From Bacilli bacterium (GTDB taxonomy: Bacteria; Bacillota_I; Bacilli_A; RF39; UBA660), in contig JAFSDH010000004.1 in the NCBI GenBank assembly GCA_017436345.1, positions 2,661 through 66,660 on the forward strand: 64,000 nucleotides of DNA, written 5' to 3'. Numbering within the stretch: the first letter of the stretch is position 1; the number at the start of each line of letters is the position of its first letter. Both the position numbers and the translations under genes were made by a program. A model generated the notes under the pieces. The model was not told the DNA's origin. It did not search any database and was given only the letters and a program-made list of their open reading frames with translations. Shown in pieces: positions 1 to 64,000 of this stretch.

Positions 1-186
1 ATTAGAAGTATTATTTTTTTTCTGTTTAATTTCTGTAGTTCCGTCTTTATCAGAAATATCAAATTTTCCTGATGCTAAAATGGTCGGTTGTTCAATATTA
101 TCACTATGAATAGATATATCACAATCACAGACATCTATATTTATTGCATTTATATCACTTGATAACTTATACTCTTGTTTTTTCAT
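1..186 (-). CDS. hypothetical protein, 5' part only (gene continues past the left edge)
   Basis: The reverse strand has ATG at 186-184 preceded by an AGGTGA RBS (rc of 191-196). It stays open for 62 codons to position 1 (MKKQEYKLSSDINAINIDVCDCDISIHSDN...). It is absent from the ORF track because it is truncated. No family recognised. Confidence 0.4.
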   Translation of the reverse strand, partial: MKKQEYKLSSDINAINIDVCDCDISIHSDNIEQPTILASGKFDISDKDGTTEIKQKKNNTSN

Positions 187-290
187 AAAATCACCTGTTG
201 GTTATTATAAATTATTTATAAGTATAATGTCAAACATTGATATAAAAGAATAAAAACTCACAGTATTTCCAAGGCTGACAGCGTGAAATA

Positions 291-322
291 TAAAAAAAGA
301 ACTCAGTAATAACTAAGTTCTT
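291..322 (-). terminator. rho-independent terminator downstream of tRNA-Gly
   Basis: A 7-bp stem AAGAACT (297-303) pairs with AGTTCTT (316-322). The A-run at 292-298 becomes a T-run on the minus strand, 10 nt past the tRNA 3' end. Confidence 0.55.
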
Positions 323-332
323 AACTATCAAA

Positions 333-406
333 TGGAGCGGATGATGGGAATCGGACCCACGCAGTCAGCTTGGAAGGCTGAGGTTCTACCATTAAACTAC
401 ATCCGC
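333..406 (-). tRNA. tRNA-Gly (anticodon UCC)
   Basis: The reverse complement reads GCGGATGTAGTTTAATGGTAGAACCTCAGCCTTCCAAGCTGACTGCGTGGGTCCGATTCCCATCATCCGCTCCA. It has a cloverleaf with anticodon loop CTTCCAA, a T-arm, and an encoded CCA. Confidence 0.95.
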
Positions 407-462
407 ATCAGTAGACATTTACAAATATATCATAAGAATATTAGAAATGTCAATACTATTTT

Positions 463-975
463 TTAAAAAATTAAATCCAATACTCCGTAAGAGAAAATTG
501 CCATAATTATTCCTGCGATAAATACACCTAACACAGCGGCTAAAAAAGCCTTCTTTTTATCCATGTCAAGCATCGCAGCAATTAATGATCCTGTCCAAGC
601 TCCTGTACCTGGAAGAGGAATACCTACAAAGGCTACAATTCCCCAAAAGCCATATTTTTCAATTTGACCTTTTTTATTTTCTACTTTTTTATCTAGCCAT
701 TTAACAAATTTTTTAAAGCATTTGATTTTTCTCATCCAATCAATAACTTTTCTGATAAGCCATAATATGAAAGGAATTGGAATTATATTTGCTAAGAAAC
801 AAATAATAAAAGCTTTTATTAAAGATAAATCTAGCAATGCAGCAGCAATTAATCCACCCCTTAATTCAATAATTGGTAACATTGAAACGATAAACACTGT
901 AATACTTTTACCAATTTCAGAACTAGAAATACCACTAAATATATTTAAAAAAAACTCAACCAATGTCTCTGTCAT
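463..975 (-). CDS. small polytopic membrane protein (COG2426 small multidrug-export-like family, tentative)
   Basis: 170-aa ORF with several hydrophobic helices. The ELRGG and GTGAWTG patterns resemble that family from memory; not searched. Confidence 0.5.
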   Translation of the reverse strand: MTETLVEFFLNIFSGISSSEIGKSITVFIVSMLPIIELRGGLIAAALLDLSLIKAFIICFLANIIPIPFILWLIRKVIDWMRKIKCFKKFVKWLDKKVENKKGQIEKYGFWGIVAFVGIPLPGTGAWTGSLIAAMLDMDKKKAFLAAVLGVFIAGIIMAIFSYGVLDLIF

Positions 976-1076
976 TTATATCACTCCTAAACTTACTTAA
1001 TTATATTAAATAAAAATAATTAGGTCAATCTCTCATAATAAAGTATATTCATAAATATAATTAAATAGGTGAAGAA

Positions 1077-1685
1077 ATGGATAATTTTGTTTTAGATTTA
1101 ATAAATGATTTTGGATATATTGGCATGTTTTTTGGAATGATTTTAGAAGCAGTCATAATAATTATTCCGAGTGAATTAATACTAGCAACAGGTGGGATAT
1201 TAGCAAGCAAAAGAGTTTTTTCTTTACTAGGTGCATTTTTAATTGGACTTTTGGGAAGTGTGTTTTGCGCAATTATAATATACTTTATGGGTTATTTTGG
1301 AGGAAGTGCTTTTTCTAAAAAATATGGAAAATATTTTTTTATGAAAGAAAATGAAATAGAAAAGAGCAATGATTGGTTTGAAAAATATGGTTTATTAGCA
1401 GCATGTGTAGGTAGAAATATTCCCATTATAAGAACTTTGGTTTCTTTGCCAATAGGGATTGCCAAATTATCTTTTACTAAATTTGTGATATACACAACTA
1501 TTGGTAGTATTCCTTGGACGTTTGTTTTTGTCTACTTTGGGTATGCATTAGGAAATAATTGGACAATTCTAAAAGAATTTACTTCAAAAATTAAAGTTCC
1601 TATTAAAATACTTATAATAATATTAGTTATTTATTATATTTTTAAAAAAATTGTAAAAAATAAAAGAAATAATAAAGTTATTTAG
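1077..1685 (+). CDS. DedA / SNARE-associated family membrane protein
   Basis: 202 aa and multi-TM. The N-terminal GYIGMFFGMILEAV..IPSE segment and the overall layout are typical of DedA proteins. Confidence 0.7.
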   Translation: MDNFVLDLINDFGYIGMFFGMILEAVIIIIPSELILATGGILASKRVFSLLGAFLIGLLGSVFCAIIIYFMGYFGGSAFSKKYGKYFFMKENEIEKSNDWFEKYGLLAACVGRNIPIIRTLVSLPIGIAKLSFTKFVIYTTIGSIPWTFVFVYFGYALGNNWTILKEFTSKIKVPIKILIIILVIYYIFKKIVKNKRNNKVI

Positions 1686-3135
1686 AAACTTTGATGTCGT
1701 GTGAAGCAGGACCATATAATAAATTTCCATCTACATCAAAACTAGAACCATGGCATGGACAATCCCATGTTTTTGTTTGATAGTTAAAAGATAAACTACA
1801 TTTCATATGAGGACACAGATTTAAAACCTTATGTTCTTTTTTATCTTCATCTATATAAACACCATAATATACACCATTTTCTTTAACAATTTTTACATTG
1901 TCATAATAGAAAGTTTTATTTTTATTAATCTTTGTATTAATAAATGAAAAAGAATTTTGAATATTAAAATTAATGATTTTAGGAATATTATTTATATTTC
2001 TCTTTGGATCAAATAGTTCTGAATATTTATTCTTCTTATTATCTATTAAATCACTTATTATTTTACCCGCAAGTATGCCATTTGTCATTCCCCATGTATT
2101 ATAACCAGTGGCAAGATACATATTATTATCAATTTCTCCGATAAGCGGCATGTAATCCCAAGTTAAAATATCATAATTACTCCAACAATATTCTACAAGT
2201 GGTGTGAAATTTTTTCGTATATTCCATATTATTTTATCTCTTTTTTTTATATTATTAACATTATTATCCAAGGAATTTGTTTCTCCAACATATAGTAAAA
2301 AGTTTTTTTTATCTTTATGATATCTAAGAGAAATAACTGATTTGTCGACGTTAATGGCTGAAATCGGTTTAGTTTTTTCAACAACTCCTGCTGCTAAAAA
2401 AGATTTTTCCAAAGATGTTTTAAAAGGAAATAAATAAGGAAGTAAGAAGAAAGGATAATGACAAGCTAAAATAACCTGTTTTGTTTTTATTATTTTGTTA
2501 TTAGCTTTAAGTAAATAAAAATCATTATCTTTTTTTATTGAAGAAATATTGGTGTTTTCGTAAATGTCAATTTTATCTTTAACAATTTCGCTAAGATTTA
2601 GAACGAATTTAACAGGATGAAATACAAATGTATCATTTACTTCTAAAGAATTACAACATTTTGTTTGGATAGGCAAATTCTTTTTCTTCTTAATATTACA
2701 AGAATCCTTTAATAAATTATAATTTTTTAAAATTTTGTTTTTATTTTGATGTGAAGTGCAAAATATATATGAATTAACGGAATCTAAATTACACTTAATA
2801 TCATTTTCAATTATAATTTTTTTCGCCAAGGAAATAGCATCTTTTTGTGAGTTTAAATATAGTAATGCCTTATCTTTATTGTATATATTCTCAATTTTAC
2901 TAATTTTATCATCTTGTAAATATGTAAGTTTTCCAGTTGATTTTGCAGTTGTACCCGTGCAAAGCTTATTTCTTTCAACTAATACAATTTTCTTTTTTAA
3001 ATCTTTTAGAAAATAAGCACAACTTAATCCAGTTATTCCACCGCCAATTATTACTATATCGCACATAATATCATTAGACAGTTTAGAAAACTTTTTCCTA
3101 TTAATGCCATCTAACCAAATAGATTTATCTTTCAT
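1678..3135 (-). CDS. FAD-dependent oxidoreductase with C-terminal Rieske [2Fe-2S] domain
   Basis: N-terminal dinucleotide-binding motif DIVIIGGGITGLSCAYFL. C-terminal Rieske ligand pattern CPHMKC...CPCHGS. 485 aa. Confidence 0.75.
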   Translation of the reverse strand: MKDKSIWLDGINRKKFSKLSNDIMCDIVIIGGGITGLSCAYFLKDLKKKIVLVERNKLCTGTTAKSTGKLTYLQDDKISKIENIYNKDKALLYLNSQKDAISLAKKIIIENDIKCNLDSVNSYIFCTSHQNKNKILKNYNLLKDSCNIKKKKNLPIQTKCCNSLEVNDTFVFHPVKFVLNLSEIVKDKIDIYENTNISSIKKDNDFYLLKANNKIIKTKQVILACHYPFFLLPYLFPFKTSLEKSFLAAGVVEKTKPISAINVDKSVISLRYHKDKKNFLLYVGETNSLDNNVNNIKKRDKIIWNIRKNFTPLVEYCWSNYDILTWDYMPLIGEIDNNMYLATGYNTWGMTNGILAGKIISDLIDNKKNKYSELFDPKRNINNIPKIINFNIQNSFSFINTKINKNKTFYYDNVKIVKENGVYYGVYIDEDKKEHKVLNLCPHMKCSLSFNYQTKTWDCPCHGSSFDVDGNLLYGPASHDIKVSK

Positions 3136-3195
3136 ATTATCACCATTATATAATGAACTTTAATAAAAAAAATATTCATAGCTGAATAAAAAATC

Positions 3196-3223
3196 TTGAA
3201 ATTTTATGATTTTATGGTATAAT
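3196..3223 (+). promoter_or_regulatory. sigma-A type promoter upstream of typA
   Basis: TTGAAA (3196-3201), a 16-nt spacer, then extended -10 TGgTATAAT (3215-3223). Confidence 0.55.
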
Positions 3224-3252
3224 TGTAAAAGTTTATGGAAGAAGTGGTATAT

Positions 3253-5061
3253 ATGAAAAAAAGAAATGTAGCAATTATTGCGCACGTTGACCATGGTAAA
3301 ACTACTTTGGTTGATGAAATTTTAAAATCTAGTGGAACATTTAGAGAAAATGAAGATTTATCAAATGCTTCAATGGATTCAAACCAATTAGAAAGAGAAA
3401 GAGGTATTACAATTTTAGCTAAGACTACAGCTATTAATTATAATGACTATCGTATTAATATTTTAGACACTCCAGGGCATGCTGATTTCGGTGGAGAAGT
3501 AGAAAGAATTATGAATATGGTAGATGGTGTTATTCTTGTTGTAGATGCTTATGAAGGAACAATGCCTCAAACTAGATTTGTTTTAAAGAAAGCTCTTGCT
3601 GCCAAAGCAAAACCAATTGTTGTAATTAATAAAGTAGATAAAGAAAGTGCTAGATGTGCTGAAGTAGTAGATGAAGTACTAGAACTATTTATCGATTTAG
3701 GTGCCGATGAAGAACAATTAGAATTCCCTGTTGTATATGCATCAGCTATAAATGGTACAAGTAGTTTAAGTGATGATTTATCAACTCAAACTCCAGGGTT
3801 TACAGAATTATTAGATTTAATTATTTCAGAAATTCCAGCACCAACTGGTAATGAAGAAGAAGATTTACAATTCCAACCTGCTTTACTTGATTATAATGAT
3901 TACGTAGGTAGAATAGGTGTAGGAAGAGTACACAATGGTAAAATTAAAGTAGGTCAAATGGTTAATTGTCACCGTCTAGATGGGACTACAAAGCAATTTC
4001 GTGTTCAAAAATTATTTGGATATTTAGGGTTAAAGAAAATTGAAATCGAAGAAGCATGTGCAGGGGATATTTGTGCTGTAGCAGGTCTTCCTGATATTTC
4101 AGTAGGAGAAACATTATGCGAAGTAGGTAAGGATAAACCACTACCAAAATTACATATTGATGAACCGACATTACAAATGACAATTGGTACTAATTCATCT
4201 CCATTCTGTGGTAAAGATGGTTCGCTTTTAACAGCAAGAAAAATTGAAGAACGATTAATGAAAGAAACACAAAGAGATGTAAGTTTAAAAGTTGCTCCTA
4301 ATGATAGTGAAAGTTGGATTGTGTCTGGGCGTGGTGAATTACATTTAGGAATTTTAATCGAAAATATGAGAAGAGAAGGATTTGAACTTGAAGTATCAAA
4401 ACCAGCTGTAATCATTAAAGAAGAAAATGGTCAAAAATTAGAACCGTACGAAGAATTACAAATTGAATGTCCAGATGACACCGTTGGAACAGTAATTGAA
4501 CAATTAGGACTTCGTGGTGCTAATATGGAAAATATGATATCAGCAAATGGACAAACAAGACTTTTATATACAATTCCTTCCCGTGGTTTAATTGGTTTTA
4601 CAACTGATTTCTTAACAATGACTAAAGGTTATGGAATTATCAATCATACATTTAAAGAATATCGTGAAATGGTAAGTGTAGATATTGGTGAAAGAAAATT
4701 AGGTGTACTAGTTTCTATGGAAAATGGAAAAACAACAGCATATGCTTTAGGAGCCTTAGAGGACCGTGGAGTAATGTTTGTTGAACCAGGTGTAGAAGTT
4801 TACGAGGGAATGATTGTTGGTGAACACTCTAGAGAAAATGATTTAGCTGTTAATGCTGTTAAAGGAAAAAATTTAACAAACGTTAGAGCATCAGGTAGTG
4901 ATCATACAGTTGTTTTAAAAAGACCAAGACCAATTACTCTTGAGTATGCTTTAGACTATATTAACTCTGATGAATTAGTTGAAGTTACACCTTCTAATAT
5001 AAGATTGAGAAAAAGAATACTTAATACTGAAACAAGAAAGAAATTCGATGCTAAAAAGTAA
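3253..5061 (+). CDS. typA: translational GTPase TypA/BipA
   Basis: GTPase motifs [17 protein letters not shown] and NKVD, with full-length EF-G-like architecture typical of BipA. The ORF track starts at 3235, but that ATG sits only 12 nt after the -10 box. The ATG at 3253 ([18 protein letters not shown]) is the more likely start. Confidence 0.93.
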
Positions 5062-5118
5062 TTTCTTTTTTTCTTTTTCTTTGTTATAATTATTTTATAA
5101 ATAGAAAGTGGTGAAGAG

Positions 5119-5685
5119 ATGGCAACTAAAAAGAAAGAAAATAATAAAAAAGTTACGAAAAAGCAACCAGTAGTTGCACAAGAAGAAGTACGCATTATTA
5201 AACCAAAGAATTATGTTATATTATCATTAATTTTTATTTTTACATTTGCATTAGTTATCCTATTAAGAAATTGGTATATTTCATATCACAACTATGAATT
5301 ATCAATCTCTGTATTAAAAGATAAACTAAACGAAGTAACAATTGAAGAAATAGATACTTATTTAGCAGAAAACTTAGATGCGATTATATATATCGAAGTA
5401 AGTGAAGATGAAAATTCTCGCGAAGTTGCAGAAGGATTGTTAAATATAGTTAAAGAAAGAAATTTAACAGATCGTGTAGTTTATTTAAATATAAGTTCTG
5501 TTAAAGATAAAGAAAAATTCTTAAATGATTTCAGTCAAAAATATGGAATTGAAGAAAAAATTGAATATTATCCGGCTTTAGTATTATTTTATGAAGGAAA
5601 AATTGAAACATTTGCATCACGAACAGAAAATCAAAGATTAAATATTGGTAATGTTGAGCAATTGTTTGATGAATATGAGTTGTAG
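5119..5685 (+). CDS. membrane-anchored thioredoxin-fold-like protein lacking CxxC (hypothetical)
   Basis: Lys-rich N-terminus and one TM (YVILSLIFIFTFALVILL). The C-terminal domain carries a YPALVLFYEGK beta-strand pattern typical of the thioredoxin fold, but has no cysteine pair. It resembles the product of 38691..39194. Confidence 0.35.
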   Translation: MATKKKENNKKVTKKQPVVAQEEVRIIKPKNYVILSLIFIFTFALVILLRNWYISYHNYELSISVLKDKLNEVTIEEIDTYLAENLDAIIYIEVSEDENSREVAEGLLNIVKERNLTDRVVYLNISSVKDKEKFLNDFSQKYGIEEKIEYYPALVLFYEGKIETFASRTENQRLNIGNVEQLFDEYEL

Positions 5686-5691
5686 AAATTT

Positions 5692-6201
5692 ATGATAAAT
5701 ATTGTATTATATGAACCTGAGATACCAGGAAACACTGGTAACATTATGCGCACATGTGTAGCAACAGGAACACGATTACATCTAATTGAACCATTAGGAT
5801 TTAAATTAGATGAGAGTAGTATAAAAAGAAGCGGAGTAAACTATATTGATAAACTTGAATATAAAGTTTATAAAAATTGGGATGAATTTAAAAAAGCTAA
5901 CAAAGGAACATATTATTTTTTTACAAGATATGGTCATAAGCCACATAGTAGCTTTGATTATTCTAACAAAGAAGAAGATATATATTTAATTTTTGGTAAA
6001 GAGTCAACCGGTATACCTAAAGAAATATTGCGTGAAGATTTAGATAGGTGTATGAGAATACCAATGACTGACAATGTAAGAAGTCTTAATTTATCTAATT
6101 GTGCCGCTATTGTTTTATATGAAGTTTTAAGACAACAAGATTATCGAGATTTATTAAGAGATGAGCCGCATAAAGATAAAGATTTTATAATAAAAGATTA
6201 A
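5692..6201 (+). CDS. trmL: tRNA (cytidine/uridine-2'-O-)-methyltransferase TrmL (SpoU/TrmH family)
   Basis: N-terminal LYEPEIPGNTGNIMRTC and C-terminal SLNLSNCAAIVLYE knot motifs. The 169-aa size is typical of TrmL/YibK. Confidence 0.85.
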   Translation: MINIVLYEPEIPGNTGNIMRTCVATGTRLHLIEPLGFKLDESSIKRSGVNYIDKLEYKVYKNWDEFKKANKGTYYFFTRYGHKPHSSFDYSNKEEDIYLIFGKESTGIPKEILREDLDRCMRIPMTDNVRSLNLSNCAAIVLYEVLRQQDYRDLLRDEPHKDKDFIIKD

Positions 6202-6218
6202 AAAAATTAAAAATGTTG

Positions 6219-6247
6219 TTGACAAAAATCAATTGATATAATATACT
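6219..6247 (+). promoter_or_regulatory. sigma-A type promoter for tRNA-Ala
   Basis: TTGACA (6219-6224), a 17-nt spacer, then TATACT (6242-6247). The tRNA starts 26 nt downstream. Confidence 0.55.
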
Positions 6248-6272
6248 TTTATTTGTCAGTTGATGAACAACT

Positions 6273-6348
6273 GGGGCATTAGCTCAGCTGGGAGAGCGCC
6301 ACGTTTGCACCGTGGAGGTCAGCGGTTCGATCCCGCTATGCTCCACCA
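6273..6348 (+). tRNA. tRNA-Ala (anticodon UGC)
   Basis: GGGGCATTAGCTCAGCTGGGAGAGCGCCACGTTTGCACCGTGGAGGTCAGCGGTTCGATCCCGCTATGCTCCACCA. Includes the G3:U70 Ala identity pair, anticodon loop TTTGCAC, and an encoded CCA. Confidence 0.95.
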
Positions 6349-6357
6349 TATGAATTC

Positions 6358-6383
6358 AAACTCGAGTAAAATCGAGTTTTTTT
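6358..6383 (+). terminator. rho-independent terminator after tRNA-Ala
   Basis: Stem ACTCGA (6360-6365) pairs with TCGAGT (6372-6377), followed by a T-run to 6383. Confidence 0.7.
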
Positions 6384-6594
6384 AAAGGAAAAATTGTTGA
6401 TATATCATATAATTCTAATGACGAAAAGTATTATTGTATAGAATATGATGATGATTTTAAACATTTAGATGAAGATATGGGAATAGTATATCTAACAGAA
6501 GAAAAAATAATGGACACTGAATAGTGTCTTTTTTTTGTAAATATTTGAATAAAGTACTAATATATTTAATAAAAATGATATAATTAAATAGAGG

Positions 6595-7401
6595 ATGAGA
6601 AATATGAGTAAAAGTATAATTATTGGTAGTTTAAATATTCAAAACAAATATAAATTAACAGATTACGATGGATTAGATGAAAAAGGAAATGACAATGCTC
6701 AATTATTAAATCGATTTTTAATAGAAAATAATATTGATATATTAGGAACACAGGAATTAGTTAGAGATTTTATAGAGCGAATTAAAGATACGATAAAACC
6801 GAAATATAAAATGTATGGTAATTTTCGTTTTGGCAGTTCTAAACTTGTAAGAAAATTAGAAATCTTTGATAAATTTAACGAAACTGTTAGTGTTATTACA
6901 AAACATTCTGTTCAAAAAAATAAAACGGTTACTTTGCCATGGTTTCCTATGAATCCTAAAGATATTTATAAAAGTATAAAGTGTGGTTCTCTTCGTCCGC
7001 GTGTTGCTACAATGACACTAATTGATATTGAAGATTTTGGAAAAATTAATTTTATCAATACTCACCTTGATCATAAAATGTCTATTATTCAAATAAAGCA
7101 GATGAATTATTTATATGATTTAATAAAAAAATCTAAGTACCCAGTTGTCTTAACGGGAGACTTTAACATGACACTTAATTTTCCACGTTTTAGGAAATTT
7201 GTAGAAAATTTAAACCAAATTGGTTATATTCGTGTTCCTAATAATGAATTAACTTGGAAAAAACAAAAAGATAAGCTACCGATTGATCATATTTTTATTC
7301 CAAACTCATGGAAAATAGAAGAAATAGCAGTTATCAAAGATAAGTATTTGAACCATTTTAGTGACCATTATCCGCTTTTGGTTAAAGTATCAAAAAAGTA
7401 A
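6595..7401 (+). CDS. endonuclease/exonuclease/phosphatase (EEP) family protein
   Basis: Shows the EEP-fold motifs NTHLDH, TGDFN, IDHIF and C-terminal SDHYPL. The start could instead be the ATG at 6604, which has better RBS spacing. Confidence 0.75.
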   Translation: MRNMSKSIIIGSLNIQNKYKLTDYDGLDEKGNDNAQLLNRFLIENNIDILGTQELVRDFIERIKDTIKPKYKMYGNFRFGSSKLVRKLEIFDKFNETVSVITKHSVQKNKTVTLPWFPMNPKDIYKSIKCGSLRPRVATMTLIDIEDFGKINFINTHLDHKMSIIQIKQMNYLYDLIKKSKYPVVLTGDFNMTLNFPRFRKFVENLNQIGYIRVPNNELTWKKQKDKLPIDHIFIPNSWKIEEIAVIKDKYLNHFSDHYPLLVKVSKK

Positions 7402-7423
7402 GTCTCGGGTGAGACTTTTTTTT
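7401..7423 (+). terminator. rho-independent terminator
   Basis: Stem GTCTC (7402-7406), loop GGGT, stem GAGAC (7411-7415), then a T-run. Confidence 0.7.
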
Positions 7424-7517
7424 ATATAAAAATATTTGTAAATAAATGGTAAATTCAATTTACTTATTAATAGAAAAAATGATACAATCAAATTAGTTCA
7501 TTAAGGAGATGTTTTAA

Positions 7518-8885
7518 ATGATATTAATCCCTAAAAAAGGTTGTAACGAAATAAAATATGATAGTGATTTGGCCAAAAAATTAGAACATGTAATAATCAT
7601 CAACGATGTTGACAGTAGCAATGTTGGGGATTTATTTAGTATATGGAATCAAAAATGTAAGGTAACAATTTGTAATGACATAACAGATTATTATGATTTT
7701 ATCAAAAAAGAAAAAAAATTAACTCCTAATACTAATATAATGATTATAGGAACTAAAAATACAAGTTATGAAACTATTTTAGAATATAAGAATTTAACAT
7801 CATTTTATTTATTTTATACTAATGAAGTTAAAAAAATTGAAAAAGAAATGTCCAAATGGAATAAAACTTTTATTAATAAAAAAGATAATATCTTAGTAAA
7901 AGATGCAATGACTAAATTTGTTTTTATGAATTCAAATGGAAAATATCTAAGAGCACTTTTGATTGCTTTAGGTTACTTTATTGCAACAAAAAAGGATGAT
8001 AATTCATATTTACCATTAGCTGCGGCTTACGAAACTTTTCAAACTTCAATTTTAGTACATGATGATATTATTGATAATGCTGAATTACGTCGTGGTAAAA
8101 AAACGATTCATCAAAAATATTTAGAAAAATTTGATAAATATGATCTGTTAGATGATAATTTTAAGAATAGAAAAATTAATACAGCTAATTCGATAGGAAT
8201 TTGTGTTGGCGACATTGGTTTTTATATTGCTAATAATATGATTGTTGAAAGTTATATGAATAATCCTAATCTAGGTAAAGTGTTAAAAGCATATAATGAT
8301 ATAGTTATAAATACTGGTAAAGGAGAACTTATTGATGTTGTTTTACCTTTTAATGAACAATATTATTCGAAGAATAAATGCTTAGAAAAAGATATTATGG
8401 AAATATATAATCTTAAAACATCTTGGTATACTATAGTTGGACCAACATCTTTAGGATTATTGTTAGGTGGTAGTAGTGATAGAGTAGTTGAATCAATTAT
8501 AAAAGCTTTAACACCGCTTGGTACAGCATTTCAAATAAAAGATGATATTTTGGGAATATATGGAAATATAAAGAGTTTAGGGAAAAGTAATACATCAGAT
8601 ATAACAGAATTCAAACAAACAATTTTATATTCATATGTTGTTAATGAAACAGAATATAAAGAAGAATTAAGAAAATATTATGGGAAAAATAATTTAACCG
8701 AAAAAGATTTTAATAGAGTAAGAGATATTTTTGATAAAAGTGGTGCTAAAAAATATGCGATAGATAAAATGAATGATTTATTTATTGAATCTAAAAAACT
8801 AGTTATTAAAAATCGTAATATCCCAACTTATTACAAAGAAGTATTATTAGGGTTTATTACATACTTGGAAATAAGAGATAATTAA
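7518..8885 (+). CDS. polyprenyl (isoprenyl) diphosphate synthase family protein with ~110-aa N-terminal extension
   Basis: First Asp-rich motif LVHDDIIDNAELRRGK and second Asp-rich motif FQIKDDILG. Strong RBS (AAGGAG) before 7518. The catalytic domain begins around residue 130. Confidence 0.8.
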   Translation: MILIPKKGCNEIKYDSDLAKKLEHVIIINDVDSSNVGDLFSIWNQKCKVTICNDITDYYDFIKKEKKLTPNTNIMIIGTKNTSYETILEYKNLTSFYLFYTNEVKKIEKEMSKWNKTFINKKDNILVKDAMTKFVFMNSNGKYLRALLIALGYFIATKKDDNSYLPLAAAYETFQTSILVHDDIIDNAELRRGKKTIHQKYLEKFDKYDLLDDNFKNRKINTANSIGICVGDIGFYIANNMIVESYMNNPNLGKVLKAYNDIVINTGKGELIDVVLPFNEQYYSKNKCLEKDIMEIYNLKTSWYTIVGPTSLGLLLGGSSDRVVESIIKALTPLGTAFQIKDDILGIYGNIKSLGKSNTSDITEFKQTILYSYVVNETEYKEELRKYYGKNNLTEKDFNRVRDIFDKSGAKKYAIDKMNDLFIESKKLVIKNRNIPTYYKEVLLGFITYLEIRDN

Positions 8886-8918
8886 GCAACACTAGTTGCT
8901 TTTTTATTTGGAGGATAT

Positions 8919-9548
8919 ATGAAAAATAAACCAAAAATCAACTTAAAATACATAGAAGAAACAACAATAAGTGAATTAGATTTCGAATATGATATAGAAT
9001 ATAAAAAAATAGAGAATTCAGAATTTGAAAAAAACATTAAAGGAATTGAATTAAATGCATGTATCTTTGAAAAAGTAGATTTTTCAAGAGTAAAAGTAGA
9101 AAAGATAGATTTGATAGATTGTATCTTTAATAATTGTGATTTATCTAATGTAGATTTATCTGAAAAGTTAGTTCTTAGATGTGAATTTAATAATTGTAAA
9201 CTTATAGGTGCTAAGTTTAATGAAACATCTATTCAAAGTACAGTTTTCAGTAATTGTAATATGAGCTATACCAATTTTAATAATTCAAGAATAAAAGAAT
9301 TGGAATTTAATGATAGTAATTTAAAGGATTCATCATTTATTGAGGTAGAACATTCAAAATTAGAATTTAACCAAAGTATTCTTGAGTCTGCTGAATTCTT
9401 TAACACAAAATTAAAAGATGTAGATTTATCTACATCAAACATTGAAGGAATTATAATTAATCCTAAAGACTTAAGAGGTTCATACATTAATAGTTATCAA
9501 GCTACATTGATAATAAGGGGACTTGGGATAAATATAAAAGATGAATAA
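8919..9548 (+). CDS. pentapeptide-repeat protein
   Basis: Long run of A(D/N)LxX-type pentapeptides, e.g. NNCDLSNVDLSEKLVLRCEFNNCKLIGAKFNETSIQSTVFSNCNMSYTNFNNSRI. Confidence 0.75.
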   Translation: MKNKPKINLKYIEETTISELDFEYDIEYKKIENSEFEKNIKGIELNACIFEKVDFSRVKVEKIDLIDCIFNNCDLSNVDLSEKLVLRCEFNNCKLIGAKFNETSIQSTVFSNCNMSYTNFNNSRIKELEFNDSNLKDSSFIEVEHSKLEFNQSILESAEFFNTKLKDVDLSTSNIEGIIINPKDLRGSYINSYQATLIIRGLGINIKDE

Positions 9549-9605
9549 TATACAAATAATAAAATATATGTTATTATAAAATCAGTTAGTAAAGAAGGTT
9601 GAAAT

Positions 9606-10592
9606 GTGAAAAAGTGTACTATTATATATAATCCACATAGTGGAAAAAAAGTAAAATCAAATTTTTTAGCTGCATATGTTGATATGTTATTAGAAAATGA
9701 TTATGACCCTGAAGTTATTTTTTCTAAGTATAAGGGACATATCAAAAAAATTGTTGAAAAACTACCTAAATGTGATTTAGTAATTAGTATAGGTGGAGAT
9801 GGTACTTTTAATGAAGCTGTTACTGGTAATTTAAAAAGAAAAGAGCCATTATTACTATCTCATATACCTTTAGGGACTACAAATGATATAGGAGCAATGT
9901 TTGGTTATGGTAATGACATTGTTGAAAATTTGAAAGCACTTTTAAATGGAGTGGAAAAAAAGATCGATATATGTACAGTTAATAAAAAACCATTCGTATA
10001 TGTTTCAGGTTTTGGTAAGTTCATGACAATTCCTTTTGAAACGAGTCGTAGTTCTAAAAAGAACCTAGGTAAAATTGCTTATATAAAAGATGGTGTTAAA
10101 GAATTCTTTAGTCATACTAAATTACATGAATTAACCTACAGAGTTAATGGCGAAGAATTTAAAGGATTATTTTCGTTTATATTAATATCCAATGCTAATC
10201 ATATTGCGGGTATTAGTAACTTTTATAATAATGTATATCTAGATGATGGAAAGTTTGAAGTATTATTTTGTAATTTAACTAGAAGACAAGATATTATTAA
10301 AAGTCTATTATACTTAGCGGCAAGCGATATCACAAAAGTTCCTGGATTCTATTTTTATAAAACAGATAAACTAGAAATAGAATTTGAAAAAGAAACAGAT
10401 AAATGGTGTGTTGATGGTGAAGAACTTGAACAAAAAACAAAAGTTTATACTATCGAAATGGTAAAAGATTTCCGAATTATGTTACCAAAGAAAAATATAA
10501 AAACATTGTTTGTTGATGAAAATAAAAAATCTAATCCTAAAACTAAAACACAACCTTTAGTAGAAAGAGTTAAGAGTATTATAAAAAAATAA
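9606..10592 (+). CDS. diacylglycerol/lipid kinase family protein (DagK/YegS-like)
   Basis: GTG start. N-terminal IIYNPHSGK and the catalytic GGDGTFNEAV motif. Confidence 0.8.
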   Translation: MKKCTIIYNPHSGKKVKSNFLAAYVDMLLENDYDPEVIFSKYKGHIKKIVEKLPKCDLVISIGGDGTFNEAVTGNLKRKEPLLLSHIPLGTTNDIGAMFGYGNDIVENLKALLNGVEKKIDICTVNKKPFVYVSGFGKFMTIPFETSRSSKKNLGKIAYIKDGVKEFFSHTKLHELTYRVNGEEFKGLFSFILISNANHIAGISNFYNNVYLDDGKFEVLFCNLTRRQDIIKSLLYLAASDITKVPGFYFYKTDKLEIEFEKETDKWCVDGEELEQKTKVYTIEMVKDFRIMLPKKNIKTLFVDENKKSNPKTKTQPLVERVKSIIKK

Positions 10593-10604
10593 TACTCTTT
10601 TTTA
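10572..10604 (+). terminator. rho-independent terminator ending the lipid-kinase gene
   Basis: 9-bp stem AAGAGTATT (10572-10580) pairs with AATACTCTT (10591-10599), followed by a T-run. The stop codon lies in the loop/stem. Confidence 0.6.
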
Positions 10605-10633
10605 TTGAAAAAAAATATGAAAAAAATTATAAT
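10605..10633 (+). promoter_or_regulatory. sigma-A type promoter at the left edge of the Tad/T4SS locus
   Basis: TTGAAA (10605-10610), a 17-nt spacer, then TATAAT (10628-10633). It lies 30 nt upstream of the GGAGTGGAG RBS and the ATG at 10664. Confidence 0.6.
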
Positions 10634-10663
10634 TAATATAGTAGGTAGAATAGGAGTGGAGAT

Positions 10664-11374
10664 ATGAAGAAAAAAAGAATATGTCTATTGCTTATAATAT
10701 TATCAATCTTTTTATTTAAGATTGATGTAAATGCAGCAGGAACTTGTACGAAAGATGAAAAACAAAGTTTAGAGAAAATTGCATATGAAATAGATGTAAA
10801 TTATGAGGTCGTTTCAATTGAAAATATACACTCAGATGATTTTAATTATGCATATAATCTTGTTATAAATAATTTTTCAGAAGACTTTTATTTGCTAGTA
10901 GGGAATTATGAAAAAAGGTTAGATTATAATGTTAATGTAAATACATATGAAAATGTATTTATAGGGGGTGGCTATAACGGGAAAATAAAAGTATATAGTA
11001 GCTCGAATACATCTTGTCCAGATACTTTGATACGTTCGTTTGAGATATGGGTTCCCTATTATAATAAATATAGTGAGCGTGCAGAATGTGAAGAATATAA
11101 AGAATATGATATTTGTAAGGTTGCAACTGATACAACCGGTATTAGTGAAGAAGAATTTATAAAAAAAATAGATAAAATTAAAGAGAGTCAAGTAACTGTT
11201 GAGCCAATTGTTGAAGAAGAAAAAAAATGGTATGAAGATATTTATGATTTTTATACTGAGCATAAAGTTTTAATTTTATCTTCAGTAGTAATTATAATCA
11301 TATTAATAGCTACCATAACTATTGTTGTTAAAAAGAAACAAAAAAATAAAATTAAAGTAGATTTAGAGGTGTAA
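10664..11374 (+). CDS. cassette 1, gene A: secreted, C-terminally membrane-anchored 4-Cys protein (unknown family)
   Basis: Signal peptide ...FLFKIDVNA/AG. Ectodomain with SSNTSC and ECEEYKEYDIC patterns, an acidic linker, a C-terminal TM (VLILSSVVIIIILIATITIVV) and a KKKQK tail. Paralog of 15670..16404, which has INTEC and ECKGIEEFSLC. Confidence 0.6.
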   Translation: MKKKRICLLLIILSIFLFKIDVNAAGTCTKDEKQSLEKIAYEIDVNYEVVSIENIHSDDFNYAYNLVINNFSEDFYLLVGNYEKRLDYNVNVNTYENVFIGGGYNGKIKVYSSSNTSCPDTLIRSFEIWVPYYNKYSERAECEEYKEYDICKVATDTTGISEEEFIKKIDKIKESQVTVEPIVEEEKKWYEDIYDFYTEHKVLILSSVVIIIILIATITIVVKKKQKNKIKVDLEV

Positions 11375-11375
11375 T

Positions 11376-14300
11376 ATGAAAAAAAATAAGTTATTAATAT
11401 TAATAATTTGTCTAATAAGTTTTTTACCTTGTTTAACAAATGCTAGTGAGTGTAGTAGCACACCTAGTTATTCTGGGGTAGCAGAATCTGGATATGCAGC
11501 TGCTGGAGGGAAAACTAATTGTAATCCTCCTTGTTATACTAATAGATTCGCAGGATTGAGATTTAGAATTTATTCCTATAAAGATGGAAATTTAAAACCA
11601 CTTGGTAATGGTGTAGATATATGGAGTAAAAAAGCAACTGAAGTTATTACATCATCTGGAAGATATTCATCACCAAATACTGATTTTTTAAACAAAAGAA
11701 TAAATAATAGTTGCACTAATAACGGAAAATTTACAAAATGGAGTACTAGTTTTTCGTTAAACGCTAGTCAATATAAGCAAATGAAAGTATTTTATGATTC
11801 AGAACTAGGATCAGCAAATGCCAAATTAGGACAATACGATTTTGGTGGTTTTATATTAAAATATAATGATAAAGGTGAACCTAATGATGGTTGGTTATAC
11901 GACAATTTATATTCAAAAATAATGAATAGGTCAACCGCTAATGACGAGTTTATCAAAAACTTATGGGGGATAGAAGCGAATTCATTAGTTGCACAAGGTG
12001 AAGATATATATATAGGTGTAGAAATATTACAACGAGTTGATACTAGCTCATATGGTAATTCTAATTATGGAATTAGTACATATAAACTATATTATGGTAG
12101 TCCTTCAGATTTTGCTCCTATTTATGGTACAGCGGAAGCATATGTATCTTTATATAATAGTACAAGTAAAACACCTGTTGGTAAATTAGCAACAACAGGA
12201 AATTTAAAAGGGACATATAAAATTAAAATTAAAAATCCAATGAATACAAACGCTGGATGTTGGGGAAATAGTTGTAGTACATATAATCAATATGCTGGTA
12301 CTGTTTTTGGTTTTTTAGGTGGGAATACAGGATTGTATAATGCTACATACGCTGCAGCTTGTAATAATACTATTGGTATGGCAGTGTTTCATTTTGCTGA
12401 GTGTGAAAAATGTGTTAACAGCTGTGATAATGAATGTGGAAAATATTCAGATGGAACGACTGAGAGAAGAGCTTGTGCTATGAAATATTGTAAAGAGAAC
12501 CCTGTAAAAGGTGAGTCGTATGATTCTTGTATTGCAGCATGTTCTCCAGGTCCATCAAAAGATGAAGGATGTGATCCGAGTGAAAAATGCGATCCAAATA
12601 AATTAGTCACAAATTATAAAGGTGATAAAGTATGTGATGAAAAGGATGATATGAATCAAAAATGTGATGTAGACACAACTATAACAAGTAAAGTTTGTTA
12701 CGATGACAATACTAATATTTCAATACCAGGTGAAGTTATTAGTGATTCAACGGCTAAAGATTTGGAAATTATATATTATAGAATTAATTGTGATGAGAAA
12801 TTGAAGGTGTTTAATGGGTCAAATGGTACTAAGGTATTACAATTTGAAAACAGAGTAGCAGATTTACATATTGGTCTTTCTACAACTTTTGAAAAAAACT
12901 GTACTTTACAATTTAAAGAAAGATACATGGAGTCTGGAACATACAAGTATAAATGGGAAAATGCAAAAGGTAAAGATAAAGACACATCAGCATTAATAAT
13001 GGAAGATATAAAAACTTATGAAGATTATCGTGATAAAACTAAAGATGTAGATTTATACAATGAATATGATAAAATAATAAAAAAATTAAATAATACTTAT
13101 AATAGAGCATATAATCGATTGTCATATGTTACAGAATTAGACACAACAAAAGTAGATGCAACCACAAAAGTGGAAATAGTAAATGAAAGTTTAACTGACT
13201 CTAAAACAATAAACATAAAACTTAAACCAATTTTTTGTGAAATGGGTGATTCAAAAGTTGGATCTGCTTCTATGACTAATTTAAAATGTGTTTTAAAAGA
13301 AGATAAGATTTATTTGCAAGAAGATAACTCTGTTATTTGTGGTAATGACGGTGCCGCAGATATTAAAATAAATAATACCACAGGCGGAACTGGGAATTAT
13401 AAATATACGGTATATTATGGAACTGAATCTACTTGGAATTCTTCATATGGTGATCTTGATGACGTGTATGTAAGTGATGCTACAGAGAGTGGCAGAGAAA
13501 AATGTTTAACAGCAGTGGAAATATTTAATGGATATTGTACTGAGATAGAAGATGTATATAGGTTCAAGCCGTTTACTGCTGGAATTAATACATCAACAAC
13601 TATAACTAAAACAACTGGTAAATATGATATTTACATATCTGGTTATGGTTCTTGTGGACAAATAAAGTTTGGCTGTTGTGCTGACTATAAAATAGAAGAC
13701 GGTAATAAATGTAATAAATGTATGGATTATGATCCAACATCTCAAGAATATTTAGATTGTTATAAAGCATATTGTAGCTGTGATGTTATTTGTGGAGCTA
13801 ATGTTGCATGTCGTGCTAAATATTGTCCTTTAGAATGTGAAGGATGTGAAGTTGGATATACTGATATAACTTCAACTGATGACTCTTGTGACACGTGTGT
13901 TGAAAAATGTAATACTGATTTCTCACCAGCTGGTGGTGGTGGCACTAATAAAAATTTATCAAGTAATATTGTTTGTCGATATGATTGTTGCAATGCATCA
14001 TGTGATATAGGAAATGATACATGTCGTTTTGATTGTTGTATTACAAAGTGTAATAGTTTACAAGAAAAAAATTTACTTGAATATATGGGATATAAAACAA
14101 CAGCTTCTATGACAGCGTTAGAAGCATGTTATCAAGATTGTAGATGTCCTAATGGTAATTGCGGTAATGATTATTACTATAGAACTATAAATCAAGAAAA
14201 ACCATTCCCAGATAGAACTCCAGGAGCTAACTGGTATAATAAAGTAGAACATATTACTGAAAGTGAAAACGTTAATGGGAAATATTATGATCCAACAAAT

Positions 14301-14546
14301 GGGAAAAATTCAGGATATGAATATAAAATTTCTTTAAGCAGTGAAGATATTCAAAAAATTAAAAATGATAAAAAAATAAATACAACGTATACTCAAAAAA
14401 TGAGTTCAGAAGATAAAGCAAATTTGGATGATCGTGGTGTATATTGTAGTTATCTATTACATGATTATTTAAATAATGAATTAAACATTCGAATTGAAGA
14501 AGGTTCGGATGGAAAATATGGAAGTGGGTGTGCTAATATAGGATGA
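11376..14546 (+). CDS. cassette 1, gene B: 1056-aa secreted cysteine-rich protein (unknown family; putative surface/pilus-associated adhesin)
   Basis: Signal peptide MKKNKLLILIICLISFLPCLTNA/SE. About 55-60 Cys by manual count, clustered in CxxC-rich blocks (ECEKCVNSCDNEC...; NKCNKC...CSCDVIC...CEGCE...CRYDCCNASC...CRFDCCITKC). C-terminal motif YYYRTINQEKPFPDR. Starts 1 nt after the upstream stop. Paralog of 16388..19408. Confidence 0.65.
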   Translation: MKKNKLLILIICLISFLPCLTNASECSSTPSYSGVAESGYAAAGGKTNCNPPCYTNRFAGLRFRIYSYKDGNLKPLGNGVDIWSKKATEVITSSGRYSSPNTDFLNKRINNSCTNNGKFTKWSTSFSLNASQYKQMKVFYDSELGSANAKLGQYDFGGFILKYNDKGEPNDGWLYDNLYSKIMNRSTANDEFIKNLWGIEANSLVAQGEDIYIGVEILQRVDTSSYGNSNYGISTYKLYYGSPSDFAPIYGTAEAYVSLYNSTSKTPVGKLATTGNLKGTYKIKIKNPMNTNAGCWGNSCSTYNQYAGTVFGFLGGNTGLYNATYAAACNNTIGMAVFHFAECEKCVNSCDNECGKYSDGTTERRACAMKYCKENPVKGESYDSCIAACSPGPSKDEGCDPSEKCDPNKLVTNYKGDKVCDEKDDMNQKCDVDTTITSKVCYDDNTNISIPGEVISDSTAKDLEIIYYRINCDEKLKVFNGSNGTKVLQFENRVADLHIGLSTTFEKNCTLQFKERYMESGTYKYKWENAKGKDKDTSALIMEDIKTYEDYRDKTKDVDLYNEYDKIIKKLNNTYNRAYNRLSYVTELDTTKVDATTKVEIVNESLTDSKTINIKLKPIFCEMGDSKVGSASMTNLKCVLKEDKIYLQEDNSVICGNDGAADIKINNTTGGTGNYKYTVYYGTESTWNSSYGDLDDVYVSDATESGREKCLTAVEIFNGYCTEIEDVYRFKPFTAGINTSTTITKTTGKYDIYISGYGSCGQIKFGCCADYKIEDGNKCNKCMDYDPTSQEYLDCYKAYCSCDVICGANVACRAKYCPLECEGCEVGYTDITSTDDSCDTCVEKCNTDFSPAGGGGTNKNLSSNIVCRYDCCNASCDIGNDTCRFDCCITKCNSLQEKNLLEYMGYKTTASMTALEACYQDCRCPNGNCGNDYYYRTINQEKPFPDRTPGANWYNKVEHITESENVNGKYYDPTNGKNSGYEYKISLSSEDIQKIKNDKKINTTYTQKMSSEDKANLDDRGVYCSYLLHDYLNNELNIRIEEGSDGKYGSGCANIG

Positions 14547-15085
14547 ATTCGTCAATGTGGGGAGTATTGTTTTTAGCCTTAGGTATAACAGGAATTGTTT
14601 TAATTAATATTTTTGGAGAAATAACAATACAAAATGAACAAAACTATTATTCTTTAAAAGAAGTTACAAAAGCAGCAATGGAAGATGCTGTTGATGAATA
14701 TGCACTAGAAAACGGTATAGGATATGATGGGGTAACTCAAACTGCATACCCTGAATATATGCACTGTGAAGAAGGTGTACCTGGTACTGTAAGAATTATC
14801 AAAGAAAGATTTGTTGAATTATTTATTTTGAAATTTTCTGAAAGTGTAAATATAAATAATGATTATGAAATAGTCTTTAATGATATAGATGAGTGTCCAC
14901 CAAAAGTTACTGTTACGGTAACATCATCTCAAAACTTTAGTATGATACAAAGAGTATTTGGATTAGGTGGCTCAAGAGAAGTTGCTGATGCCGATATTGA
15001 AAATATTATTCATGGTGTTTTAGAAACAGAAAAAACGCAAGATGATGGTATTGCTGAAGATAGAGCAGAACGAGCAGGTGCATAA
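14543..15085 (+). CDS. cassette 1, gene C: small N-terminally anchored TadE/pseudopilin-like protein
   Basis: ATGA start/stop overlap with the upstream gene. Begins MNSSMWG followed by a hydrophobic helix (VLFLALGITGIVLINIFG), and has conserved MHC...IDECPPKVTVT. Roughly half its residues are identical to 19418..19918 by eye. Confidence 0.5.
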   Translation: MNSSMWGVLFLALGITGIVLINIFGEITIQNEQNYYSLKEVTKAAMEDAVDEYALENGIGYDGVTQTAYPEYMHCEEGVPGTVRIIKERFVELFILKFSESVNINNDYEIVFNDIDECPPKVTVTVTSSQNFSMIQRVFGLGGSREVADADIENIIHGVLETEKTQDDGIAEDRAERAGA

Positions 15086-15112
15086 AAAAAGAAGCGATTT
15101 AACGCTTCTTTT
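15086..15112. terminator. bidirectional rho-independent terminator between convergent genes
   Basis: Stem AGAAGCG (15090-15096) pairs with CGCTTCT (15103-15109). It is flanked by an A-run upstream and a T-run downstream, exactly between the stop codons at 15085 (+) and 15113 (-). Confidence 0.75.
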
Positions 15113-15556
15113 TTATTTTTCAATTAATCCATTTGCTTTTAATTTAGAAACTACAGTATCTGCATTTTGATTTCCTACAATTCTTTTTAAAGTACTTGTT
15201 TCGCGTCCATTTTTAAAGAATAAAACAACCGGTGTACCATCAATTCCGTAGTCATCCAAAAACTCACTTCGATCTTTTTCTGTCATATTTGTAATGTTTA
15301 TACTAAATGCTGTTAAATTATATTCGTTTAACACAGATTCAAGTGTAGGAGTAAAATTGCTACAATTTGAGCAACCGGTTTGAACAACTTCAAGAATAAA
15401 ATTATCTTTGTTTGAAAGTTTTTCATTAAAAACTTTATATTCAATTTCAGTTATTGGACTATTTTCGTTTTGATTAGCTTTATTATTTTGGTTACATCCA
15501 ACAATAAAACAAGCAAATATAAGAATTAAAGAAAAAATTTTAATTACTTTTTTCAT
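15113..15556 (-). CDS. thioredoxin-like thiol-disulfide oxidoreductase lipoprotein (CxxC = CSNC)
   Basis: Likely start is MKKVIKIFSLILIFACFIVGC (ATG at 15556-15554, GAGGTGG RBS), with lipobox IVG/C. Active-site-like GCSNCSNF and a cis-Pro strand DGTPVVLFFKNG are typical of the thioredoxin fold. The ORF-track start at 15583 is probably too far upstream. Confidence 0.75.
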   Translation of the reverse strand: MKKVIKIFSLILIFACFIVGCNQNNKANQNENSPITEIEYKVFNEKLSNKDNFILEVVQTGCSNCSNFTPTLESVLNEYNLTAFSINITNMTEKDRSEFLDDYGIDGTPVVLFFKNGRETSTLKRIVGNQNADTVVSKLKANGLIEK

Positions 15557-15669
15557 TATCCACCTCAAAAAATATACTAGCATAAATAAAAAAATAACAC
15601 AATAAAAGATTGTTTTTTACAATAAATTATCGTATACTATAGATAGTATAAAATAGAGGGTGTTGTCGA

Positions 15670-16404
15670 ATGTGTTTTAACAGTAAGAAAAATAAAATTG
15701 CTTTACTTTTAATCATTGTAACATTTTTATTTTTTAATAGAGTTGATGCCGCAAGTTGTACTAACACAATAAAGAGGGAACTTGTAAAAGAAGCGGAAAA
15801 AGTAGAGATTGTTCCTTATTTAAATGAGGAATATAATCCGATGCATGTATATAAATATAATGTTTATATAACAAATTTATCAGAAAATATATTTATTATA
15901 GACTCTATAGGAAATAGATACGAATATGATGAATTCCAAGATGAGAATTCAGTTTTTGGCATGTATGCACCAGGAAGTAAAATAACTTTTACGATTTATG
16001 CCTCTATAAATACTGAGTGTAATAATGCTAAATTAACTAGTTTAACTATAAATTTTGATTATTATAATGATTATTCAACACGTGAAGAATGTAAAGGAAT
16101 TGAAGAGTTTTCTTTGTGTAAAAGAAATTATAATGGAAAAATAGAATCTGATGAATGGTTTAAACAAAAGGTTGAAGAATATAAAAATGGAAATCATGAT
16201 GTTGAAATAGAAGAAGAATCAGAAGAAGAAACTAATAAAATAAAAGATATTATTTTTCATCCTATTACAATAACTATTTTTTCTCTTTTACTTATAGGAA
16301 TAATTGTATTAATTATATATAAATTAAGAAAGAATAAAGGAAAAGTTAAAATAAAATACAAAGATATAAAAGAACGAGGTGAAGAATATGAAGAAAATAA
16401 ATAA
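15670..16404 (+). CDS. cassette 2, gene A: secreted, C-terminally membrane-anchored 4-Cys protein (paralog of 10664..11374)
   Basis: Signal peptide ...FFNRVDA/AS. It has the same Cys spacing pattern as its paralog, an acidic EIEEESEEE linker, a C-terminal TM (ITITIFSLLLIGIIVLIIY) and a basic tail. Confidence 0.6.
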   Translation: MCFNSKKNKIALLLIIVTFLFFNRVDAASCTNTIKRELVKEAEKVEIVPYLNEEYNPMHVYKYNVYITNLSENIFIIDSIGNRYEYDEFQDENSVFGMYAPGSKITFTIYASINTECNNAKLTSLTINFDYYNDYSTREECKGIEEFSLCKRNYNGKIESDEWFKQKVEEYKNGNHDVEIEEESEEETNKIKDIIFHPITITIFSLLLIGIIVLIIYKLRKNKGKVKIKYKDIKERGEEYEENK

Positions 16405-19400
16405 AATATTTTTTGCCATAGCAATAGCTTTATTATCGAACCTAGCTCTAACGGTAGATGCGAAAGTTAACGTTACACCAGGTGGAGGAGGAACTCCACC
16501 AGCTAGTGGTTGTAGTGAATGTGCATGGGTATACTCAAGTGATGGACTAGGAGTAAGATTAAGCTTATATAAGTATGATGAAAAAAATCTAGTATTTAAA
16601 ACTTCAATAGATTTAGTAAATCAACCTTCTAATTATCCAGCAAAGGCAAATACTACAAAGGATAAATTTGGAAGATATAGTTATACTAAACTTAATAAGA
16701 CAATAGATTTTGCCTATTATACAGTTGGAGCGAAAGATATAAATAACTATGGATTTTCAACTATAAATGAAGATAGTGATTCTTGGTCAACAAAATTTGC
16801 TAAAGAAGTTCAAAACTATTTTGGAGAAACAGAAAGCGAAACGATTTCTGGTATTAAAAAAATGTTTGGAGTTACAGTTCCTGTTAATGAACTATCACAA
16901 TATTATATTGTTGCCGAACCAACAGCTTTCTTCTATAGCCGTGTAGGACAATTTTATACTTATGCAACTGGTTATGAATATATGGTTGTTTTAAATGATA
17001 TTGATAAATATACTGGAAATTACTCTTGGAATTTATGGGAATCTCAAGGAAGACATACATTCCTTGGATATATGTTTAATGGTATGTATAACAAAACTGA
17101 TTCAAGTATAGAAACAGAAATAAAAAAAGAATGGGGATTTACAGATGGAAGATATGATTTCTATAACTTCTTATCTCGTAGTAATAATAAATCATTAGTT
17201 AAAACTACATCTAGCTTAATAAGTGAAAAGTCTAAGATTAGAGATAACAATGCATATGCTAAGTCAAACTATCCTTATGGTGTTATGGTATTCTGGATTG
17301 GAAAAAATAGTACTGTAATTGGTGGATGTGAAAATGTATGTACTGACAAAAATGGAAATAAGTTAACAGGTGATGCATTACTTAAATGCGCTGAAAACTA
17401 TTGTTCAAGTTTAGATAATGTAAAAAATAAAGAAGATAAGGCTGATTGTATCACAAATAGTTGTAAATATACTTTTACAAGATTAACTTGTGATAATACA
17501 ACAAGTAAAAATGGTAATGATACAGTATGTACAGCAAGTACAAATTCCAATAAAAAAACTTGTGAAATTAAAAATACACAAAATTATTCATATAAAGTAG
17601 AATGTCAAAATTTTTCAACAGTTGAGTTCCCTGAAACTTTACCAAGTACTTTTGTTGCTGGTCAAGGTTTTGAGTATCGTGTAAGACTATATGGAAACAA
17701 AACATGTACTGTTAAATTGGATGAAGCTTTATGGAAATATAATTATGCATCAAGTTATACAGATACTGAAAGACAAACCTATATTAATGCGTTAAATAGT
17801 TATAATAGCTTAAACTTTTCAGATTATTATTTTGATTCATCAACTGCTAATATAAATGTTAATATTGATAAGAGTAAAGATGGAAAAAAATCAACTGATA
17901 AAGTTCAGTTAAAAGCAGAAGAAAGATATGAACATGGTGATAAAAAAGTAACAACGACATATACAAATCAAAACATTGTTAGTTATCATAAAAATAGCAA
18001 TGTTACAAAATCAGTAAAATTATATACAACCGAGTCAAGTAATGGTACTTACTATGAACTTCCAGGTGTTTGTATATCTGAAAAAGATAATGAAACCCCT
18101 AAAGAAGGATCTGTATGTGAAAAAGGTTTAGGTCCATATAATAAATATTACACTAATATCTATGCAGACGAAGGTAATAACAATATTGAAACGACAGTTA
18201 CATATAATCCAGCGGGACTAGATAATGTTGTAAATAAGTGTGATTATACAATAACTGATGAACCTTTAAGTTGTTATATTGATGTTCAAACAGCATCTAA
18301 TCAAAAAGGTGAAACATTAAAAAATAACGAAGATATTAATTTTATATTAACTGTTATAACTCAAGACAGAACTAGATCAATAAGAAAGAATATTGGTACA
18401 ACACCATTAACAATGGATGATCAATTTAATAATAAAAATGTTTATACTATTTTGAAAAACACAATAACAACAAATAAAGATATAACAGTATATGGAACTG
18501 TTACAGATGGTGAACATATAGCCATTTGTGAAAAAAGAGTCAATATAAATCCACAACAATGCGAATGGACAGTGACTGAAAATAATAATGAAGTAACAGT
18601 TTCATTAAAGCAAATAAAAAATACAAATGCTAAATATTATATTAGAACATCTACAAGTAATACTTGGATGGAAACAAGAACAAGAACTTTCAATAAAACT
18701 AATAAATTAGAAATTGAAGGAAAAATAGTTTCAGGAAGCGATACATATACATGTTATTATTCCGCTAATTTATCTGGTCAAACATGTACAGAATTATATG
18801 AACCAGCACAGTACGATAAAATAAAAAATTATTGTGATACATCATGGCAAAATGATACAGCAAATTATAGTAGTGCAAATGATTGTTTTACTGGATGTAC
18901 TGGAACAAATAAATGTAAAATTCTACATGCATGTACAGAAGTAGAAAAAATAAGAAATTATTGTAAAACTAATTTTGCGGATGATGGATATGAAAATGTT
19001 GGAAGTTGTATAAATGATTGTTCATGTGGTGGGGGACTAGACTATTACTATAGAACAATATCAGTTGATGATCCATTCCCAAAACGTGATGCTCATTACA
19101 ATTGGTTAGGATATGAAGAATATATAACTAATGATAAAGATGATTTAACATCATCGTATACTGATAGTCCTGAATATGAAATAGTTCTTGATAAAAATCG
19201 TATTGATGCTATCAAATCAGATACAAAAAGATATAATTCCAAAACTGGTAATGATGCTTATGGTGATTATATTAGATATGACAAAGAAGATGAAGAAACA
19301 AGCGATTTTAATGAACCATATAAAAGTAAATTTATTCATTTCGATGATACTGAAAATGGTGGATTTAAATCATATTTCACTTATATCGAAGGTGTAAAAA

Positions 19401-19408
19401 CAAGTTAG
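16388..19408 (+). CDS. cassette 2, gene B: ~1006-aa secreted cysteine-rich protein (paralog of 11376..14546)
   Basis: ATG at 16388 follows a GAGGTGA RBS; the ORF track uses the GTG at 16379. Signal peptide MKKINKIFFAIAIALLSNLALTVDA/K and about 30 Cys. Blocks shared with the paralog: GVRLSLYKY vs GLRFRIYSY; GGCENVC...LKCAENYC vs ECEKC...ACAMKYC; YYYRTISVDDPFPKR vs YYYRTINQEKPFPDR. Confidence 0.65.
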   Translation: MKKINKIFFAIAIALLSNLALTVDAKVNVTPGGGGTPPASGCSECAWVYSSDGLGVRLSLYKYDEKNLVFKTSIDLVNQPSNYPAKANTTKDKFGRYSYTKLNKTIDFAYYTVGAKDINNYGFSTINEDSDSWSTKFAKEVQNYFGETESETISGIKKMFGVTVPVNELSQYYIVAEPTAFFYSRVGQFYTYATGYEYMVVLNDIDKYTGNYSWNLWESQGRHTFLGYMFNGMYNKTDSSIETEIKKEWGFTDGRYDFYNFLSRSNNKSLVKTTSSLISEKSKIRDNNAYAKSNYPYGVMVFWIGKNSTVIGGCENVCTDKNGNKLTGDALLKCAENYCSSLDNVKNKEDKADCITNSCKYTFTRLTCDNTTSKNGNDTVCTASTNSNKKTCEIKNTQNYSYKVECQNFSTVEFPETLPSTFVAGQGFEYRVRLYGNKTCTVKLDEALWKYNYASSYTDTERQTYINALNSYNSLNFSDYYFDSSTANINVNIDKSKDGKKSTDKVQLKAEERYEHGDKKVTTTYTNQNIVSYHKNSNVTKSVKLYTTESSNGTYYELPGVCISEKDNETPKEGSVCEKGLGPYNKYYTNIYADEGNNNIETTVTYNPAGLDNVVNKCDYTITDEPLSCYIDVQTASNQKGETLKNNEDINFILTVITQDRTRSIRKNIGTTPLTMDDQFNNKNVYTILKNTITTNKDITVYGTVTDGEHIAICEKRVNINPQQCEWTVTENNNEVTVSLKQIKNTNAKYYIRTSTSNTWMETRTRTFNKTNKLEIEGKIVSGSDTYTCYYSANLSGQTCTELYEPAQYDKIKNYCDTSWQNDTANYSSANDCFTGCTGTNKCKILHACTEVEKIRNYCKTNFADDGYENVGSCINDCSCGGGLDYYYRTISVDDPFPKRDAHYNWLGYEEYITNDKDDLTSSYTDSPEYEIVLDKNRIDAIKSDTKRYNSKTGNDAYGDYIRYDKEDEETSDFNEPYKSKFIHFDDTENGGFKSYFTYIEGVKTS

Positions 19409-19417
19409 GAGGTAAAA

Positions 19418-19918
19418 ATGAATTCATCAACATGGGGATATTTATTCCTAGTATTAGGTTTATTAGGTATTTTACTAATTAATTTGTTTGGTAATATAAC
19501 TATAAATAATGAACAAGATTATTATTTATTAAAAGAAGTAACAAAATCAGCTATGCTTGATTCTGTTGATATAATGGCATTTCGTGAAGGGATTGGTTAT
19601 GATGGAATAACTTCAACATCTGATCCTGAATCAATGCATTGTATTACTGGTAAAACAGGAGAAATTCGAATTGTCAAAGAAAGATTTGTAGAAAGTTTTA
19701 TTAGACATTTCGCTGAAAATGTTGATCGAAACAAAAAGTATACAATAAGTTTCAAAGATATTGATGAATGTCCTCCTAAAGTAACAGTTACAATTAAAAC
19801 AGAAGAATCATTAAGTTGGTTTGCAAAGTTACTTGGTAAAACAGATAAAATGGATTATGAAACAGATACAGCCGATGTAGTGAATATCTTAAATGCCATA
19901 TTAGAAAGTGAAGTTTAG
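19418..19918 (+). CDS. cassette 2, gene C: small N-terminally anchored TadE/pseudopilin-like protein (paralog of 14543..15085)
   Basis: Begins MNSSTWG followed by a hydrophobic helix. Shares NEQ.YY.LKEVTK.AM, GIGYDG, MHC, IRI.KERFVE and IDECPPKVTVT with its paralog. Confidence 0.5.
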   Translation: MNSSTWGYLFLVLGLLGILLINLFGNITINNEQDYYLLKEVTKSAMLDSVDIMAFREGIGYDGITSTSDPESMHCITGKTGEIRIVKERFVESFIRHFAENVDRNKKYTISFKDIDECPPKVTVTIKTEESLSWFAKLLGKTDKMDYETDTADVVNILNAILESEV

Positions 19919-19933
19919 AAAGGGTGATAATTT

Positions 19934-20809
19934 ATGAATAGTACTTCAATAAAAATTAAAAAGTTTTTAAGTAACAGAAATACAGTTACAATTATTTGTG
20001 CATTTATAGGTATAGTGGTTTTATATGTTGGATATACAATGAAAGTTCAATCTGCAATTGAACCAATCGAAGTACCACATGCTAAAGTTACAATTCAACC
20101 ACGTACCAAAATAAAAGATGATATGATTGGATATATCGAAGTAGCAAGTGCAGCTGTTGAGGAAATGGGAGATAATATTATTATTTGTAATAAAGAAACA
20201 TGTCCTAAAAAATTAGTAGGAAGATATACAGCTGTAAATACATTAATTCCTCAAGGAAGCTTATTCTATGAATCTGCAGTAGTAGATAAGGATGAATTAC
20301 CTGATGCTGCTGTATACGAAGTAAAAGATGGGGAAACATTATATAACTTAAGTGTTAATATGAGTACAACATATGTAAATTCAATTATTCCTGGTGGATA
20401 TATTGATATTTATATAAGAACAATTGATGAGCAAGGTATGGTTAGAGTAGGTAAATTTATTGAAAATATAAAGATTTTAGCTGTAAAAACATCAAGTGGT
20501 TTAAATGTATTTGAAAATAGTGAAGAACAAAGAGTACCTGCATATGTATTATTTGCCTTACCAAATGAGCAATATTTATATCTATCAATGGCAGCCAAAT
20601 TAGGTCTTGAAATTATTCCAGTACCTATCAATGTAGATTTGGATAATAGTCCAGAAACATCTGAAATGACAAGTAAACAATTATATGAATATATTCAAGG
20701 TTTAGCTGATGAATTTGCTCAAGGAGGATTTACTCTTGAAGAAGAAGATCCAACTAATCCATTACCACCAACTGATCCAACAGTAAATAATGGAACAAAA
20801 GGTGAATAA
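19934..20809 (+). CDS. CpaB/RcpC-like pilus assembly protein (tentative)
   Basis: N-terminal TM (VTIICAFIGIVVLYVG). This is followed by a SAF-like segment (VPHAKVTIQPRTKIKDDMIGYIEV) and a Pro-rich C-terminal tail. It sits immediately upstream of the Tad ATPase. Confidence 0.4.
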   Translation: MNSTSIKIKKFLSNRNTVTIICAFIGIVVLYVGYTMKVQSAIEPIEVPHAKVTIQPRTKIKDDMIGYIEVASAAVEEMGDNIIICNKETCPKKLVGRYTAVNTLIPQGSLFYESAVVDKDELPDAAVYEVKDGETLYNLSVNMSTTYVNSIIPGGYIDIYIRTIDEQGMVRVGKFIENIKILAVKTSSGLNVFENSEEQRVPAYVLFALPNEQYLYLSMAAKLGLEIIPVPINVDLDNSPETSEMTSKQLYEYIQGLADEFAQGGFTLEEEDPTNPLPPTDPTVNNGTKGE

Positions 20810-20810
20810 T

Positions 20811-22796
20811 ATGGATGAAACAATGAATTTAAATGGGATGGGAATAGGTGTAACAGAAACTAAAGTAACTGAAGTTCCTGTTGCTGCACCTGTTGAAGCA
20901 TCAAATGAAAATCAGGATGTCACAACAAACATTCCTGATAATTCATCTGCTTCTCCTGTTCAAGTAGAAAGTAATGAAACAAACATTGAAACAAATGAAA
21001 ATAAGTCACTAGAAGCCAACAATGAAGTTGACTTCGGTGATTTAGATATGATTAAAGAACTACGCGCTGAAGAAGCAGAAAGTAGAAAAAAAGAGAGTAT
21101 TTTCTCTAATATGGACTTTGGTTCTTTAAAAAAATATTTAGATGATGATGATGTAACTGATATATCATATAGTAATGGTGGACAACTTTGGCTAAAAACT
21201 TTAAGTAAAGGTGTTTACCGTGTGCAACAAGATGATATAAATGATGCCTTAATTGAAAAAATAGCTTTCCAATGTTCTAACGTTATGGGAAAAACATTCA
21301 ATATGGCTCATCCATTTTTGGACTCTGAATCAGCTGAACTTCGTATGAATTTCATCCATGATTCAATTGCTAGAAATGGTATTGCTGTTGTATTTCGTAA
21401 AACACCAGCAAAAATTCGTCTTGAAAAAGAAAAATTAATGAAAGAAAACTATGTATCATTAAGTATCCATGATTTTCTAATAAAAGCTGTTCAAGGGCAC
21501 TGTAATATAATCATGTGTGGGGAAACTGGTTCAGGTAAAACAGAATTCTTAAAATATTTAGCTAGTCACACATTTGAAAATGAAAAAATCGTTACAGTTG
21601 AAGATACCTTAGAACTTCACTTGGATAGAATTTATCCACATCGTGATATAGTTGCGATGAAAACTAATAATGTTGCGTCTTATTCAGATGTATTAGTTAC
21701 ATGTATGAGACAAAACCCAATTTGGATATTGTTATCAGAAGTTCGTAGTGCAGAAGCAGTTACTGCTGTTCGTAACTCAATATCTTCTGGGCACTTTATC
21801 CTTTCAACAATCCATGCTGATAAAGCAGCTAATATTCCTTATCGTTTATATAGTTTGCTTGAGTCAAATATTGATGTTGAACAATTCTTAAATACAATTT
21901 ATCGTTATATCCAATTAGGTGTATACTTAAGAGGTAGATTTGATGCTAAACAAGGTAGATTTGTTCGTGAAATAGGAGAAGTAACAGAGTTTTATGTTAA
22001 TGATAATAATGAATGTATTTCTAATACTATTTATCAAAAAACAATTAAAGGTGATGTTAAATATAAACCTATAAGTAATCATTTACTTGAATATCTAGAA
22101 GGGCAAGGAATTGATATGTCATCAATTCGTGATGCTAATGGGGACTTAGAAAAAGCTCAATCATATAGTGATGAAGAAACAAAAAATGAATCTGTAGCAG
22201 AAGAAAAAAAAGAAGAAACTTCTATAGAAATTAAACCTATTACTGAAGAAGTAAAGGTAGATCAATCAATAAACAATGTTACAGAAGAAAAAGATATAAA
22301 ACCTATTGCACCAGCAGTAGAAGAAAAGGTTGCTCCAATAACAGTAGAACAACCAGTAAATAGTGTTACAGCGGAAGTAAAACCAATTACTCCAGTAACC
22401 GAAGAAAAAGTTGTACCATTAACGAATGTACAACCTATAAATAACTTGGAAAATGTAGAAGTAAAACCTATTGCACCAGCAGTAGAAGAAAAGGTTGTTC
22501 CAATAACAACAGAACAACCAGTAAATAGTGTTATGGCGGAAGTAAAACCAATTACTCCAGTAACCGAAGAAAAAGTTATTCCAACAACAATAGAACAACC
22601 AACCCCATTGACTAATATTACACCTGTTGTTGATCCAACTCAAAAAGTAGAAACACCTACTAGTCCAAGTCAAGAAGCAAGTGGAAATGCTGTTAATGAA
22701 GTAAAAACAATTACTCCTATTACTCCAAATAGTGATAGTGATGGAACTTCACAACCAGTAAATTTCACACCAATTAATGTTACAAATATTCAATAA
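20811..22796 (+). CDS. CpaF/TadA-type (VirB11 superfamily, T2SSE) secretion ATPase with acidic N-terminal and repeat-rich C-terminal extensions
   Basis: Walker A GETGSGKT, VTVEDTLEL, Walker B-like IWILLSEVRSAEA and His-box LSTIHA. The ATG at 20811 has an AAAGGTGA RBS and avoids overlapping the upstream gene; the ORF track starts at 20790. TadB/TadC-like genes lie directly downstream. Confidence 0.85.
   Translation: MDETMNLNGMGIGVTETKVTEVPVAAPVEASNENQDVTTNIPDNSSASPVQVESNETNIETNENKSLEANNEVDFGDLDMIKELRAEEAESRKKESIFSNMDFGSLKKYLDDDDVTDISYSNGGQLWLKTLSKGVYRVQQDDINDALIEKIAFQCSNVMGKTFNMAHPFLDSESAELRMNFIHDSIARNGIAVVFRKTPAKIRLEKEKLMKENYVSLSIHDFLIKAVQGHCNIIMCGETGSGKTEFLKYLASHTFENEKIVTVEDTLELHLDRIYPHRDIVAMKTNNVASYSDVLVTCMRQNPIWILLSEVRSAEAVTAVRNSISSGHFILSTIHADKAANIPYRLYSLLESNIDVEQFLNTIYRYIQLGVYLRGRFDAKQGRFVREIGEVTEFYVNDNNECISNTIYQKTIKGDVKYKPISNHLLEYLEGQGIDMSSIRDANGDLEKAQSYSDEETKNESVAEEKKEETSIEIKPITEEVKVDQSINNVTEEKDIKPIAPAVEEKVAPITVEQPVNSVTAEVKPITPVTEEKVVPLTNVQPINNLENVEVKPIAPAVEEKVVPITTEQPVNSVMAEVKPITPVTEEKVIPTTIEQPTPLTNITPVVDPTQKVETPTSPSQEASGNAVNEVKTITPITPNSDSDGTSQPVNFTPINVTNIQ
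22293..22628 (+). repeat. in-frame tandem repeat inside the ATPase gene (about four copies of a 27-28-aa Pro/Glu/Val module)
   Basis: The repeated module is (D/E)(I/V)KPI(A/T)P(A/V)(V/T)EEKV(A/V/I)P(I/L/T)T..EQP.N. At the DNA level, 22299-22411 and 22464-22576 are near-identical (165-nt period). Confidence 0.85.
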
Positions 22797-22816
22797 AAAG
22801 GAAAGTTGGTGAGTTT

Positions 22817-23710
22817 ATGGAATTAGTAATTTTGCTATTCTTATTTGTATTTGCAACTCTATATTATTTAAAGAAAGGTGACTCTTTATATAAATTTATT
22901 ATTGATGGAGCCAATGTTGTATATGATAAATATGCACCTTTCTCATATAAAACAATAAGAGAAAAAGTAAAAGATTTAGGCCAAAACTATACAGTTAAAG
23001 ATTATACTATTCAATTATGTTTATTTGGTGGAGGAGCTTTCATCGTTTCATATTTGTATTTTTATAGCATAATAGTATCTTTAGTTTACGTAGTAGCCGC
23101 GATATCTTTGATTCCATATCTACAATACTTAAGATGTAAACGTATATATAGTGAATTTATTTTTGAACAAGTTCAAGTATATACAACAAATACAATCATG
23201 GAATTCCAAACAACTCAATCTTTTGTAAAAGCTTTAGAAGGTGTATATGGATCTGGTGTATTACAAGATCCAGTCCTAGCTGATGTAAAAATTATGATTG
23301 ATATGGCTTATCAAAATGGGGTAATTGATGAATCAATTGAATATATGAATGAAAGATATGATTTCTATATGACAAGAAACATGCATCAATTATTCTTACA
23401 AATTACTAAAGAAGGTTCAAGGGATTCAAATGATGTACTTGAAAATATGTTACAAGATATCGATACTCTTGTAGAAGGAGTATACCGCGATAGAATGGAC
23501 CGTGCTAACTTCCATAGACAATTCTTAACATATGGTTTTATGTTATATCTATTGATTATGTTAGTACAGTATTTATTACAAGTAGAAACATATCGAGAGT
23601 TACTTAAAGATAATTTAGTAGTAGTTATATTACATATCATAGTTATATCAAATAGTTATTTTCTTGTATCAGGAGAAAAATATTATAACGAGAATGTAGG
23701 TGCTGAATAA
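22817..23710 (+). CDS. TadB-like inner-membrane platform protein (T2SSF-domain-like)
   Basis: 297 aa with N-terminal, central and C-terminal TM segments. The cytoplasmic helical domain (...SFVKALEGVYGSGVLQDPVLADVKIMIDMAYQNGVIDESIEYM...) is in the style of T2SSF/TadB. Position next to the ATPase supports the call. Confidence 0.55.
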   Translation: MELVILLFLFVFATLYYLKKGDSLYKFIIDGANVVYDKYAPFSYKTIREKVKDLGQNYTVKDYTIQLCLFGGGAFIVSYLYFYSIIVSLVYVVAAISLIPYLQYLRCKRIYSEFIFEQVQVYTTNTIMEFQTTQSFVKALEGVYGSGVLQDPVLADVKIMIDMAYQNGVIDESIEYMNERYDFYMTRNMHQLFLQITKEGSRDSNDVLENMLQDIDTLVEGVYRDRMDRANFHRQFLTYGFMLYLLIMLVQYLLQVETYRELLKDNLVVVILHIIVISNSYFLVSGEKYYNENVGAE

Positions 23711-24489
23711 TGGTTATATTAATAATTGCAGGTTTAGTAGTATTTGTACTTGTTTATACAAAAACAGTTGATGGAAATCAATTCTTACAAGAAAATGATA
23801 TGTATGTTCAAATGCTTAAAGAAAAAGATTGGGATTTCTATGTATCAGCAAAATATGGAGATCGAGTAAATGCTGATGAACTATTTAATAAAAGAATAAG
23901 AGATACATTTTGGATATCAGCTATTATCATATTAATAATGATGACTAATTTTTCATTCATAAATCTAGTATTTATGATGGTTATGATTTTTGTGATATTT
24001 AAAATGCCTTATCAAAATTTAAGATCATATTATAAAAGATATATGTCTAAAATTGACCAAATGCTACCATACTATTTAAAAGGATTAGAAATCCTATGCC
24101 AAAACTATACAGTGCCGGTAGCACTTGCAAGATCAATTGAAGATGCACCTGAAATATTTAAACCAGGTTTACGTCAAATGGTTGAAAAAATTAATAATGG
24201 TGATTCATCAATTCAACCATATATGGATTTTGCAAATCAATATCCTGTTAGAGATTCAATGCGTATGATGCGTTTATTATATCGTCTTGGATTAGGAGCT
24301 CAAGAAAATAAATATCAACAATTAATTATGTTCTCTAAATCAGTTTCATCATTACAAAATAAAGCTCGTGAAGATAAATATAAAAAGAGATTACAAGTAA
24401 TGGAACAAAAAACAATGATCATGTTGGTTGTAACTGGTGGCGGAACAATGGTTGTATTATTATTTGCAATGATGTTCTTAATGGGATAA
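23710..24489 (+). CDS. TadC-like inner-membrane platform protein (T2SSF-domain-like)
   Basis: TAATG stop/start overlap with the upstream gene. The central domain LPYYLKGLEILCQNYTVPVALARSIEDAPEIFKPGLRQMVEKINNGDSSIQPYMDFANQY matches the T2SSF pattern. A C-terminal TM pair is present. Confidence 0.6.
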   Translation: MVILIIAGLVVFVLVYTKTVDGNQFLQENDMYVQMLKEKDWDFYVSAKYGDRVNADELFNKRIRDTFWISAIIILIMMTNFSFINLVFMMVMIFVIFKMPYQNLRSYYKRYMSKIDQMLPYYLKGLEILCQNYTVPVALARSIEDAPEIFKPGLRQMVEKINNGDSSIQPYMDFANQYPVRDSMRMMRLLYRLGLGAQENKYQQLIMFSKSVSSLQNKAREDKYKKRLQVMEQKTMIMLVVTGGGTMVVLLFAMMFLMG

Positions 24490-24495
24490 AAAATA

Positions 24496-24524
24496 TTGAA
24501 AAAAAAAGTTTATATTGCTATAAT
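24496..24524 (+). promoter_or_regulatory. near-consensus sigma-A promoter directly upstream of the small pilin-like gene
   Basis: TTGAAA (24496-24501), exactly 17 nt of spacer, then TATAAT (24519-24524). It is followed by a strong RBS (GAGAGGAGGA) and the ATG at 24556. Confidence 0.65.
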
Positions 24525-24555
24525 TAATTTATGATAGAGAGAGGAGGAATAATAA

Positions 24556-24747
24556 ATGAAAGAGGCAAGTGGAGAATTAAATATGACAATTGTAACAGTA
24601 GTTGCAATCGCTTTAATCTTAGCATTCGCTACAATGTTCGTACCAGATATTCTTGAAGGAATCCAAGAAAAATGGAACATTGCAGAACAAGATGCACAAG
24701 AAGGTTTAGATAATAAAGACAATACTTACCAAGACCAACATGGTTAG
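24556..24747 (+). CDS. small Flp/pilin-like protein (putative major pilin)
   Basis: 63 aa: MKEASG / ELNMTIVTVVAIALILAFATMFV, then a short polar tail. The size, the single N-terminal hydrophobic helix after a Gly, the dedicated promoter and the position inside the Tad-like operon support the call. It lacks the canonical Flp G/xxxxEY motif. Confidence 0.45.
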   Translation: MKEASGELNMTIVTVVAIALILAFATMFVPDILEGIQEKWNIAEQDAQEGLDNKDNTYQDQHG

Positions 24748-24776
24748 GATAAAGAAGAATAAGAGGTGTTTAAATT

Positions 24777-25214
24777 ATGCGTGAGTCAATAGGTGGAACT
24801 TTATTAATGTATTTAGTTATAATATTCTTGTTCATATATATTGTATTTATGGCAGTTGTTATTAACTATGGTCGCGTATTTAGAGCAAAGAATAGCTTAA
24901 TTTCATATATTGAAGCAGAAGAAGGATTTAAAGGTGCTGATTCTGTAAATGATTTTATTACTAAAGCTAATAGTTTAAATTATAGAGGACCATTATACCT
25001 ATGTTATACTCAAGGTAATGGCGACACAAAATATTTTTCAATTAGATTAGCTATACAATTCGATATACCATTAACAAATGGATCTGCTAATGTATGGATC
25101 ACAGGAGAAACAAGTGGTATTAGAAATGTTACAAACAATACTGGAAATAATAGTATTGAAGAATGTAATGCAACAGGTAATAAATTTACAAATGCTTCAA
25201 AAATAAGAGGGTAA
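24777..25214 (+). CDS. TadE-like pseudopilin/membrane protein
   Basis: MRESIGG followed by a hydrophobic helix, then YGRVFRAKNSLISYIE. This matches the TadE N-terminal pattern of a TM followed by a conserved helix. Confidence 0.45.
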   Translation: MRESIGGTLLMYLVIIFLFIYIVFMAVVINYGRVFRAKNSLISYIEAEEGFKGADSVNDFITKANSLNYRGPLYLCYTQGNGDTKYFSIRLAIQFDIPLTNGSANVWITGETSGIRNVTNNTGNNSIEECNATGNKFTNASKIRG

Positions 25215-25226
25215 AGGAGGTTCTAT

Positions 25227-26282
25227 ATGAACGTATTAATTACAAATCAACAAGAGACTTTACTTTCTGGCTTAACTGTAGAAATTATTAAAACGTTGCG
25301 TGGTGAATATGAAGCTGAAGAGATAATTGGAACTTTTTCCAATTTCTTTTTTGGAAGAATGATTTTAGATTTAACTGCAATTAAGGATTATCAAAATTTA
25401 ACAAATATTCAAAAGTTATCTATTGGTTTACCAGTAGAGAAGATAATCCTTTTATTGCCAGCCAACGGAAACTATTCAACTAATGCATATTTATCAAAAT
25501 TAATATCAATGGGATTTTATAACTTTACAACTAATTTAGAAGGAGTAGAGTATTTAATTAATAATCCTAATACTTATAAAGATGTTGCGCATCTTCATCA
25601 AATTGAACCAGTTATGCCAGTTGCACCAATGCCTATTCCAGGAGTTGTTACAACGGCTTCTAATAGTCAACCAGTTCAAGAAGAAATGCAACAGGCAGTA
25701 ATACCAGAAACTCCTCAAATTAGGACAATTGGTATAAAAAATGCAACAGACAGTGCTGGTGCAACAACTCTTGTTGTTACTATGAAAAAAGAATTAGAAA
25801 AATTTCATGGTTTAAGTGTAAAAGCAATTGAAGTTGGTAAAAGAGATTTTGTTTATTTTAATGATAAATCCCTTGTTTCAATTGGTAAACCTGAATTTTT
25901 ATCTGAAATTTCAAAATCTGCTAATTATGATTTAGTATTAGTAGATATGAATGATATGGATGATAATGCTGTAAGTGAAGTTTATTATTTAATAGAGCCA
26001 TCTATTATTAAAATAAATAAAATTGTTAAAAGAGATAAAAATATATTTCAAAAATTAAAAGATGAAAAAATTATAATAAATAAAAGTATGATATCAAACG
26101 ACGAAATATCTGAATTTGCTGCTGAATCAGGATTAAAGATATTTACTGCATTAAGACCATTTAATGATCGTAGTAGAAGTCAAGTTTTAACTAGTTTGTT
26201 AAATAGAATGGGAATAATTCAAACTGATACTTCTGATAATGGTGGTAGAAGTAGTGGATTTGGTGGTATTTTTAGACACTAG
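25227..26282 (+). CDS. TadZ/CpaE-like protein: receiver-like N-domain plus ParA/MinD-fold domain with degenerate Walker A
   Basis: N-terminal ~115-aa beta-alpha domain, then a Pro-rich linker. The following segment, RTIGIKNATDSAGATTLVVTM, sits where MinD/ParA proteins have KGGxGKTT. YDLVLVDMND corresponds to the Walker B region. Confidence 0.5.
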   Translation: MNVLITNQQETLLSGLTVEIIKTLRGEYEAEEIIGTFSNFFFGRMILDLTAIKDYQNLTNIQKLSIGLPVEKIILLLPANGNYSTNAYLSKLISMGFYNFTTNLEGVEYLINNPNTYKDVAHLHQIEPVMPVAPMPIPGVVTTASNSQPVQEEMQQAVIPETPQIRTIGIKNATDSAGATTLVVTMKKELEKFHGLSVKAIEVGKRDFVYFNDKSLVSIGKPEFLSEISKSANYDLVLVDMNDMDDNAVSEVYYLIEPSIIKINKIVKRDKNIFQKLKDEKIIINKSMISNDEISEFAAESGLKIFTALRPFNDRSRSQVLTSLLNRMGIIQTDTSDNGGRSSGFGGIFRH

Positions 26283-26296
26283 TTTTACATAAAATG

Positions 26297-26326
26297 TTGA
26301 CAAGAAAGATAATTTTGTCGTATAGT
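26297..26326 (+). promoter_or_regulatory. sigma-A type promoter at the start of the T4SS-like module
   Basis: TTGACA (26297-26302), an 18-nt spacer, then TATAGT (26321-26326). It lies upstream of the GAGGAGG RBS and the ATG at 26357. Confidence 0.55.
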
Positions 26327-26356
26327 TTAGATATAAAGAAGTGAGGAGGAAAAAGA

Positions 26357-26662
26357 ATGTATTTTTTAGATGTAGATTGTTCAGATATAGATGCAATCAT
26401 AAGTTTTATTAAAGGAGTACTAAAACTAATTCAAATTTTAATACCAATAGCTTTAATTATTATGGGAAGTGTTGATTTAGGTAAAGCTGTACTATCAAGT
26501 GATGATAAAGAAATTAAACAAGCAACAAGTAAATTAATTAAAAGAGCAATTGCTGCTGTTGTTATATTCTTCATCCCATTTATTGTAAATTTAGTAATGG
26601 GACTTGTATCTGACTCTGGTCCAGAAGGTTCTGATACAACAACATGGGCAGATTGTTGGTAG
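26357..26662 (+). CDS. VirB2/TrbC-like small two-TM protein, leaderless paralog
   Basis: 101 aa. Two TM helices flank a polar loop (GSVDLGKAVLSSDDKEIKQATSKLIKRAIAAVVIFFIPFIV). Collinear with 28005..28406 (CSSDFVSVVTSQDDNAMKKAGSRIIKRFIAAAAFFFVPVII), but it has no signal peptide. Confidence 0.45.
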   Translation: MYFLDVDCSDIDAIISFIKGVLKLIQILIPIALIIMGSVDLGKAVLSSDDKEIKQATSKLIKRAIAAVVIFFIPFIVNLVMGLVSDSGPEGSDTTTWADCW

Positions 26663-26670
26663 GATAATAA

Positions 26671-26697
26671 AAAAGAATGTAAACATTCTTTTTTTTA
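26671..26697 (+). terminator. rho-independent terminator
   Basis: Stem AGAATG (26674-26679), loop TAAA, stem CATTCT (26684-26689), then a T-run to 26696. Confidence 0.7.
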
Positions 26698-26726
26698 TTG
26701 TTATTTTATTTTTAGTATATTATAAT
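26698..26726 (+). promoter_or_regulatory. sigma-A type promoter
   Basis: TTGTTA (26698-26703), a 17-nt spacer, then TATAAT (26721-26726). Upstream of the GAGGTG RBS and the ATG at 26744. Confidence 0.5.
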
Positions 26727-26743
26727 GATAATGAGGTGTTAAT

Positions 26744-27913
26744 ATGTTAGAAAGTATGAAAAAAGCCGATAAAAAAATAATAATTATGGGTGGAATGGTA
26801 TTAGGAATTATTGTAATTTTCATTATTGCTATATTTGTTGTATCACTTTCTAGTGGTGGAAAATTATCATTTGAAAAAATAGAAAAAAAATTAGTTTCTG
26901 CAGCTGAAAGTTACTATGAAGATAATGAAGATGCTCTTCCAGAAAAAGTTGGTAAAAGTGCTGAAATTGATAGTGATGAATTAGTTTCTGGAGGATATAT
27001 CAAAGATTTATCTGAATTTACTGATGAAGATGTAGTTTGTAGTGGTAAAGTAATTGTTGGTAAAACAGAAAGTGGTTACGACTATGTTGCTTCTTTAGAT
27101 TGTGGAGAAGACTATAAAACAGAATTCTTAGCAGATAAATTAATTGAAGAAGACGTTGTTACTAGTGGTGAAGGACTATATAAAATGGAAGATGTAGTTG
27201 AATATGGAACTACTTTAGGAATGGATGAAGATGGTTATGATTTATCAACAAATGAATTAATGACTGGATATATCTATCGTGGAGAAGATCCTGATAACTA
27301 TGTGAAAATCGAAGGAGATAATAATTTATATCGTATTGTAAAAATTGATGGTAATAAAGATATAACTTTATTTTCAACTTATAAAAAACAAAAAGGTAAA
27401 TTTGATACCAACTATAATACAGAAGCACAAAATAACTATGGTATAAATGAATATCCATTAAGTGCAGCTTATAATTCTTTAAAAGATTATTATGAAAGTG
27501 ATCTAATTAATGAATACTTAAAATCTAAAGTAGTTACTAAAAATGTTTGTGTAGGGGCTAGAAGTGTTGATGAAACATCAACTGATGGTAGTGTAGAATG
27601 TAGTGTTGTTCAAAAAGATCAAGCAATTAGTTTAATACCTGTATTTGATATTATGAATGCAAGTTTATCTGATGCTTGTGAAACAACTGTTAATAAAGAA
27701 TGTCAAAATTATAATTATTTAATTAAAGATGTTAGAATGTGGACAATGACTCCTTCAACTGAAAATTCATACACTGGATATAGGGTAGCTTCTGGTATTG
27801 TAGCATCTAGATCAAGTGAAAGTACTATTTATGGTCATGTGTATTATTTATCAAATAGAGTTATTTTTGCCGGTGGTACTGGTACTGAAAAAGATCCATT
27901 TATTTTAAAATAA
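26744..27913 (+). CDS. N-terminally anchored secreted protein with pilin-like head region and large C-terminal domain (unknown family)
   Basis: MLESMKKADKKIIIMGG followed by a TM. Next comes a helix (EKIEKKLVSAAESYYEDNEDALPEK) and a Cys-bracketed loop (VVCSGKVIVGKTESGYDYVASLDCG) reminiscent of Gram-positive type IV pilin head domains. About 250 further residues contain additional Cys. Confidence 0.35.
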   Translation: MLESMKKADKKIIIMGGMVLGIIVIFIIAIFVVSLSSGGKLSFEKIEKKLVSAAESYYEDNEDALPEKVGKSAEIDSDELVSGGYIKDLSEFTDEDVVCSGKVIVGKTESGYDYVASLDCGEDYKTEFLADKLIEEDVVTSGEGLYKMEDVVEYGTTLGMDEDGYDLSTNELMTGYIYRGEDPDNYVKIEGDNNLYRIVKIDGNKDITLFSTYKKQKGKFDTNYNTEAQNNYGINEYPLSAAYNSLKDYYESDLINEYLKSKVVTKNVCVGARSVDETSTDGSVECSVVQKDQAISLIPVFDIMNASLSDACETTVNKECQNYNYLIKDVRMWTMTPSTENSYTGYRVASGIVASRSSESTIYGHVYYLSNRVIFAGGTGTEKDPFILK

Positions 27914-27929
27914 AGTTTATTAATAAAAT

Positions 27930-27963
27930 AATAGTAAAACCCTTTTACTATTATTTTTTTTTT
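27930..27963 (+). terminator. rho-independent terminator
   Basis: 10-bp stem AATAGTAAAA (27930-27939) pairs with TTTTACTATT (27943-27952) around loop CCC. A long T-run follows. Confidence 0.75.
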
Positions 27964-28004
27964 GATATAATTAGTATGATATATTGGTCTTCATGGAGGA
28001 AAAT

Positions 28005-28406
28005 ATGAAAAAAAGTAGTATAAAAAAATTAATTTTAACATTTGTAATAGGATTCTTTTTAAGTATTAATATGGTTTTTGCTGATGATTGTAGTGGGCTT
28101 TTGACAGTAGAAGCTGCTGATTTAATCAAAGAAATAGTAGGATATTTAAGGGTTGGGGTTCCTATTTTATTAATAATTTTATGTTCAAGTGATTTTGTTT
28201 CAGTTGTTACATCACAAGATGATAATGCTATGAAAAAAGCTGGGAGTCGAATTATTAAAAGATTTATTGCAGCTGCAGCATTCTTTTTTGTTCCTGTTAT
28301 AATTGAATTTATTTTAGGAATAGACGCTATTAAAAATAGTTTAAACTTAGTTGATGATCCAACTTGTGGTGTTGTAGAAGACGATACTGTACCAGGTGCA
28401 GATTAA
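28005..28406 (+). CDS. VirB2/TrbC-like pilin-type protein with signal peptide
   Basis: ATG at 28005 follows a GGAGGA RBS; the ORF track starts at 27984. Signal peptide MKKSSIKKLILTFVIGFFLSINMVFA/DD, two TM helices, and a KKAGSRIIKRF loop. Confidence 0.5.
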   Translation: MKKSSIKKLILTFVIGFFLSINMVFADDCSGLLTVEAADLIKEIVGYLRVGVPILLIILCSSDFVSVVTSQDDNAMKKAGSRIIKRFIAAAAFFFVPVIIEFILGIDAIKNSLNLVDDPTCGVVEDDTVPGAD

Positions 28407-28424
28407 AAGGAGAAGTGATTAATT

Positions 28425-30206
28425 GTGACAAGAAACTTTTTTAACGACTTCATACGTGGTTTGTTTGCATCAATTGATTACTTTATTTATTCATCAATTG
28501 AATGGATAACACAAGGTATTTTTGATATATCTAAATTGCGTACAGATGTCGATTTAGTTGAAACTGTTAGACAAAAAATTTATATTATATTAGGTATATT
28601 TATGCTGTTTAAGATATCAGCTTCTCTGGTTAATTATATGATTAATCCAGATCAAATGACTGATAAGGAAAAAGGTGCTACAAAACTTATTTCTAGAACA
28701 ATAACTATGTTAGCATTATTAATGATGTTACCAACGATATTTGATTTTTTATATCGAATTCAAACAGCATTCTTACCAGTATTACCAAGATTATTACTTG
28801 GAAAAGATGCTTCTGAAATAGAAGATACAGTATCTGAGTGTTCTAATGATATGGCTGTAGGTCTCTTACAAGCCTTCTTCCATCCGTATTATTCGGAAGA
28901 AGAAGGAGACTATTATGCAGCAATAGATGGTAAAGAGGAAATAAAAACATTAGAAGAATTCTATGCTAATGTTAATGAAGGAAACGCTATGTCGATTCCA
29001 ATTCTTGGGACGGCAGCTGGATATAGTTATGAATATCGATTCTTATTATCAACTGTTGTTGGAATAATCGTACTGGTATTATTAATTGGAATAACAATTG
29101 ACTTAGCTGTTCGTTTATTTAAGATGTTAGTCTTAGAAATGTTAGCTCCTATACCAGTAATGAGTTATATTGATCCTAAGTCACAAAAAGATGGACCATT
29201 CCAAAACTGGTTAAAGGAATTAGGAAGAACATATATTGATATCTTTGTAAAACTAGGATTGATATATTTAGTATTATTCTTTATTTCAGAATTACACAAT
29301 AATTCATTGTTTGTAAGTTATGAAGGTGCAGAAGGAACCACAAGTAATCCTATCTCACCAGTTAGATTAATGTATTTAAAGGTATTTATCATAATAGGTA
29401 TGTTAATGTTCTTAAAACAAGCAAGCAAATTTATCAAGAATATTCTTGGTATCAAAGACAACAAAAATGGAGGAAGCTTCCTTGGAAACGTTGTTGGTGG
29501 ACTTGCAGGATTTGGAACTGGAGCAATATCTGGTGCTATATCAGGTCGTGGTCTTTCAGGAGCACTTACTGGTGGTATAGCAGGTATGTCAGCAGGATAT
29601 AATGGTGCTGCTAGTGGAAAACCATCAAATGCATGGCGTAGTGCTGGTGATGCCGCTATTCAAGCTAGGCTTGGTGATAAGAATGCTAAGAGTGGAGTGC
29701 TTGCTGCACTACAATCTAAAGCTTCAAATGCTCAAATGAGATCTCAAGCTGCAAAACTAAACTTAACAGAACAAACTGTGGCTGCTGCTAAAGATAATAT
29801 GCTTGCTGCCCAAGCTGCTGCAACACAAGCAGAATGGGATTACAGAGATCTTATTTCACAAGGACCTATGGCTGGTGAAAGTCAAGATGCATACAATGCA
29901 AGAAGAACTGCTGCTTACAATGATTGGCAAGATAAAGTTACAAGAAGTGGAGACGCAGAAAGAAATTACACAAAAGGAAAAGAAGCATACGAAAAGAGTT
30001 ATGGACAAGAAGACAAAGCATATACAAGATATGCTAATGGAACTGTTCATAGAGCTAAAAAAGCAACGACAACAGCAATTAAGAGTGGGGCAACAACTGT
30101 TTACGACTCTGCATCAACAGCTGTTGGTGGTTCTACAATAGAAAGAAGACGTGAGGAACGAACTCAAAAAGTTGCTGATCGTGGTGGATTTAACCCAAAT
30201 AAATAA
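28425..30206 (+). CDS. VirB6/TrbL-like polytopic channel protein with Gly/Ala/Gln-rich C-terminal tail
   Basis: GTG start after an AAAGGAG RBS. 593 aa with at least 6 hydrophobic helices in the first ~350 aa. This is followed by a glycine-zipper-like segment (GGLAGFGTGAISGAISGRGLSGALTGGIAGMSAG) and a coiled-coil-like tail. It occupies the VirB6 position, upstream of VirB3/VirB4. Confidence 0.55.
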   Translation: MTRNFFNDFIRGLFASIDYFIYSSIEWITQGIFDISKLRTDVDLVETVRQKIYIILGIFMLFKISASLVNYMINPDQMTDKEKGATKLISRTITMLALLMMLPTIFDFLYRIQTAFLPVLPRLLLGKDASEIEDTVSECSNDMAVGLLQAFFHPYYSEEEGDYYAAIDGKEEIKTLEEFYANVNEGNAMSIPILGTAAGYSYEYRFLLSTVVGIIVLVLLIGITIDLAVRLFKMLVLEMLAPIPVMSYIDPKSQKDGPFQNWLKELGRTYIDIFVKLGLIYLVLFFISELHNNSLFVSYEGAEGTTSNPISPVRLMYLKVFIIIGMLMFLKQASKFIKNILGIKDNKNGGSFLGNVVGGLAGFGTGAISGAISGRGLSGALTGGIAGMSAGYNGAASGKPSNAWRSAGDAAIQARLGDKNAKSGVLAALQSKASNAQMRSQAAKLNLTEQTVAAAKDNMLAAQAAATQAEWDYRDLISQGPMAGESQDAYNARRTAAYNDWQDKVTRSGDAERNYTKGKEAYEKSYGQEDKAYTRYANGTVHRAKKATTTAIKSGATTVYDSASTAVGGSTIERRREERTQKVADRGGFNPNK

Positions 30207-30225
30207 AAAGGAATAAGGTGATATA

Positions 30226-30561
30226 GTGGAAAACAATTATTTAATCCCTGCCAATGCTAATCGTGGTAAGTTGATAATGGGATTCTTTAGAGGAATAGAT
30301 TTAGCTATATTTGGATCAGGAGCCGGCATAACATTGCTTGGGCTTCTGATATTCCAAAATGCTTTATCAAATGTTGCAATTGCAATAACAGTATTATTAC
30401 CAGTTTTAGTTACTGGATTCTTAGTTATACCAGTTCCACATCAACATAATGTTTTGGTATTTCTAACGAATTTTTATAAATTCTATTTTGTAAATCAAAA
30501 GACGTTTAAATGGAAAGGTTGGTGTAATGAATATGGCGAAGAAGACAACAAACAACAATAA
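30226..30561 (+). CDS. PrgI/VirB3-like small membrane protein
   Basis: 111 aa with a GTG start. IPANANRGKLIMGFFRGIDLAIFGSGAGITLLGLLIF plus a second TM matches the PrgI-family layout. It lies immediately upstream of VirB4. Confidence 0.5.
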   Translation: MENNYLIPANANRGKLIMGFFRGIDLAIFGSGAGITLLGLLIFQNALSNVAIAITVLLPVLVTGFLVIPVPHQHNVLVFLTNFYKFYFVNQKTFKWKGWCNEYGEEDNKQQ

Positions 30562-31090
30562 TAAATATTGTGAAGATTGGCTTCCAGTTGAAAGTATAAG
30601 TAATGGTATGATTATACTTCAAAAAAACTTGAAAGTAACAGGGGTAAAGATAACTCCAAGAAATATATTCATTTTAGATGCAGATTCTCAAATGGGTATA
30701 ATTAATAATTTAAAGAATTTCTATAATCAAATAGATTTTGAATTCTGGTTAGTAGTAGCTGATAGACCTGTAGATATATCTGTATATATGTCTCAACTAC
30801 AATTACTATATAACCAAACACAATCACCTGCAGTTAGAAAATTAATAACTGAGGATATTCAAAAAGGTAATAACTTTATGAATAACAATGTAGTAGATAC
30901 AGAGTATTATGTATTATTCAAAGAATCAGATATTGATAAAATTCAAAAGAGAATAAGAAACTTAATTAATTCTTTATCATCTTGTGGATTAACTGCTAGT
31001 CAAACTAGTAATGAAGATTTAAGAATTATTCTTGATAACTTCTTAAATGGTGGACAAACAACTGAATTTGGAACGGTGGTGGCACTATGA
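30527..31090 (+). CDS. VirB4 N-terminal-domain-like protein (separate ORF)
   Basis: 187 aa. DWLPVESISNGMIILQKNLKVTGVKITPRNIFILDADSQMGIINNLKNFYNQIDFEFWLVV resembles the N-terminal domain of Gram-positive VirB4/TcpF/PrgJ-type ATPases. Its end overlaps the start of the next gene by ATGA. Confidence 0.5.
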   Translation: MNMAKKTTNNNNKYCEDWLPVESISNGMIILQKNLKVTGVKITPRNIFILDADSQMGIINNLKNFYNQIDFEFWLVVADRPVDISVYMSQLQLLYNQTQSPAVRKLITEDIQKGNNFMNNNVVDTEYYVLFKESDIDKIQKRIRNLINSLSSCGLTASQTSNEDLRIILDNFLNGGQTTEFGTVVAL

Positions 31091-32883
31091 GTACAACAAT
31101 GAAATTTAAATCTCAAATTGCACCAAAAGGATTACAATTTGGTGCTAGTGACTTCTTCATTAGTGATAAATATGCAACTGTTTTAACTGTTGTATCATAT
31201 CCAAAATTTATTGCACCAGGTTACTTGTCTACACTTACAACAATGTCTGGTATTAAAATAGTAATTAAGCATATTCCAGTTCCTTTTACTACAATATCTA
31301 AAATGTTAAATAAGCAAATTGCTGATTTAAAAATGCGATATCAAGAAGAAAGAGATCGTACTGTTCAAGAAAGAATTAGATTGGACTATGAATCATTAGA
31401 ATATTTCGTATCAATGTTAGCAGGAAGTCAAGCTAGAATCTTCGATTTCCAAATGCATATCATGATAACAGCAGATACAAAAGAAGACTTAGAATTAAAG
31501 AAAGTAAATGTTAAAAATTACTTAGAAGCAATGGAATTAAGAGCAGTTTCTTTACGTTTTGAACAAGAAAAAGTATTAAAATCAATGCTTCCAATTTTCC
31601 CTAGTCAAGATATTGAAACACGTATTGGAACACCAATACCTTCTGTAACAATAGCTGCGATGTATCCATTTATTTTCGATAGTATTAAAGACCCAGGATT
31701 ATCTACATTATTAGGAGTAGACTTCTCAGGTGGGGTTATTCTATTTAATCAATTCTTATATAAATTAAAGAAAGAAAATAACCGTAATAATGCTAATTTG
31801 ATTTTACTTGGGACTTCAGGGTCAGGGAAATCAACTGCTGCAAAATTGTTATTAAGAAATCATATTCGTAATGGATGCCAAATTGTTGCAATTGACCCAG
31901 AAAACGAACTTGAAGAAATGACTAAAACATTCGGTGGAGATACAATCGACTTAGGTAAGGGTGGAGAATATGGTATGATTAACCCTTTACAAATTGTTAT
32001 TGATGCTGATGAAGAAGAAATTAAACAAGGATTAGGATATACAGTATTAACTCGTACACTTCAATTCTTAAAAGCCTTCATGAAGTATTATGATCCGTCA
32101 ATGGAAGAAGATACTTTAACTATTTTTAGTGAAATAGTTCAAGATACATATAAAAGATTTGGTATAGATTTTGATAAAGATTTCTATCATTTCACAGCAA
32201 ATGACTATCCAACTTTCTCTGATGTTTATGCAACAATTAAAAGTAGAATTATTTCTATGCCTGAACATACTCATGAAAGAGAAACAATGGAAAAGTTAGA
32301 GTTAAAAATTAGACCATTAACTAATGATTTAAGATATTATTTTGATGGTAAAACAACAATTACACATAACAGTGATTTCATTACATTTAATATCAAAGAA
32401 TTAATGAATGCTGAACAAAATATCAAAAATGCCTTATTCTTTAATATCTTAAAGTACGCATGGGGACTATGTTTAAATAAAGAAATAGATACAGTATTTA
32501 TGATTGACGAAGCACACGTATTATTAGGAGATGCTAATACATTAGGAGCTGATTTCTTAGCTCAAGTACAACGTCGTGCTCGTAAATATAATAGTGGTAC
32601 AATTATTATTACACAACAACCAAGTGACTTTGCTGCACCAAATATTATCATGCAAGGTAAAGCTATTTTCGATAACGCATCTTACTATTTAATCATGGGA
32701 TTAAAGAAACAAGCTGCTGAAGACTTATCAAAATTAGTGGACTTAAATGATAATGAAAAAGAAAGTATTAAACACTATAATCAAGGTGAAGCGTTGTTTA
32801 TCTGTGGTAACAGACGTATGAGAATAAATGTAATCTTAACTCCAGAAGAATTAGCATCATTTGGTAGTGGTGGAGGACTATAA
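31087..32883 (+). CDS. VirB4-family T4SS ATPase (ATPase portion)
   Basis: Walker A LLGTSGSGKST and Walker B VFMIDEAHVLL, plus QRRARKYNSGTIIITQQPSDF. The size and order are as in conjugative VirB4 (TraE/TcpF/PrgJ). Confidence 0.85.
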   Translation: MSTTMKFKSQIAPKGLQFGASDFFISDKYATVLTVVSYPKFIAPGYLSTLTTMSGIKIVIKHIPVPFTTISKMLNKQIADLKMRYQEERDRTVQERIRLDYESLEYFVSMLAGSQARIFDFQMHIMITADTKEDLELKKVNVKNYLEAMELRAVSLRFEQEKVLKSMLPIFPSQDIETRIGTPIPSVTIAAMYPFIFDSIKDPGLSTLLGVDFSGGVILFNQFLYKLKKENNRNNANLILLGTSGSGKSTAAKLLLRNHIRNGCQIVAIDPENELEEMTKTFGGDTIDLGKGGEYGMINPLQIVIDADEEEIKQGLGYTVLTRTLQFLKAFMKYYDPSMEEDTLTIFSEIVQDTYKRFGIDFDKDFYHFTANDYPTFSDVYATIKSRIISMPEHTHERETMEKLELKIRPLTNDLRYYFDGKTTITHNSDFITFNIKELMNAEQNIKNALFFNILKYAWGLCLNKEIDTVFMIDEAHVLLGDANTLGADFLAQVQRRARKYNSGTIIITQQPSDFAAPNIIMQGKAIFDNASYYLIMGLKKQAAEDLSKLVDLNDNEKESIKHYNQGEALFICGNRRMRINVILTPEELASFGSGGGL

Positions 32884-32908
32884 TTTATAGTCATACAAAA
32901 ACTTATAT

Positions 32909-32943
32909 AAAAGTGATTTTAATGATTTTAAAATCACTTTTTT
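32909..32943 (+). terminator. rho-independent terminator after VirB4
   Basis: 11-bp stem AAAGTGATTTT (32910-32920) pairs with AAAATCACTTT (32930-32940), followed by a T-run. An extended -10 TGgTATAAT follows at 32946-32954. Confidence 0.7.
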
Positions 32944-32983
32944 AATGGTATAATTTAAGTATATGTAGTAAAGAGGTGATAGA

Positions 32984-35233
32984 ATGAGCAAAGATAATTC
33001 TAATTTAGAATCACCAAGAGATATCATAGAAAAAAATAAAGCAAGAAACACAAGAGCTCATAATCCAAGTGTGGTAAAAAATCCAATTAATAATTCAAGA
33101 GGTATGGCATCAAACTCTCTAGCAGGCGAAGAAGACTTTGATGGTTCCTTTAAAGATGCTGATGTAGAAGCAAATATCGAATCTCCTGGATCAACAGCTA
33201 TTAGTGGTATTGTATATGCCACTAGAAATTTATTTTTAAATAAATGGTTAATAATAACAATGATGGGAGCAGCATTATTTGGTTTTGTTATGATGATTGC
33301 TGTTGTATTCTTGATTAAAAATACCGATTCATTAAATTACGCGTCAGGAACATATTTAGCTAGTGAAGAATATCGTAAAATTTATGATACAGTAGATAAA
33401 GTAGTTCAAGAATATAAAACTAAATATGGCGTTACTGTTGATAAATATTTAATAATATCTGCTTTAACAGCATATCAAGGAAATGAAATGTATGTAGATA
33501 CAACTGATAGTTCTGCATATGACACTATAACAGTAGATACTGAAGGTGAAGATGGTGTATTTAGTAAATCAGTAACAGAGATGGAAAACTATGTTGAAAT
33601 ACTCGCAAAATATCAAATTGTAACTAAATCAAGTTGTAGTTTAGATAGTAGCACACCTCGTGCAATTGCAAGTAATGATGACTCAACAAATTTATTTAAT
33701 TTCTGGACATCTGCGGCATCTAAAGAAAAAAACTACGATTGTAGTGGTGGAAGTGGATATAGTCTTTCAGTTGATGAGGGACGTCTTGAAGATGATGAAA
33801 GTGGAAGTGCATTCTACTGGAATATGATTGATGAAGATTTTCTATTAGAATATTACTCAAAATATTTTAATGGTGTAAATGATGAAATATATGAATCTCA
33901 TGCTGCTGATGTTGTTGAATATATATATTTATATGCGGAAACATTAGAAACTTATGATACAACAAATACAACTGTAGCTGCTTGTAATGGAACATCATTT
34001 TGGTGGCCAATTGGAAGTAGTGAAACACAAGAAAAAAACGGTGTGTTATTTGCTAGTGGAGAACCTGTAAATACAACTATCACAGCTGATTTTTCTGGAA
34101 ATGATAGTGTTCATAGAGGTTCTCATGGTGGTATTGATATAGCAACTGGAGGAAATCCATATATTATTGCCGCTAAAGCCGGAACTGTTATTTATCCTAG
34201 TGATTTATCACAAACTAATAATGGCGCAGGTTTTTATTGTCAAGATGGAAGATGTATGGGAGCTGGATGTAAAAGTAATACATGTGCAACTGACAGTTGC
34301 TCAAATTATGGTGGAGGATATGGAAACTATGTAAAAATAGAACATTCGGATGGAACATATACAGTATATGCACACATGCTTGCAGGATCGATTACTGTTA
34401 AGTCTGGTGACAAAGTAGCACAGGGGCAAGTTATTGGTAAGATGGGAACAAGTGGTTGCTCAACCGGAGAACACCTTCACTTTGAAGTAAGATTAAGTTC
34501 TGAGAATAAAGTTAATCCACTTGATTATGTAAAAAAAGATGATCCTCGACCAGGATGTGGAGATTTTTCATTAACTTCAACATCTCTTACAAAACAAGAA
34601 TTTGTAACATTAATGCGTAATTATTGTTTATCTAGTGGAAATTCTAATTTTTGTAACAACTTTTCTAGTAATGCAGAACTTGTATATGATGTTTCCCTTC
34701 AAAATAATGTAAATCCTGAACTAGTTGTAGTAACAGCAGGAACAGAACAAGGATGGGGAAAATGTGATGGGTTATATAACTTCTGGGGAATAGGAATTCC
34801 TAATGGTGCTGGATGTAGTGCCGGACCACAACTTACTTCAATGGAAGCTGGAATCAAAAAATATGCAGAAACTATTAATGCTTATTTAGAAGGTGGAAGT
34901 TATGCTAATTCAATAACAAAACGTTATAATGAAAGATCTAGTGCTGGTTGTGATCCTGCAGGACACGGTCTTCCAGGAACATTAGCTGGTATGCAATCTG
35001 TTTACTCTTGGATTGGAGATCATAGATACAATCCAGGAAACTGGGGAAAAGGTGGATGTGTATACTTAAATATAATTTATGGAAGTGATTATTGTTCAAG
35101 TAAAATAACATGTGGTAGTCCATATAGTGGATGTCCACCAGAATCGAAAACTACTACTTGTGAACAAAACGATTATACTACTTGGCAATTAAAGGGAAAG
35201 GTTGAAAAAAGACAAGAAATATTTGGTTTATAG
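32984..35233 (+). CDS. membrane-anchored bifunctional cell-wall hydrolase (M23 peptidase + glucosaminidase/lysozyme-like domain), VirB1/TcpG/PrgK analogue
   Basis: TM at ~residue 85-110. M23 motifs HRGSHGGIDIA and GCSTGEHLHFEV. The C-terminal NVNPELVVVTAGTEQGWGK resembles the glucosaminidase-domain signature. Many Cys throughout. Confidence 0.75.
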   Translation: MSKDNSNLESPRDIIEKNKARNTRAHNPSVVKNPINNSRGMASNSLAGEEDFDGSFKDADVEANIESPGSTAISGIVYATRNLFLNKWLIITMMGAALFGFVMMIAVVFLIKNTDSLNYASGTYLASEEYRKIYDTVDKVVQEYKTKYGVTVDKYLIISALTAYQGNEMYVDTTDSSAYDTITVDTEGEDGVFSKSVTEMENYVEILAKYQIVTKSSCSLDSSTPRAIASNDDSTNLFNFWTSAASKEKNYDCSGGSGYSLSVDEGRLEDDESGSAFYWNMIDEDFLLEYYSKYFNGVNDEIYESHAADVVEYIYLYAETLETYDTTNTTVAACNGTSFWWPIGSSETQEKNGVLFASGEPVNTTITADFSGNDSVHRGSHGGIDIATGGNPYIIAAKAGTVIYPSDLSQTNNGAGFYCQDGRCMGAGCKSNTCATDSCSNYGGGYGNYVKIEHSDGTYTVYAHMLAGSITVKSGDKVAQGQVIGKMGTSGCSTGEHLHFEVRLSSENKVNPLDYVKKDDPRPGCGDFSLTSTSLTKQEFVTLMRNYCLSSGNSNFCNNFSSNAELVYDVSLQNNVNPELVVVTAGTEQGWGKCDGLYNFWGIGIPNGAGCSAGPQLTSMEAGIKKYAETINAYLEGGSYANSITKRYNERSSAGCDPAGHGLPGTLAGMQSVYSWIGDHRYNPGNWGKGGCVYLNIIYGSDYCSSKITCGSPYSGCPPESKTTTCEQNDYTTWQLKGKVEKRQEIFGL

Positions 35234-35243
35234 AGGTGAAAAT

Positions 35244-35780
35244 ATGCAAAATATAAAACCAATTGAAAAGAAAATATTAATTGTCATGGCAATTGTTTTT
35301 GTTGGATTAATAATATTTGGTTTGACAAGAGAATATAAACATGATGAAGAAACATTAGTTAAAGAATATGAAGTATTCGCTATCAAAGATGAAAATAGAT
35401 ATCTTTCTATAACATCAGCTATTACGACATACATAAATAATGTAAGAGCAAAAAATGTTGATAATTTAATGGTAATCTTAGATAAAAAATATGTTGAAGA
35501 AAATAAAATTAATTTATCAAATGTATTGGATATATTAGAAAAATATGATACAAATTACATCGTGAATATACGTGAAATTTATCAGGTTATGGAGTTTGAT
35601 GATATAACAATATACTATCTCAAAGGACGAATAATGAGAGAAATCTTTGAATCTTATGAGCAAGAATATATAAGAGATAATTATTATAAAATTACTATAA
35701 ATGAAAATACTTTAGCTTTTGCTATTGCGCCACTTTCTAAAGAAGAATATATAAGTAAGGTTGGTGATAAAGATGAATAA
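35244..35780 (+). CDS. small N-terminally anchored protein, VirB8/TcpC-like (NTF2-fold) candidate
   Basis: ATG at 35244 follows a GAGGTGA RBS; the ORF track starts at 35202, inside the upstream gene. One TM, then a ~150-aa domain (AITTYINNVRAKNVDNLMVILDKKYVEEN...). The call rests on position and size only. Confidence 0.3.
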   Translation: MQNIKPIEKKILIVMAIVFVGLIIFGLTREYKHDEETLVKEYEVFAIKDENRYLSITSAITTYINNVRAKNVDNLMVILDKKYVEENKINLSNVLDILEKYDTNYIVNIREIYQVMEFDDITIYYLKGRIMREIFESYEQEYIRDNYYKITINENTLAFAIAPLSKEEYISKVGDKDE

Positions 35781-36255
35781 TAATCCAACTAGAATTCTTT
35801 TTGTTATTGCTGGTGTTGCTATTTTACTTTTGTTTGGTCTTTTTACTTATAATGAAAATGCATCGAGTGAGAAAAGAGAAAAAATTATTAAAGAAAAAAC
35901 AGAGGCTGTTGATACAACTAATGAACCATCAGAAGTTAATATTTATTCTGTTAAAAGTGTTAATCAAGAAGAAATGGCAAAACTGTATTATTATGATTAT
36001 AAAAATTTAATTGTAAATTTTGAAGATGAAGCATATGCAATGATAGAAAATAGTGATGTTATTACTAAAGCATCATTTATGGATTATCGTAATCAATTAA
36101 TGTCTGATTACTATAATTACAATTTTGAAAGTTTTTCATACTATAAAGAAACAACAACTAATAGCTATGTTTATCGAGTAACGACTACTCAAGGAGAAAT
36201 ATTTTCTTTTAAAACAACAGCTGTAATGCAATATAAGGTTAATATTGAATTATAA
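35773..36255 (+). CDS. small N-terminally anchored protein, second VirB8-like candidate
   Basis: The ATG at 35773 (MNNNPTRILFVIAGVAILLLFGLF) is more plausible than the TTG at 35761. One TM plus a ~130-aa domain. No family recognised. Confidence 0.3.
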   Translation: MNNNPTRILFVIAGVAILLLFGLFTYNENASSEKREKIIKEKTEAVDTTNEPSEVNIYSVKSVNQEEMAKLYYYDYKNLIVNFEDEAYAMIENSDVITKASFMDYRNQLMSDYYNYNFESFSYYKETTTNSYVYRVTTTQGEIFSFKTTAVMQYKVNIEL

Positions 36256-36259
36256 AATG

Positions 36260-36287
36260 TTGAATTTTCAAATAAATTTGTTATAAT
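36260..36287 (+). promoter_or_regulatory. sigma-A type promoter upstream of the coupling-protein gene
   Basis: TTGAAT (36260-36265), a 16-nt spacer, then extended -10 TGtTATAAT (36279-36287). Confidence 0.55.
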
Positions 36288-36321
36288 ATTATTGAATTTT
36301 GAATGAAAGAGGGAATTACAC

Positions 36322-38616
36322 ATGAAATTTAGGTTTAGGGCTGACGCACAAGACGTATTAATATTTGTATTATTTGCAATATTCTTATTGTATGTTGTGT
36401 CATTAGGTGTAATAAATTTATCATATTTAGCTGAAGGAGAAAGTTTAACATTAAATCCATTTCCAGCTTTTAGTCCAGAATATCTTACAAGTACAATTGT
36501 ATTCTATATAATAGCTTTAATTGCTTTATTATTAAGTGTTAGTTCATACTTTTTTGATCGAGAAGAAGGAGTGGGATTCTCACTTGGTAAAAAAGATAAA
36601 GGCTACAGTAGATGGGCTAAAGATAAAGAAATGAAAGCTGTCTTAAAAGAAGTTGATCCAAAACAACCAACAAGTGAATACGCGGGTATTCCACTAATTA
36701 GTAAAAATGGTAAGCTATGGGTTGATAATGGTGAATATCATACTTTAGTTATTGGGGCTACTGGTGCTGGGAAAACACAAAGTACAATTTTACCAGCAAT
36801 TCAATGTTTAGCTAAGAAGGGTGAATCAATGATTTTGACTGACCCTAAAGGTGAATTATATGAAGGAACTGGGGAACTATTAAAATCTAAAGGATATGAC
36901 ATTATTGTATTAAACTTCCGTAGTCCACAAAAGGGGAATGCTTGGAATCCAATGACATTACCATATAGACTTTATACAAGTGGTAATAAAGATAAAGCAA
37001 TCGAATTGTTAGATGACCTTGCATTAAATATCCTATATGAAGAAAATAGTGGTAATTCAGATCCATTCTGGGAAAAAACTTCAGCAGACTATTTTTCAGG
37101 TTTAGCACTTGGATTGTTTGAAGATGCTCCAGAAGAAAAAATTAATATAAATAGTATTAGTTTAACTACTACAGTAGGTGAAGAAAAATGTGGTGGTTCA
37201 ACTTATGTAAAAGAATATTTCAATTTAAAAGATCCTAACTCTCCAGCTTATATTAACGCTAGTGGTACTATTATGGCACCAAACGAAACAAAAGGATCAA
37301 TTATTTCTGTATTTAAACAAAAAGTAAAACTATTCTCATCTCGTGAAAATTTATCAGAGATGTTAAGTTATAGTGATTTTGATTTGAGAACTATTGGTGA
37401 AAGACCAACTGCTGTATTCATAATTATTCAAGATGAAAAGAAAACATACCACTCACTTGCAACAATCTTTATTAAACAATGTTACGAAACATTAATTGAT
37501 GTTGCACAAGAACATGGTGGAAAACTTCCTTGTCGTACAAACTTCTTGCTAGATGAGTTTGCTAACATGCCGCCATTAAAAGATGTTACAACGATGATTA
37601 CTGCTGCTCGTTCAAGACAAGTACGTTTTACAATGATTATCCAAAACTTTGCTCAATTAACGCAAGTATATGGTAAAGAAAATGCTGAAACAATAAAAGG
37701 TAACTGTGGTAACATTGTTTACTTAATTTCAACTGAGTTGTCAGCTTTGGAGGAAATTAGTAAATTATGTGGTGAAGTTAAATCTAAGAAAGATGATAAA
37801 ACAGCATCTACACCACTTGTTACAGTATCAGATTTACAACGTATGAAACAATTTGACCAAATTGTATTACGTTTACGTATGCAACCGTTTAAAACATCTT
37901 TTACACCAAACTTTAAAATAGATTGGGGTAATCAAAAATTCCCTAAAATGGGCTATATAGAAAGAGAAAAACGTCCAGTACAAGTATTTGATGTACGTGA
38001 ATTTGTTAAAGAAAAACGTCAACAAAAAATTAGAGAAATGATGATGGACAATAGTGGTAGTGCTGCACCTGCAGGAGTAGGTGGAGGAATAATGTCTACA
38101 CCAGCACCAACACCTTTAATACCACCATCTCAACCAAAAGATTCTCCAGTATCTTCTGCAAGTAATACTGGAAGTCAATCTGTAGATATAGATGATTTAG
38201 TTAGAAAAATAGATGCTAAAATAGCTGAAATAGAAAAAGAAGAAAAAGCTAAAAATGATGCTGCTAAAAAAGATCAAGAACAACCAAAATCATCTGGTGG
38301 AATTTTATCTTCTCCAAGTGTTGTTGAAAATAAAGAAGTTAATAATAAAACAGTCATTAAGGAAGATACATTTATTTCTAATGAAAGCATTGAAAACAAA
38401 GTAAATGAGATGTTTACTAATAGTGCTTTTGAAGAAAAAATGGATAGAATTGATGAGAAAGTTGAAGAAACAATTATTAAACCTGGTGAAATTATTAAAG
38501 AAGAAAGTATTGTTGAACCTAAACCATCAGTTACTTCTCAAACACCAGCAAAACCAACAATATCACTTGATGATATCGATGAAAATCAATTTTTTGATGA
38601 TTTTTTTGAAGATTAA
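36322..38616 (+). CDS. VirD4/TraG-type type IV coupling protein (T4CP) with long disordered C-terminal tail
   Basis: Two N-terminal TMs. Walker A VIGATGAGKTQS and Walker B NFLLDEFANMP, plus RSRQVRFTMIIQNFAQL. The last ~230 aa are low-complexity and end in DDIDENQFFDDFFED. Confidence 0.85.
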   Translation: MKFRFRADAQDVLIFVLFAIFLLYVVSLGVINLSYLAEGESLTLNPFPAFSPEYLTSTIVFYIIALIALLLSVSSYFFDREEGVGFSLGKKDKGYSRWAKDKEMKAVLKEVDPKQPTSEYAGIPLISKNGKLWVDNGEYHTLVIGATGAGKTQSTILPAIQCLAKKGESMILTDPKGELYEGTGELLKSKGYDIIVLNFRSPQKGNAWNPMTLPYRLYTSGNKDKAIELLDDLALNILYEENSGNSDPFWEKTSADYFSGLALGLFEDAPEEKININSISLTTTVGEEKCGGSTYVKEYFNLKDPNSPAYINASGTIMAPNETKGSIISVFKQKVKLFSSRENLSEMLSYSDFDLRTIGERPTAVFIIIQDEKKTYHSLATIFIKQCYETLIDVAQEHGGKLPCRTNFLLDEFANMPPLKDVTTMITAARSRQVRFTMIIQNFAQLTQVYGKENAETIKGNCGNIVYLISTELSALEEISKLCGEVKSKKDDKTASTPLVTVSDLQRMKQFDQIVLRLRMQPFKTSFTPNFKIDWGNQKFPKMGYIEREKRPVQVFDVREFVKEKRQQKIREMMMDNSGSAAPAGVGGGIMSTPAPTPLIPPSQPKDSPVSSASNTGSQSVDIDDLVRKIDAKIAEIEKEEKAKNDAAKKDQEQPKSSGGILSSPSVVENKEVNNKTVIKEDTFISNESIENKVNEMFTNSAFEEKMDRIDEKVEETIIKPGEIIKEESIVEPKPSVTSQTPAKPTISLDDIDENQFFDDFFED

Positions 38617-38640
38617 AAGCCTTATGGCTTTTTTTATTTT
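38616..38640 (+). terminator. rho-independent terminator after the T4CP gene
   Basis: Stem AAAGCC (38616-38621), loop TTAT, stem GGCTTT (38626-38631), then a T-run. Confidence 0.7.
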
Positions 38641-38690
38641 TATATTATTTATAAAATATATATGATATAATTTTAATAGTAGGTGGTAAT

Positions 38691-39194
38691 ATGAGTAATA
38701 AGAAAAAAATAAAGAAAGAGAGTAAAAAGACAACTATTAAAAATTTAATTTTTATATTTATTGTGATATTTATAATAGGAATAATATTTATACTTTCTAA
38801 TAATACTAATAAAAAAGATAATAATGGTTTATTTTATTTTAATACATCAGAATTCTCTAATATAACAGCAATTGGCCTACCTGAATATCAAGCTTCATTA
38901 AATTATGAAGATAAATCAATTATTTTCATTTGTAGTAATGAGAGTGAAGATTGTTACAATACTTTAAATAATTTAAATAGTGTAGGAAAAGATAAAAATA
39001 TAAGTATTGAATATTTAAATGTTTTAGAATTAGTTGAAGAAGAAAAAAACGAATTACTACAACTTCTACCAGATTTTGAAAAAAAAGAATATCCATACTT
39101 AGTTGTTATAAATGAAAAAGAAAGTACTATTTATAAAGATTATTTAGAAAAAAGTCATATAGAAGAAATATTAAAAGATAATAAAATAAGTTAG
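38691..39194 (+). CDS. membrane-anchored thioredoxin-fold-like protein without canonical CxxC
   Basis: Lys-rich N-terminus plus a TM. IIFICSNESEDCYNTLNNL (C-x7-C rather than CxxC) and a YPYLVVINEKEST strand. Resembles 5119..5685. Confidence 0.35.
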   Translation: MSNKKKIKKESKKTTIKNLIFIFIVIFIIGIIFILSNNTNKKDNNGLFYFNTSEFSNITAIGLPEYQASLNYEDKSIIFICSNESEDCYNTLNNLNSVGKDKNISIEYLNVLELVEEEKNELLQLLPDFEKKEYPYLVVINEKESTIYKDYLEKSHIEEILKDNKIS

Positions 39195-39206
39195 TAAAGG
39201 TGAAAT

Positions 39207-40421
39207 ATGAAAAGAACGTTGTCATATATATTAATTTTTATATTAGTAATATTAATCTACCAATTGATTGTTGTATTTTTTGCTAATAGTCACGAAGTAG
39301 TATATGAGATAGTTAGTGATAATAATAACTATAAAATAAACGAAAAATATGTAAGGGATGATAGTGGGGATGGATATTATCTTTCAATATCAATAGATGA
39401 TAAAAACTATGCATATTACACAAATAATTATTTCAATAAGCAAAAAAGAATAATTAAAAATATAAAGTCATATGAAGAAAAAGATTATTTATGTATATAT
39501 CCAGTCGATATTAAACAAGAGAATAGTTTTGAAGTATTATGTAGTGATGGAAAAGAAACATATTCATCGTATTATTTAGAAAATAAAATCGATATTGAAA
39601 AGTTTTATAAAGAAATAGGAACAACTTATAAACATTTACAAAACTTAGAAGTTACTCATGATTATAATAATATGTCCTTTTATAAAAATAATTTTTATGA
39701 TAATGAATATTTAGAAGTATATCGTTATAAATCTTTATACGTATATAATAAAAATAAGAACTATGATATACAATTTTCTGATAAAGATATTTATAAAAAT
39801 AATTTAGGTGTTTATATTGATGAGTATTTCTTTGTACCTATCATTAAATCAAATTCCATTAAGTCATATTATTTAATTAATTGTTTAACTAATGAAAAAC
39901 AAACAATAGATTTAGATCAAGAATTATCAACCAATATATATATAATAGGAACATTAAAAGATAAAGTATATATATTTGATTTAAATAATAAATTAGAATA
40001 TGAATTAAGTACTGATGGATCTTTTAAACAAATTGGTAACGTTAATGATGGATTTACAATGTACAAAAAAGGTAGATGGGAAGATACTAGTATTACTGAG
40101 TTTACCAATAATCGTATAACTATCGAAAAAATAATAAGTGATGAATTCGTATATGATTATGAAAATATCTATGAATTAGATAATTCATATTACTTTGTTA
40201 GTGAAAATAAGCTATATAAAACTTATAAGGAAAATTTGGAAAGTAGAATATTACTTTTAGAATTAAATGATTATAGTAATCTACAAGTATCAAATGATAG
40301 AGTATACTATATAAGTGGGGAATATTTATATAGATATGATCAATATGGATTGAAAAATTTAGTTAAAAATAATGAATTTAACTATAATAATACTAATATA
40401 TATCATATATATAATGATTAA
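39207..40421 (+). CDS. N-terminally anchored extracytoplasmic protein, unknown function
   Basis: 404 aa. TM LSYILIFILVILIYQLIVVFF, then a Tyr/Asn-rich beta-type sequence with repeated ...Y.I.....LY..D patterns (propeller-like?). No family recognised. Confidence 0.4.
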   Translation: MKRTLSYILIFILVILIYQLIVVFFANSHEVVYEIVSDNNNYKINEKYVRDDSGDGYYLSISIDDKNYAYYTNNYFNKQKRIIKNIKSYEEKDYLCIYPVDIKQENSFEVLCSDGKETYSSYYLENKIDIEKFYKEIGTTYKHLQNLEVTHDYNNMSFYKNNFYDNEYLEVYRYKSLYVYNKNKNYDIQFSDKDIYKNNLGVYIDEYFFVPIIKSNSIKSYYLINCLTNEKQTIDLDQELSTNIYIIGTLKDKVYIFDLNNKLEYELSTDGSFKQIGNVNDGFTMYKKGRWEDTSITEFTNNRITIEKIISDEFVYDYENIYELDNSYYFVSENKLYKTYKENLESRILLLELNDYSNLQVSNDRVYYISGEYLYRYDQYGLKNLVKNNEFNYNNTNIYHIYND

Positions 40422-40494
40422 GGATTAAAAGTCCTTTTTCTTATATCTTTTATTGATTTTATATTTTTATTATTATAAAATAAAAAGTAGAGAA

Positions 40495-41892
40495 ATGAGT
40501 GATAATATGAAAAAAGATTTAGTAAATATATATAAAGAAACAGAAAAATATTTAAATGAAAAAGTAATCGTTGAAGGATGGGTTAGAAATCACCGTAAAC
40601 AAAAAGAATTTGGTTTTATAGATTTTTCTGATGGAACATGTTTTAAAACATTACAAGTAGTATATGACAATAAATTATCTAACTTCGATGAAATTCAAAA
40701 AATAAGAGTAGGTAGTGCAATTTCTGTAGAAGGAACACTAATTGAAAGTCCAAAAGAAGGGCAACCATTCGAATTACAAGTAGAGAACTTAGAATTATTA
40801 GGAGATTCTCCTGAAAATTATCCAATTCAACCAAAAAGACATACAAGAGAATTTTTAAGAGAACAAGCATATCTTCGTCCAAGAACAAATCTTTTCCAAG
40901 CAGTTTTTAGAATTAGAAGTTTAGCAGCTATGGCAATTCATGAATACTTTCAAAATAATGGATATGTCTATGTTCATACTCCACTAATAACATGTGCAGA
41001 CTGTGAAGGTTCAGATCAAATGTTTAAAATTACTACACTTGACTTTGATAACATAAAAAAAGATGAAGATGGCAAAGCTGACATGAAAGAAGATTTATTT
41101 GGACAAAAGGCTTTTGTTACAGGTAGTGGACAACTTCATGGAGAAGCATTTGCTCTTGCTTACAAAAAAATATATACATTTGGACCAACTTTTAGAACAG
41201 AAAATTCTAATACTAAGACACATGCTAACGAATTTTGGATGATAGAACCAGAAATAGCATTTTGTGATTTAAATGGTTTAATGGACGTAGAAGAAGAAAT
41301 GTTAAAATATGTAGTAAATTACGTATTAGAAAGAGCTAAAGAGGAGCTTACATTCTTAGATAATTTTGTTGAAAAAGGATTAATTGAAAAACTAACAAAA
41401 CTTGTTAATTCAGAATTTACAAGAATTACTCATGAAGATGCAATTACAATATTAAAGAATGCTAACGTTAATTGGGAATTTGAACCTGAATATGGTGAAG
41501 ACATTGCTAAAGAACATGAAAAATATATTACTGAGCATTTTGGGGGACCTGTATTTATTACAAACTGGCCAAAAGATATTAAAGCATACTATATGAAACA
41601 AAATCCAGATGGTAAAACAGTTGCAGCTGTTGATTTAGAAGTACCAGGTGCTGGAGAATTGATGGGTGGTTCTCAACGTGAAGAAGACTATGATAAATTA
41701 ATTAAGAGAATTGAAGAAATGGAAGTAGATCGTGAAACTATTGAATGGTATATCAATTTAAGAAAATTTGGTGGATGTGTTCATAGTGGATTTGGTATGG
41801 GATTTGAAAGACTACTTATTTATCTAACAGGAGTAGAAAATATAAGAGATGTAATTCCGTTCCCAAGAACTCCAGGATCATGTTTATATTAA
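40495..41892 (+). CDS. asnS: asparagine--tRNA ligase
   Basis: N-terminal OB fold (VIVEGWVRNHRKQKEFGFIDFSDGT). Class II motifs FRTENSNTKTHANEFWMIEPE, GGSQREE and GFGMGFERLL. The start is at 40495 or 40507; the ORF-track TTG at 40453 is unlikely. Confidence 0.93.
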   Translation: MSDNMKKDLVNIYKETEKYLNEKVIVEGWVRNHRKQKEFGFIDFSDGTCFKTLQVVYDNKLSNFDEIQKIRVGSAISVEGTLIESPKEGQPFELQVENLELLGDSPENYPIQPKRHTREFLREQAYLRPRTNLFQAVFRIRSLAAMAIHEYFQNNGYVYVHTPLITCADCEGSDQMFKITTLDFDNIKKDEDGKADMKEDLFGQKAFVTGSGQLHGEAFALAYKKIYTFGPTFRTENSNTKTHANEFWMIEPEIAFCDLNGLMDVEEEMLKYVVNYVLERAKEELTFLDNFVEKGLIEKLTKLVNSEFTRITHEDAITILKNANVNWEFEPEYGEDIAKEHEKYITEHFGGPVFITNWPKDIKAYYMKQNPDGKTVAAVDLEVPGAGELMGGSQREEDYDKLIKRIEEMEVDRETIEWYINLRKFGGCVHSGFGMGFERLLIYLTGVENIRDVIPFPRTPGSCLY

Positions 41893-41946
41893 AAAGACGA
41901 AAGTCTTTTTTTTATTTATATTCATATAATCTATTAGGAGGAATAT

Positions 41947-42396
41947 ATGGATATATATATAGTAAAAGAAAATGAGACAATTGAGGATATCGCTAAAAAA
42001 TTTAATCTTACTGTAAACGAAATAGGTAGGGTAAATGATATAAATCTATACGAAATAAAAGCGGGAGATACTATTTACATACCTTTTATATTATCAAATG
42101 ACTTTATTTATTATGAAATATTAGAAGGAGATACATTAAAGAATATTGCTTCTACTTTAAACATTGATTATAAGACACTTGCGTATTTAAATGGTATGGA
42201 TATAGATGATTATATATACCCTAAACAAGTAATAATTGTACCTAGAGAAAATGTTATGGTATACATTACGAAAATAGGAGATCGAATTAAAGATTTAGAA
42301 GAAAAATTTCAAGTACCAATAAGTAAAATAATAGAAGATAATCCAGATATATATCTAGTTGAAAACCAGTTAATAATAGAAAGAGAAAATACATAA
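41947..42396 (+). CDS. LysM-repeat protein (three LysM domains, no signal peptide seen)
   Basis: Three repeats of the LysM pattern: ETIEDIAKKFNLTVNEIGRVNDI, DTLKNIASTLNIDYKTLAYLNGM and DRIKDLEEKFQVPISKIIEDNP. Confidence 0.75.
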   Translation: MDIYIVKENETIEDIAKKFNLTVNEIGRVNDINLYEIKAGDTIYIPFILSNDFIYYEILEGDTLKNIASTLNIDYKTLAYLNGMDIDDYIYPKQVIIVPRENVMVYITKIGDRIKDLEEKFQVPISKIIEDNPDIYLVENQLIIERENT

Positions 42397-42458
42397 ATTC
42401 TCTTTTTTTTTTATTTGAAATAATATATACTTATTATAGAGAATAAGGGGATGAGATA

Positions 42459-44084
42459 ATGGTATTAAGAAAACCATATGCATTCTTAATAAAGAATTTT
42501 AAATTAATTCATTTAATATTAGCTATATTAATGGGATTGTTTTTTTCTAAATTAAGAAGTATAGCCGAATTTTTTAAAAATTATATAGACGAAGGAATTT
42601 ATGGTCAAGTATTTAATGCTGTGAGTGATAACGTTGGTGCTTTTGGAATTATATTACCTCTAATTATTATTGGAGTAATTATTTTAATCGCATATATTCT
42701 TCATATGAAACAAAAACCGATAAGGTTTTATATTGTTTCTGTAATAGCATTTATAGTTGAAATAATTGCAGTAATAGTAGCAACAGTTATATTAAATACT
42801 ATTCAACTAGGGCATCCAACAATGTTAATAGTAGATGTTTTCTACGACTTTTATAATATTATTTCTTATATTCCAATTCCTTTTATAATAATAACCATAG
42901 CAAGAGCTGTAGGATTTAATATTAAACAATTTAATTTTAAAAAAGATTTAATGGAATTAAACATAGCTGATGAAGATAGTGAAGAATTTGAATTAGAAGT
43001 AGATGTAGATACAGAAGATATAAAAGCAAAAATTAATCGAAAAATAAGATTTTTTAAATATATTTATTTGGAGAATAAACCAGCATTTATTATTGGTATA
43101 GTTGTCTTATTTTTAGCATCTATATTTGGTATATATACATATATAAATAGTATAGAAAAAATTTATGATGAAGGATATCAGTTTAATGCTTATGGATTAG
43201 ATGTAACTATTAATAAAAGTTATAAAACTAAATATGCCAGTAATGGTAAAGAAATTGATAAAAATAAATTCTTTATTGTTGTTGATTTAACTATAAAAAA
43301 TAAATATGAAACAGATCAAATATTACCATATGAATTTATTTATTTAAGATTAGATGAATTAGAAAAAATATCACCTACAGATAAATATAAGGAAGAATTA
43401 TCAGACTTTGGATTGAGATATGTGGAAAATGACAAGATAAAAGCTAAAGAAGAAAGACAAGTAATATTAGTTTATGAAGTTAGAAATAAATATAAGGATA
43501 ATAATTTTCGTCTAGAATATCTTTTAGATAAGATTCAAGAGGATGATAATTCTGGTAGTTATAAATATTCTAAGATTAATCTAAAACCAATTGAATTTAA
43601 AGAAGTATCTAAAATAAGTGAAAAAAAATTAACAGAAGAACTTGATTTTCAAGGAAGTTTAATTGAAGGAACTAAAATAAAAATAGATGAAGCTTATCTA
43701 GATAAGAAATTTAGTTATAAGTATAAACAATTAATTGGAGGACAAGAAAAAGAGTTCACAAAAACAATTGTTCCGACTGATACTGGTTCATATAAAAAAG
43801 CTGTTTTAAAATTAAAAGTTTATATTACCAAAAATGATAAGTTAAATAAAAAAGTATACGATAGTATATTTGAAAAGTTTGCTAATATTGAATATGAAAA
43901 AGAGGGAAAAGTATATAAACAAAAACCAGTAATTATCGATCTTACTCCATCTAATTCAGAATATACTTTCTTAGAAGTAGTAAATGATGCAACTTCAGCT
44001 GAAAAAGTTACATTAGTATTTACTATAAGAGATAAAGAATATCGATATATATTAATAGATAAAAAAATAGAAGAACAAAAATAG
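42459..44084 (+). CDS. polytopic membrane protein with large C-terminal extracytoplasmic domain (hypothetical)
   Basis: 541 aa with about 5 TM helices in the first 230 aa. The C-terminal segment FFIVVDLTIKNKYETDQ resembles DUF4352-type Ig-like domains; from memory, low certainty. Confidence 0.45.
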   Translation: MVLRKPYAFLIKNFKLIHLILAILMGLFFSKLRSIAEFFKNYIDEGIYGQVFNAVSDNVGAFGIILPLIIIGVIILIAYILHMKQKPIRFYIVSVIAFIVEIIAVIVATVILNTIQLGHPTMLIVDVFYDFYNIISYIPIPFIIITIARAVGFNIKQFNFKKDLMELNIADEDSEEFELEVDVDTEDIKAKINRKIRFFKYIYLENKPAFIIGIVVLFLASIFGIYTYINSIEKIYDEGYQFNAYGLDVTINKSYKTKYASNGKEIDKNKFFIVVDLTIKNKYETDQILPYEFIYLRLDELEKISPTDKYKEELSDFGLRYVENDKIKAKEERQVILVYEVRNKYKDNNFRLEYLLDKIQEDDNSGSYKYSKINLKPIEFKEVSKISEKKLTEELDFQGSLIEGTKIKIDEAYLDKKFSYKYKQLIGGQEKEFTKTIVPTDTGSYKKAVLKLKVYITKNDKLNKKVYDSIFEKFANIEYEKEGKVYKQKPVIIDLTPSNSEYTFLEVVNDATSAEKVTLVFTIRDKEYRYILIDKKIEEQK

Positions 44085-44125
44085 TTCTTCTTTTTTTAAA
44101 ATTTATAAAAAAATGATTAGCTTAA

Positions 44126-44154
44126 TTGACAAATAAAACTTAATAGTGTAATAT
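44126..44154 (+). promoter_or_regulatory. sigma-A type promoter for tRNA-Cys
   Basis: TTGACA (44126-44131), a 17-nt spacer, then TAATAT (44149-44154). The tRNA begins 31 nt downstream. Confidence 0.6.
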
Positions 44155-44184
44155 TATAAATACGGAACGAATAATATGAAATAT

Positions 44185-44258
44185 GGGTCTATAGCCAAGT
44201 GGTAAGGCATGGGACTGCAACTCCCCGAGCGTTGGTTCAAATCCGACTAGGCCCTCCA
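44185..44258 (+). tRNA. tRNA-Cys (anticodon GCA)
   Basis: GGGTCTATAGCCAAGTGGTAAGGCATGGGACTGCAACTCCCCGAGCGTTGGTTCAAATCCGACTAGGCCCTCCA. Has anticodon loop CTGCAAC, a T-arm GGTTCAAATCC, and an encoded CCA. Confidence 0.9.
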
Positions 44259-44267
44259 TATGTCAAT

Positions 44268-44294
44268 AAAAGAAATCAAATGATTTCTTTTTTA
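44268..44294 (+). terminator. rho-independent terminator after tRNA-Cys
   Basis: Stem AGAAATC (44271-44277) pairs with GATTTCT (44282-44288), followed by a T-run. Confidence 0.7.
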
Positions 44295-44362
44295 TTTTAT
44301 ATAATTGCTTTTTAGACTTTTATAAATTATAATGAAATTATAAAAGAATAGGAGGTATATCT

Positions 44363-44668
44363 ATGTTAAAAAAGGGAGAAGAAAATAAAACAATAGAAGA
44401 ATTAACAAAAGCTGAATTTGCCAAACTTGATATTCAATATTCAAGAACACATATTGGTAAGTTAATGTATCGTGCTAGTTTAACACCTATAATAATAACT
44501 ATTTTCTTAGTTTTCTATATATTCTCATATGGATTAGCTAATGGTTACATAAATATAATGGATATTGGTAGTGTTTTATTGATTGGACTTGGAATATCAT
44601 CAATTACTAAAATGTTATACTATCAAAGTCTAAATAGTTTTTATAGAAATATGAACAAAAAAAAATAA
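44363..44668 (+). CDS. small two-TM membrane protein (hypothetical; bacteriocin-immunity candidate by position only)
   Basis: 101 aa with a GGAGG RBS and two hydrophobic helices. No family recognised. Confidence 0.4.
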   Translation: MLKKGEENKTIEELTKAEFAKLDIQYSRTHIGKLMYRASLTPIIITIFLVFYIFSYGLANGYINIMDIGSVLLIGLGISSITKMLYYQSLNSFYRNMNKKK

Positions 44669-44679
44669 AGGTTTAACCT

Positions 44680-45018
44680 TTATTTTTTTGATGTTTTCTT
44701 TTTAGTTGTTGTTTTTCTAGGAGCAGCTTTAGTAGTTACTGCTTTTTTTCTATTGTTAGGAATTTCCATTTTGATAATAAAGAATCCTAATTTTATTAAA
44801 AGAGCAATGATAATAAAAATAGGTAAAAGAGCTAAATAGAATTCACCAACTTTATCAGAATTATCAACTACGAATTCTAACATTTCGATTAATTCAGTAT
44901 TATATCCTAAAACAATTATGAATAATAATGATAACCAAATAATAGCTTCAACGACACCAATAAATAATTCTTTCCATAAAACTTTAGTAAACTTAACTTT
45001 TTCATTAAAAATATTCAC
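44680..45018 (-). CDS. small membrane protein with Lys/Thr-rich C-terminal tail (hypothetical)
   Basis: 112 aa with two TM helices and the tail RKKAVTTKAAPRKTTTKKKTSKK. GAGGTG RBS on the minus strand. Confidence 0.4.
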   Translation of the reverse strand: MNIFNEKVKFTKVLWKELFIGVVEAIIWLSLLFIIVLGYNTELIEMLEFVVDNSDKVGEFYLALLPIFIIIALLIKLGFFIIKMEIPNNRKKAVTTKAAPRKTTTKKKTSKK

Positions 45019-45167
45019 ACTAACACCTCACTTCTTATTTTATTCTAATATTATTATATATTAAAAAAAAATAAAAATAAAGTACTATTATTTATTTTAT
45101 GTAAAGTGTAAAAAAAGTAGGAAATAAAACTTTTATCGCTAATGATATTTAGTGAGGAAGTGATAAG

Positions 45168-47252
45168 GTGTTTAAAGAATATCAATGTGTTTTACAAGAA
45201 GGAACTAAAGATTGTGGGGCATGTTGTCTTTTAACTATTATAAAAACATATGGTGGTAATGTTAGCTTAGAATATTTAAAAGATTTAACTAGAACTACAA
45301 AAGATGGTACAAACGCTTTTCTAATAATGAACGCAGCAAAGGAGATGGGATTATCATCAAAAGCCGTTCGAGGAAGTGTTTTTGACTTAGATGATAATAT
45401 GTTTCCATGTATAGCACATGTAATTATTAATAAAAATATGGGACATTTTATTGTTATTCATAAAATAGATCGCAATAAAAAAATATTAACAATAGCAGAT
45501 CCTGCCGTAGGTAGAAGATTAATGTCATACACAGAATTTTTAGAAATAACAACAAATCAATTTTTATTATTCACTCCTATAAAAAAAATACCTAATTACG
45601 AAATGAAAAATAAATTAAAAGAATCTATAATAAATATAATTAAAGAGAATCTAAATGTTTTATTAACAATCTTTTTATTTTCTTTAATATGTGTTGTTAT
45701 AAATATAATTACTTCTTTTAATATGCAATTTATCATAGATAATGTTATTTCATATAATTCTAAAGATAATCTAAAATTAATTATGATAATTATGATTTTT
45801 TTAATGATAATAAAAGTTATAAATAATTATATTAGAAATAACTTATTAAATTATATAAATCATAATTTAGACCAAATAATGATTAAAGATATTTTTAAAC
45901 ATATTATTTCACTTCCTTACCTATATTATAAAAATAGAACAACTGGCGAAGTAATATCTAGAATAAATGACTTATGCGAAGTACGAGATGTAATAAGTAA
46001 ATTATTTATCACCATTTTTGTTGATATAACTTTAGTAATTTTTGTATTAATTTCATTAATATCAATAAATATAAAATTAACTATTATTGGAATAATAATA
46101 ATGATATTATATGGAATAATATTAATTATATTTAATCCAATTATAAAGACCTATATTAAAAGACTTAAAGATGATAGTGCAACAGTTAATTCATATTTAC
46201 ACGAATCTATTACAAGTATAGATGTTATTAAAGGATTATCCATAGAAGATAATATTTATAATAACTTCAGTAAAAAATATTTAAAGTATTTGAATAATAA
46301 TTTTAGATTTAATGTAATATATAATATTCAAAATTTATTTAAAGAACTAGTAGATTACCTAGGAGTAATATTTATAACTATTGTAGGAACATACTTTGTT
46401 TTAAGAAATGATATGAATATTGGTGAATTAATTACATTTAATAGTCTAATAATATATTTCTTAGACCCAATAAAAAATATATTAAATTTTGATATAGATA
46501 TAAAAAAAGTAAAAGAAACTATTAAAAGAGTAAATGAATTATATAGTATTAAAAATGAAAATCTAGAATTTAATGAAAAATATACTAATAAAGACTTCAA
46601 AGGAAATATTAAAATTAATGATTTATCATTTTCATATGATAATAAAAATAAAATCTTAGAAAAAATAAAATTAAATATTAAAAAAGGAGAAAAAGTATTA
46701 ATAACTGGAAATAGTGGAAGTGGTAAAAGTACATTAGTAAAAATTCTTATGAAGTATTTAGATATTGAAAATCAAAAAATAGAAATAGATGAAAAAGACA
46801 TTAATTATTTTAATATTAAAGAATTAAGACAAAAGATAAGCTATATATCACAAAATGAAATTTTATATAACGATACTTTATATAATAACGTGACAATAAA
46901 TCGCTATATAGATTATGATGAATTTTTAGAAATATGCAAGTTAACTAAAGTCGATGAAATAATGAATAAAAATTCATTTGGTTCTTCTTTAATGATTGAA
47001 GAAAATGGTTTTAATTTAAGTGGAGGAGAAAGACAAAGAATTATGTTAGCCCGTGCATTAGTTAAACAAGCAGAAATATATATTTTAGATGAGAGCCTAA
47101 GTCAAATAGATGTTGCTAAAGAAAGAGTTATACTAAAAGATTTATTTAAAAAATATAAAGATAAAACTTTTATTGTAATATCCCATAGAAATGATAATTC
47201 AGACTTATATAATCGAAAAATAGAATTAAAAAAAGGAAAAATTAATGATTGA
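45168..47252 (+). CDS. bacteriocin ABC exporter with N-terminal C39 double-glycine peptidase domain (ComA/LagD type)
   Basis: GTG start. C39 catalytic pattern Q...DCGACC, GHFIVIH and ADP. Six-TM domain. NBD motifs GNSGSGKST (Walker A), LSGGERQR (signature) and IYILDES (Walker B). Confidence 0.88.
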   Translation: MFKEYQCVLQEGTKDCGACCLLTIIKTYGGNVSLEYLKDLTRTTKDGTNAFLIMNAAKEMGLSSKAVRGSVFDLDDNMFPCIAHVIINKNMGHFIVIHKIDRNKKILTIADPAVGRRLMSYTEFLEITTNQFLLFTPIKKIPNYEMKNKLKESIINIIKENLNVLLTIFLFSLICVVINIITSFNMQFIIDNVISYNSKDNLKLIMIIMIFLMIIKVINNYIRNNLLNYINHNLDQIMIKDIFKHIISLPYLYYKNRTTGEVISRINDLCEVRDVISKLFITIFVDITLVIFVLISLISINIKLTIIGIIIMILYGIILIIFNPIIKTYIKRLKDDSATVNSYLHESITSIDVIKGLSIEDNIYNNFSKKYLKYLNNNFRFNVIYNIQNLFKELVDYLGVIFITIVGTYFVLRNDMNIGELITFNSLIIYFLDPIKNILNFDIDIKKVKETIKRVNELYSIKNENLEFNEKYTNKDFKGNIKINDLSFSYDNKNKILEKIKLNIKKGEKVLITGNSGSGKSTLVKILMKYLDIENQKIEIDEKDINYFNIKELRQKISYISQNEILYNDTLYNNVTINRYIDYDEFLEICKLTKVDEIMNKNSFGSSLMIEENGFNLSGGERQRIMLARALVKQAEIYILDESLSQIDVAKERVILKDLFKKYKDKTFIVISHRNDNSDLYNRKIELKKGKIND

Positions 47253-47667
47253 TATAAATGATTATAAGCAAATATATAATAAAAAAATAAAGAGCGTTAC
47301 TAAAATATGGGTATTGTTTATAATTTTTATAATAATAGGAATTATTTATATAAATAATAGTTTTAAATATATAAGATATTATTCTAATTTAGGAGAGTAT
47401 AAAAAAGATAATCTTTATATATATGTTTTAATAGATGATTTAAATAAAATAACAAAGAATAATAAAGTATTAATAGAAAATAAAGAATTTGCTTACAAGA
47501 TTAAAGAAATTAGTGAAGAAAATATAAATATAAATAATAATTATTACAAAGAGGTAAAACTAGATATAAAAGATAATAAATTTATAAATAATGAAGTAAT
47601 AAATATTACTATTAAAATCGAAGAATTAGATTTAATAAAATATATATATAAAACCATATGGAGGTAA
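47245..47667 (+). CDS. small N-terminally anchored protein co-translated with the exporter (accessory or immunity candidate)
   Basis: 140 aa, overlaps the exporter stop by 8 nt, one TM (IWVLFIIFIIIGIIYI). It is far shorter than typical HlyD-like accessory proteins, so the function is unclear. Confidence 0.4.
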   Translation: MIDINDYKQIYNKKIKSVTKIWVLFIIFIIIGIIYINNSFKYIRYYSNLGEYKKDNLYIYVLIDDLNKITKNNKVLIENKEFAYKIKEISEENININNNYYKEVKLDIKDNKFINNEVINITIKIEELDLIKYIYKTIWR

Positions 47668-47668
47668 G

Positions 47669-47812
47669 ATGACAGAGATAAGAGAAAAAGAATTAGAAAA
47701 CGTTAAAGGTGGAGGAATATCTCCTTGGATTGCTTTTGGAGTAGGTGCTGCAGTTGTATTTTTAATTGGACTATATGATGGGTTTGTTCGTCCTTTAGGA
47801 TGTCGTGAATAA
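47669..47812 (+). CDS. class II bacteriocin precursor with double-glycine leader (peptide 1)
   Basis: Not in the ORF track because it is only 47 aa. GGAGG RBS, then MTEIREKELENVKGG / GISPWIAFGVGAAVVFLIGLYDGFVRPLGCRE. The leader fits the consensus: hydrophobic at -4, -7, -12 and -15, Glu at -8, GG at -2/-1. The mature peptide is hydrophobic and Gly-rich with GxxxG-like spacing. Confidence 0.8.
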   Translation: MTEIREKELENVKGGGISPWIAFGVGAAVVFLIGLYDGFVRPLGCRE

Positions 47813-47814
47813 AG

Positions 47815-47982
47815 ATGATAGAAACTATAAGAAGTGAAGAAGAATTATTTATAATAACAGGAGGAATAAATCTTAGTGGTAATATTATAAATGCTATTGT
47901 TTCAGGAGCAAAAATAGTTTTAGAACTAGGAAGAAGTCTAGGATCAGCAATAAGAAGAAGTATAACTGGAAACGTTTGTTAA
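47815..47982 (+). CDS. class II bacteriocin precursor with double-glycine leader (peptide 2)
   Basis: Not in the ORF track because it is only 55 aa. MIETIRSEEELFIITGG / INLSGNIINAIVSGAKIVLELGRSLGSAIRRSITGNVC. It starts 2 nt after the peptide 1 stop and is followed by a terminator. Confidence 0.7.
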   Translation: MIETIRSEEELFIITGGINLSGNIINAIVSGAKIVLELGRSLGSAIRRSITGNVC

Positions 47983-48010
47983 AAAAAGACCAATTTAAGG
48001 TCTTTTTTTC
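47983..48010 (+). terminator. rho-independent terminator closing the bacteriocin operon
   Basis: Stem AAAGACC (47985-47991) pairs with GGTCTTT (47999-48005), followed by a T-run. Confidence 0.75.
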
Positions 48011-48080
48011 TATTTGCAAGTAAAATAAAATGATAGTATAATTAAAGTGAATGATATAAGAAGATGGAGGAGCGTTATTC

Positions 48081-49310
48081 ATGAGAAAAATATATACAGG
48101 AATTGATATAGGTAGTGATACAATAAAAATAGTTGTTGCTGAAGTGCAAAATGATAATTTTCATGTATTAGCTTCTACATCAACTAAAAGTAAGGGAATT
48201 AAAAGAGGATTAGTAGTTGATCGCGAACTAGCTGCTAGTTCATTAGAAAAAGCTATTGATAATATTGAGAAAAAAATAGGTGTTAGAATTGATAAAGCGG
48301 TTGTAACAGTTCCATCTCATGGGCGAAAGTTAAAAATTGTATCAGGTAAGATAAAATTACAAGGGGAAGACAAAAAAGTAACAGGCCAAGATATAAATAA
48401 AACTTTAGAAAAAGCAGTTCATGGAAATGTTGATGAAGATGATGAAGTTGTTACAATAATTCCAATTGTATTTACTGTAGATGATCGAGATAATATTTTT
48501 GATCCAAAAGGTGAAGTAGGAAATGAACTTGGAATAAAAGCTGTAATAGGAGTTGCTCCTAAAAAATATTTATATCCATTTATGACAATATTTAATGATT
48601 GTAATGTTGAAATAATTGATATTGTTTTTGGTAGTATTGGCGACTATTATAGTGCATCCAATAAGGAAAGAGATAAAACTCTTGGTGCAATAATAAATAT
48701 TGGTGAAGAAATAATAAATGTATCAATATTTAATAAAAAAATTATTATAAAAAATGATATTATTAAGCTTGGAAGCAAGAATATTGATAATGATATTATG
48801 TATATATATGGCGTTAGTGCTAAAGACGCAAGGTACTTAAAAGAAAATTTTGCAGTTTCAAGTTCTAGATATGCTGATGTTAACGAAACTGTCGATATCA
48901 AGATTAGTGATAACGAAATGGTAACAATTAATCAAGATGACCTGGCAAAAGTAGTAGAATCACGTATTGAAGAACTACTAAAACTTTCAAAAAAACTAAT
49001 AAATAGCTTAACAAATAGGAAAATAAGTTATATAATTGTTACAGGTGGTATTACAGAATTAACTGGATTTAACTCTGTAGTAGAAAATACATTAGGCATA
49101 AGCGCAAGTACATTAAACGACAATATAATAGGAATTAGGAATAATAAGTTTTCTAGTGCCGCTGGAATAATAAAATATTTTGATAAGAAAATGGAGTTAA
49201 GAGATAAAATATATTCAATGTTTGATAATAATCAAATAGTTAGTATGATGGACTACGATAATGGTAATATGGTCCCATTTGAAGAAGACTCTACTGATGA
49301 TGTTGAATAA
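48081..49310 (+). CDS. ftsA: cell division protein FtsA
   Basis: Actin/Hsp70-fold N-terminus IYTGIDIGSDTIKIVVAEV and later IVTGGITELTGF. It lies directly upstream of ftsZ. Confidence 0.9.
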   Translation: MRKIYTGIDIGSDTIKIVVAEVQNDNFHVLASTSTKSKGIKRGLVVDRELAASSLEKAIDNIEKKIGVRIDKAVVTVPSHGRKLKIVSGKIKLQGEDKKVTGQDINKTLEKAVHGNVDEDDEVVTIIPIVFTVDDRDNIFDPKGEVGNELGIKAVIGVAPKKYLYPFMTIFNDCNVEIIDIVFGSIGDYYSASNKERDKTLGAIINIGEEIINVSIFNKKIIIKNDIIKLGSKNIDNDIMYIYGVSAKDARYLKENFAVSSSRYADVNETVDIKISDNEMVTINQDDLAKVVESRIEELLKLSKKLINSLTNRKISYIIVTGGITELTGFNSVVENTLGISASTLNDNIIGIRNNKFSSAAGIIKYFDKKMELRDKIYSMFDNNQIVSMMDYDNGNMVPFEEDSTDDVE

Positions 49311-49339
49311 TATTTTACTAGCAATTAAGGAGGTTATTT

Positions 49340-50476
49340 ATGTTTGGTGATTTAGCAATGGACCAATTAGCTAAAATTAAGGTAATTGGTATTGGTGGTG
49401 GCGGAGGAAATGCCGTTAATCGTATGATAGAATCTGGAGTTAAAGGAGTAGAATTTATTGTTGCAAATACAGACTTGCAAGTTTTAAATAATTCTTTGGC
49501 TGAAAATAAAATTCAATTAGGGGCTAATTTAACAGATGGATTAGGAGCAGGTGCAAAACCAGACACTGGTCGTGAAGCTGCAGTAGAATCAAAAAAAGAA
49601 ATAGAAGAAGCACTAAAAGGTGCAGATATGGTATTCATCACATGTGGAATGGGTGGAGGAACAGGTACAGGTGCTGCTCCAGTTGTAGCAGAAATAGCAC
49701 AAGCTTTAGGTGCTCTTACTGTTGCCATCGTTACAAAACCATTTACATTTGAAGGAAGAAAAAGAATGGAAAATGCGATTGTTGGTTTAGAAGAATTAAA
49801 AAAACACGTTGATACATTAATCGTTATCCCTAATGATAAATTAAGAGAAATTATTGATAAAACAACACCAATGTTAGAAGCATTTAAAGAAGTAGATAAC
49901 GTATTACGTCGTGGTGTACAATCTATCTCAGACTTAATCGCTGTAGTAGGGTTAGTTAACCTTGACTTTGCAGATGTTAAAGCTGTTATGAAAGATTCTG
50001 GTAATGCTATTATTGGTATTGGTATTGGTATGGGAGAAGAAAGAGCTATCGAAGCTGCAAAACAAGCCGTGTCATCTCCACTTCTTGAAACTAGTATTGC
50101 TGGTGCAACAGATGCAATTATCAATATTACTGGTGGAATGAATTTAACTTTATTTGAAGCAGAACAAGCTGCTGAAGTTGTTAGAGCTGCTGCAAATACT
50201 GATATTAATACAATCTTTGGATCAGTTATTAATGAAAATTTAACTGATGAAGTAATTGTTACTGTTATCGCAACAGGTTTCGATAAATCAAATAAAGAAA
50301 AAGCTGCTTATCCAACAGCACAAGTTGTTAGAAAACCAGTTCAAGAACCTACACCAGCACCAGTTGTTGAAAGACCAGTAGTTAAAGAAGAAGCACCATT
50401 ATTAGATGATGAAGATGATGATGCAACTAGTGGTGGATATGAATTACCACCATTCTTAAGAAATAGAAATTATTAA
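49340..50476 (+). CDS. ftsZ: cell division GTPase FtsZ
   Basis: [13 protein letters not shown] and the tubulin signature [16 protein letters not shown]-terminal conserved peptide YELPPFLRN. Confidence 0.97.
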
Positions 50477-50565
50477 AAGTTCGTAAGAACTTTTTTTTTG
50501 ACAAAAAAATATAAATAATTAATTCTTTATGTTATAATGTATATGTATAGTATTGGAGGCGTATT

Positions 50566-52923
50566 ATGGCTAAAAGAAAAAAGAGAAAACAAGAAACAGA
50601 AGAAAAAAATTTTCAGCTTCCTATAGAAGTTCATGGTGTAATATATATTATTCTTGCAGTATTAGCTTTTTTGCCAGGTAATGGATTAGTTGGTCGACTA
50701 GTAAGATGCTTTGGAGTATTTTTATTTGGATCATGGAATATAATTCTATTAATTATTTTATTAATTATGGGCTTATTTATTGTTATTAAAAAGAGATATC
50801 CTAACTTCTTAGACAAAAAACTCATTGGTTTTTATATTGTGTTATTAGGAATTTTAATAAGATCACATTCATCATTTGTTGAACTTAATGATGGAAATTC
50901 GACAGTAATTTTTAAAGAGAGTTGGAATCATATTTTAGAAGCGATAAATTCTATTATGAATAAGCAACAGTTTGATGTAGTTGGTGGTGGAATAATCGGT
51001 TCATTATTTGCAGTGCTATTTCAAATCCTTTTCGACTCTCAAGGAACAATTATTGTTTCATATGTCATGATTGTTTTAGGTTTATCATTGTTTACTGGTG
51101 TATCAATCTTTGATTATTTAAGAAAAGGTGTAGATAAAGGTAAAGAAATAATTAATAAAGAAAAAACAAAAGCAAAAGATGAAGAAGAAACAGAAGAAGA
51201 TGTAGAATTTGATGAAGAAACTGGTGAGGTTAAAGAATCAAAGAAGAAACATATTGAAGAAAATATTGATTTAGATGAACGTGTAGTTGTTGCTAGCATT
51301 GAAGAGTTAAATGAAGCAACTCAAGCTAGAAAAGAAGAAAAAGAAAAGAAAAAGAATAAAGAAGAAATAAAAGAAGAAGAATCTAAAATTAATATTCCTG
51401 AAATTAATTTTAATCAAGATATTAAACCAACTTCAGATTATAAATTACCAACTTTAGATTTACTTAAGAAGACAAAACAAAAGAATAACTTTAATGAAGA
51501 AACTATTCGTGCAACTGGGGAACTTTTAGTATCTGTATTAAGTGAATTTGGTATAGAAGGTGTAACTATTGTTGATATTCATGTTGGACCTAGTGTTACT
51601 CAATATGAATTATCTATCAAAACGGGAACTAAATTAAGTAAGATTTTAAGTATTAATAAAGAAATATCTTTAGCTCTTGCTAAAAAAGATGTACGTATTC
51701 AAGCTCCTATTCCTGGTAAAAGAACTGTTGGAGTAGAAGTTGCTAACGATGCAATTCAACCTGTTGGATTTAGAGAAGTACTTGAAAAAGCACCTCTTAA
51801 CAAAGCTAATTCTAAACTTTTAGTAGCTTTAGGTAAAAATATTATGGGTGAAACTAAATTTGCCGAAATTGATAAAACGCCACACTTACTAGTTGCTGGG
51901 GCAACTGGTAGTGGTAAATCAGTTTGTATAAACTGTATCATTGCATCAATTTTAATGCGTACTAAACCAGATGAAGTAAAATTAGTTATGGTTGACCCTA
52001 AAAAAGTAGAATTAAGTAATTACAATGGAGTGCCACATTTATTAATGCCTGTTGTAACAGATCCTAAAAAAGCAAGTGTTGCGCTTCAAAAAATAGTTCA
52101 TGAAATGGAATTAAGATATGACGAGTTTGAAGCTAAAAAAGTAAAAAATATTTCAACATATAATGCTTGGGTTGAAAAAGAAAATGAAAATAGAGTAGAT
52201 ACAGATAGAATTAGAAAAATGCCATATATTGTTGTTATTGTAGATGAACTTGCTGATTTGATGTTAGTAGCATCAAAAGAAGTAGAAGACTCAATTATGC
52301 GTATTACTCAAATGGCTCGTGCAGCTGGGATTCACTTAATCGTTGCAACTCAAAGACCATCTACTGATGTAATTACTGGGGTTGTTAAAGCTAATATCCC
52401 ATCACGTATTTCTTTTGCGGTATCATCAAGTATTGATTCCCGTACTATCTTAGATATGACAGGTGCTGAAAAATTACTTGGTAAAGGTGATATGTTATTC
52501 TTACCAATGGGAGAAAATGCTCCAGAACGTATTCAAGGTGCTTTTGTATCAGATGAAGAACTTGAATCTATTATAAATTGGACAGTTAATCAACAAAAAG
52601 CTCAATATGATGAAAAATTTATGAATTTACAAGCAGCAGCTGACGAACAAGGAAATGCTGGTGGACATCCAAGAGATGTTGAAGAAGAATATGATGATCC
52701 ACTTTATAATGATATTGTTGATTTTGTTATTGAAACAAGAAAAGCAAGTGCCTCATTAATTCAAAGAAGATTTAAAGTAGGATATAATCGTGCGGCTAGA
52801 ATTGTCGATTTATTAGAAGAAAGAGGCATAATTGGTCCACAAAATGGTTCTAAACCACGAGAAGTACTTGTCGGTAAAGACGAAGGTAGTGAAGAAGATT
52901 ATTCTGAGGAAGAAGAATATTAA
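50566..52923 (+). CDS. ftsK: DNA translocase FtsK/SpoIIIE
   Basis: N-terminal TM domain and a Lys/Glu-rich linker. Walker A VAGATGSGKSV and Walker B IVVIVDELADLM. C-terminal gamma wHTH LIQRRFKVGYNRAARIVDLLEERGIIG. Confidence 0.93.
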   Translation: MAKRKKRKQETEEKNFQLPIEVHGVIYIILAVLAFLPGNGLVGRLVRCFGVFLFGSWNIILLIILLIMGLFIVIKKRYPNFLDKKLIGFYIVLLGILIRSHSSFVELNDGNSTVIFKESWNHILEAINSIMNKQQFDVVGGGIIGSLFAVLFQILFDSQGTIIVSYVMIVLGLSLFTGVSIFDYLRKGVDKGKEIINKEKTKAKDEEETEEDVEFDEETGEVKESKKKHIEENIDLDERVVVASIEELNEATQARKEEKEKKKNKEEIKEEESKINIPEINFNQDIKPTSDYKLPTLDLLKKTKQKNNFNEETIRATGELLVSVLSEFGIEGVTIVDIHVGPSVTQYELSIKTGTKLSKILSINKEISLALAKKDVRIQAPIPGKRTVGVEVANDAIQPVGFREVLEKAPLNKANSKLLVALGKNIMGETKFAEIDKTPHLLVAGATGSGKSVCINCIIASILMRTKPDEVKLVMVDPKKVELSNYNGVPHLLMPVVTDPKKASVALQKIVHEMELRYDEFEAKKVKNISTYNAWVEKENENRVDTDRIRKMPYIVVIVDELADLMLVASKEVEDSIMRITQMARAAGIHLIVATQRPSTDVITGVVKANIPSRISFAVSSSIDSRTILDMTGAEKLLGKGDMLFLPMGENAPERIQGAFVSDEELESIINWTVNQQKAQYDEKFMNLQAAADEQGNAGGHPRDVEEEYDDPLYNDIVDFVIETRKASASLIQRRFKVGYNRAARIVDLLEERGIIGPQNGSKPREVLVGKDEGSEEDYSEEEEY

Positions 52924-52938
52924 AAGAGATAATATAAA

Positions 52939-54063
52939 TTATCTCTTTTCTTTTTTTAATATTTTTTGATATGTATCTAAATTACTATAACCATCTTTAT
53001 AAAAAGTAATACCATATCTTTCTAACATAATAAATGGATATTTTCCCATTGAAATACCTTCTATATCACTAATAATATTTTTATATCCATTTTTATATTT
53101 AAAAAATAAATCTAGTGCTACTAAATAAGAAAAACTATAGCATAAATCTCTATTAAAAGAAACCATACTATCTCTCATATCTAAATTTGAAAAACCTGTA
53201 AAACGAAGACCTTTACTCTTTAAATCACTTTTAATACGTCTTAAATCAAACTTATCATCCTTAAAGTAATTATGATAATTATGAGAAATAAAAATATTTC
53301 TAACAAAATCTTTTGTATTATTAAAATTCATAATTTCTATACTTCTAGCATCATCCATAAAAATCTTATTTTTATATAAATAATCAGTAACAATTAAATC
53401 TGAAAAAGCACCTTCTACTTCTTCAGTGTAAAAACTATCATCACTATAAGAAGTAATTCGATTATTATCTTCTATTACTAAATGAAATATTTCATGAACT
53501 AAAGTATAAAGATCTCTTATTTTATTATTACTATATATTTTAGCGTATCCAATTTTATTATAATTATCTTTAACTGAAAAACCACTATAAATAGTTTTAA
53601 AATTAATAATTTCACTACTATTAGAAATATCAAGTAAATGATTATCTTCATCTAAAATACTATTTACTTTTTTCATAAGTTCAGGATCATTAAAAGAACT
53701 AAATATGTCTTTACACATATCAATCACAGATTTAATTTCTAGTGTTTCATTACTATAATCAGTATCAATAAAATTATTTCTTTCAAAGGTATTACATGCA
53801 TTATTAACAACAGTAATAATATCAGGATTAATACTTCTATACATATTAATAAAATATTTAGATGTGAATATTCTATCGCTTAAATCTTCTTCAACTTCAC
53901 TATAATCTTCAGAATTATATTTTCCAAGTAAAAAATCATAAGTTGCAATCGAATCATCGATTATCATTAGTTTTTCATCACTTGTTTTTTTTCTTTTACT
54001 TTTTCTTAGACTAATTAAATATTCTCTTTTCTTTTTAAATTCTTCAAGATCCCAATTATACAT
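52939..54063 (-). CDS. putative zinc metallopeptidase (HExxH gluzincin-like), family not recognised
   Basis: Carries LVHEIFHLV (HExxH), with EEVEGAF about 20 residues downstream as a possible third ligand. 374 aa, no signal peptide. Confidence 0.45.
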   Translation of the reverse strand: MYNWDLEEFKKKREYLISLRKSKRKKTSDEKLMIIDDSIATYDFLLGKYNSEDYSEVEEDLSDRIFTSKYFINMYRSINPDIITVVNNACNTFERNNFIDTDYSNETLEIKSVIDMCKDIFSSFNDPELMKKVNSILDEDNHLLDISNSSEIINFKTIYSGFSVKDNYNKIGYAKIYSNNKIRDLYTLVHEIFHLVIEDNNRITSYSDDSFYTEEVEGAFSDLIVTDYLYKNKIFMDDARSIEIMNFNNTKDFVRNIFISHNYHNYFKDDKFDLRRIKSDLKSKGLRFTGFSNLDMRDSMVSFNRDLCYSFSYLVALDLFFKYKNGYKNIISDIEGISMGKYPFIMLERYGITFYKDGYSNLDTYQKILKKEKR

Positions 54064-54185
54064 AATATCACCTTTATTTAGCTTTATATATTAACAAAAA
54101 AAATAATCTAAGTCAAAAATATGTTATAATATATATACTTAATTTATAATAATTAAAAAAGTATACATAATAATAAATAGGTGAT

Positions 54186-55454
54186 GTGATGAAATATATA
54201 AAGAAAACATACGGTAGTTATAATTTACATATGTTAAAAACAGATCGATTTAAAACTATAACTATCGATTTAATTTTTAGAAAAAAAGTTAGTAAAGAAG
54301 ATATTACTAAGACAAATTTCTTAGCAGATATGTTAACTTTTTCAAGTAAAAATTATAAAACAAGAAGAGAAATGGCTATTAAACAACAAGATTTATATGC
54401 TTGTGAAGTTGATTTTAATTGTTATCGTTTAGGTAATTATTATAATACAGATATTTCTTTATTATGTTTAAATGAAAAATATACTGAAAAAGGTATGATT
54501 AAACAAACAATAAATTATTTATCTGATATCATCTTTAATCCAAATGTTGATAATGAAAAATTTGATAGTACTGCTTTTGAAATAATAAAAACTAATACTA
54601 TAAAACAAATAGAAAGTATTAAAGAAGATACTAGAAAATATAGTTTGGTTAAAATGTTAGAAAAAATGGGACCAAAAGAAAAATATTCTTTACATGGATT
54701 TGGTTATATTGAAGACTTAGAAAAAATAACAGAAGAAAATTTATATGAATATTATAAAGATTTTATAAGAACTAGTGGATTAGATATCTTTATTATAGGA
54801 GATATAGACTTTGATGAAATAGAACAAATATTTAAAGAAAATTTTAAATTTGATATTTATCATAAAAAAGATAATGATTTTATTATTGAACATGAAAAGA
54901 TTAGAAAACTTCCTAAAACAATTGTTGAAGAATATCCTTCTTCTCAATCTAAATTATCGATTGGATGTAAGATAAAGGATTTAACAGAGTTTGAAAGAAA
55001 CTATGCTTTAACCATTTTTAATATGATTTTAGGAGGAAGTAGTGAGTCTAAGTTGTTTAGAAATGTTAGAGAAAAAAATTCACTTTGTTATTATATAAGT
55101 TCTAACTCTAATAAAATAGATAATCTATTATTTATAACATCAGGAATAACTAAAAATAATATGAAAAAAGTTGTTTCTTTAGTAAAAAAAGAATTGAAAA
55201 ATATTCAAGAAGGTAAGTTTACTGAAGATGAAATAGAAAAAGCTAAAGTAAAATATATATCTTTAGTAGAAGAAATGTATGACTATCCATCTCAAATAAT
55301 ATCTTACTATTATGCATCTGAAATCTTAAATTCTGATTTACCAGAAGAAAGAAAAAAAATGGTTGATAAAGTAACTAAAGAAGACATTATTAATGTTAGT
55401 AAAAAAGTATACATAGATACTATCTATTTACTAGGAGGAGAAGACGATGAATAA
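54186..55454 (+). CDS. M16 (pitrilysin/insulinase) family protein, non-catalytic partner subunit
   Basis: Length and layout match M16 proteins, but there is no HxxEH motif. It is paired with, and overlaps, the catalytic-type M16 gene downstream, like the YmfF/YmfH arrangement in Bacilli. Confidence 0.65.
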   Translation: MMKYIKKTYGSYNLHMLKTDRFKTITIDLIFRKKVSKEDITKTNFLADMLTFSSKNYKTRREMAIKQQDLYACEVDFNCYRLGNYYNTDISLLCLNEKYTEKGMIKQTINYLSDIIFNPNVDNEKFDSTAFEIIKTNTIKQIESIKEDTRKYSLVKMLEKMGPKEKYSLHGFGYIEDLEKITEENLYEYYKDFIRTSGLDIFIIGDIDFDEIEQIFKENFKFDIYHKKDNDFIIEHEKIRKLPKTIVEEYPSSQSKLSIGCKIKDLTEFERNYALTIFNMILGGSSESKLFRNVREKNSLCYYISSNSNKIDNLLFITSGITKNNMKKVVSLVKKELKNIQEGKFTEDEIEKAKVKYISLVEEMYDYPSQIISYYYASEILNSDLPEERKKMVDKVTKEDIINVSKKVYIDTIYLLGGEDDE

Positions 55455-56724
55455 ATTAGAATTAATAGGAATAGGTCAAGATGTATATTATGAAGAACTA
55501 GAAAATGGTTTGAAAATTTATATATTACCATTTAATAATAAAAACAATTATTTTATTAGTTATTTTACTAAATTTGGATCTTTAATATTAGATTTTGAAA
55601 AAGATAAAAAGATGATTCATGTTCCTGAAGGAATTGCTCATTTCTTAGAACATAAAATGTTTGAACAAGAAGATGGAATTGACCCTTTTGCTTTTTTTGC
55701 TCAAAGTGGTACAGGATGTAATGCATCAACTAGTTATAAAGCAACTCGTTATTACTGCATGGGAAATGAAAAAGTATATGAAAATTTAGATTATTTGATT
55801 AGTTATGTTAATAGTCCATATTTTACAGATGAAAATGTGGAAAAAGAAAAAGGAATTATCTGTGAAGAAATAAATATGTTAAAAGATAACCCAGAATGGT
55901 TTGCAGAAGAAGAAATGCAAAGAATGTTATATCATAAACACCCTTTTAGAATACCTATTGCAGGATCATGTGAAAGTATAAAAACAATTACTAAAGAAGA
56001 ATTATATGATACATATAATGCCTTTTATAATCCTAATAATATGTATTTAATAATAGGTGGAAATGTTGATGTTAATGAAGTCTTATCAACTATTAAAAAT
56101 AATGATATTTTAAATAATATAAAAAAGAAAGATATTCCTAAAATTAAAGAAGTAAAAGAACCATTAGAAATAAAAGAAAAATACCAAGAAATAGAGCTAG
56201 AAAATGTTTCTACAACTAAGTTAGGTTATGCTATTAAAATTGATTCTAATATTTTTAAAGAAAAAGATCGTTTTGAATTAAGTTTATATATTGGAATGAT
56301 TTTAAATATATTATTTGGATCAACTTCTATATTTAAAGATAAAATGTTAGAAAATGGTATTTTATCTAGTTTATTCTTAGAAAGAATGTATGTTGATGAC
56401 TTCTTAATAATAGAATTTTGGGCTGAAACAGATCAACCTAAAAAATTAATTGAAGAATTAAATAATCATCTTAATACTTATGAAATAACTAAAGAAGAAG
56501 TAGAAAGATGTAAAAAAGTATGGATATCATCAGAAGTAATGACAACAGATAATGTTGAAGCAACTGTATCATCACTTATAAATGATATTATTGAATATGA
56601 TGAAGTGAAATTAAATAGAAGTGAATATATAAGAAATATGAATTATGATAAATTAATTAAGATAAAGAATAAATTAAATTTCTCTAATTCAAGTACTTTG
56701 ATATTAAAAAATAAAGAAAACTAA
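55447..56724 (+). CDS. M16 family zinc peptidase (catalytic-type subunit)
   Basis: Inverted zinc motif HFLEH (HxxEH) in GIAHFLEHKMFE, and a downstream EKGIICEE Glu region. Confidence 0.75.
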   Translation: MNKLELIGIGQDVYYEELENGLKIYILPFNNKNNYFISYFTKFGSLILDFEKDKKMIHVPEGIAHFLEHKMFEQEDGIDPFAFFAQSGTGCNASTSYKATRYYCMGNEKVYENLDYLISYVNSPYFTDENVEKEKGIICEEINMLKDNPEWFAEEEMQRMLYHKHPFRIPIAGSCESIKTITKEELYDTYNAFYNPNNMYLIIGGNVDVNEVLSTIKNNDILNNIKKKDIPKIKEVKEPLEIKEKYQEIELENVSTTKLGYAIKIDSNIFKEKDRFELSLYIGMILNILFGSTSIFKDKMLENGILSSLFLERMYVDDFLIIEFWAETDQPKKLIEELNNHLNTYEITKEEVERCKKVWISSEVMTTDNVEATVSSLINDIIEYDEVKLNRSEYIRNMNYDKLIKIKNKLNFSNSSTLILKNKEN

Positions 56725-56873
56725 TAGTTTTCTTTTTATTTATATTTTGATTATCTTATTCTTTAGTTAAGAAAATAACCATCTAAAAACATTAAATAGA
56801 GAAAGATATTGATTTTATGTCATTTTTCTTTCTTTTTTTTATTATTTAGTGTTATAATTTATTATAGAATAGG

Positions 56874-58646
56874 GTGGATAGTATGATTGGAAGCATATTT
56901 AGTATAGACGATAATTATGTAATGGTAAAATTAGGTATTGATATATCAACGCAAGAAAATTTAATCAATATACATGTTGTTTTTGAAGATGGTTCAAAAA
57001 AAATAGTTGGAGAAATTGTTAATATTAATGCTGATGTTGCTAAAATAGGGGTAGTAGGTGAAATAACTGATAATAAATTTATTCCTGGTATTAATAAAAA
57101 ACCTTCATTTAAATCTAGAATAAGAATAATTTCACTTGAAGAACTATATCTTATATTGGGGGATCAAAGAGTAGTCGATAATACTCAAGTTTATTTTGGT
57201 TTATCTAACGTTTACGCTAATTATCGTATTAATGTTAATATTAATGATTTCTTTAGTAATCACTTTTCAATATTAGGTAATACTGGTAGTGGTAAGAGTT
57301 GTACAACAGCAAGAATTCTTCAAAATGTTTTTACTAGTAGTAATTATGTTCCTATAAACGCTAAAATATTTATCTTTGATGCATATGGTGAATATATTAG
57401 AGCTTTCTCTAAATTGAATGAAATATCACCTATGTTAAATGATAAAGTTTATACAACTAATGTAAATGATACTGAACATGAATTATTAAGAATACCATTA
57501 TGGGTATTAAATACAGATGATATTGCAATTCTTTTAGAAGCAACAGATGCATCACAATTATCAATCATTGAAACAACTTTAAAGTACGTACCTATTTTTA
57601 AATCAGATAATAAAGATGTAATGATTTTTAAAAATGATATAATTGCAAGAGCTTTATTAGATATTTTAAATAGTGGTAAAGATTCAAGTAAGATAAGAGA
57701 CCAAATAATTGCTGTTCTTACTAGTACAAATACAGAACAATTAAATCTGGATACAATTATTCGTGAACCAGGTTATGATCGTACATTAAAACAATGTTTA
57801 ATGATAGATGCTAATGGAAAATTAACTGAAATAGAAAAAGTAGTAGGTTTACTAAATAATTTTAGAATTGATGGTTTAGAAATACCTGATGCTAAAGGTG
57901 ATACATATTATACTTTAAGAGACTTAGAACAAGCCCTAGAATTTGCTCTTATTGGTGAAGGGGTTTTAAAAAGTGATAAAGTATTTGACTATGCTAATGT
58001 TTTAAAAGTAAGACTACATTCATTAATTAATTCTGATGCTGCTCGTTATTTCGATTATCCAAATATGATAACAAGGGATCAATATATTGATAACTTTACT
58101 CGTGCTAAAGATGGAAAAGCAGCACAAATAGTTGATATAAATATAAATTATGTTAATGATAGAATGGCAAAATCAATTACTAAAATAATTTCAAAAATGG
58201 TATTTGAAAGAGCTTGTTTTGATAATAGAAGAGGAAAAAATCCGACACATATTATTATCGAAGAAGCTCATCGATATGTTCAAAAAGATAGTGATGTTGA
58301 ACTTCTTGGGTATAATATCTTTGAACGTATTACAAAAGAAGGTCGTAAATATGGTGTAATTCTTGGTTTAATTACACAAAGACCTAGTGAATTAAGTGAA
58401 ACTTGTATTTCACAATGTACAAATTTTGTAATCTTAAGAACATTACATCCAAAAGATTTAGCATATATTAGAGAAATGGTACCTAATATAAGTGAAGAAG
58501 GAGCAAAACAACTAAAAACGCTACAACCAGGTCATGCTTTAGCGTTTGGTTCAGCATTTAAAGTTCCTGTTGAAATAAAGTTTGATAAACCAAATCCTGA
58601 ACCATTAAGTAATAATAGTGATATTGTATCTGCTTGGTTTGGATAA
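56874..58646 (+). CDS. HerA-like (DUF87) P-loop ATPase
   Basis: N-terminal HerA-barrel-like IGSIFSIDDNYVMVKL. Walker A ILGNTGSGKSCT and Walker B THIIIEEAHRYV, plus GVILGLITQRPSEL. No NurA-like or other partner gene is adjacent. Confidence 0.7.
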   Translation: MDSMIGSIFSIDDNYVMVKLGIDISTQENLINIHVVFEDGSKKIVGEIVNINADVAKIGVVGEITDNKFIPGINKKPSFKSRIRIISLEELYLILGDQRVVDNTQVYFGLSNVYANYRINVNINDFFSNHFSILGNTGSGKSCTTARILQNVFTSSNYVPINAKIFIFDAYGEYIRAFSKLNEISPMLNDKVYTTNVNDTEHELLRIPLWVLNTDDIAILLEATDASQLSIIETTLKYVPIFKSDNKDVMIFKNDIIARALLDILNSGKDSSKIRDQIIAVLTSTNTEQLNLDTIIREPGYDRTLKQCLMIDANGKLTEIEKVVGLLNNFRIDGLEIPDAKGDTYYTLRDLEQALEFALIGEGVLKSDKVFDYANVLKVRLHSLINSDAARYFDYPNMITRDQYIDNFTRAKDGKAAQIVDININYVNDRMAKSITKIISKMVFERACFDNRRGKNPTHIIIEEAHRYVQKDSDVELLGYNIFERITKEGRKYGVILGLITQRPSELSETCISQCTNFVILRTLHPKDLAYIREMVPNISEEGAKQLKTLQPGHALAFGSAFKVPVEIKFDKPNPEPLSNNSDIVSAWFG

Positions 58647-58713
58647 AATTGGTACTTTAAAAAGAAAATACGTTATGATATAATAAAATATATATGATAT
58701 GGAGGATTAAAAA

Positions 58714-59124
58714 ATGGCTTTCAAGAATTTTATTAACAATCTTACTGGGGTAGAACCAGAAGATGACGATATTGAAAAAGAAATAAATGCTAATAATGAT
58801 AAATATATGGTAGAAGAAAATAATGCAGCTAGTAAAATGATTCTTTTAGAACCAAGAGCATACTCTGAATCACAACAAATCGCAGATTATTTAAAATCAA
58901 ACTCATCAGTAGTTGTAAACCTAAAAAGAGTTACTCCTGATCAAGCAAAAAGAATTGTTGATTTTTTAAGCGGAACTTTATATGCCATTGAAGGAGATTT
59001 ACAAAAACTTGGTGGAGGAATATTTTTATGTACTCCAAAATCTATCAATGTAGAAGGTTCAATTAGTGATGATGGTGGAAAACCAAAAACTAAGAAAGAT
59101 GAAGAAGAAGATTTTAATTGGTAA
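58714..59124 (+). CDS. sepF: cell division protein SepF
   Basis: Core LLEPRAYSESQQIADYLKSNSSVVVNLKRVTPDQAKRIVDFLSGTLYAIEGDLQKLGGGIFLCTP is typical of SepF/YlmF. Confidence 0.88.
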   Translation: MAFKNFINNLTGVEPEDDDIEKEINANNDKYMVEENNAASKMILLEPRAYSESQQIADYLKSNSSVVVNLKRVTPDQAKRIVDFLSGTLYAIEGDLQKLGGGIFLCTPKSINVEGSISDDGGKPKTKKDEEEDFNW

Positions 59125-59157
59125 TGTAATATAACTGTTGTGAAAAGAGGTGATTAG

Positions 59158-59592
59158 GTGGAAAAGTTTACAAGAGAACAAGACGGATACAATAAAGCTG
59201 AAGTTAATAAGTTTATTGATGACGTTATTGTGCAAACTGAAGCCGTAATCAATCGTGTAAAATCACAACAAGAAGAAATAAAATCTTTAAAAAAAGAATT
59301 AGAGCATTATAAAACAATTGAAGAAACATTAAAAAGTGCATTACTAAATGCTGAAAAAGCTAGTAATGATATTAAGAAAAATGCTATTGAAGAGAGTAAA
59401 ATTATTGTTATGGATGCTAAAAGAAATGCATCACATATAATAAATGATGCTTTAATAAGAGCTGAAAAAGTAGAAGTTAAAGCAGAAACTTTAGAAAGAA
59501 ATATAATTACTTTTAAGAGAAAATTAAAACTAATTGTTGAACAACAATTAGCTGTAGTAGAAGATATTGAAGAACTAGATTTAAAAGGCTAG
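59158..59592 (+). CDS. DivIVA-domain protein
   Basis: GTG start after an AGAGGTGA RBS. The N-terminal F.REQDGYNKAEVNKFIDDV DivIVA signature is followed by a coiled coil. Confidence 0.8.
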   Translation: MEKFTREQDGYNKAEVNKFIDDVIVQTEAVINRVKSQQEEIKSLKKELEHYKTIEETLKSALLNAEKASNDIKKNAIEESKIIVMDAKRNASHIINDALIRAEKVEVKAETLERNIITFKRKLKLIVEQQLAVVEDIEELDLKG

Positions 59593-59631
59593 TTCTTTTT
59601 TTGCAAAAAAAAATATCCCATTTCTAGGATA

Positions 59632-59814
59632 CTAAGCAGCGATTTGTTGATCTTTCTTTAAAGTTCTTAATTCTTTAGCGCTAACTCTATATTTTTTTCC
59701 GTTTACATCTCTAACAACAACAAGATTTAATCCTTGTTTTTTTCTAGTACTGTTTAAAGCATGAGAACGTGTATTTTTAAAATTTGGTTTTCTATTAGAT
59801 ACATTAACAGCCAT
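59632..59814 (-). CDS. rpmB: 50S ribosomal protein L28
   Basis: MAVNVSNRKPNFKNTRSHALNSTRKKQGLNLVVV...; ATG at 59814-59812 preceded by an AAAGGAGGAAA RBS. The longer ORF-track start (59886) is upstream of the RBS. A hairpin (TATCCTAGAAATGGGATA) plus T-run lies on the minus strand at about 59601-59630. Confidence 0.92.
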   Translation of the reverse strand: MAVNVSNRKPNFKNTRSHALNSTRKKQGLNLVVVRDVNGKKYRVSAKELRTLKKDQQIAA

Positions 59815-59967
59815 TATAATTTCCTCCTTTTTTGAATATAATAACACTTGCTTATTAAGATTACCATAAAAAAAGAAATTAGTCAATTATTTTTATTTTA
59901 AGTATTTTTCATTGTTCGATTTTTATTTTAAAATTATTATGTTATTATAAAGACAAGGAGGGATGTT

Positions 59968-62904
59968 ATGTATACACCATTATATATAAAAACTAATTAT
60001 TCATTATTATCTAGTTTAGTTACTATTGAAAAAATAATTGATTTATGTAAAAAAAATAATTTAAAAGAAATAGCTATATGTGATGATGACATGACATCTA
60101 CAATGGTTTTTTATAAAGAATGTAAGAAAAATGGTATTAAACCTATTATTGGTTTAGATGTTAAAATAGATGATTTATCTATTCTTTTATACGCTAAAAA
60201 TTATGAAGGATATCAAAACTTAATTAAATTATCAACTAAAAAATATGAGAGGTCGTTATCAATCGAAGATTTAAAAGAAAGAAAAGCTAATCTTATTTGT
60301 CTATTACCATTTGAATCTCGTTCTAAAGTAAATGAATTAAAAGAAATATATGAAGAATTGTATTTAGGATATCAAAATAAATTTGAAGAAGAAGAAGCAA
60401 GAAAATATATTAAAAATATTGTTTTTCTAAATAAAGTCTTATATCTTTCAAAAGAAGAATCTACATATTTAAAATACATATACATGATAAGAGACGGTAA
60501 AACGATAAGTGATGAAACTTATTATCCAGAAAATGGATATTGCTTTATCCCTGAAAATGAAGTTATAAATCTTTCTAGTAATGAAGGATTGAATAATACT
60601 AAAAATATTGCGGATAATTGTAATTTTGAATTCAAGGATAATGGTAACTTATTACCGATATATAAAGTAGAAAATGGAGATAGTTTTGAATACTTAAAAA
60701 ATTTAAGTATAAAAGGACTATCCAAAAGATTAAATAATGAAATAAATGATATCTATAAAGAAAGGTTATTATATGAACTAAATATAATTAATGATATGGG
60801 ATTTTCTAATTATTTTTTAGTTGTATATGACTTTATAAAATATGCGAAAAAAAATGGTATTTTAGTAGGACCTGGAAGAGGAAGTGCTGGGGGTTCACTT
60901 GTTGCTTATTCTTTAGGTATTACGGATATAGATCCTATTTATTATGATCTTTTATTTGAACGTTTCTTAAATCCTGAACGTGTTACTATGCCAGATATAG
61001 ATACCGATTTTCCAGATATTTATCGTGATCAAGTAATAAATTATGTTACAGAAAAGTATGGAAAGAAAAATGTTAGCGGTATTGTAACTTTTGGAACTTT
61101 AGGTGCTAGATTAGTTATAAGAGATGTCGGAAGAGTTCTTAATGCTGATGTAAGTGACATTGATTATCTTTGTAAAAGAATTCCACATGTAACTAAAGAT
61201 AAAATAAGTGATTTTTATAAAAAAGATCGTGAATTTAGAAACATGATCGAAAGTGATAGTAAATTAAAACTTTTATATCGTATTTGTAATATGATTGAAG
61301 GATTTCCTCGTCATACATCAATGCATGCGGCAGGAATTGTTATGAGTGAAAAAAATCTTGATGAAGTAATTCCTCTTGTTAAAAATAATGATATTTATTT
61401 ATCTGGTTTTACGATGGAACATTTAGAAGAATTAGGTCTATTAAAAATGGACTTTCTAGGGTTAAAAAACTTAACAACAATTATGAATATAATAAGTGAT
61501 ATTGAAAAAGGTGAGGGAATAAAGATAGATTTCTCTAATATTCCATTTGATGATAAAGATGCTTTAAAACTTTTTCAAAAAGCTGATACTAGTGGCATAT
61601 TTCAATTTGAATCTGATGGTATGCGTAATTTTCTTCGTAAATTAAAACCTAATAACCTAAATGATATAATTGCGGCAATTGCCTTATTTAGACCAGGGCC
61701 AATGGAAAACATAGATACATATATTAAAAGAAAGTATAATGAAGAAAAAATAGAATACTTAGATGATTCTTTAAAACCTATTTTAGAAAGTACATATGGA
61801 ATAATTATATATCAAGAACAAATTATGCAAATAGCTAGTACTATGGCTGGGTTTAGTTTAGGGGAAGCTGACATATTAAGACGTGCTATGAGTAAAAAGA
61901 AAAAGGAAGTATTAAGTAGTTTAGAAGAAAAATTTATTGCAGGATGTCTTGATAATGGTCATTCAAAAGAAACTAGTAAACAAGTTTATGATTTAATATT
62001 AAAATTTGCTAATTATGGATTTAATAAATCCCATTCAGTTGCATATTCAATAATCGCATATCGAATGGCTTATTTAAAAGCAAAGTATCCTAAATATTTC
62101 TTTAGTAATCTATTATCTAGTGTTATTGGAAGTGAGACTAAAACTAAAGAATATATAGATGAAGCTAGAAGATTAAATATAAAAATACTAAATCCTAATA
62201 TAAATAATAGTATGGGTTATTATACTGTTGAAAAAGAAGGAATTCGTTTTCCACTATCTAATATTAAGAATGTTGGAACAGTAACTTGTAATGATATTAT
62301 TTCTAAAAGAGAATCATATAAAGATATTTATGATTGTATAAGTAAGATTTTATCTAAAAACGTTAATAAAAAAGTATTGGAAGCTTTAATCGATTCCTCA
62401 TGCTTTGAAGATTATGGTTATAATATAAGAACTTTAAATGAGAACTTAGATAATTTAATTAATTATGCAACGCTTGCTAAAGATTTAGATGAATCACTAA
62501 TATTAAAACCAGAAATAGAAGTAAAAGAAGAATATTCAAAAGAAGCCTTAATGGCAAGAGAAAAAGAACTATTTGGCTTTTATTTAAGTAACTATCCAAC
62601 AACTAGTTATAAAGCTAAATTTAAAGTAGTAAATTTAAATGAAATAGATCGCTATTTTAATAAAACAATCGATGTAATAGTCCTAGTTGATAGAATTAAA
62701 GAAATTACTACTAAAAAAGATGAAAAAATGGGATTTATTTTTGGAAGTGATGAAAGTGGTAACTTAGATTTAACGTTATTTCCAATGGTTTATAAAAAAT
62801 ATAATATTAATAAAGGTAATATTATTCTTGCGCGAGGAAAAGTCGAAAGAAGAATGGATAGATATCAATTAGTTGTCGACAAGTTAAGAATTCTCTACGA
62901 TTAA
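59968..62904 (+). CDS. dnaE: DNA polymerase III alpha subunit DnaE
   Basis: N-terminal PHP domain. GPGRGSAGGSLVAYSLGITDIDP and catalytic MPDIDTDF, with later FNKSHSVAYS. 978 aa. Confidence 0.93.
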   Translation: MYTPLYIKTNYSLLSSLVTIEKIIDLCKKNNLKEIAICDDDMTSTMVFYKECKKNGIKPIIGLDVKIDDLSILLYAKNYEGYQNLIKLSTKKYERSLSIEDLKERKANLICLLPFESRSKVNELKEIYEELYLGYQNKFEEEEARKYIKNIVFLNKVLYLSKEESTYLKYIYMIRDGKTISDETYYPENGYCFIPENEVINLSSNEGLNNTKNIADNCNFEFKDNGNLLPIYKVENGDSFEYLKNLSIKGLSKRLNNEINDIYKERLLYELNIINDMGFSNYFLVVYDFIKYAKKNGILVGPGRGSAGGSLVAYSLGITDIDPIYYDLLFERFLNPERVTMPDIDTDFPDIYRDQVINYVTEKYGKKNVSGIVTFGTLGARLVIRDVGRVLNADVSDIDYLCKRIPHVTKDKISDFYKKDREFRNMIESDSKLKLLYRICNMIEGFPRHTSMHAAGIVMSEKNLDEVIPLVKNNDIYLSGFTMEHLEELGLLKMDFLGLKNLTTIMNIISDIEKGEGIKIDFSNIPFDDKDALKLFQKADTSGIFQFESDGMRNFLRKLKPNNLNDIIAAIALFRPGPMENIDTYIKRKYNEEKIEYLDDSLKPILESTYGIIIYQEQIMQIASTMAGFSLGEADILRRAMSKKKKEVLSSLEEKFIAGCLDNGHSKETSKQVYDLILKFANYGFNKSHSVAYSIIAYRMAYLKAKYPKYFFSNLLSSVIGSETKTKEYIDEARRLNIKILNPNINNSMGYYTVEKEGIRFPLSNIKNVGTVTCNDIISKRESYKDIYDCISKILSKNVNKKVLEALIDSSCFEDYGYNIRTLNENLDNLINYATLAKDLDESLILKPEIEVKEEYSKEALMAREKELFGFYLSNYPTTSYKAKFKVVNLNEIDRYFNKTIDVIVLVDRIKEITTKKDEKMGFIFGSDESGNLDLTLFPMVYKKYNINKGNIILARGKVERRMDRYQLVVDKLRILYD

Positions 62905-62970
62905 ATCTAATAATTGATTGTAATACTAAAAAATACATAGTAGAATTATTATAGTAGAGGAGTAAGTCGT

Positions 62971-63753
62971 ATGAATAATAATTATAATAACAATGGTAAT
63001 GGTGGCTATGTTTATAACTATTATAATGAAAGTAATCATAGTAGCAATACCAACTATAATAATACAAGCTATAGTAATACAACTATTACTACATCATATC
63101 AACAGGAAATTAAAAAAACAGCTAATAAAGTAAATATCATTGCCTATATTGGTCTTATTATTATAATGATTGGAACTTTTTTAGATTTTGCAACAATGAG
63201 TATTACTTATGAAGGATCAGTAATGCAAAGTGCTACAGTAAACTACTTTGTAACTGAAGGAGAGCCTAAAGATGGTATCTTTGTATTTTTCTTAGCAATA
63301 AGTGCTATGGCTATGATTTATAAAAACAAAAATATGAGAGCTATGATAACTAGTTTAATTGCTGGTGGTATAGTTTTAATGGATTATCAATCAATGCCTG
63401 AAACTATTGCTGAAATTGAATCAGAATTTTCTTTTTATTTTTCATATGGCTTTAAAGTAGAATATGCATACGGACCAGCACTTTATTTTTGTATAGCTGG
63501 ATTTGCCATTTTATTAATATATTTCATAGCATATTTTAAATCGATAGGAAATACCAATACGGTAACAATATCGGCATCTAATCAACCAACAAGCTATAAT
63601 CCACAAATGAAATATGCATCAGCTGACCAATACCAAAATCAACCTCAGAATAATCAAAATATAAATTATAATCAACAACCAACATATGGTACTAATCAAA
63701 ATTATATGGATAATGGATATTATAATCCTCCAAATAATATAAATAACTTTTAG
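62971..63753 (+). CDS. polytopic membrane protein with Asn/Tyr/Gln-rich low-complexity termini (hypothetical)
   Basis: GAGGAG RBS. N-terminus MNNNYNNNGNGGYVYNYYNESNHSSNTNYNN.... Central region with about 5 TM helices. C-terminus ...YQNQPQNNQNINYNQQPTYGTNQNYMDNGYYNPPNNINNF. Confidence 0.5.
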   Translation: MNNNYNNNGNGGYVYNYYNESNHSSNTNYNNTSYSNTTITTSYQQEIKKTANKVNIIAYIGLIIIMIGTFLDFATMSITYEGSVMQSATVNYFVTEGEPKDGIFVFFLAISAMAMIYKNKNMRAMITSLIAGGIVLMDYQSMPETIAEIESEFSFYFSYGFKVEYAYGPALYFCIAGFAILLIYFIAYFKSIGNTNTVTISASNQPTSYNPQMKYASADQYQNQPQNNQNINYNQQPTYGTNQNYMDNGYYNPPNNINNF

Positions 63754-63842
63754 AAGAGAATTTTCTCTTCTTTTTATTTATTTATCTTTTAAAAAAATTC
63801 TTCTCATGATATATTTATATTATGTATAGAGAAGGTGGACTT

Positions 63843-64000
63843 ATGAATATAGAATTTGTAACAAATGATTATTTATTAGCATGGTACTTATTATTTAAAC
63901 CATCTTTTTCAGAAGAAATGCAAAAATTAAAAGTAAAACTATATCAAAACTATGGAAAACAGTACATGCGTCTAGAAAAAGAAAATATCGAGATTTTAAA
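63843..64000 (+). CDS. hypothetical protein, 5' part only (runs off the right edge)
   Basis: AAGGTGG RBS, then the ATG at 63843 (MNIEFVTNDYLLAWYLLFKPSFSEEMQKLKVKLYQNYGKQYMRLEKENIEIL...). Open to the end of the window. Confidence 0.4.
   Translation, partial: MNIEFVTNDYLLAWYLLFKPSFSEEMQKLKVKLYQNYGKQYMRLEKENIEIL

Follow-up and report, generated by a model that had tools for sequence, protein, structure and literature searches.

A putative class IIb-type two-peptide cassette with a C39-ABC exporter, near-universal in an order of small-genome gut bacteria

As a rule, two-peptide bacteriocins are accessory traits that vary from strain to strain and come with an immunity gene of their own. In class IIb operons, such as those of lactococcin G/enterocin 1071, plantaricin EF and JK, and lactobin A/cerein 7B, an adjacent pair of genes for peptides with double-glycine (GG) leaders is accompanied by a C39-peptidase ABC exporter (PCAT) and an accessory gene, and the mature peptides, of ~30-40 aa, comprise one hydrophobic and one cationic amphipathic partner, each with a GxxxG motif. 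The window analysed here, a stretch of 64,000 nucleotides, carries a locus of the same build, with an adjacent GG-leader pair (pepA and pepB), a dedicated C39-ABC exporter and GxxxG in both mature peptides. It differs from the described operons in that the cassette is part of the near-universal, single-copy core of its order, that pepB is found in no described family, that both peptides have an invariant tail cysteine, and that an immunity gene is lacking beside the peptide genes. With modest confidence, the product is taken to be a PCAT-exported, membrane-active two-peptide heterodimer of class IIb type, probably a bacteriocin. A sequence-only reading of this DNA had proposed such a class IIb pair; the architecture and the position of pepA at the edge of the TIGR03949 family speak for it, whereas the lack of the expected adjoining immunity gene and the core inheritance speak against it. 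The order-wide core inheritance, the invariant cysteines and the absence from the genus of a guard paralogue had all been missed there.

The exporter, a 140-aa accessory protein, pepA, pepB and a terminator make up a single tightly coupled operon at 45168-48009 (Table 1), with tRNA-Cys on one side and ftsA on the other. All four ORFs agree exactly, in their coordinates and peptide sequences, with those quoted earlier. The stop of the exporter gene overlaps the start of the accessory gene by 8 nt, and the gaps from accessory gene to pepA and from pepA to pepB are 1 nt and 2 nt. Hence the genes are coupled, and as far as spacing in the DNA can show it, the coupling of all four is translational. 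The operon ends ahead of ftsA (48081) in a terminator-like hairpin with a dG of -10.9 kcal/mol and a z of -3.64, which was equalled by 1 of 200 shuffles. The 'strong terminator' described earlier is therefore there as a hairpin, but its strength is moderate and it is absent from the output of a consensus terminator scan. A comparable GACC...GGTC hairpin is seen 3' of pepB in a related locus (L007).

Table 1. Features of the operon, with positions in the window
Feature	Position	Strand	Basis
C39-peptidase ABC exporter (PCAT), 694 aa	45168..47252	+	Pfam domain trio, PCAT1/ComA homology; GTG start, GAGGAAG ahead
Accessory protein, 140 aa: modelled N-terminal TM helix and small beta-barrel	47245..47667	+	AF2 model, Foldseek
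pepA precursor, 47 aa; leader MTEIREKELENVKGG	47669..47812 (leader 47669-47713)	+	Sequence, TIGR03949/NF038034 scores
pepB precursor, 55 aa; leader MIETIRSEEELFIITGG	47815..47982 (leader 47815-47865)	+	Sequence, family-wide conservation
Intrinsic terminator-like hairpin: 11-bp stem, 7-nt loop, U-tract	47981..48009	+	RNA fold

The closest described exporters are PCAT1 of Clostridium thermocellum and ComA of Streptococcus, whose substrates are CtA or ComC. The window exporter aligns over its full length with both (PCAT1 4ry2, E 1.7e-108; ComA 8hf4, E 1e-98) and matches Peptidase_C39 (3e-31), ABC_membrane (1e-45) and ABC_tran (1e-28), which upholds its earlier assignment as a C39-ABC exporter. 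Its DCGACC, GHFIVIH and ADPAVG are aligned with DCGAAC, AHFVVIY and ADPGKG of PCAT1, which are the stretches of the catalytic Cys, His and Asp in PCAT1 and ComA, and the Walker A motif (GNSGSGKST) and signature (LSGGERQR) are both found. Judged by these matches, the C39 peptidase domain, the transmembrane domain and the ATPase are shown to be intact. The exporter differs from PCAT1 and ComA in that its predicted substrate is a conserved peptide pair, and it scores 454.2 bits against TIGR01193 (peptide cleavage/export ABC transporter), under the curated cut-off of 523.85, which marks it as a diverged branch. Its identity across 9 of the 10 same-genus genomes is 66-79%.

Mature pepA begins with GISPW, has 32 aa, is hydrophobic with a net charge of 0 and ends in RPLGCRE, while mature pepB begins with INLSG, has 38 aa, is amphipathic with a net charge of +3 and ends in GNVC, with Cys as its last residue, its core being LELGRSLGSAIRR. 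Among 121-125 unique sequences, the mature lengths cluster at 31 aa (pepA) and 40 aa (pepB), and the net charge averages +1.0 and +3.4, respectively. The GxxxG motifs, G34/G38 in pepA and G39/G43 in pepB, had been noticed before and prove to be invariant across species; the full invariant sets are G34, D37, G38, P42 and C45 among 19 species for pepA, and L36, E37, G39, R40, S41, G43, S44, R48 and C55 among 26 species for pepB. In both peptides the conservation is centred on the mature C-terminal core and less on the leader. In pepB the leader carries I at -4 and L at -7, with E at -8, whereas position -12 is R and position -15 is E; the double-glycine rule quoted for both precursors (hydrophobic at -4, -7, -12 and -15, Glu at -8) is therefore followed in full by pepA only. 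Within the genus, dN/dS ranges from 0.09 to 0.33 in pepA and from 0.12 to 0.41 in pepB (dS roughly 0.1-3, mostly 0.9-2.5), that is, both are under purifying selection; together with the matches of the pepB profile across the order, these low values indicate that the small ORFs are real genes.

As to known families, pepA scores 19.3 bits (E 7.4e-4) against TIGR03949, the lactobin A/cerein 7B family, where the cut-off is 21.5, and E 1.6e-4 against NF038034. All 11 of its orthologues match TIGR03949 (best E 3.9e-8) and orthologues do reach the cut-off, so the pepA of this lineage lies at the fringe of the family, with the window copy slightly below the line. The curated families of Pfam and NCBIfam give no match to pepB, which belongs to no described family. 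A word-indexed search gave only 5 relatives of pepB; through an exhaustive profile search the family becomes visible as 441 clusters at 50% identity. In the PDB, sequence searches with the pepA and pepB profiles returned only CtA, the substrate of PCAT1, which is matched through the leader, and fatty acid synthase, which is matched by chance. The locus had been called unannotated, which does not hold, as the window sequences of pepA, pepB and the accessory protein are all present in NCBI nr. NCBI records give the pepA orthologue of the Coprobacillus sp. CAG:605 locus the name 'class IIb bacteriocin, lactobin A/cerein 7B family' and list the pepB orthologue as a 'hypothetical protein'. A full-text literature search retrieved no published study of this system.

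Several lines of evidence suggest that the two peptides work as a pair. Loci with several GG bacteriocins behind one PCAT are common, and on that precedent pepA and pepB could each be a one-peptide bacteriocin in its own right, with nothing but the exporter in common; this is very improbable, since the two families co-occur always, A before B and one copy apiece, in 120 of 122 unique pairs the genes are direct neighbours on one strand, each peptide has exactly one tail Cys in 122/122 pairs, and residues around the GxxxG motifs covary between the peptides. Among 1505 inter-peptide column pairs scored by MI-APC, ranks 2, 4 and 6 (0.221, 0.161 and 0.136, where shuffled pairings reach 0.134 at most) link residues flanking the first GxxxG glycine of pepA with residues inside the GxxxG of pepB. 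Ala in pepA goes with Ile/Val in pepB, and Ile with Leu. Traced on the exporter tree, the switch is seen in 11 contrasts that are independent of one another, of which about 6 run in the same direction and 0 in the opposite one; in so small a test this gives a sign-test p of about 0.03. When a natural read-through A-stop-B fusion is modelled with AF2, two long helices span both GxxxG motifs, with a helix pLDDT of 78-89 and moderate overall confidence (mean pLDDT 68.6, pTM 0.48). The single invariant tail Cys of each peptide suggests an inter-chain disulfide. To our knowledge, class IIb peptides offer no precedent for such a bond, and it would need to form in the anaerobic gut, which counts against it.

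On the class IIb reading, the C39 domain would cut both precursors after GG, and the transporter would expel mature pepA and pepB, with the 140-aa protein acting as a miniature adaptor on the exporter. Outside the cell, the helices may pair via G34xxxG38 of pepA and G39xxxG43 of pepB, and the tail cysteines may staple them as a covalent heterodimer. The pair would then enter a target membrane and permeabilise it, or block a membrane protein there. The targets are most likely other bacteria, which would make the product a bacteriocin.

The adaptor role is drawn from the fold of the accessory protein, which has zero matches to Pfam or NCBIfam families, the HlyD Pfam included. In its AF2 model (pLDDT 89.9), residues 4-39 form a helix and beta strands come after it. 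The best Foldseek match in the PDB is MacA 5nik_D (prob 0.99, with a weak E of 0.017), and BesA, Spr0693, MexA and AcrA follow with E-values that are all weak (0.017 or worse); the beta-barrel superposes on that of membrane fusion proteins (MFPs) over ~82 residues at an rmsd of 3.3-4.1. Like MacA, BesA, Spr0693 and the HlyD-type accessories of bacteriocin exporters, the protein as modelled combines a membrane anchor with a beta-barrel, and as with the HlyD-type accessories its gene is found right behind the ABC exporter. It differs from them in being modelled as anchor and barrel only, with neither alpha-hairpin nor lipoyl domain, and in its size, as LcnD/ComB-type accessory proteins have ~450 aa. 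It therefore models as a minimal membrane-fusion-type adaptor, and the TM helix, the barrel and the fold matches point to a transport helper rather than to the immunity protein for which it had been a candidate. The gene is found in 73 of 109 related exporter-bearing loci and is missing from about a third.

Two further immunity candidates had been placed upstream, at 44363-44668 (101 aa) and 44680-45018 (112 aa). They occur in 2/10 and 4/10 same-genus genomes and in no other genus, and are rejected as not co-inherited with the cassette, the peptides being near-universal. There is no immunity gene in the window or in the genus; in the window, pepB is followed straight by the terminator and ftsA. 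In relatives, a third ORF downstream of pepB, present in 47 of 125 loci, encodes a membrane-anchored paralogue of pepB; its family aligns with mature pepB in hhalign with a probability of 94.8% (E 5e-8), and the alignment covers the GxxxG together with the Arg and the tail Cys. From this likeness the paralogue is likely a guard gene, which would shield the producer by mimicry. A search of the host genome for this ORF found pepB itself as the best match and no other homologue; the genus has lost the guard gene. UppP is the receptor of lactococcin G, and immunity of the producer through an absent UppP was considered; the host genome has uppP, so this idea is unsupported.

The distribution of the cassette is not that of an ordinary accessory weapon. 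The pepB profile matches 365 of 380 good genomes (~96%) and 142 of 145 sampled genera of the host order, almost always in single copy (383 of 401 genomes of the order have one copy), whereas in a class-wide sample of 300 genomes it matches, outside the host's own family, one other genome only (G030). The cassette is kept in genomes of 0.6-1.9 Mb and sits among housekeeping genes, ftsA in the window and rpsU in many relatives. It is thus a near-universal, single-copy, lineage-restricted core trait. Such inheritance would also fit a core, lineage-defining module that takes no part in inter-bacterial antagonism, in which the exported A-B heterodimer serves the producer or the producer's obligate tie to a partner or host, perhaps as a membrane or envelope component, perhaps by permeabilising neighbouring cells to free nutrients for an auxotroph with a small genome. 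The concentration of conserved residues in the mature C-terminal core and not in the leader, the lack of an immunity gene in the genus and the ~60% of related loci without a guard ORF favour this view as well. On the other hand, every sequence feature fits class IIb bacteriocins, a pepB-mimicking anchored paralogue is best explained as protection from a toxic product, and we know of no PCAT-exported peptide pair with a housekeeping role, so that the module is considered an unlikely, though serious, alternative. An extended version of it is about as probable: the exporter, pepA and pepB may form an ancient module, passed on vertically and close to essential, that a whole order of uncultured small-genome gut Bacilli uses as a standard tool and not as an optional weapon. 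Its covalent, disulfide-stapled, GxxxG-paired product would permeabilise neighbours or the producer's own envelope, for example to gain nutrients beyond the synthetic reach of the reduced genome, with protection, where there is any, by the anchored pepB mimic, which lineages like this genus would do without.

A regulatory three-component system had been reported as missing, and this stands for the locus itself, as no ComCDE/BlpCHR-type arrangement, with an HPK10 kinase and a LytTR regulator beside the peptide and exporter genes, is found there, and neither is any other histidine kinase or response regulator. It does not stand for the genome, in which C3:54780-56787 encodes a Response_reg+LytTR regulator and, behind it, a multi-TM HATPase_c_5 kinase; of 101 genomes sampled from the family, 86 have LytTR regulators. 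This AgrA/ComE-type pair keeps peptide signalling a candidate, in which one or both peptides would be pheromones sensed by an unlinked AgrC/ComD-type kinase with its LytTR regulator. Known GG pheromones act singly and are roughly 17-27 aa long; by comparison, pepA and pepB resemble bacteriocins in their mature lengths (32 and 38 aa), in their invariant GxxxG and in the covariation between them. The kinase-regulator pair is, moreover, unlinked to the cassette, and in the one genome where such a pair lies 5 kb from it an unrelated transporter stands between. Signalling is hence improbable, even though PCATs also export ComC/BlpC-type pheromones (PMC7595303).

The interest of the cassette comes from the fixation of a class IIb architecture throughout an uncultured, small-genome gut lineage. 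If the class IIb-type pair is a bacteriocin, it would stand for a large untapped family with conserved cores and variable N-terminal halves, in which immunity by mimicry could be examined in a natural setting; if not, it would represent a new physiological use for PCAT export. Either way, both mature peptides can be synthesised and give a handle on the biology of uncultured organisms. Elsewhere in the host genome there is a single other plausible GG-leader ORF, at C1:21336-21551, which is unlinked to the operon.

A locus in which a C39-peptidase-containing ABC transporter (PCAT) precedes two double-glycine (GG)-leader peptides had been described in the sequence-only reading, and this observation is confirmed, as all four genes of the cassette were found together with a hairpin, 3' of which lie ftsA and then ftsZ. 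Immediately 5' of the exporter, the same-genus loci L004, L005 and L008-L012 carry a MIP/aquaporin-like gene of ~232 aa, which is missing from window 45019-45167, the 149-nt gap between the 112-aa ORF and the exporter.

Features of the cassette and of its upstream side, in window coordinates
Feature	Position	Strand	Remarks
tRNA-Cys	44185-44258		upstream of cassette
Small membrane-protein ORF, first	44363-44668		upstream of cassette
Small membrane-protein ORF, second	44680-45018		upstream of cassette
Four genes and hairpin	45168-48009	+
C39 ABC exporter	45168-47252	+	694 aa; GTG start, GAGGAAG ahead of start
Accessory gene	47245-47667	+	140 aa; start overlapped by exporter stop
pepA	47669-47812	+	47 aa; 1 base after accessory gene
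pepB	47815-47982	+	55 aa; 2 bases after pepA
Hairpin	47981-48009		dG -10.9 kcal/mol, z -3.6 (RNA fold)

The exporter has the Pfam domains Peptidase_C39, ABC_membrane and ABC_tran, and aligns end to end with PCAT1 (4ry2, E 1.7e-108) and ComA (8hf4, E 1e-98). Its stretches DCGACC, GHFIVIH and ADPAVG, which in these transporters contain the catalytic Cys, His and Asp, are aligned to DCGAAC, AHFVVIY and ADPGKG of PCAT1, and both the Walker A and the signature motif are preserved. The TIGR01193 score of 454 bits is below the 524-bit cut-off, hence the exporter represents a diverged branch. Exporter identity is 66-79% within the genus against 49% or less in other genera, a drop as expected for vertical descent. 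The G+C content is 17-19% in the exporter and accessory genes (window 45500-47500), and 25-36% in the housekeeping genes on either side; since the cassette is inherited vertically, the low value could stem from the composition of membrane proteins and not from a foreign source. Elsewhere in the window's genome (C2:112529-112738), a 210-aa open frame lacking the ABC part gives a second Peptidase_C39 match, which is weak (23.1 bits, E 6e-5).

Sequence comparison shows the pepA and pepB small ORFs to be real genes. The differences between same-genus orthologues are mainly synonymous, with dN/dS of 0.09-0.33 for pepA and 0.12-0.41 for pepB (dS roughly 0.1-3, mostly 0.9-2.5), and the order exporter-accessory-pepA-pepB is kept in all same-genus contigs long enough and in other genera too. 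The description of the operon as unannotated is inaccurate for public records, because the accessory protein, pepA and pepB of the window are already in NCBI nr, and NCBI gives the pepA orthologue of the Coprobacillus sp. CAG:605 locus the name 'class IIb bacteriocin, lactobin A/cerein 7B family' (its pepB is a 'hypothetical protein'). Full-text literature searches found no published study of the cassette.

The peptides were compared across 121-125 unique orthologues (42 loci from the pepB alignment, 80 fetched, the remainder from genome searches). The commonest mature length is 31 aa for pepA and 40 aa for pepB, with mean net charges of +1.0 and +3.4; the window's own mature peptides have 32 aa and charge 0, and 38 aa and charge +3, respectively. 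Both have variable N-terminal halves and conserved C-terminal cores, ...IGxxDG(F/Y)xRPLxC in pepA and ...LE(L/I)GRS(L/I)GS(A/S)xRR......C in pepB. Each core has an invariant GxxxG (pepA G34/G38, pepB G39/G43), and one tail cysteine per peptide is kept in 122/122 pairs. TIGR03949 was matched by all 11 pepA orthologues tested (best 3.9e-8), the window's pepA scoring 19.3 bits against a 21.5-bit cut-off, while pepB matched no curated family and no PDB chain. Two metagenome proteins of 101-102 aa (P0024, P0049) join pepA and pepB in a single frame, the second GG leader lying inside the protein, and may represent either read-through calls or true fusions. A further candidate PCAT substrate lies outside the window, where the 71-aa ORF C1:21336-21551 has a good leader of the double-glycine type, MKYMNDELDLEALTQVTGG, ahead of a hydrophilic sequence. 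It lies between C1:21025-21234, by eye presumably an alpha/beta-type SASP gene, and an ORF taken to be acetate kinase; such a SASP gene would be a hint of sporulation in this 1.7-Mb genome.

Pairing of the two peptides was examined by a mutual-information scan with APC correction (122 pepA-pepB pairs, 1505 inter-peptide column pairs, 100 shuffled pairings). The strongest inter-peptide signal couples position -3 of one leader to position -3 of the other (0.318; shuffled maximum 0.134), and this covariation (47669-47713 with 47815-47865) suggests gene conversion between the leaders or their joint adaptation to the C39 domain that they share. Ranks 2, 4 and 6 (0.221, 0.161 and 0.136 against the same maximum) join residues flanking the first GxxxG glycine of pepA to residues within the pepB GxxxG, Ala in pepA going with Ile/Val in pepB and Ile with Leu. 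Because shuffling destroys phylogeny, the analysis was repeated as independent contrasts on the exporter tree, where the pepA residue changed independently 11 times; pepB changed in the same direction in about 6 of these cases and in the opposite direction in 0, and showed no difference in about 5 (p about 0.03 by a sign test). Packing of the GxxxG faces of pepA and pepB against each other thereby gains modest but directional support. AF2 was also run on the natural A-stop-B read-through product, with Gly in place of the stop and an alignment of 24 species headed by a same-genus orthologue; the model has two long helices spanning both GxxxG motifs, with pLDDT of 78-89 in the helices, a mean pLDDT of 68.6 and pTM of 0.48. 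The best-supported reading is a class IIb-type mechanism, in which the PCAT would cleave and export both peptides, and the exported pepA and pepB would act as a GxxxG-paired, membrane-active heterodimer, possibly disulfide-stapled.

Immunity had been assigned tentatively to three small proteins. The accessory protein has no Pfam or NCBIfam family match, and its AF2 model (20 orthologues, pLDDT 89.9) has an N-terminal helix (4-39) followed by a small beta-barrel. The best PDB fold matches are the membrane-fusion adaptors MacA (of the MacAB-TolC pump), BesA, pneumococcal Spr0693, MexA and AcrA, with ~82 residues superposed at 3.3-4.1 A and weak E-values (0.017 and worse). The protein is read as a miniature exporter adaptor, in preference to a role in immunity. 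As it occurs in 73/109 related loci with an exporter and is missing or truncated in the others, the exporter, pepA and pepB form the invariant core. The two upstream ORFs are not co-inherited with the cassette, being present in 2/10 (first) and 4/10 (second) genomes of the genus and absent from other genera. UppP is the receptor of lactococcin G; sparing of the producer by absence of the receptor was examined for UppP and not supported, the window's genome having a uppP gene.

A third ORF of 44-70 aa begins at or just past the pepB stop in 47/125 related loci; its N-terminus is basic and is followed by one TM helix, then by (L/A/S)GxxxGTxxR and, in many cases, a Cys in the tail. Since its profile aligns to mature pepB (hhalign probability 94.8%, E 5e-8, covering GxxxG, Arg and Cys), it is a pepB paralogue with a membrane anchor in place of the leader, which makes it a plausible guard that would capture pepA or take the place of pepB. 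The window's genus is without it, the terminator and ftsA coming straight after pepB, and an HMM search of the window's genome for a homologue matched solely pepB itself. In the CAG:605 locus (L053 4172-4309) and a near-identical one (L054 2930-3067), a third GG-leader peptide, MSNEELMSVNGG/RLNITISYSYNSVMGYLYTLGRRIGTYFNRLFH, replaces the membrane-anchored ORF; it has an LGxxxGTxxxR core as the third ORF does, and resembles the pepB-like paralogue in an exported form.

The pepB alignment found matches in 42 species of the GTDB genome set, all of them MAGs of uncultured bacteria from gut, rumen or caecum under the labels Bacilli, Tenericutes or Mollicutes, among them Candidatus Fimihabitans intestinipullorum and Coprobacillus sp. 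CAG:605. The pepB profile matches 383/401 genomes of the window's order (365/380 of good quality, 142/145 genera), almost always in one copy. In a class-wide sample, 36/300 genomes matched, 35 within the window's family and one, a 0.9-Mb genome with identical gene order, in another. When 1.84 billion representative proteins were searched exhaustively, 441 clusters reached an E-value of 1e-3 or lower. Carrier genomes are 0.6-1.9 Mb in size, and the neighbours of the cassette vary by genus (ftsA in the window, an rpsU-like gene in 35/89 loci with a readable downstream gene). The distribution is of the core-gene type, unlike that of a typical bacteriocin island. Since inheritance is nearly universal and in single copy, and an immunity gene is missing, a non-antagonistic core function is the main rival; antagonism against other bacteria is given a somewhat better than even chance. 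In G025, of the same order and another family, the exporter (C25:22371-24397) has 1 TGA and 5 TAA stops over two pieces, yet a pepB match (5.4e-15) persists, which looks like a case of system decay.

The statement that no regulatory three-component system is present stands for the locus itself, which contains no kinase or regulator genes, but an unlinked pair exists elsewhere in the genome, where a Response_reg+LytTR regulator (AgrA/ComE-type) is followed by a multi-TM HATPase_c_5 kinase (C3:54780-56787). A signalling role for the peptides is conceivable given these two genes, but the size, motifs and pairing of the peptides point to a membrane-active pair. LytTR regulators occur in 86/101 sampled genomes of the family, unlinked to the cassette, and the C3 pair adjoins a cold-shock-like gene.
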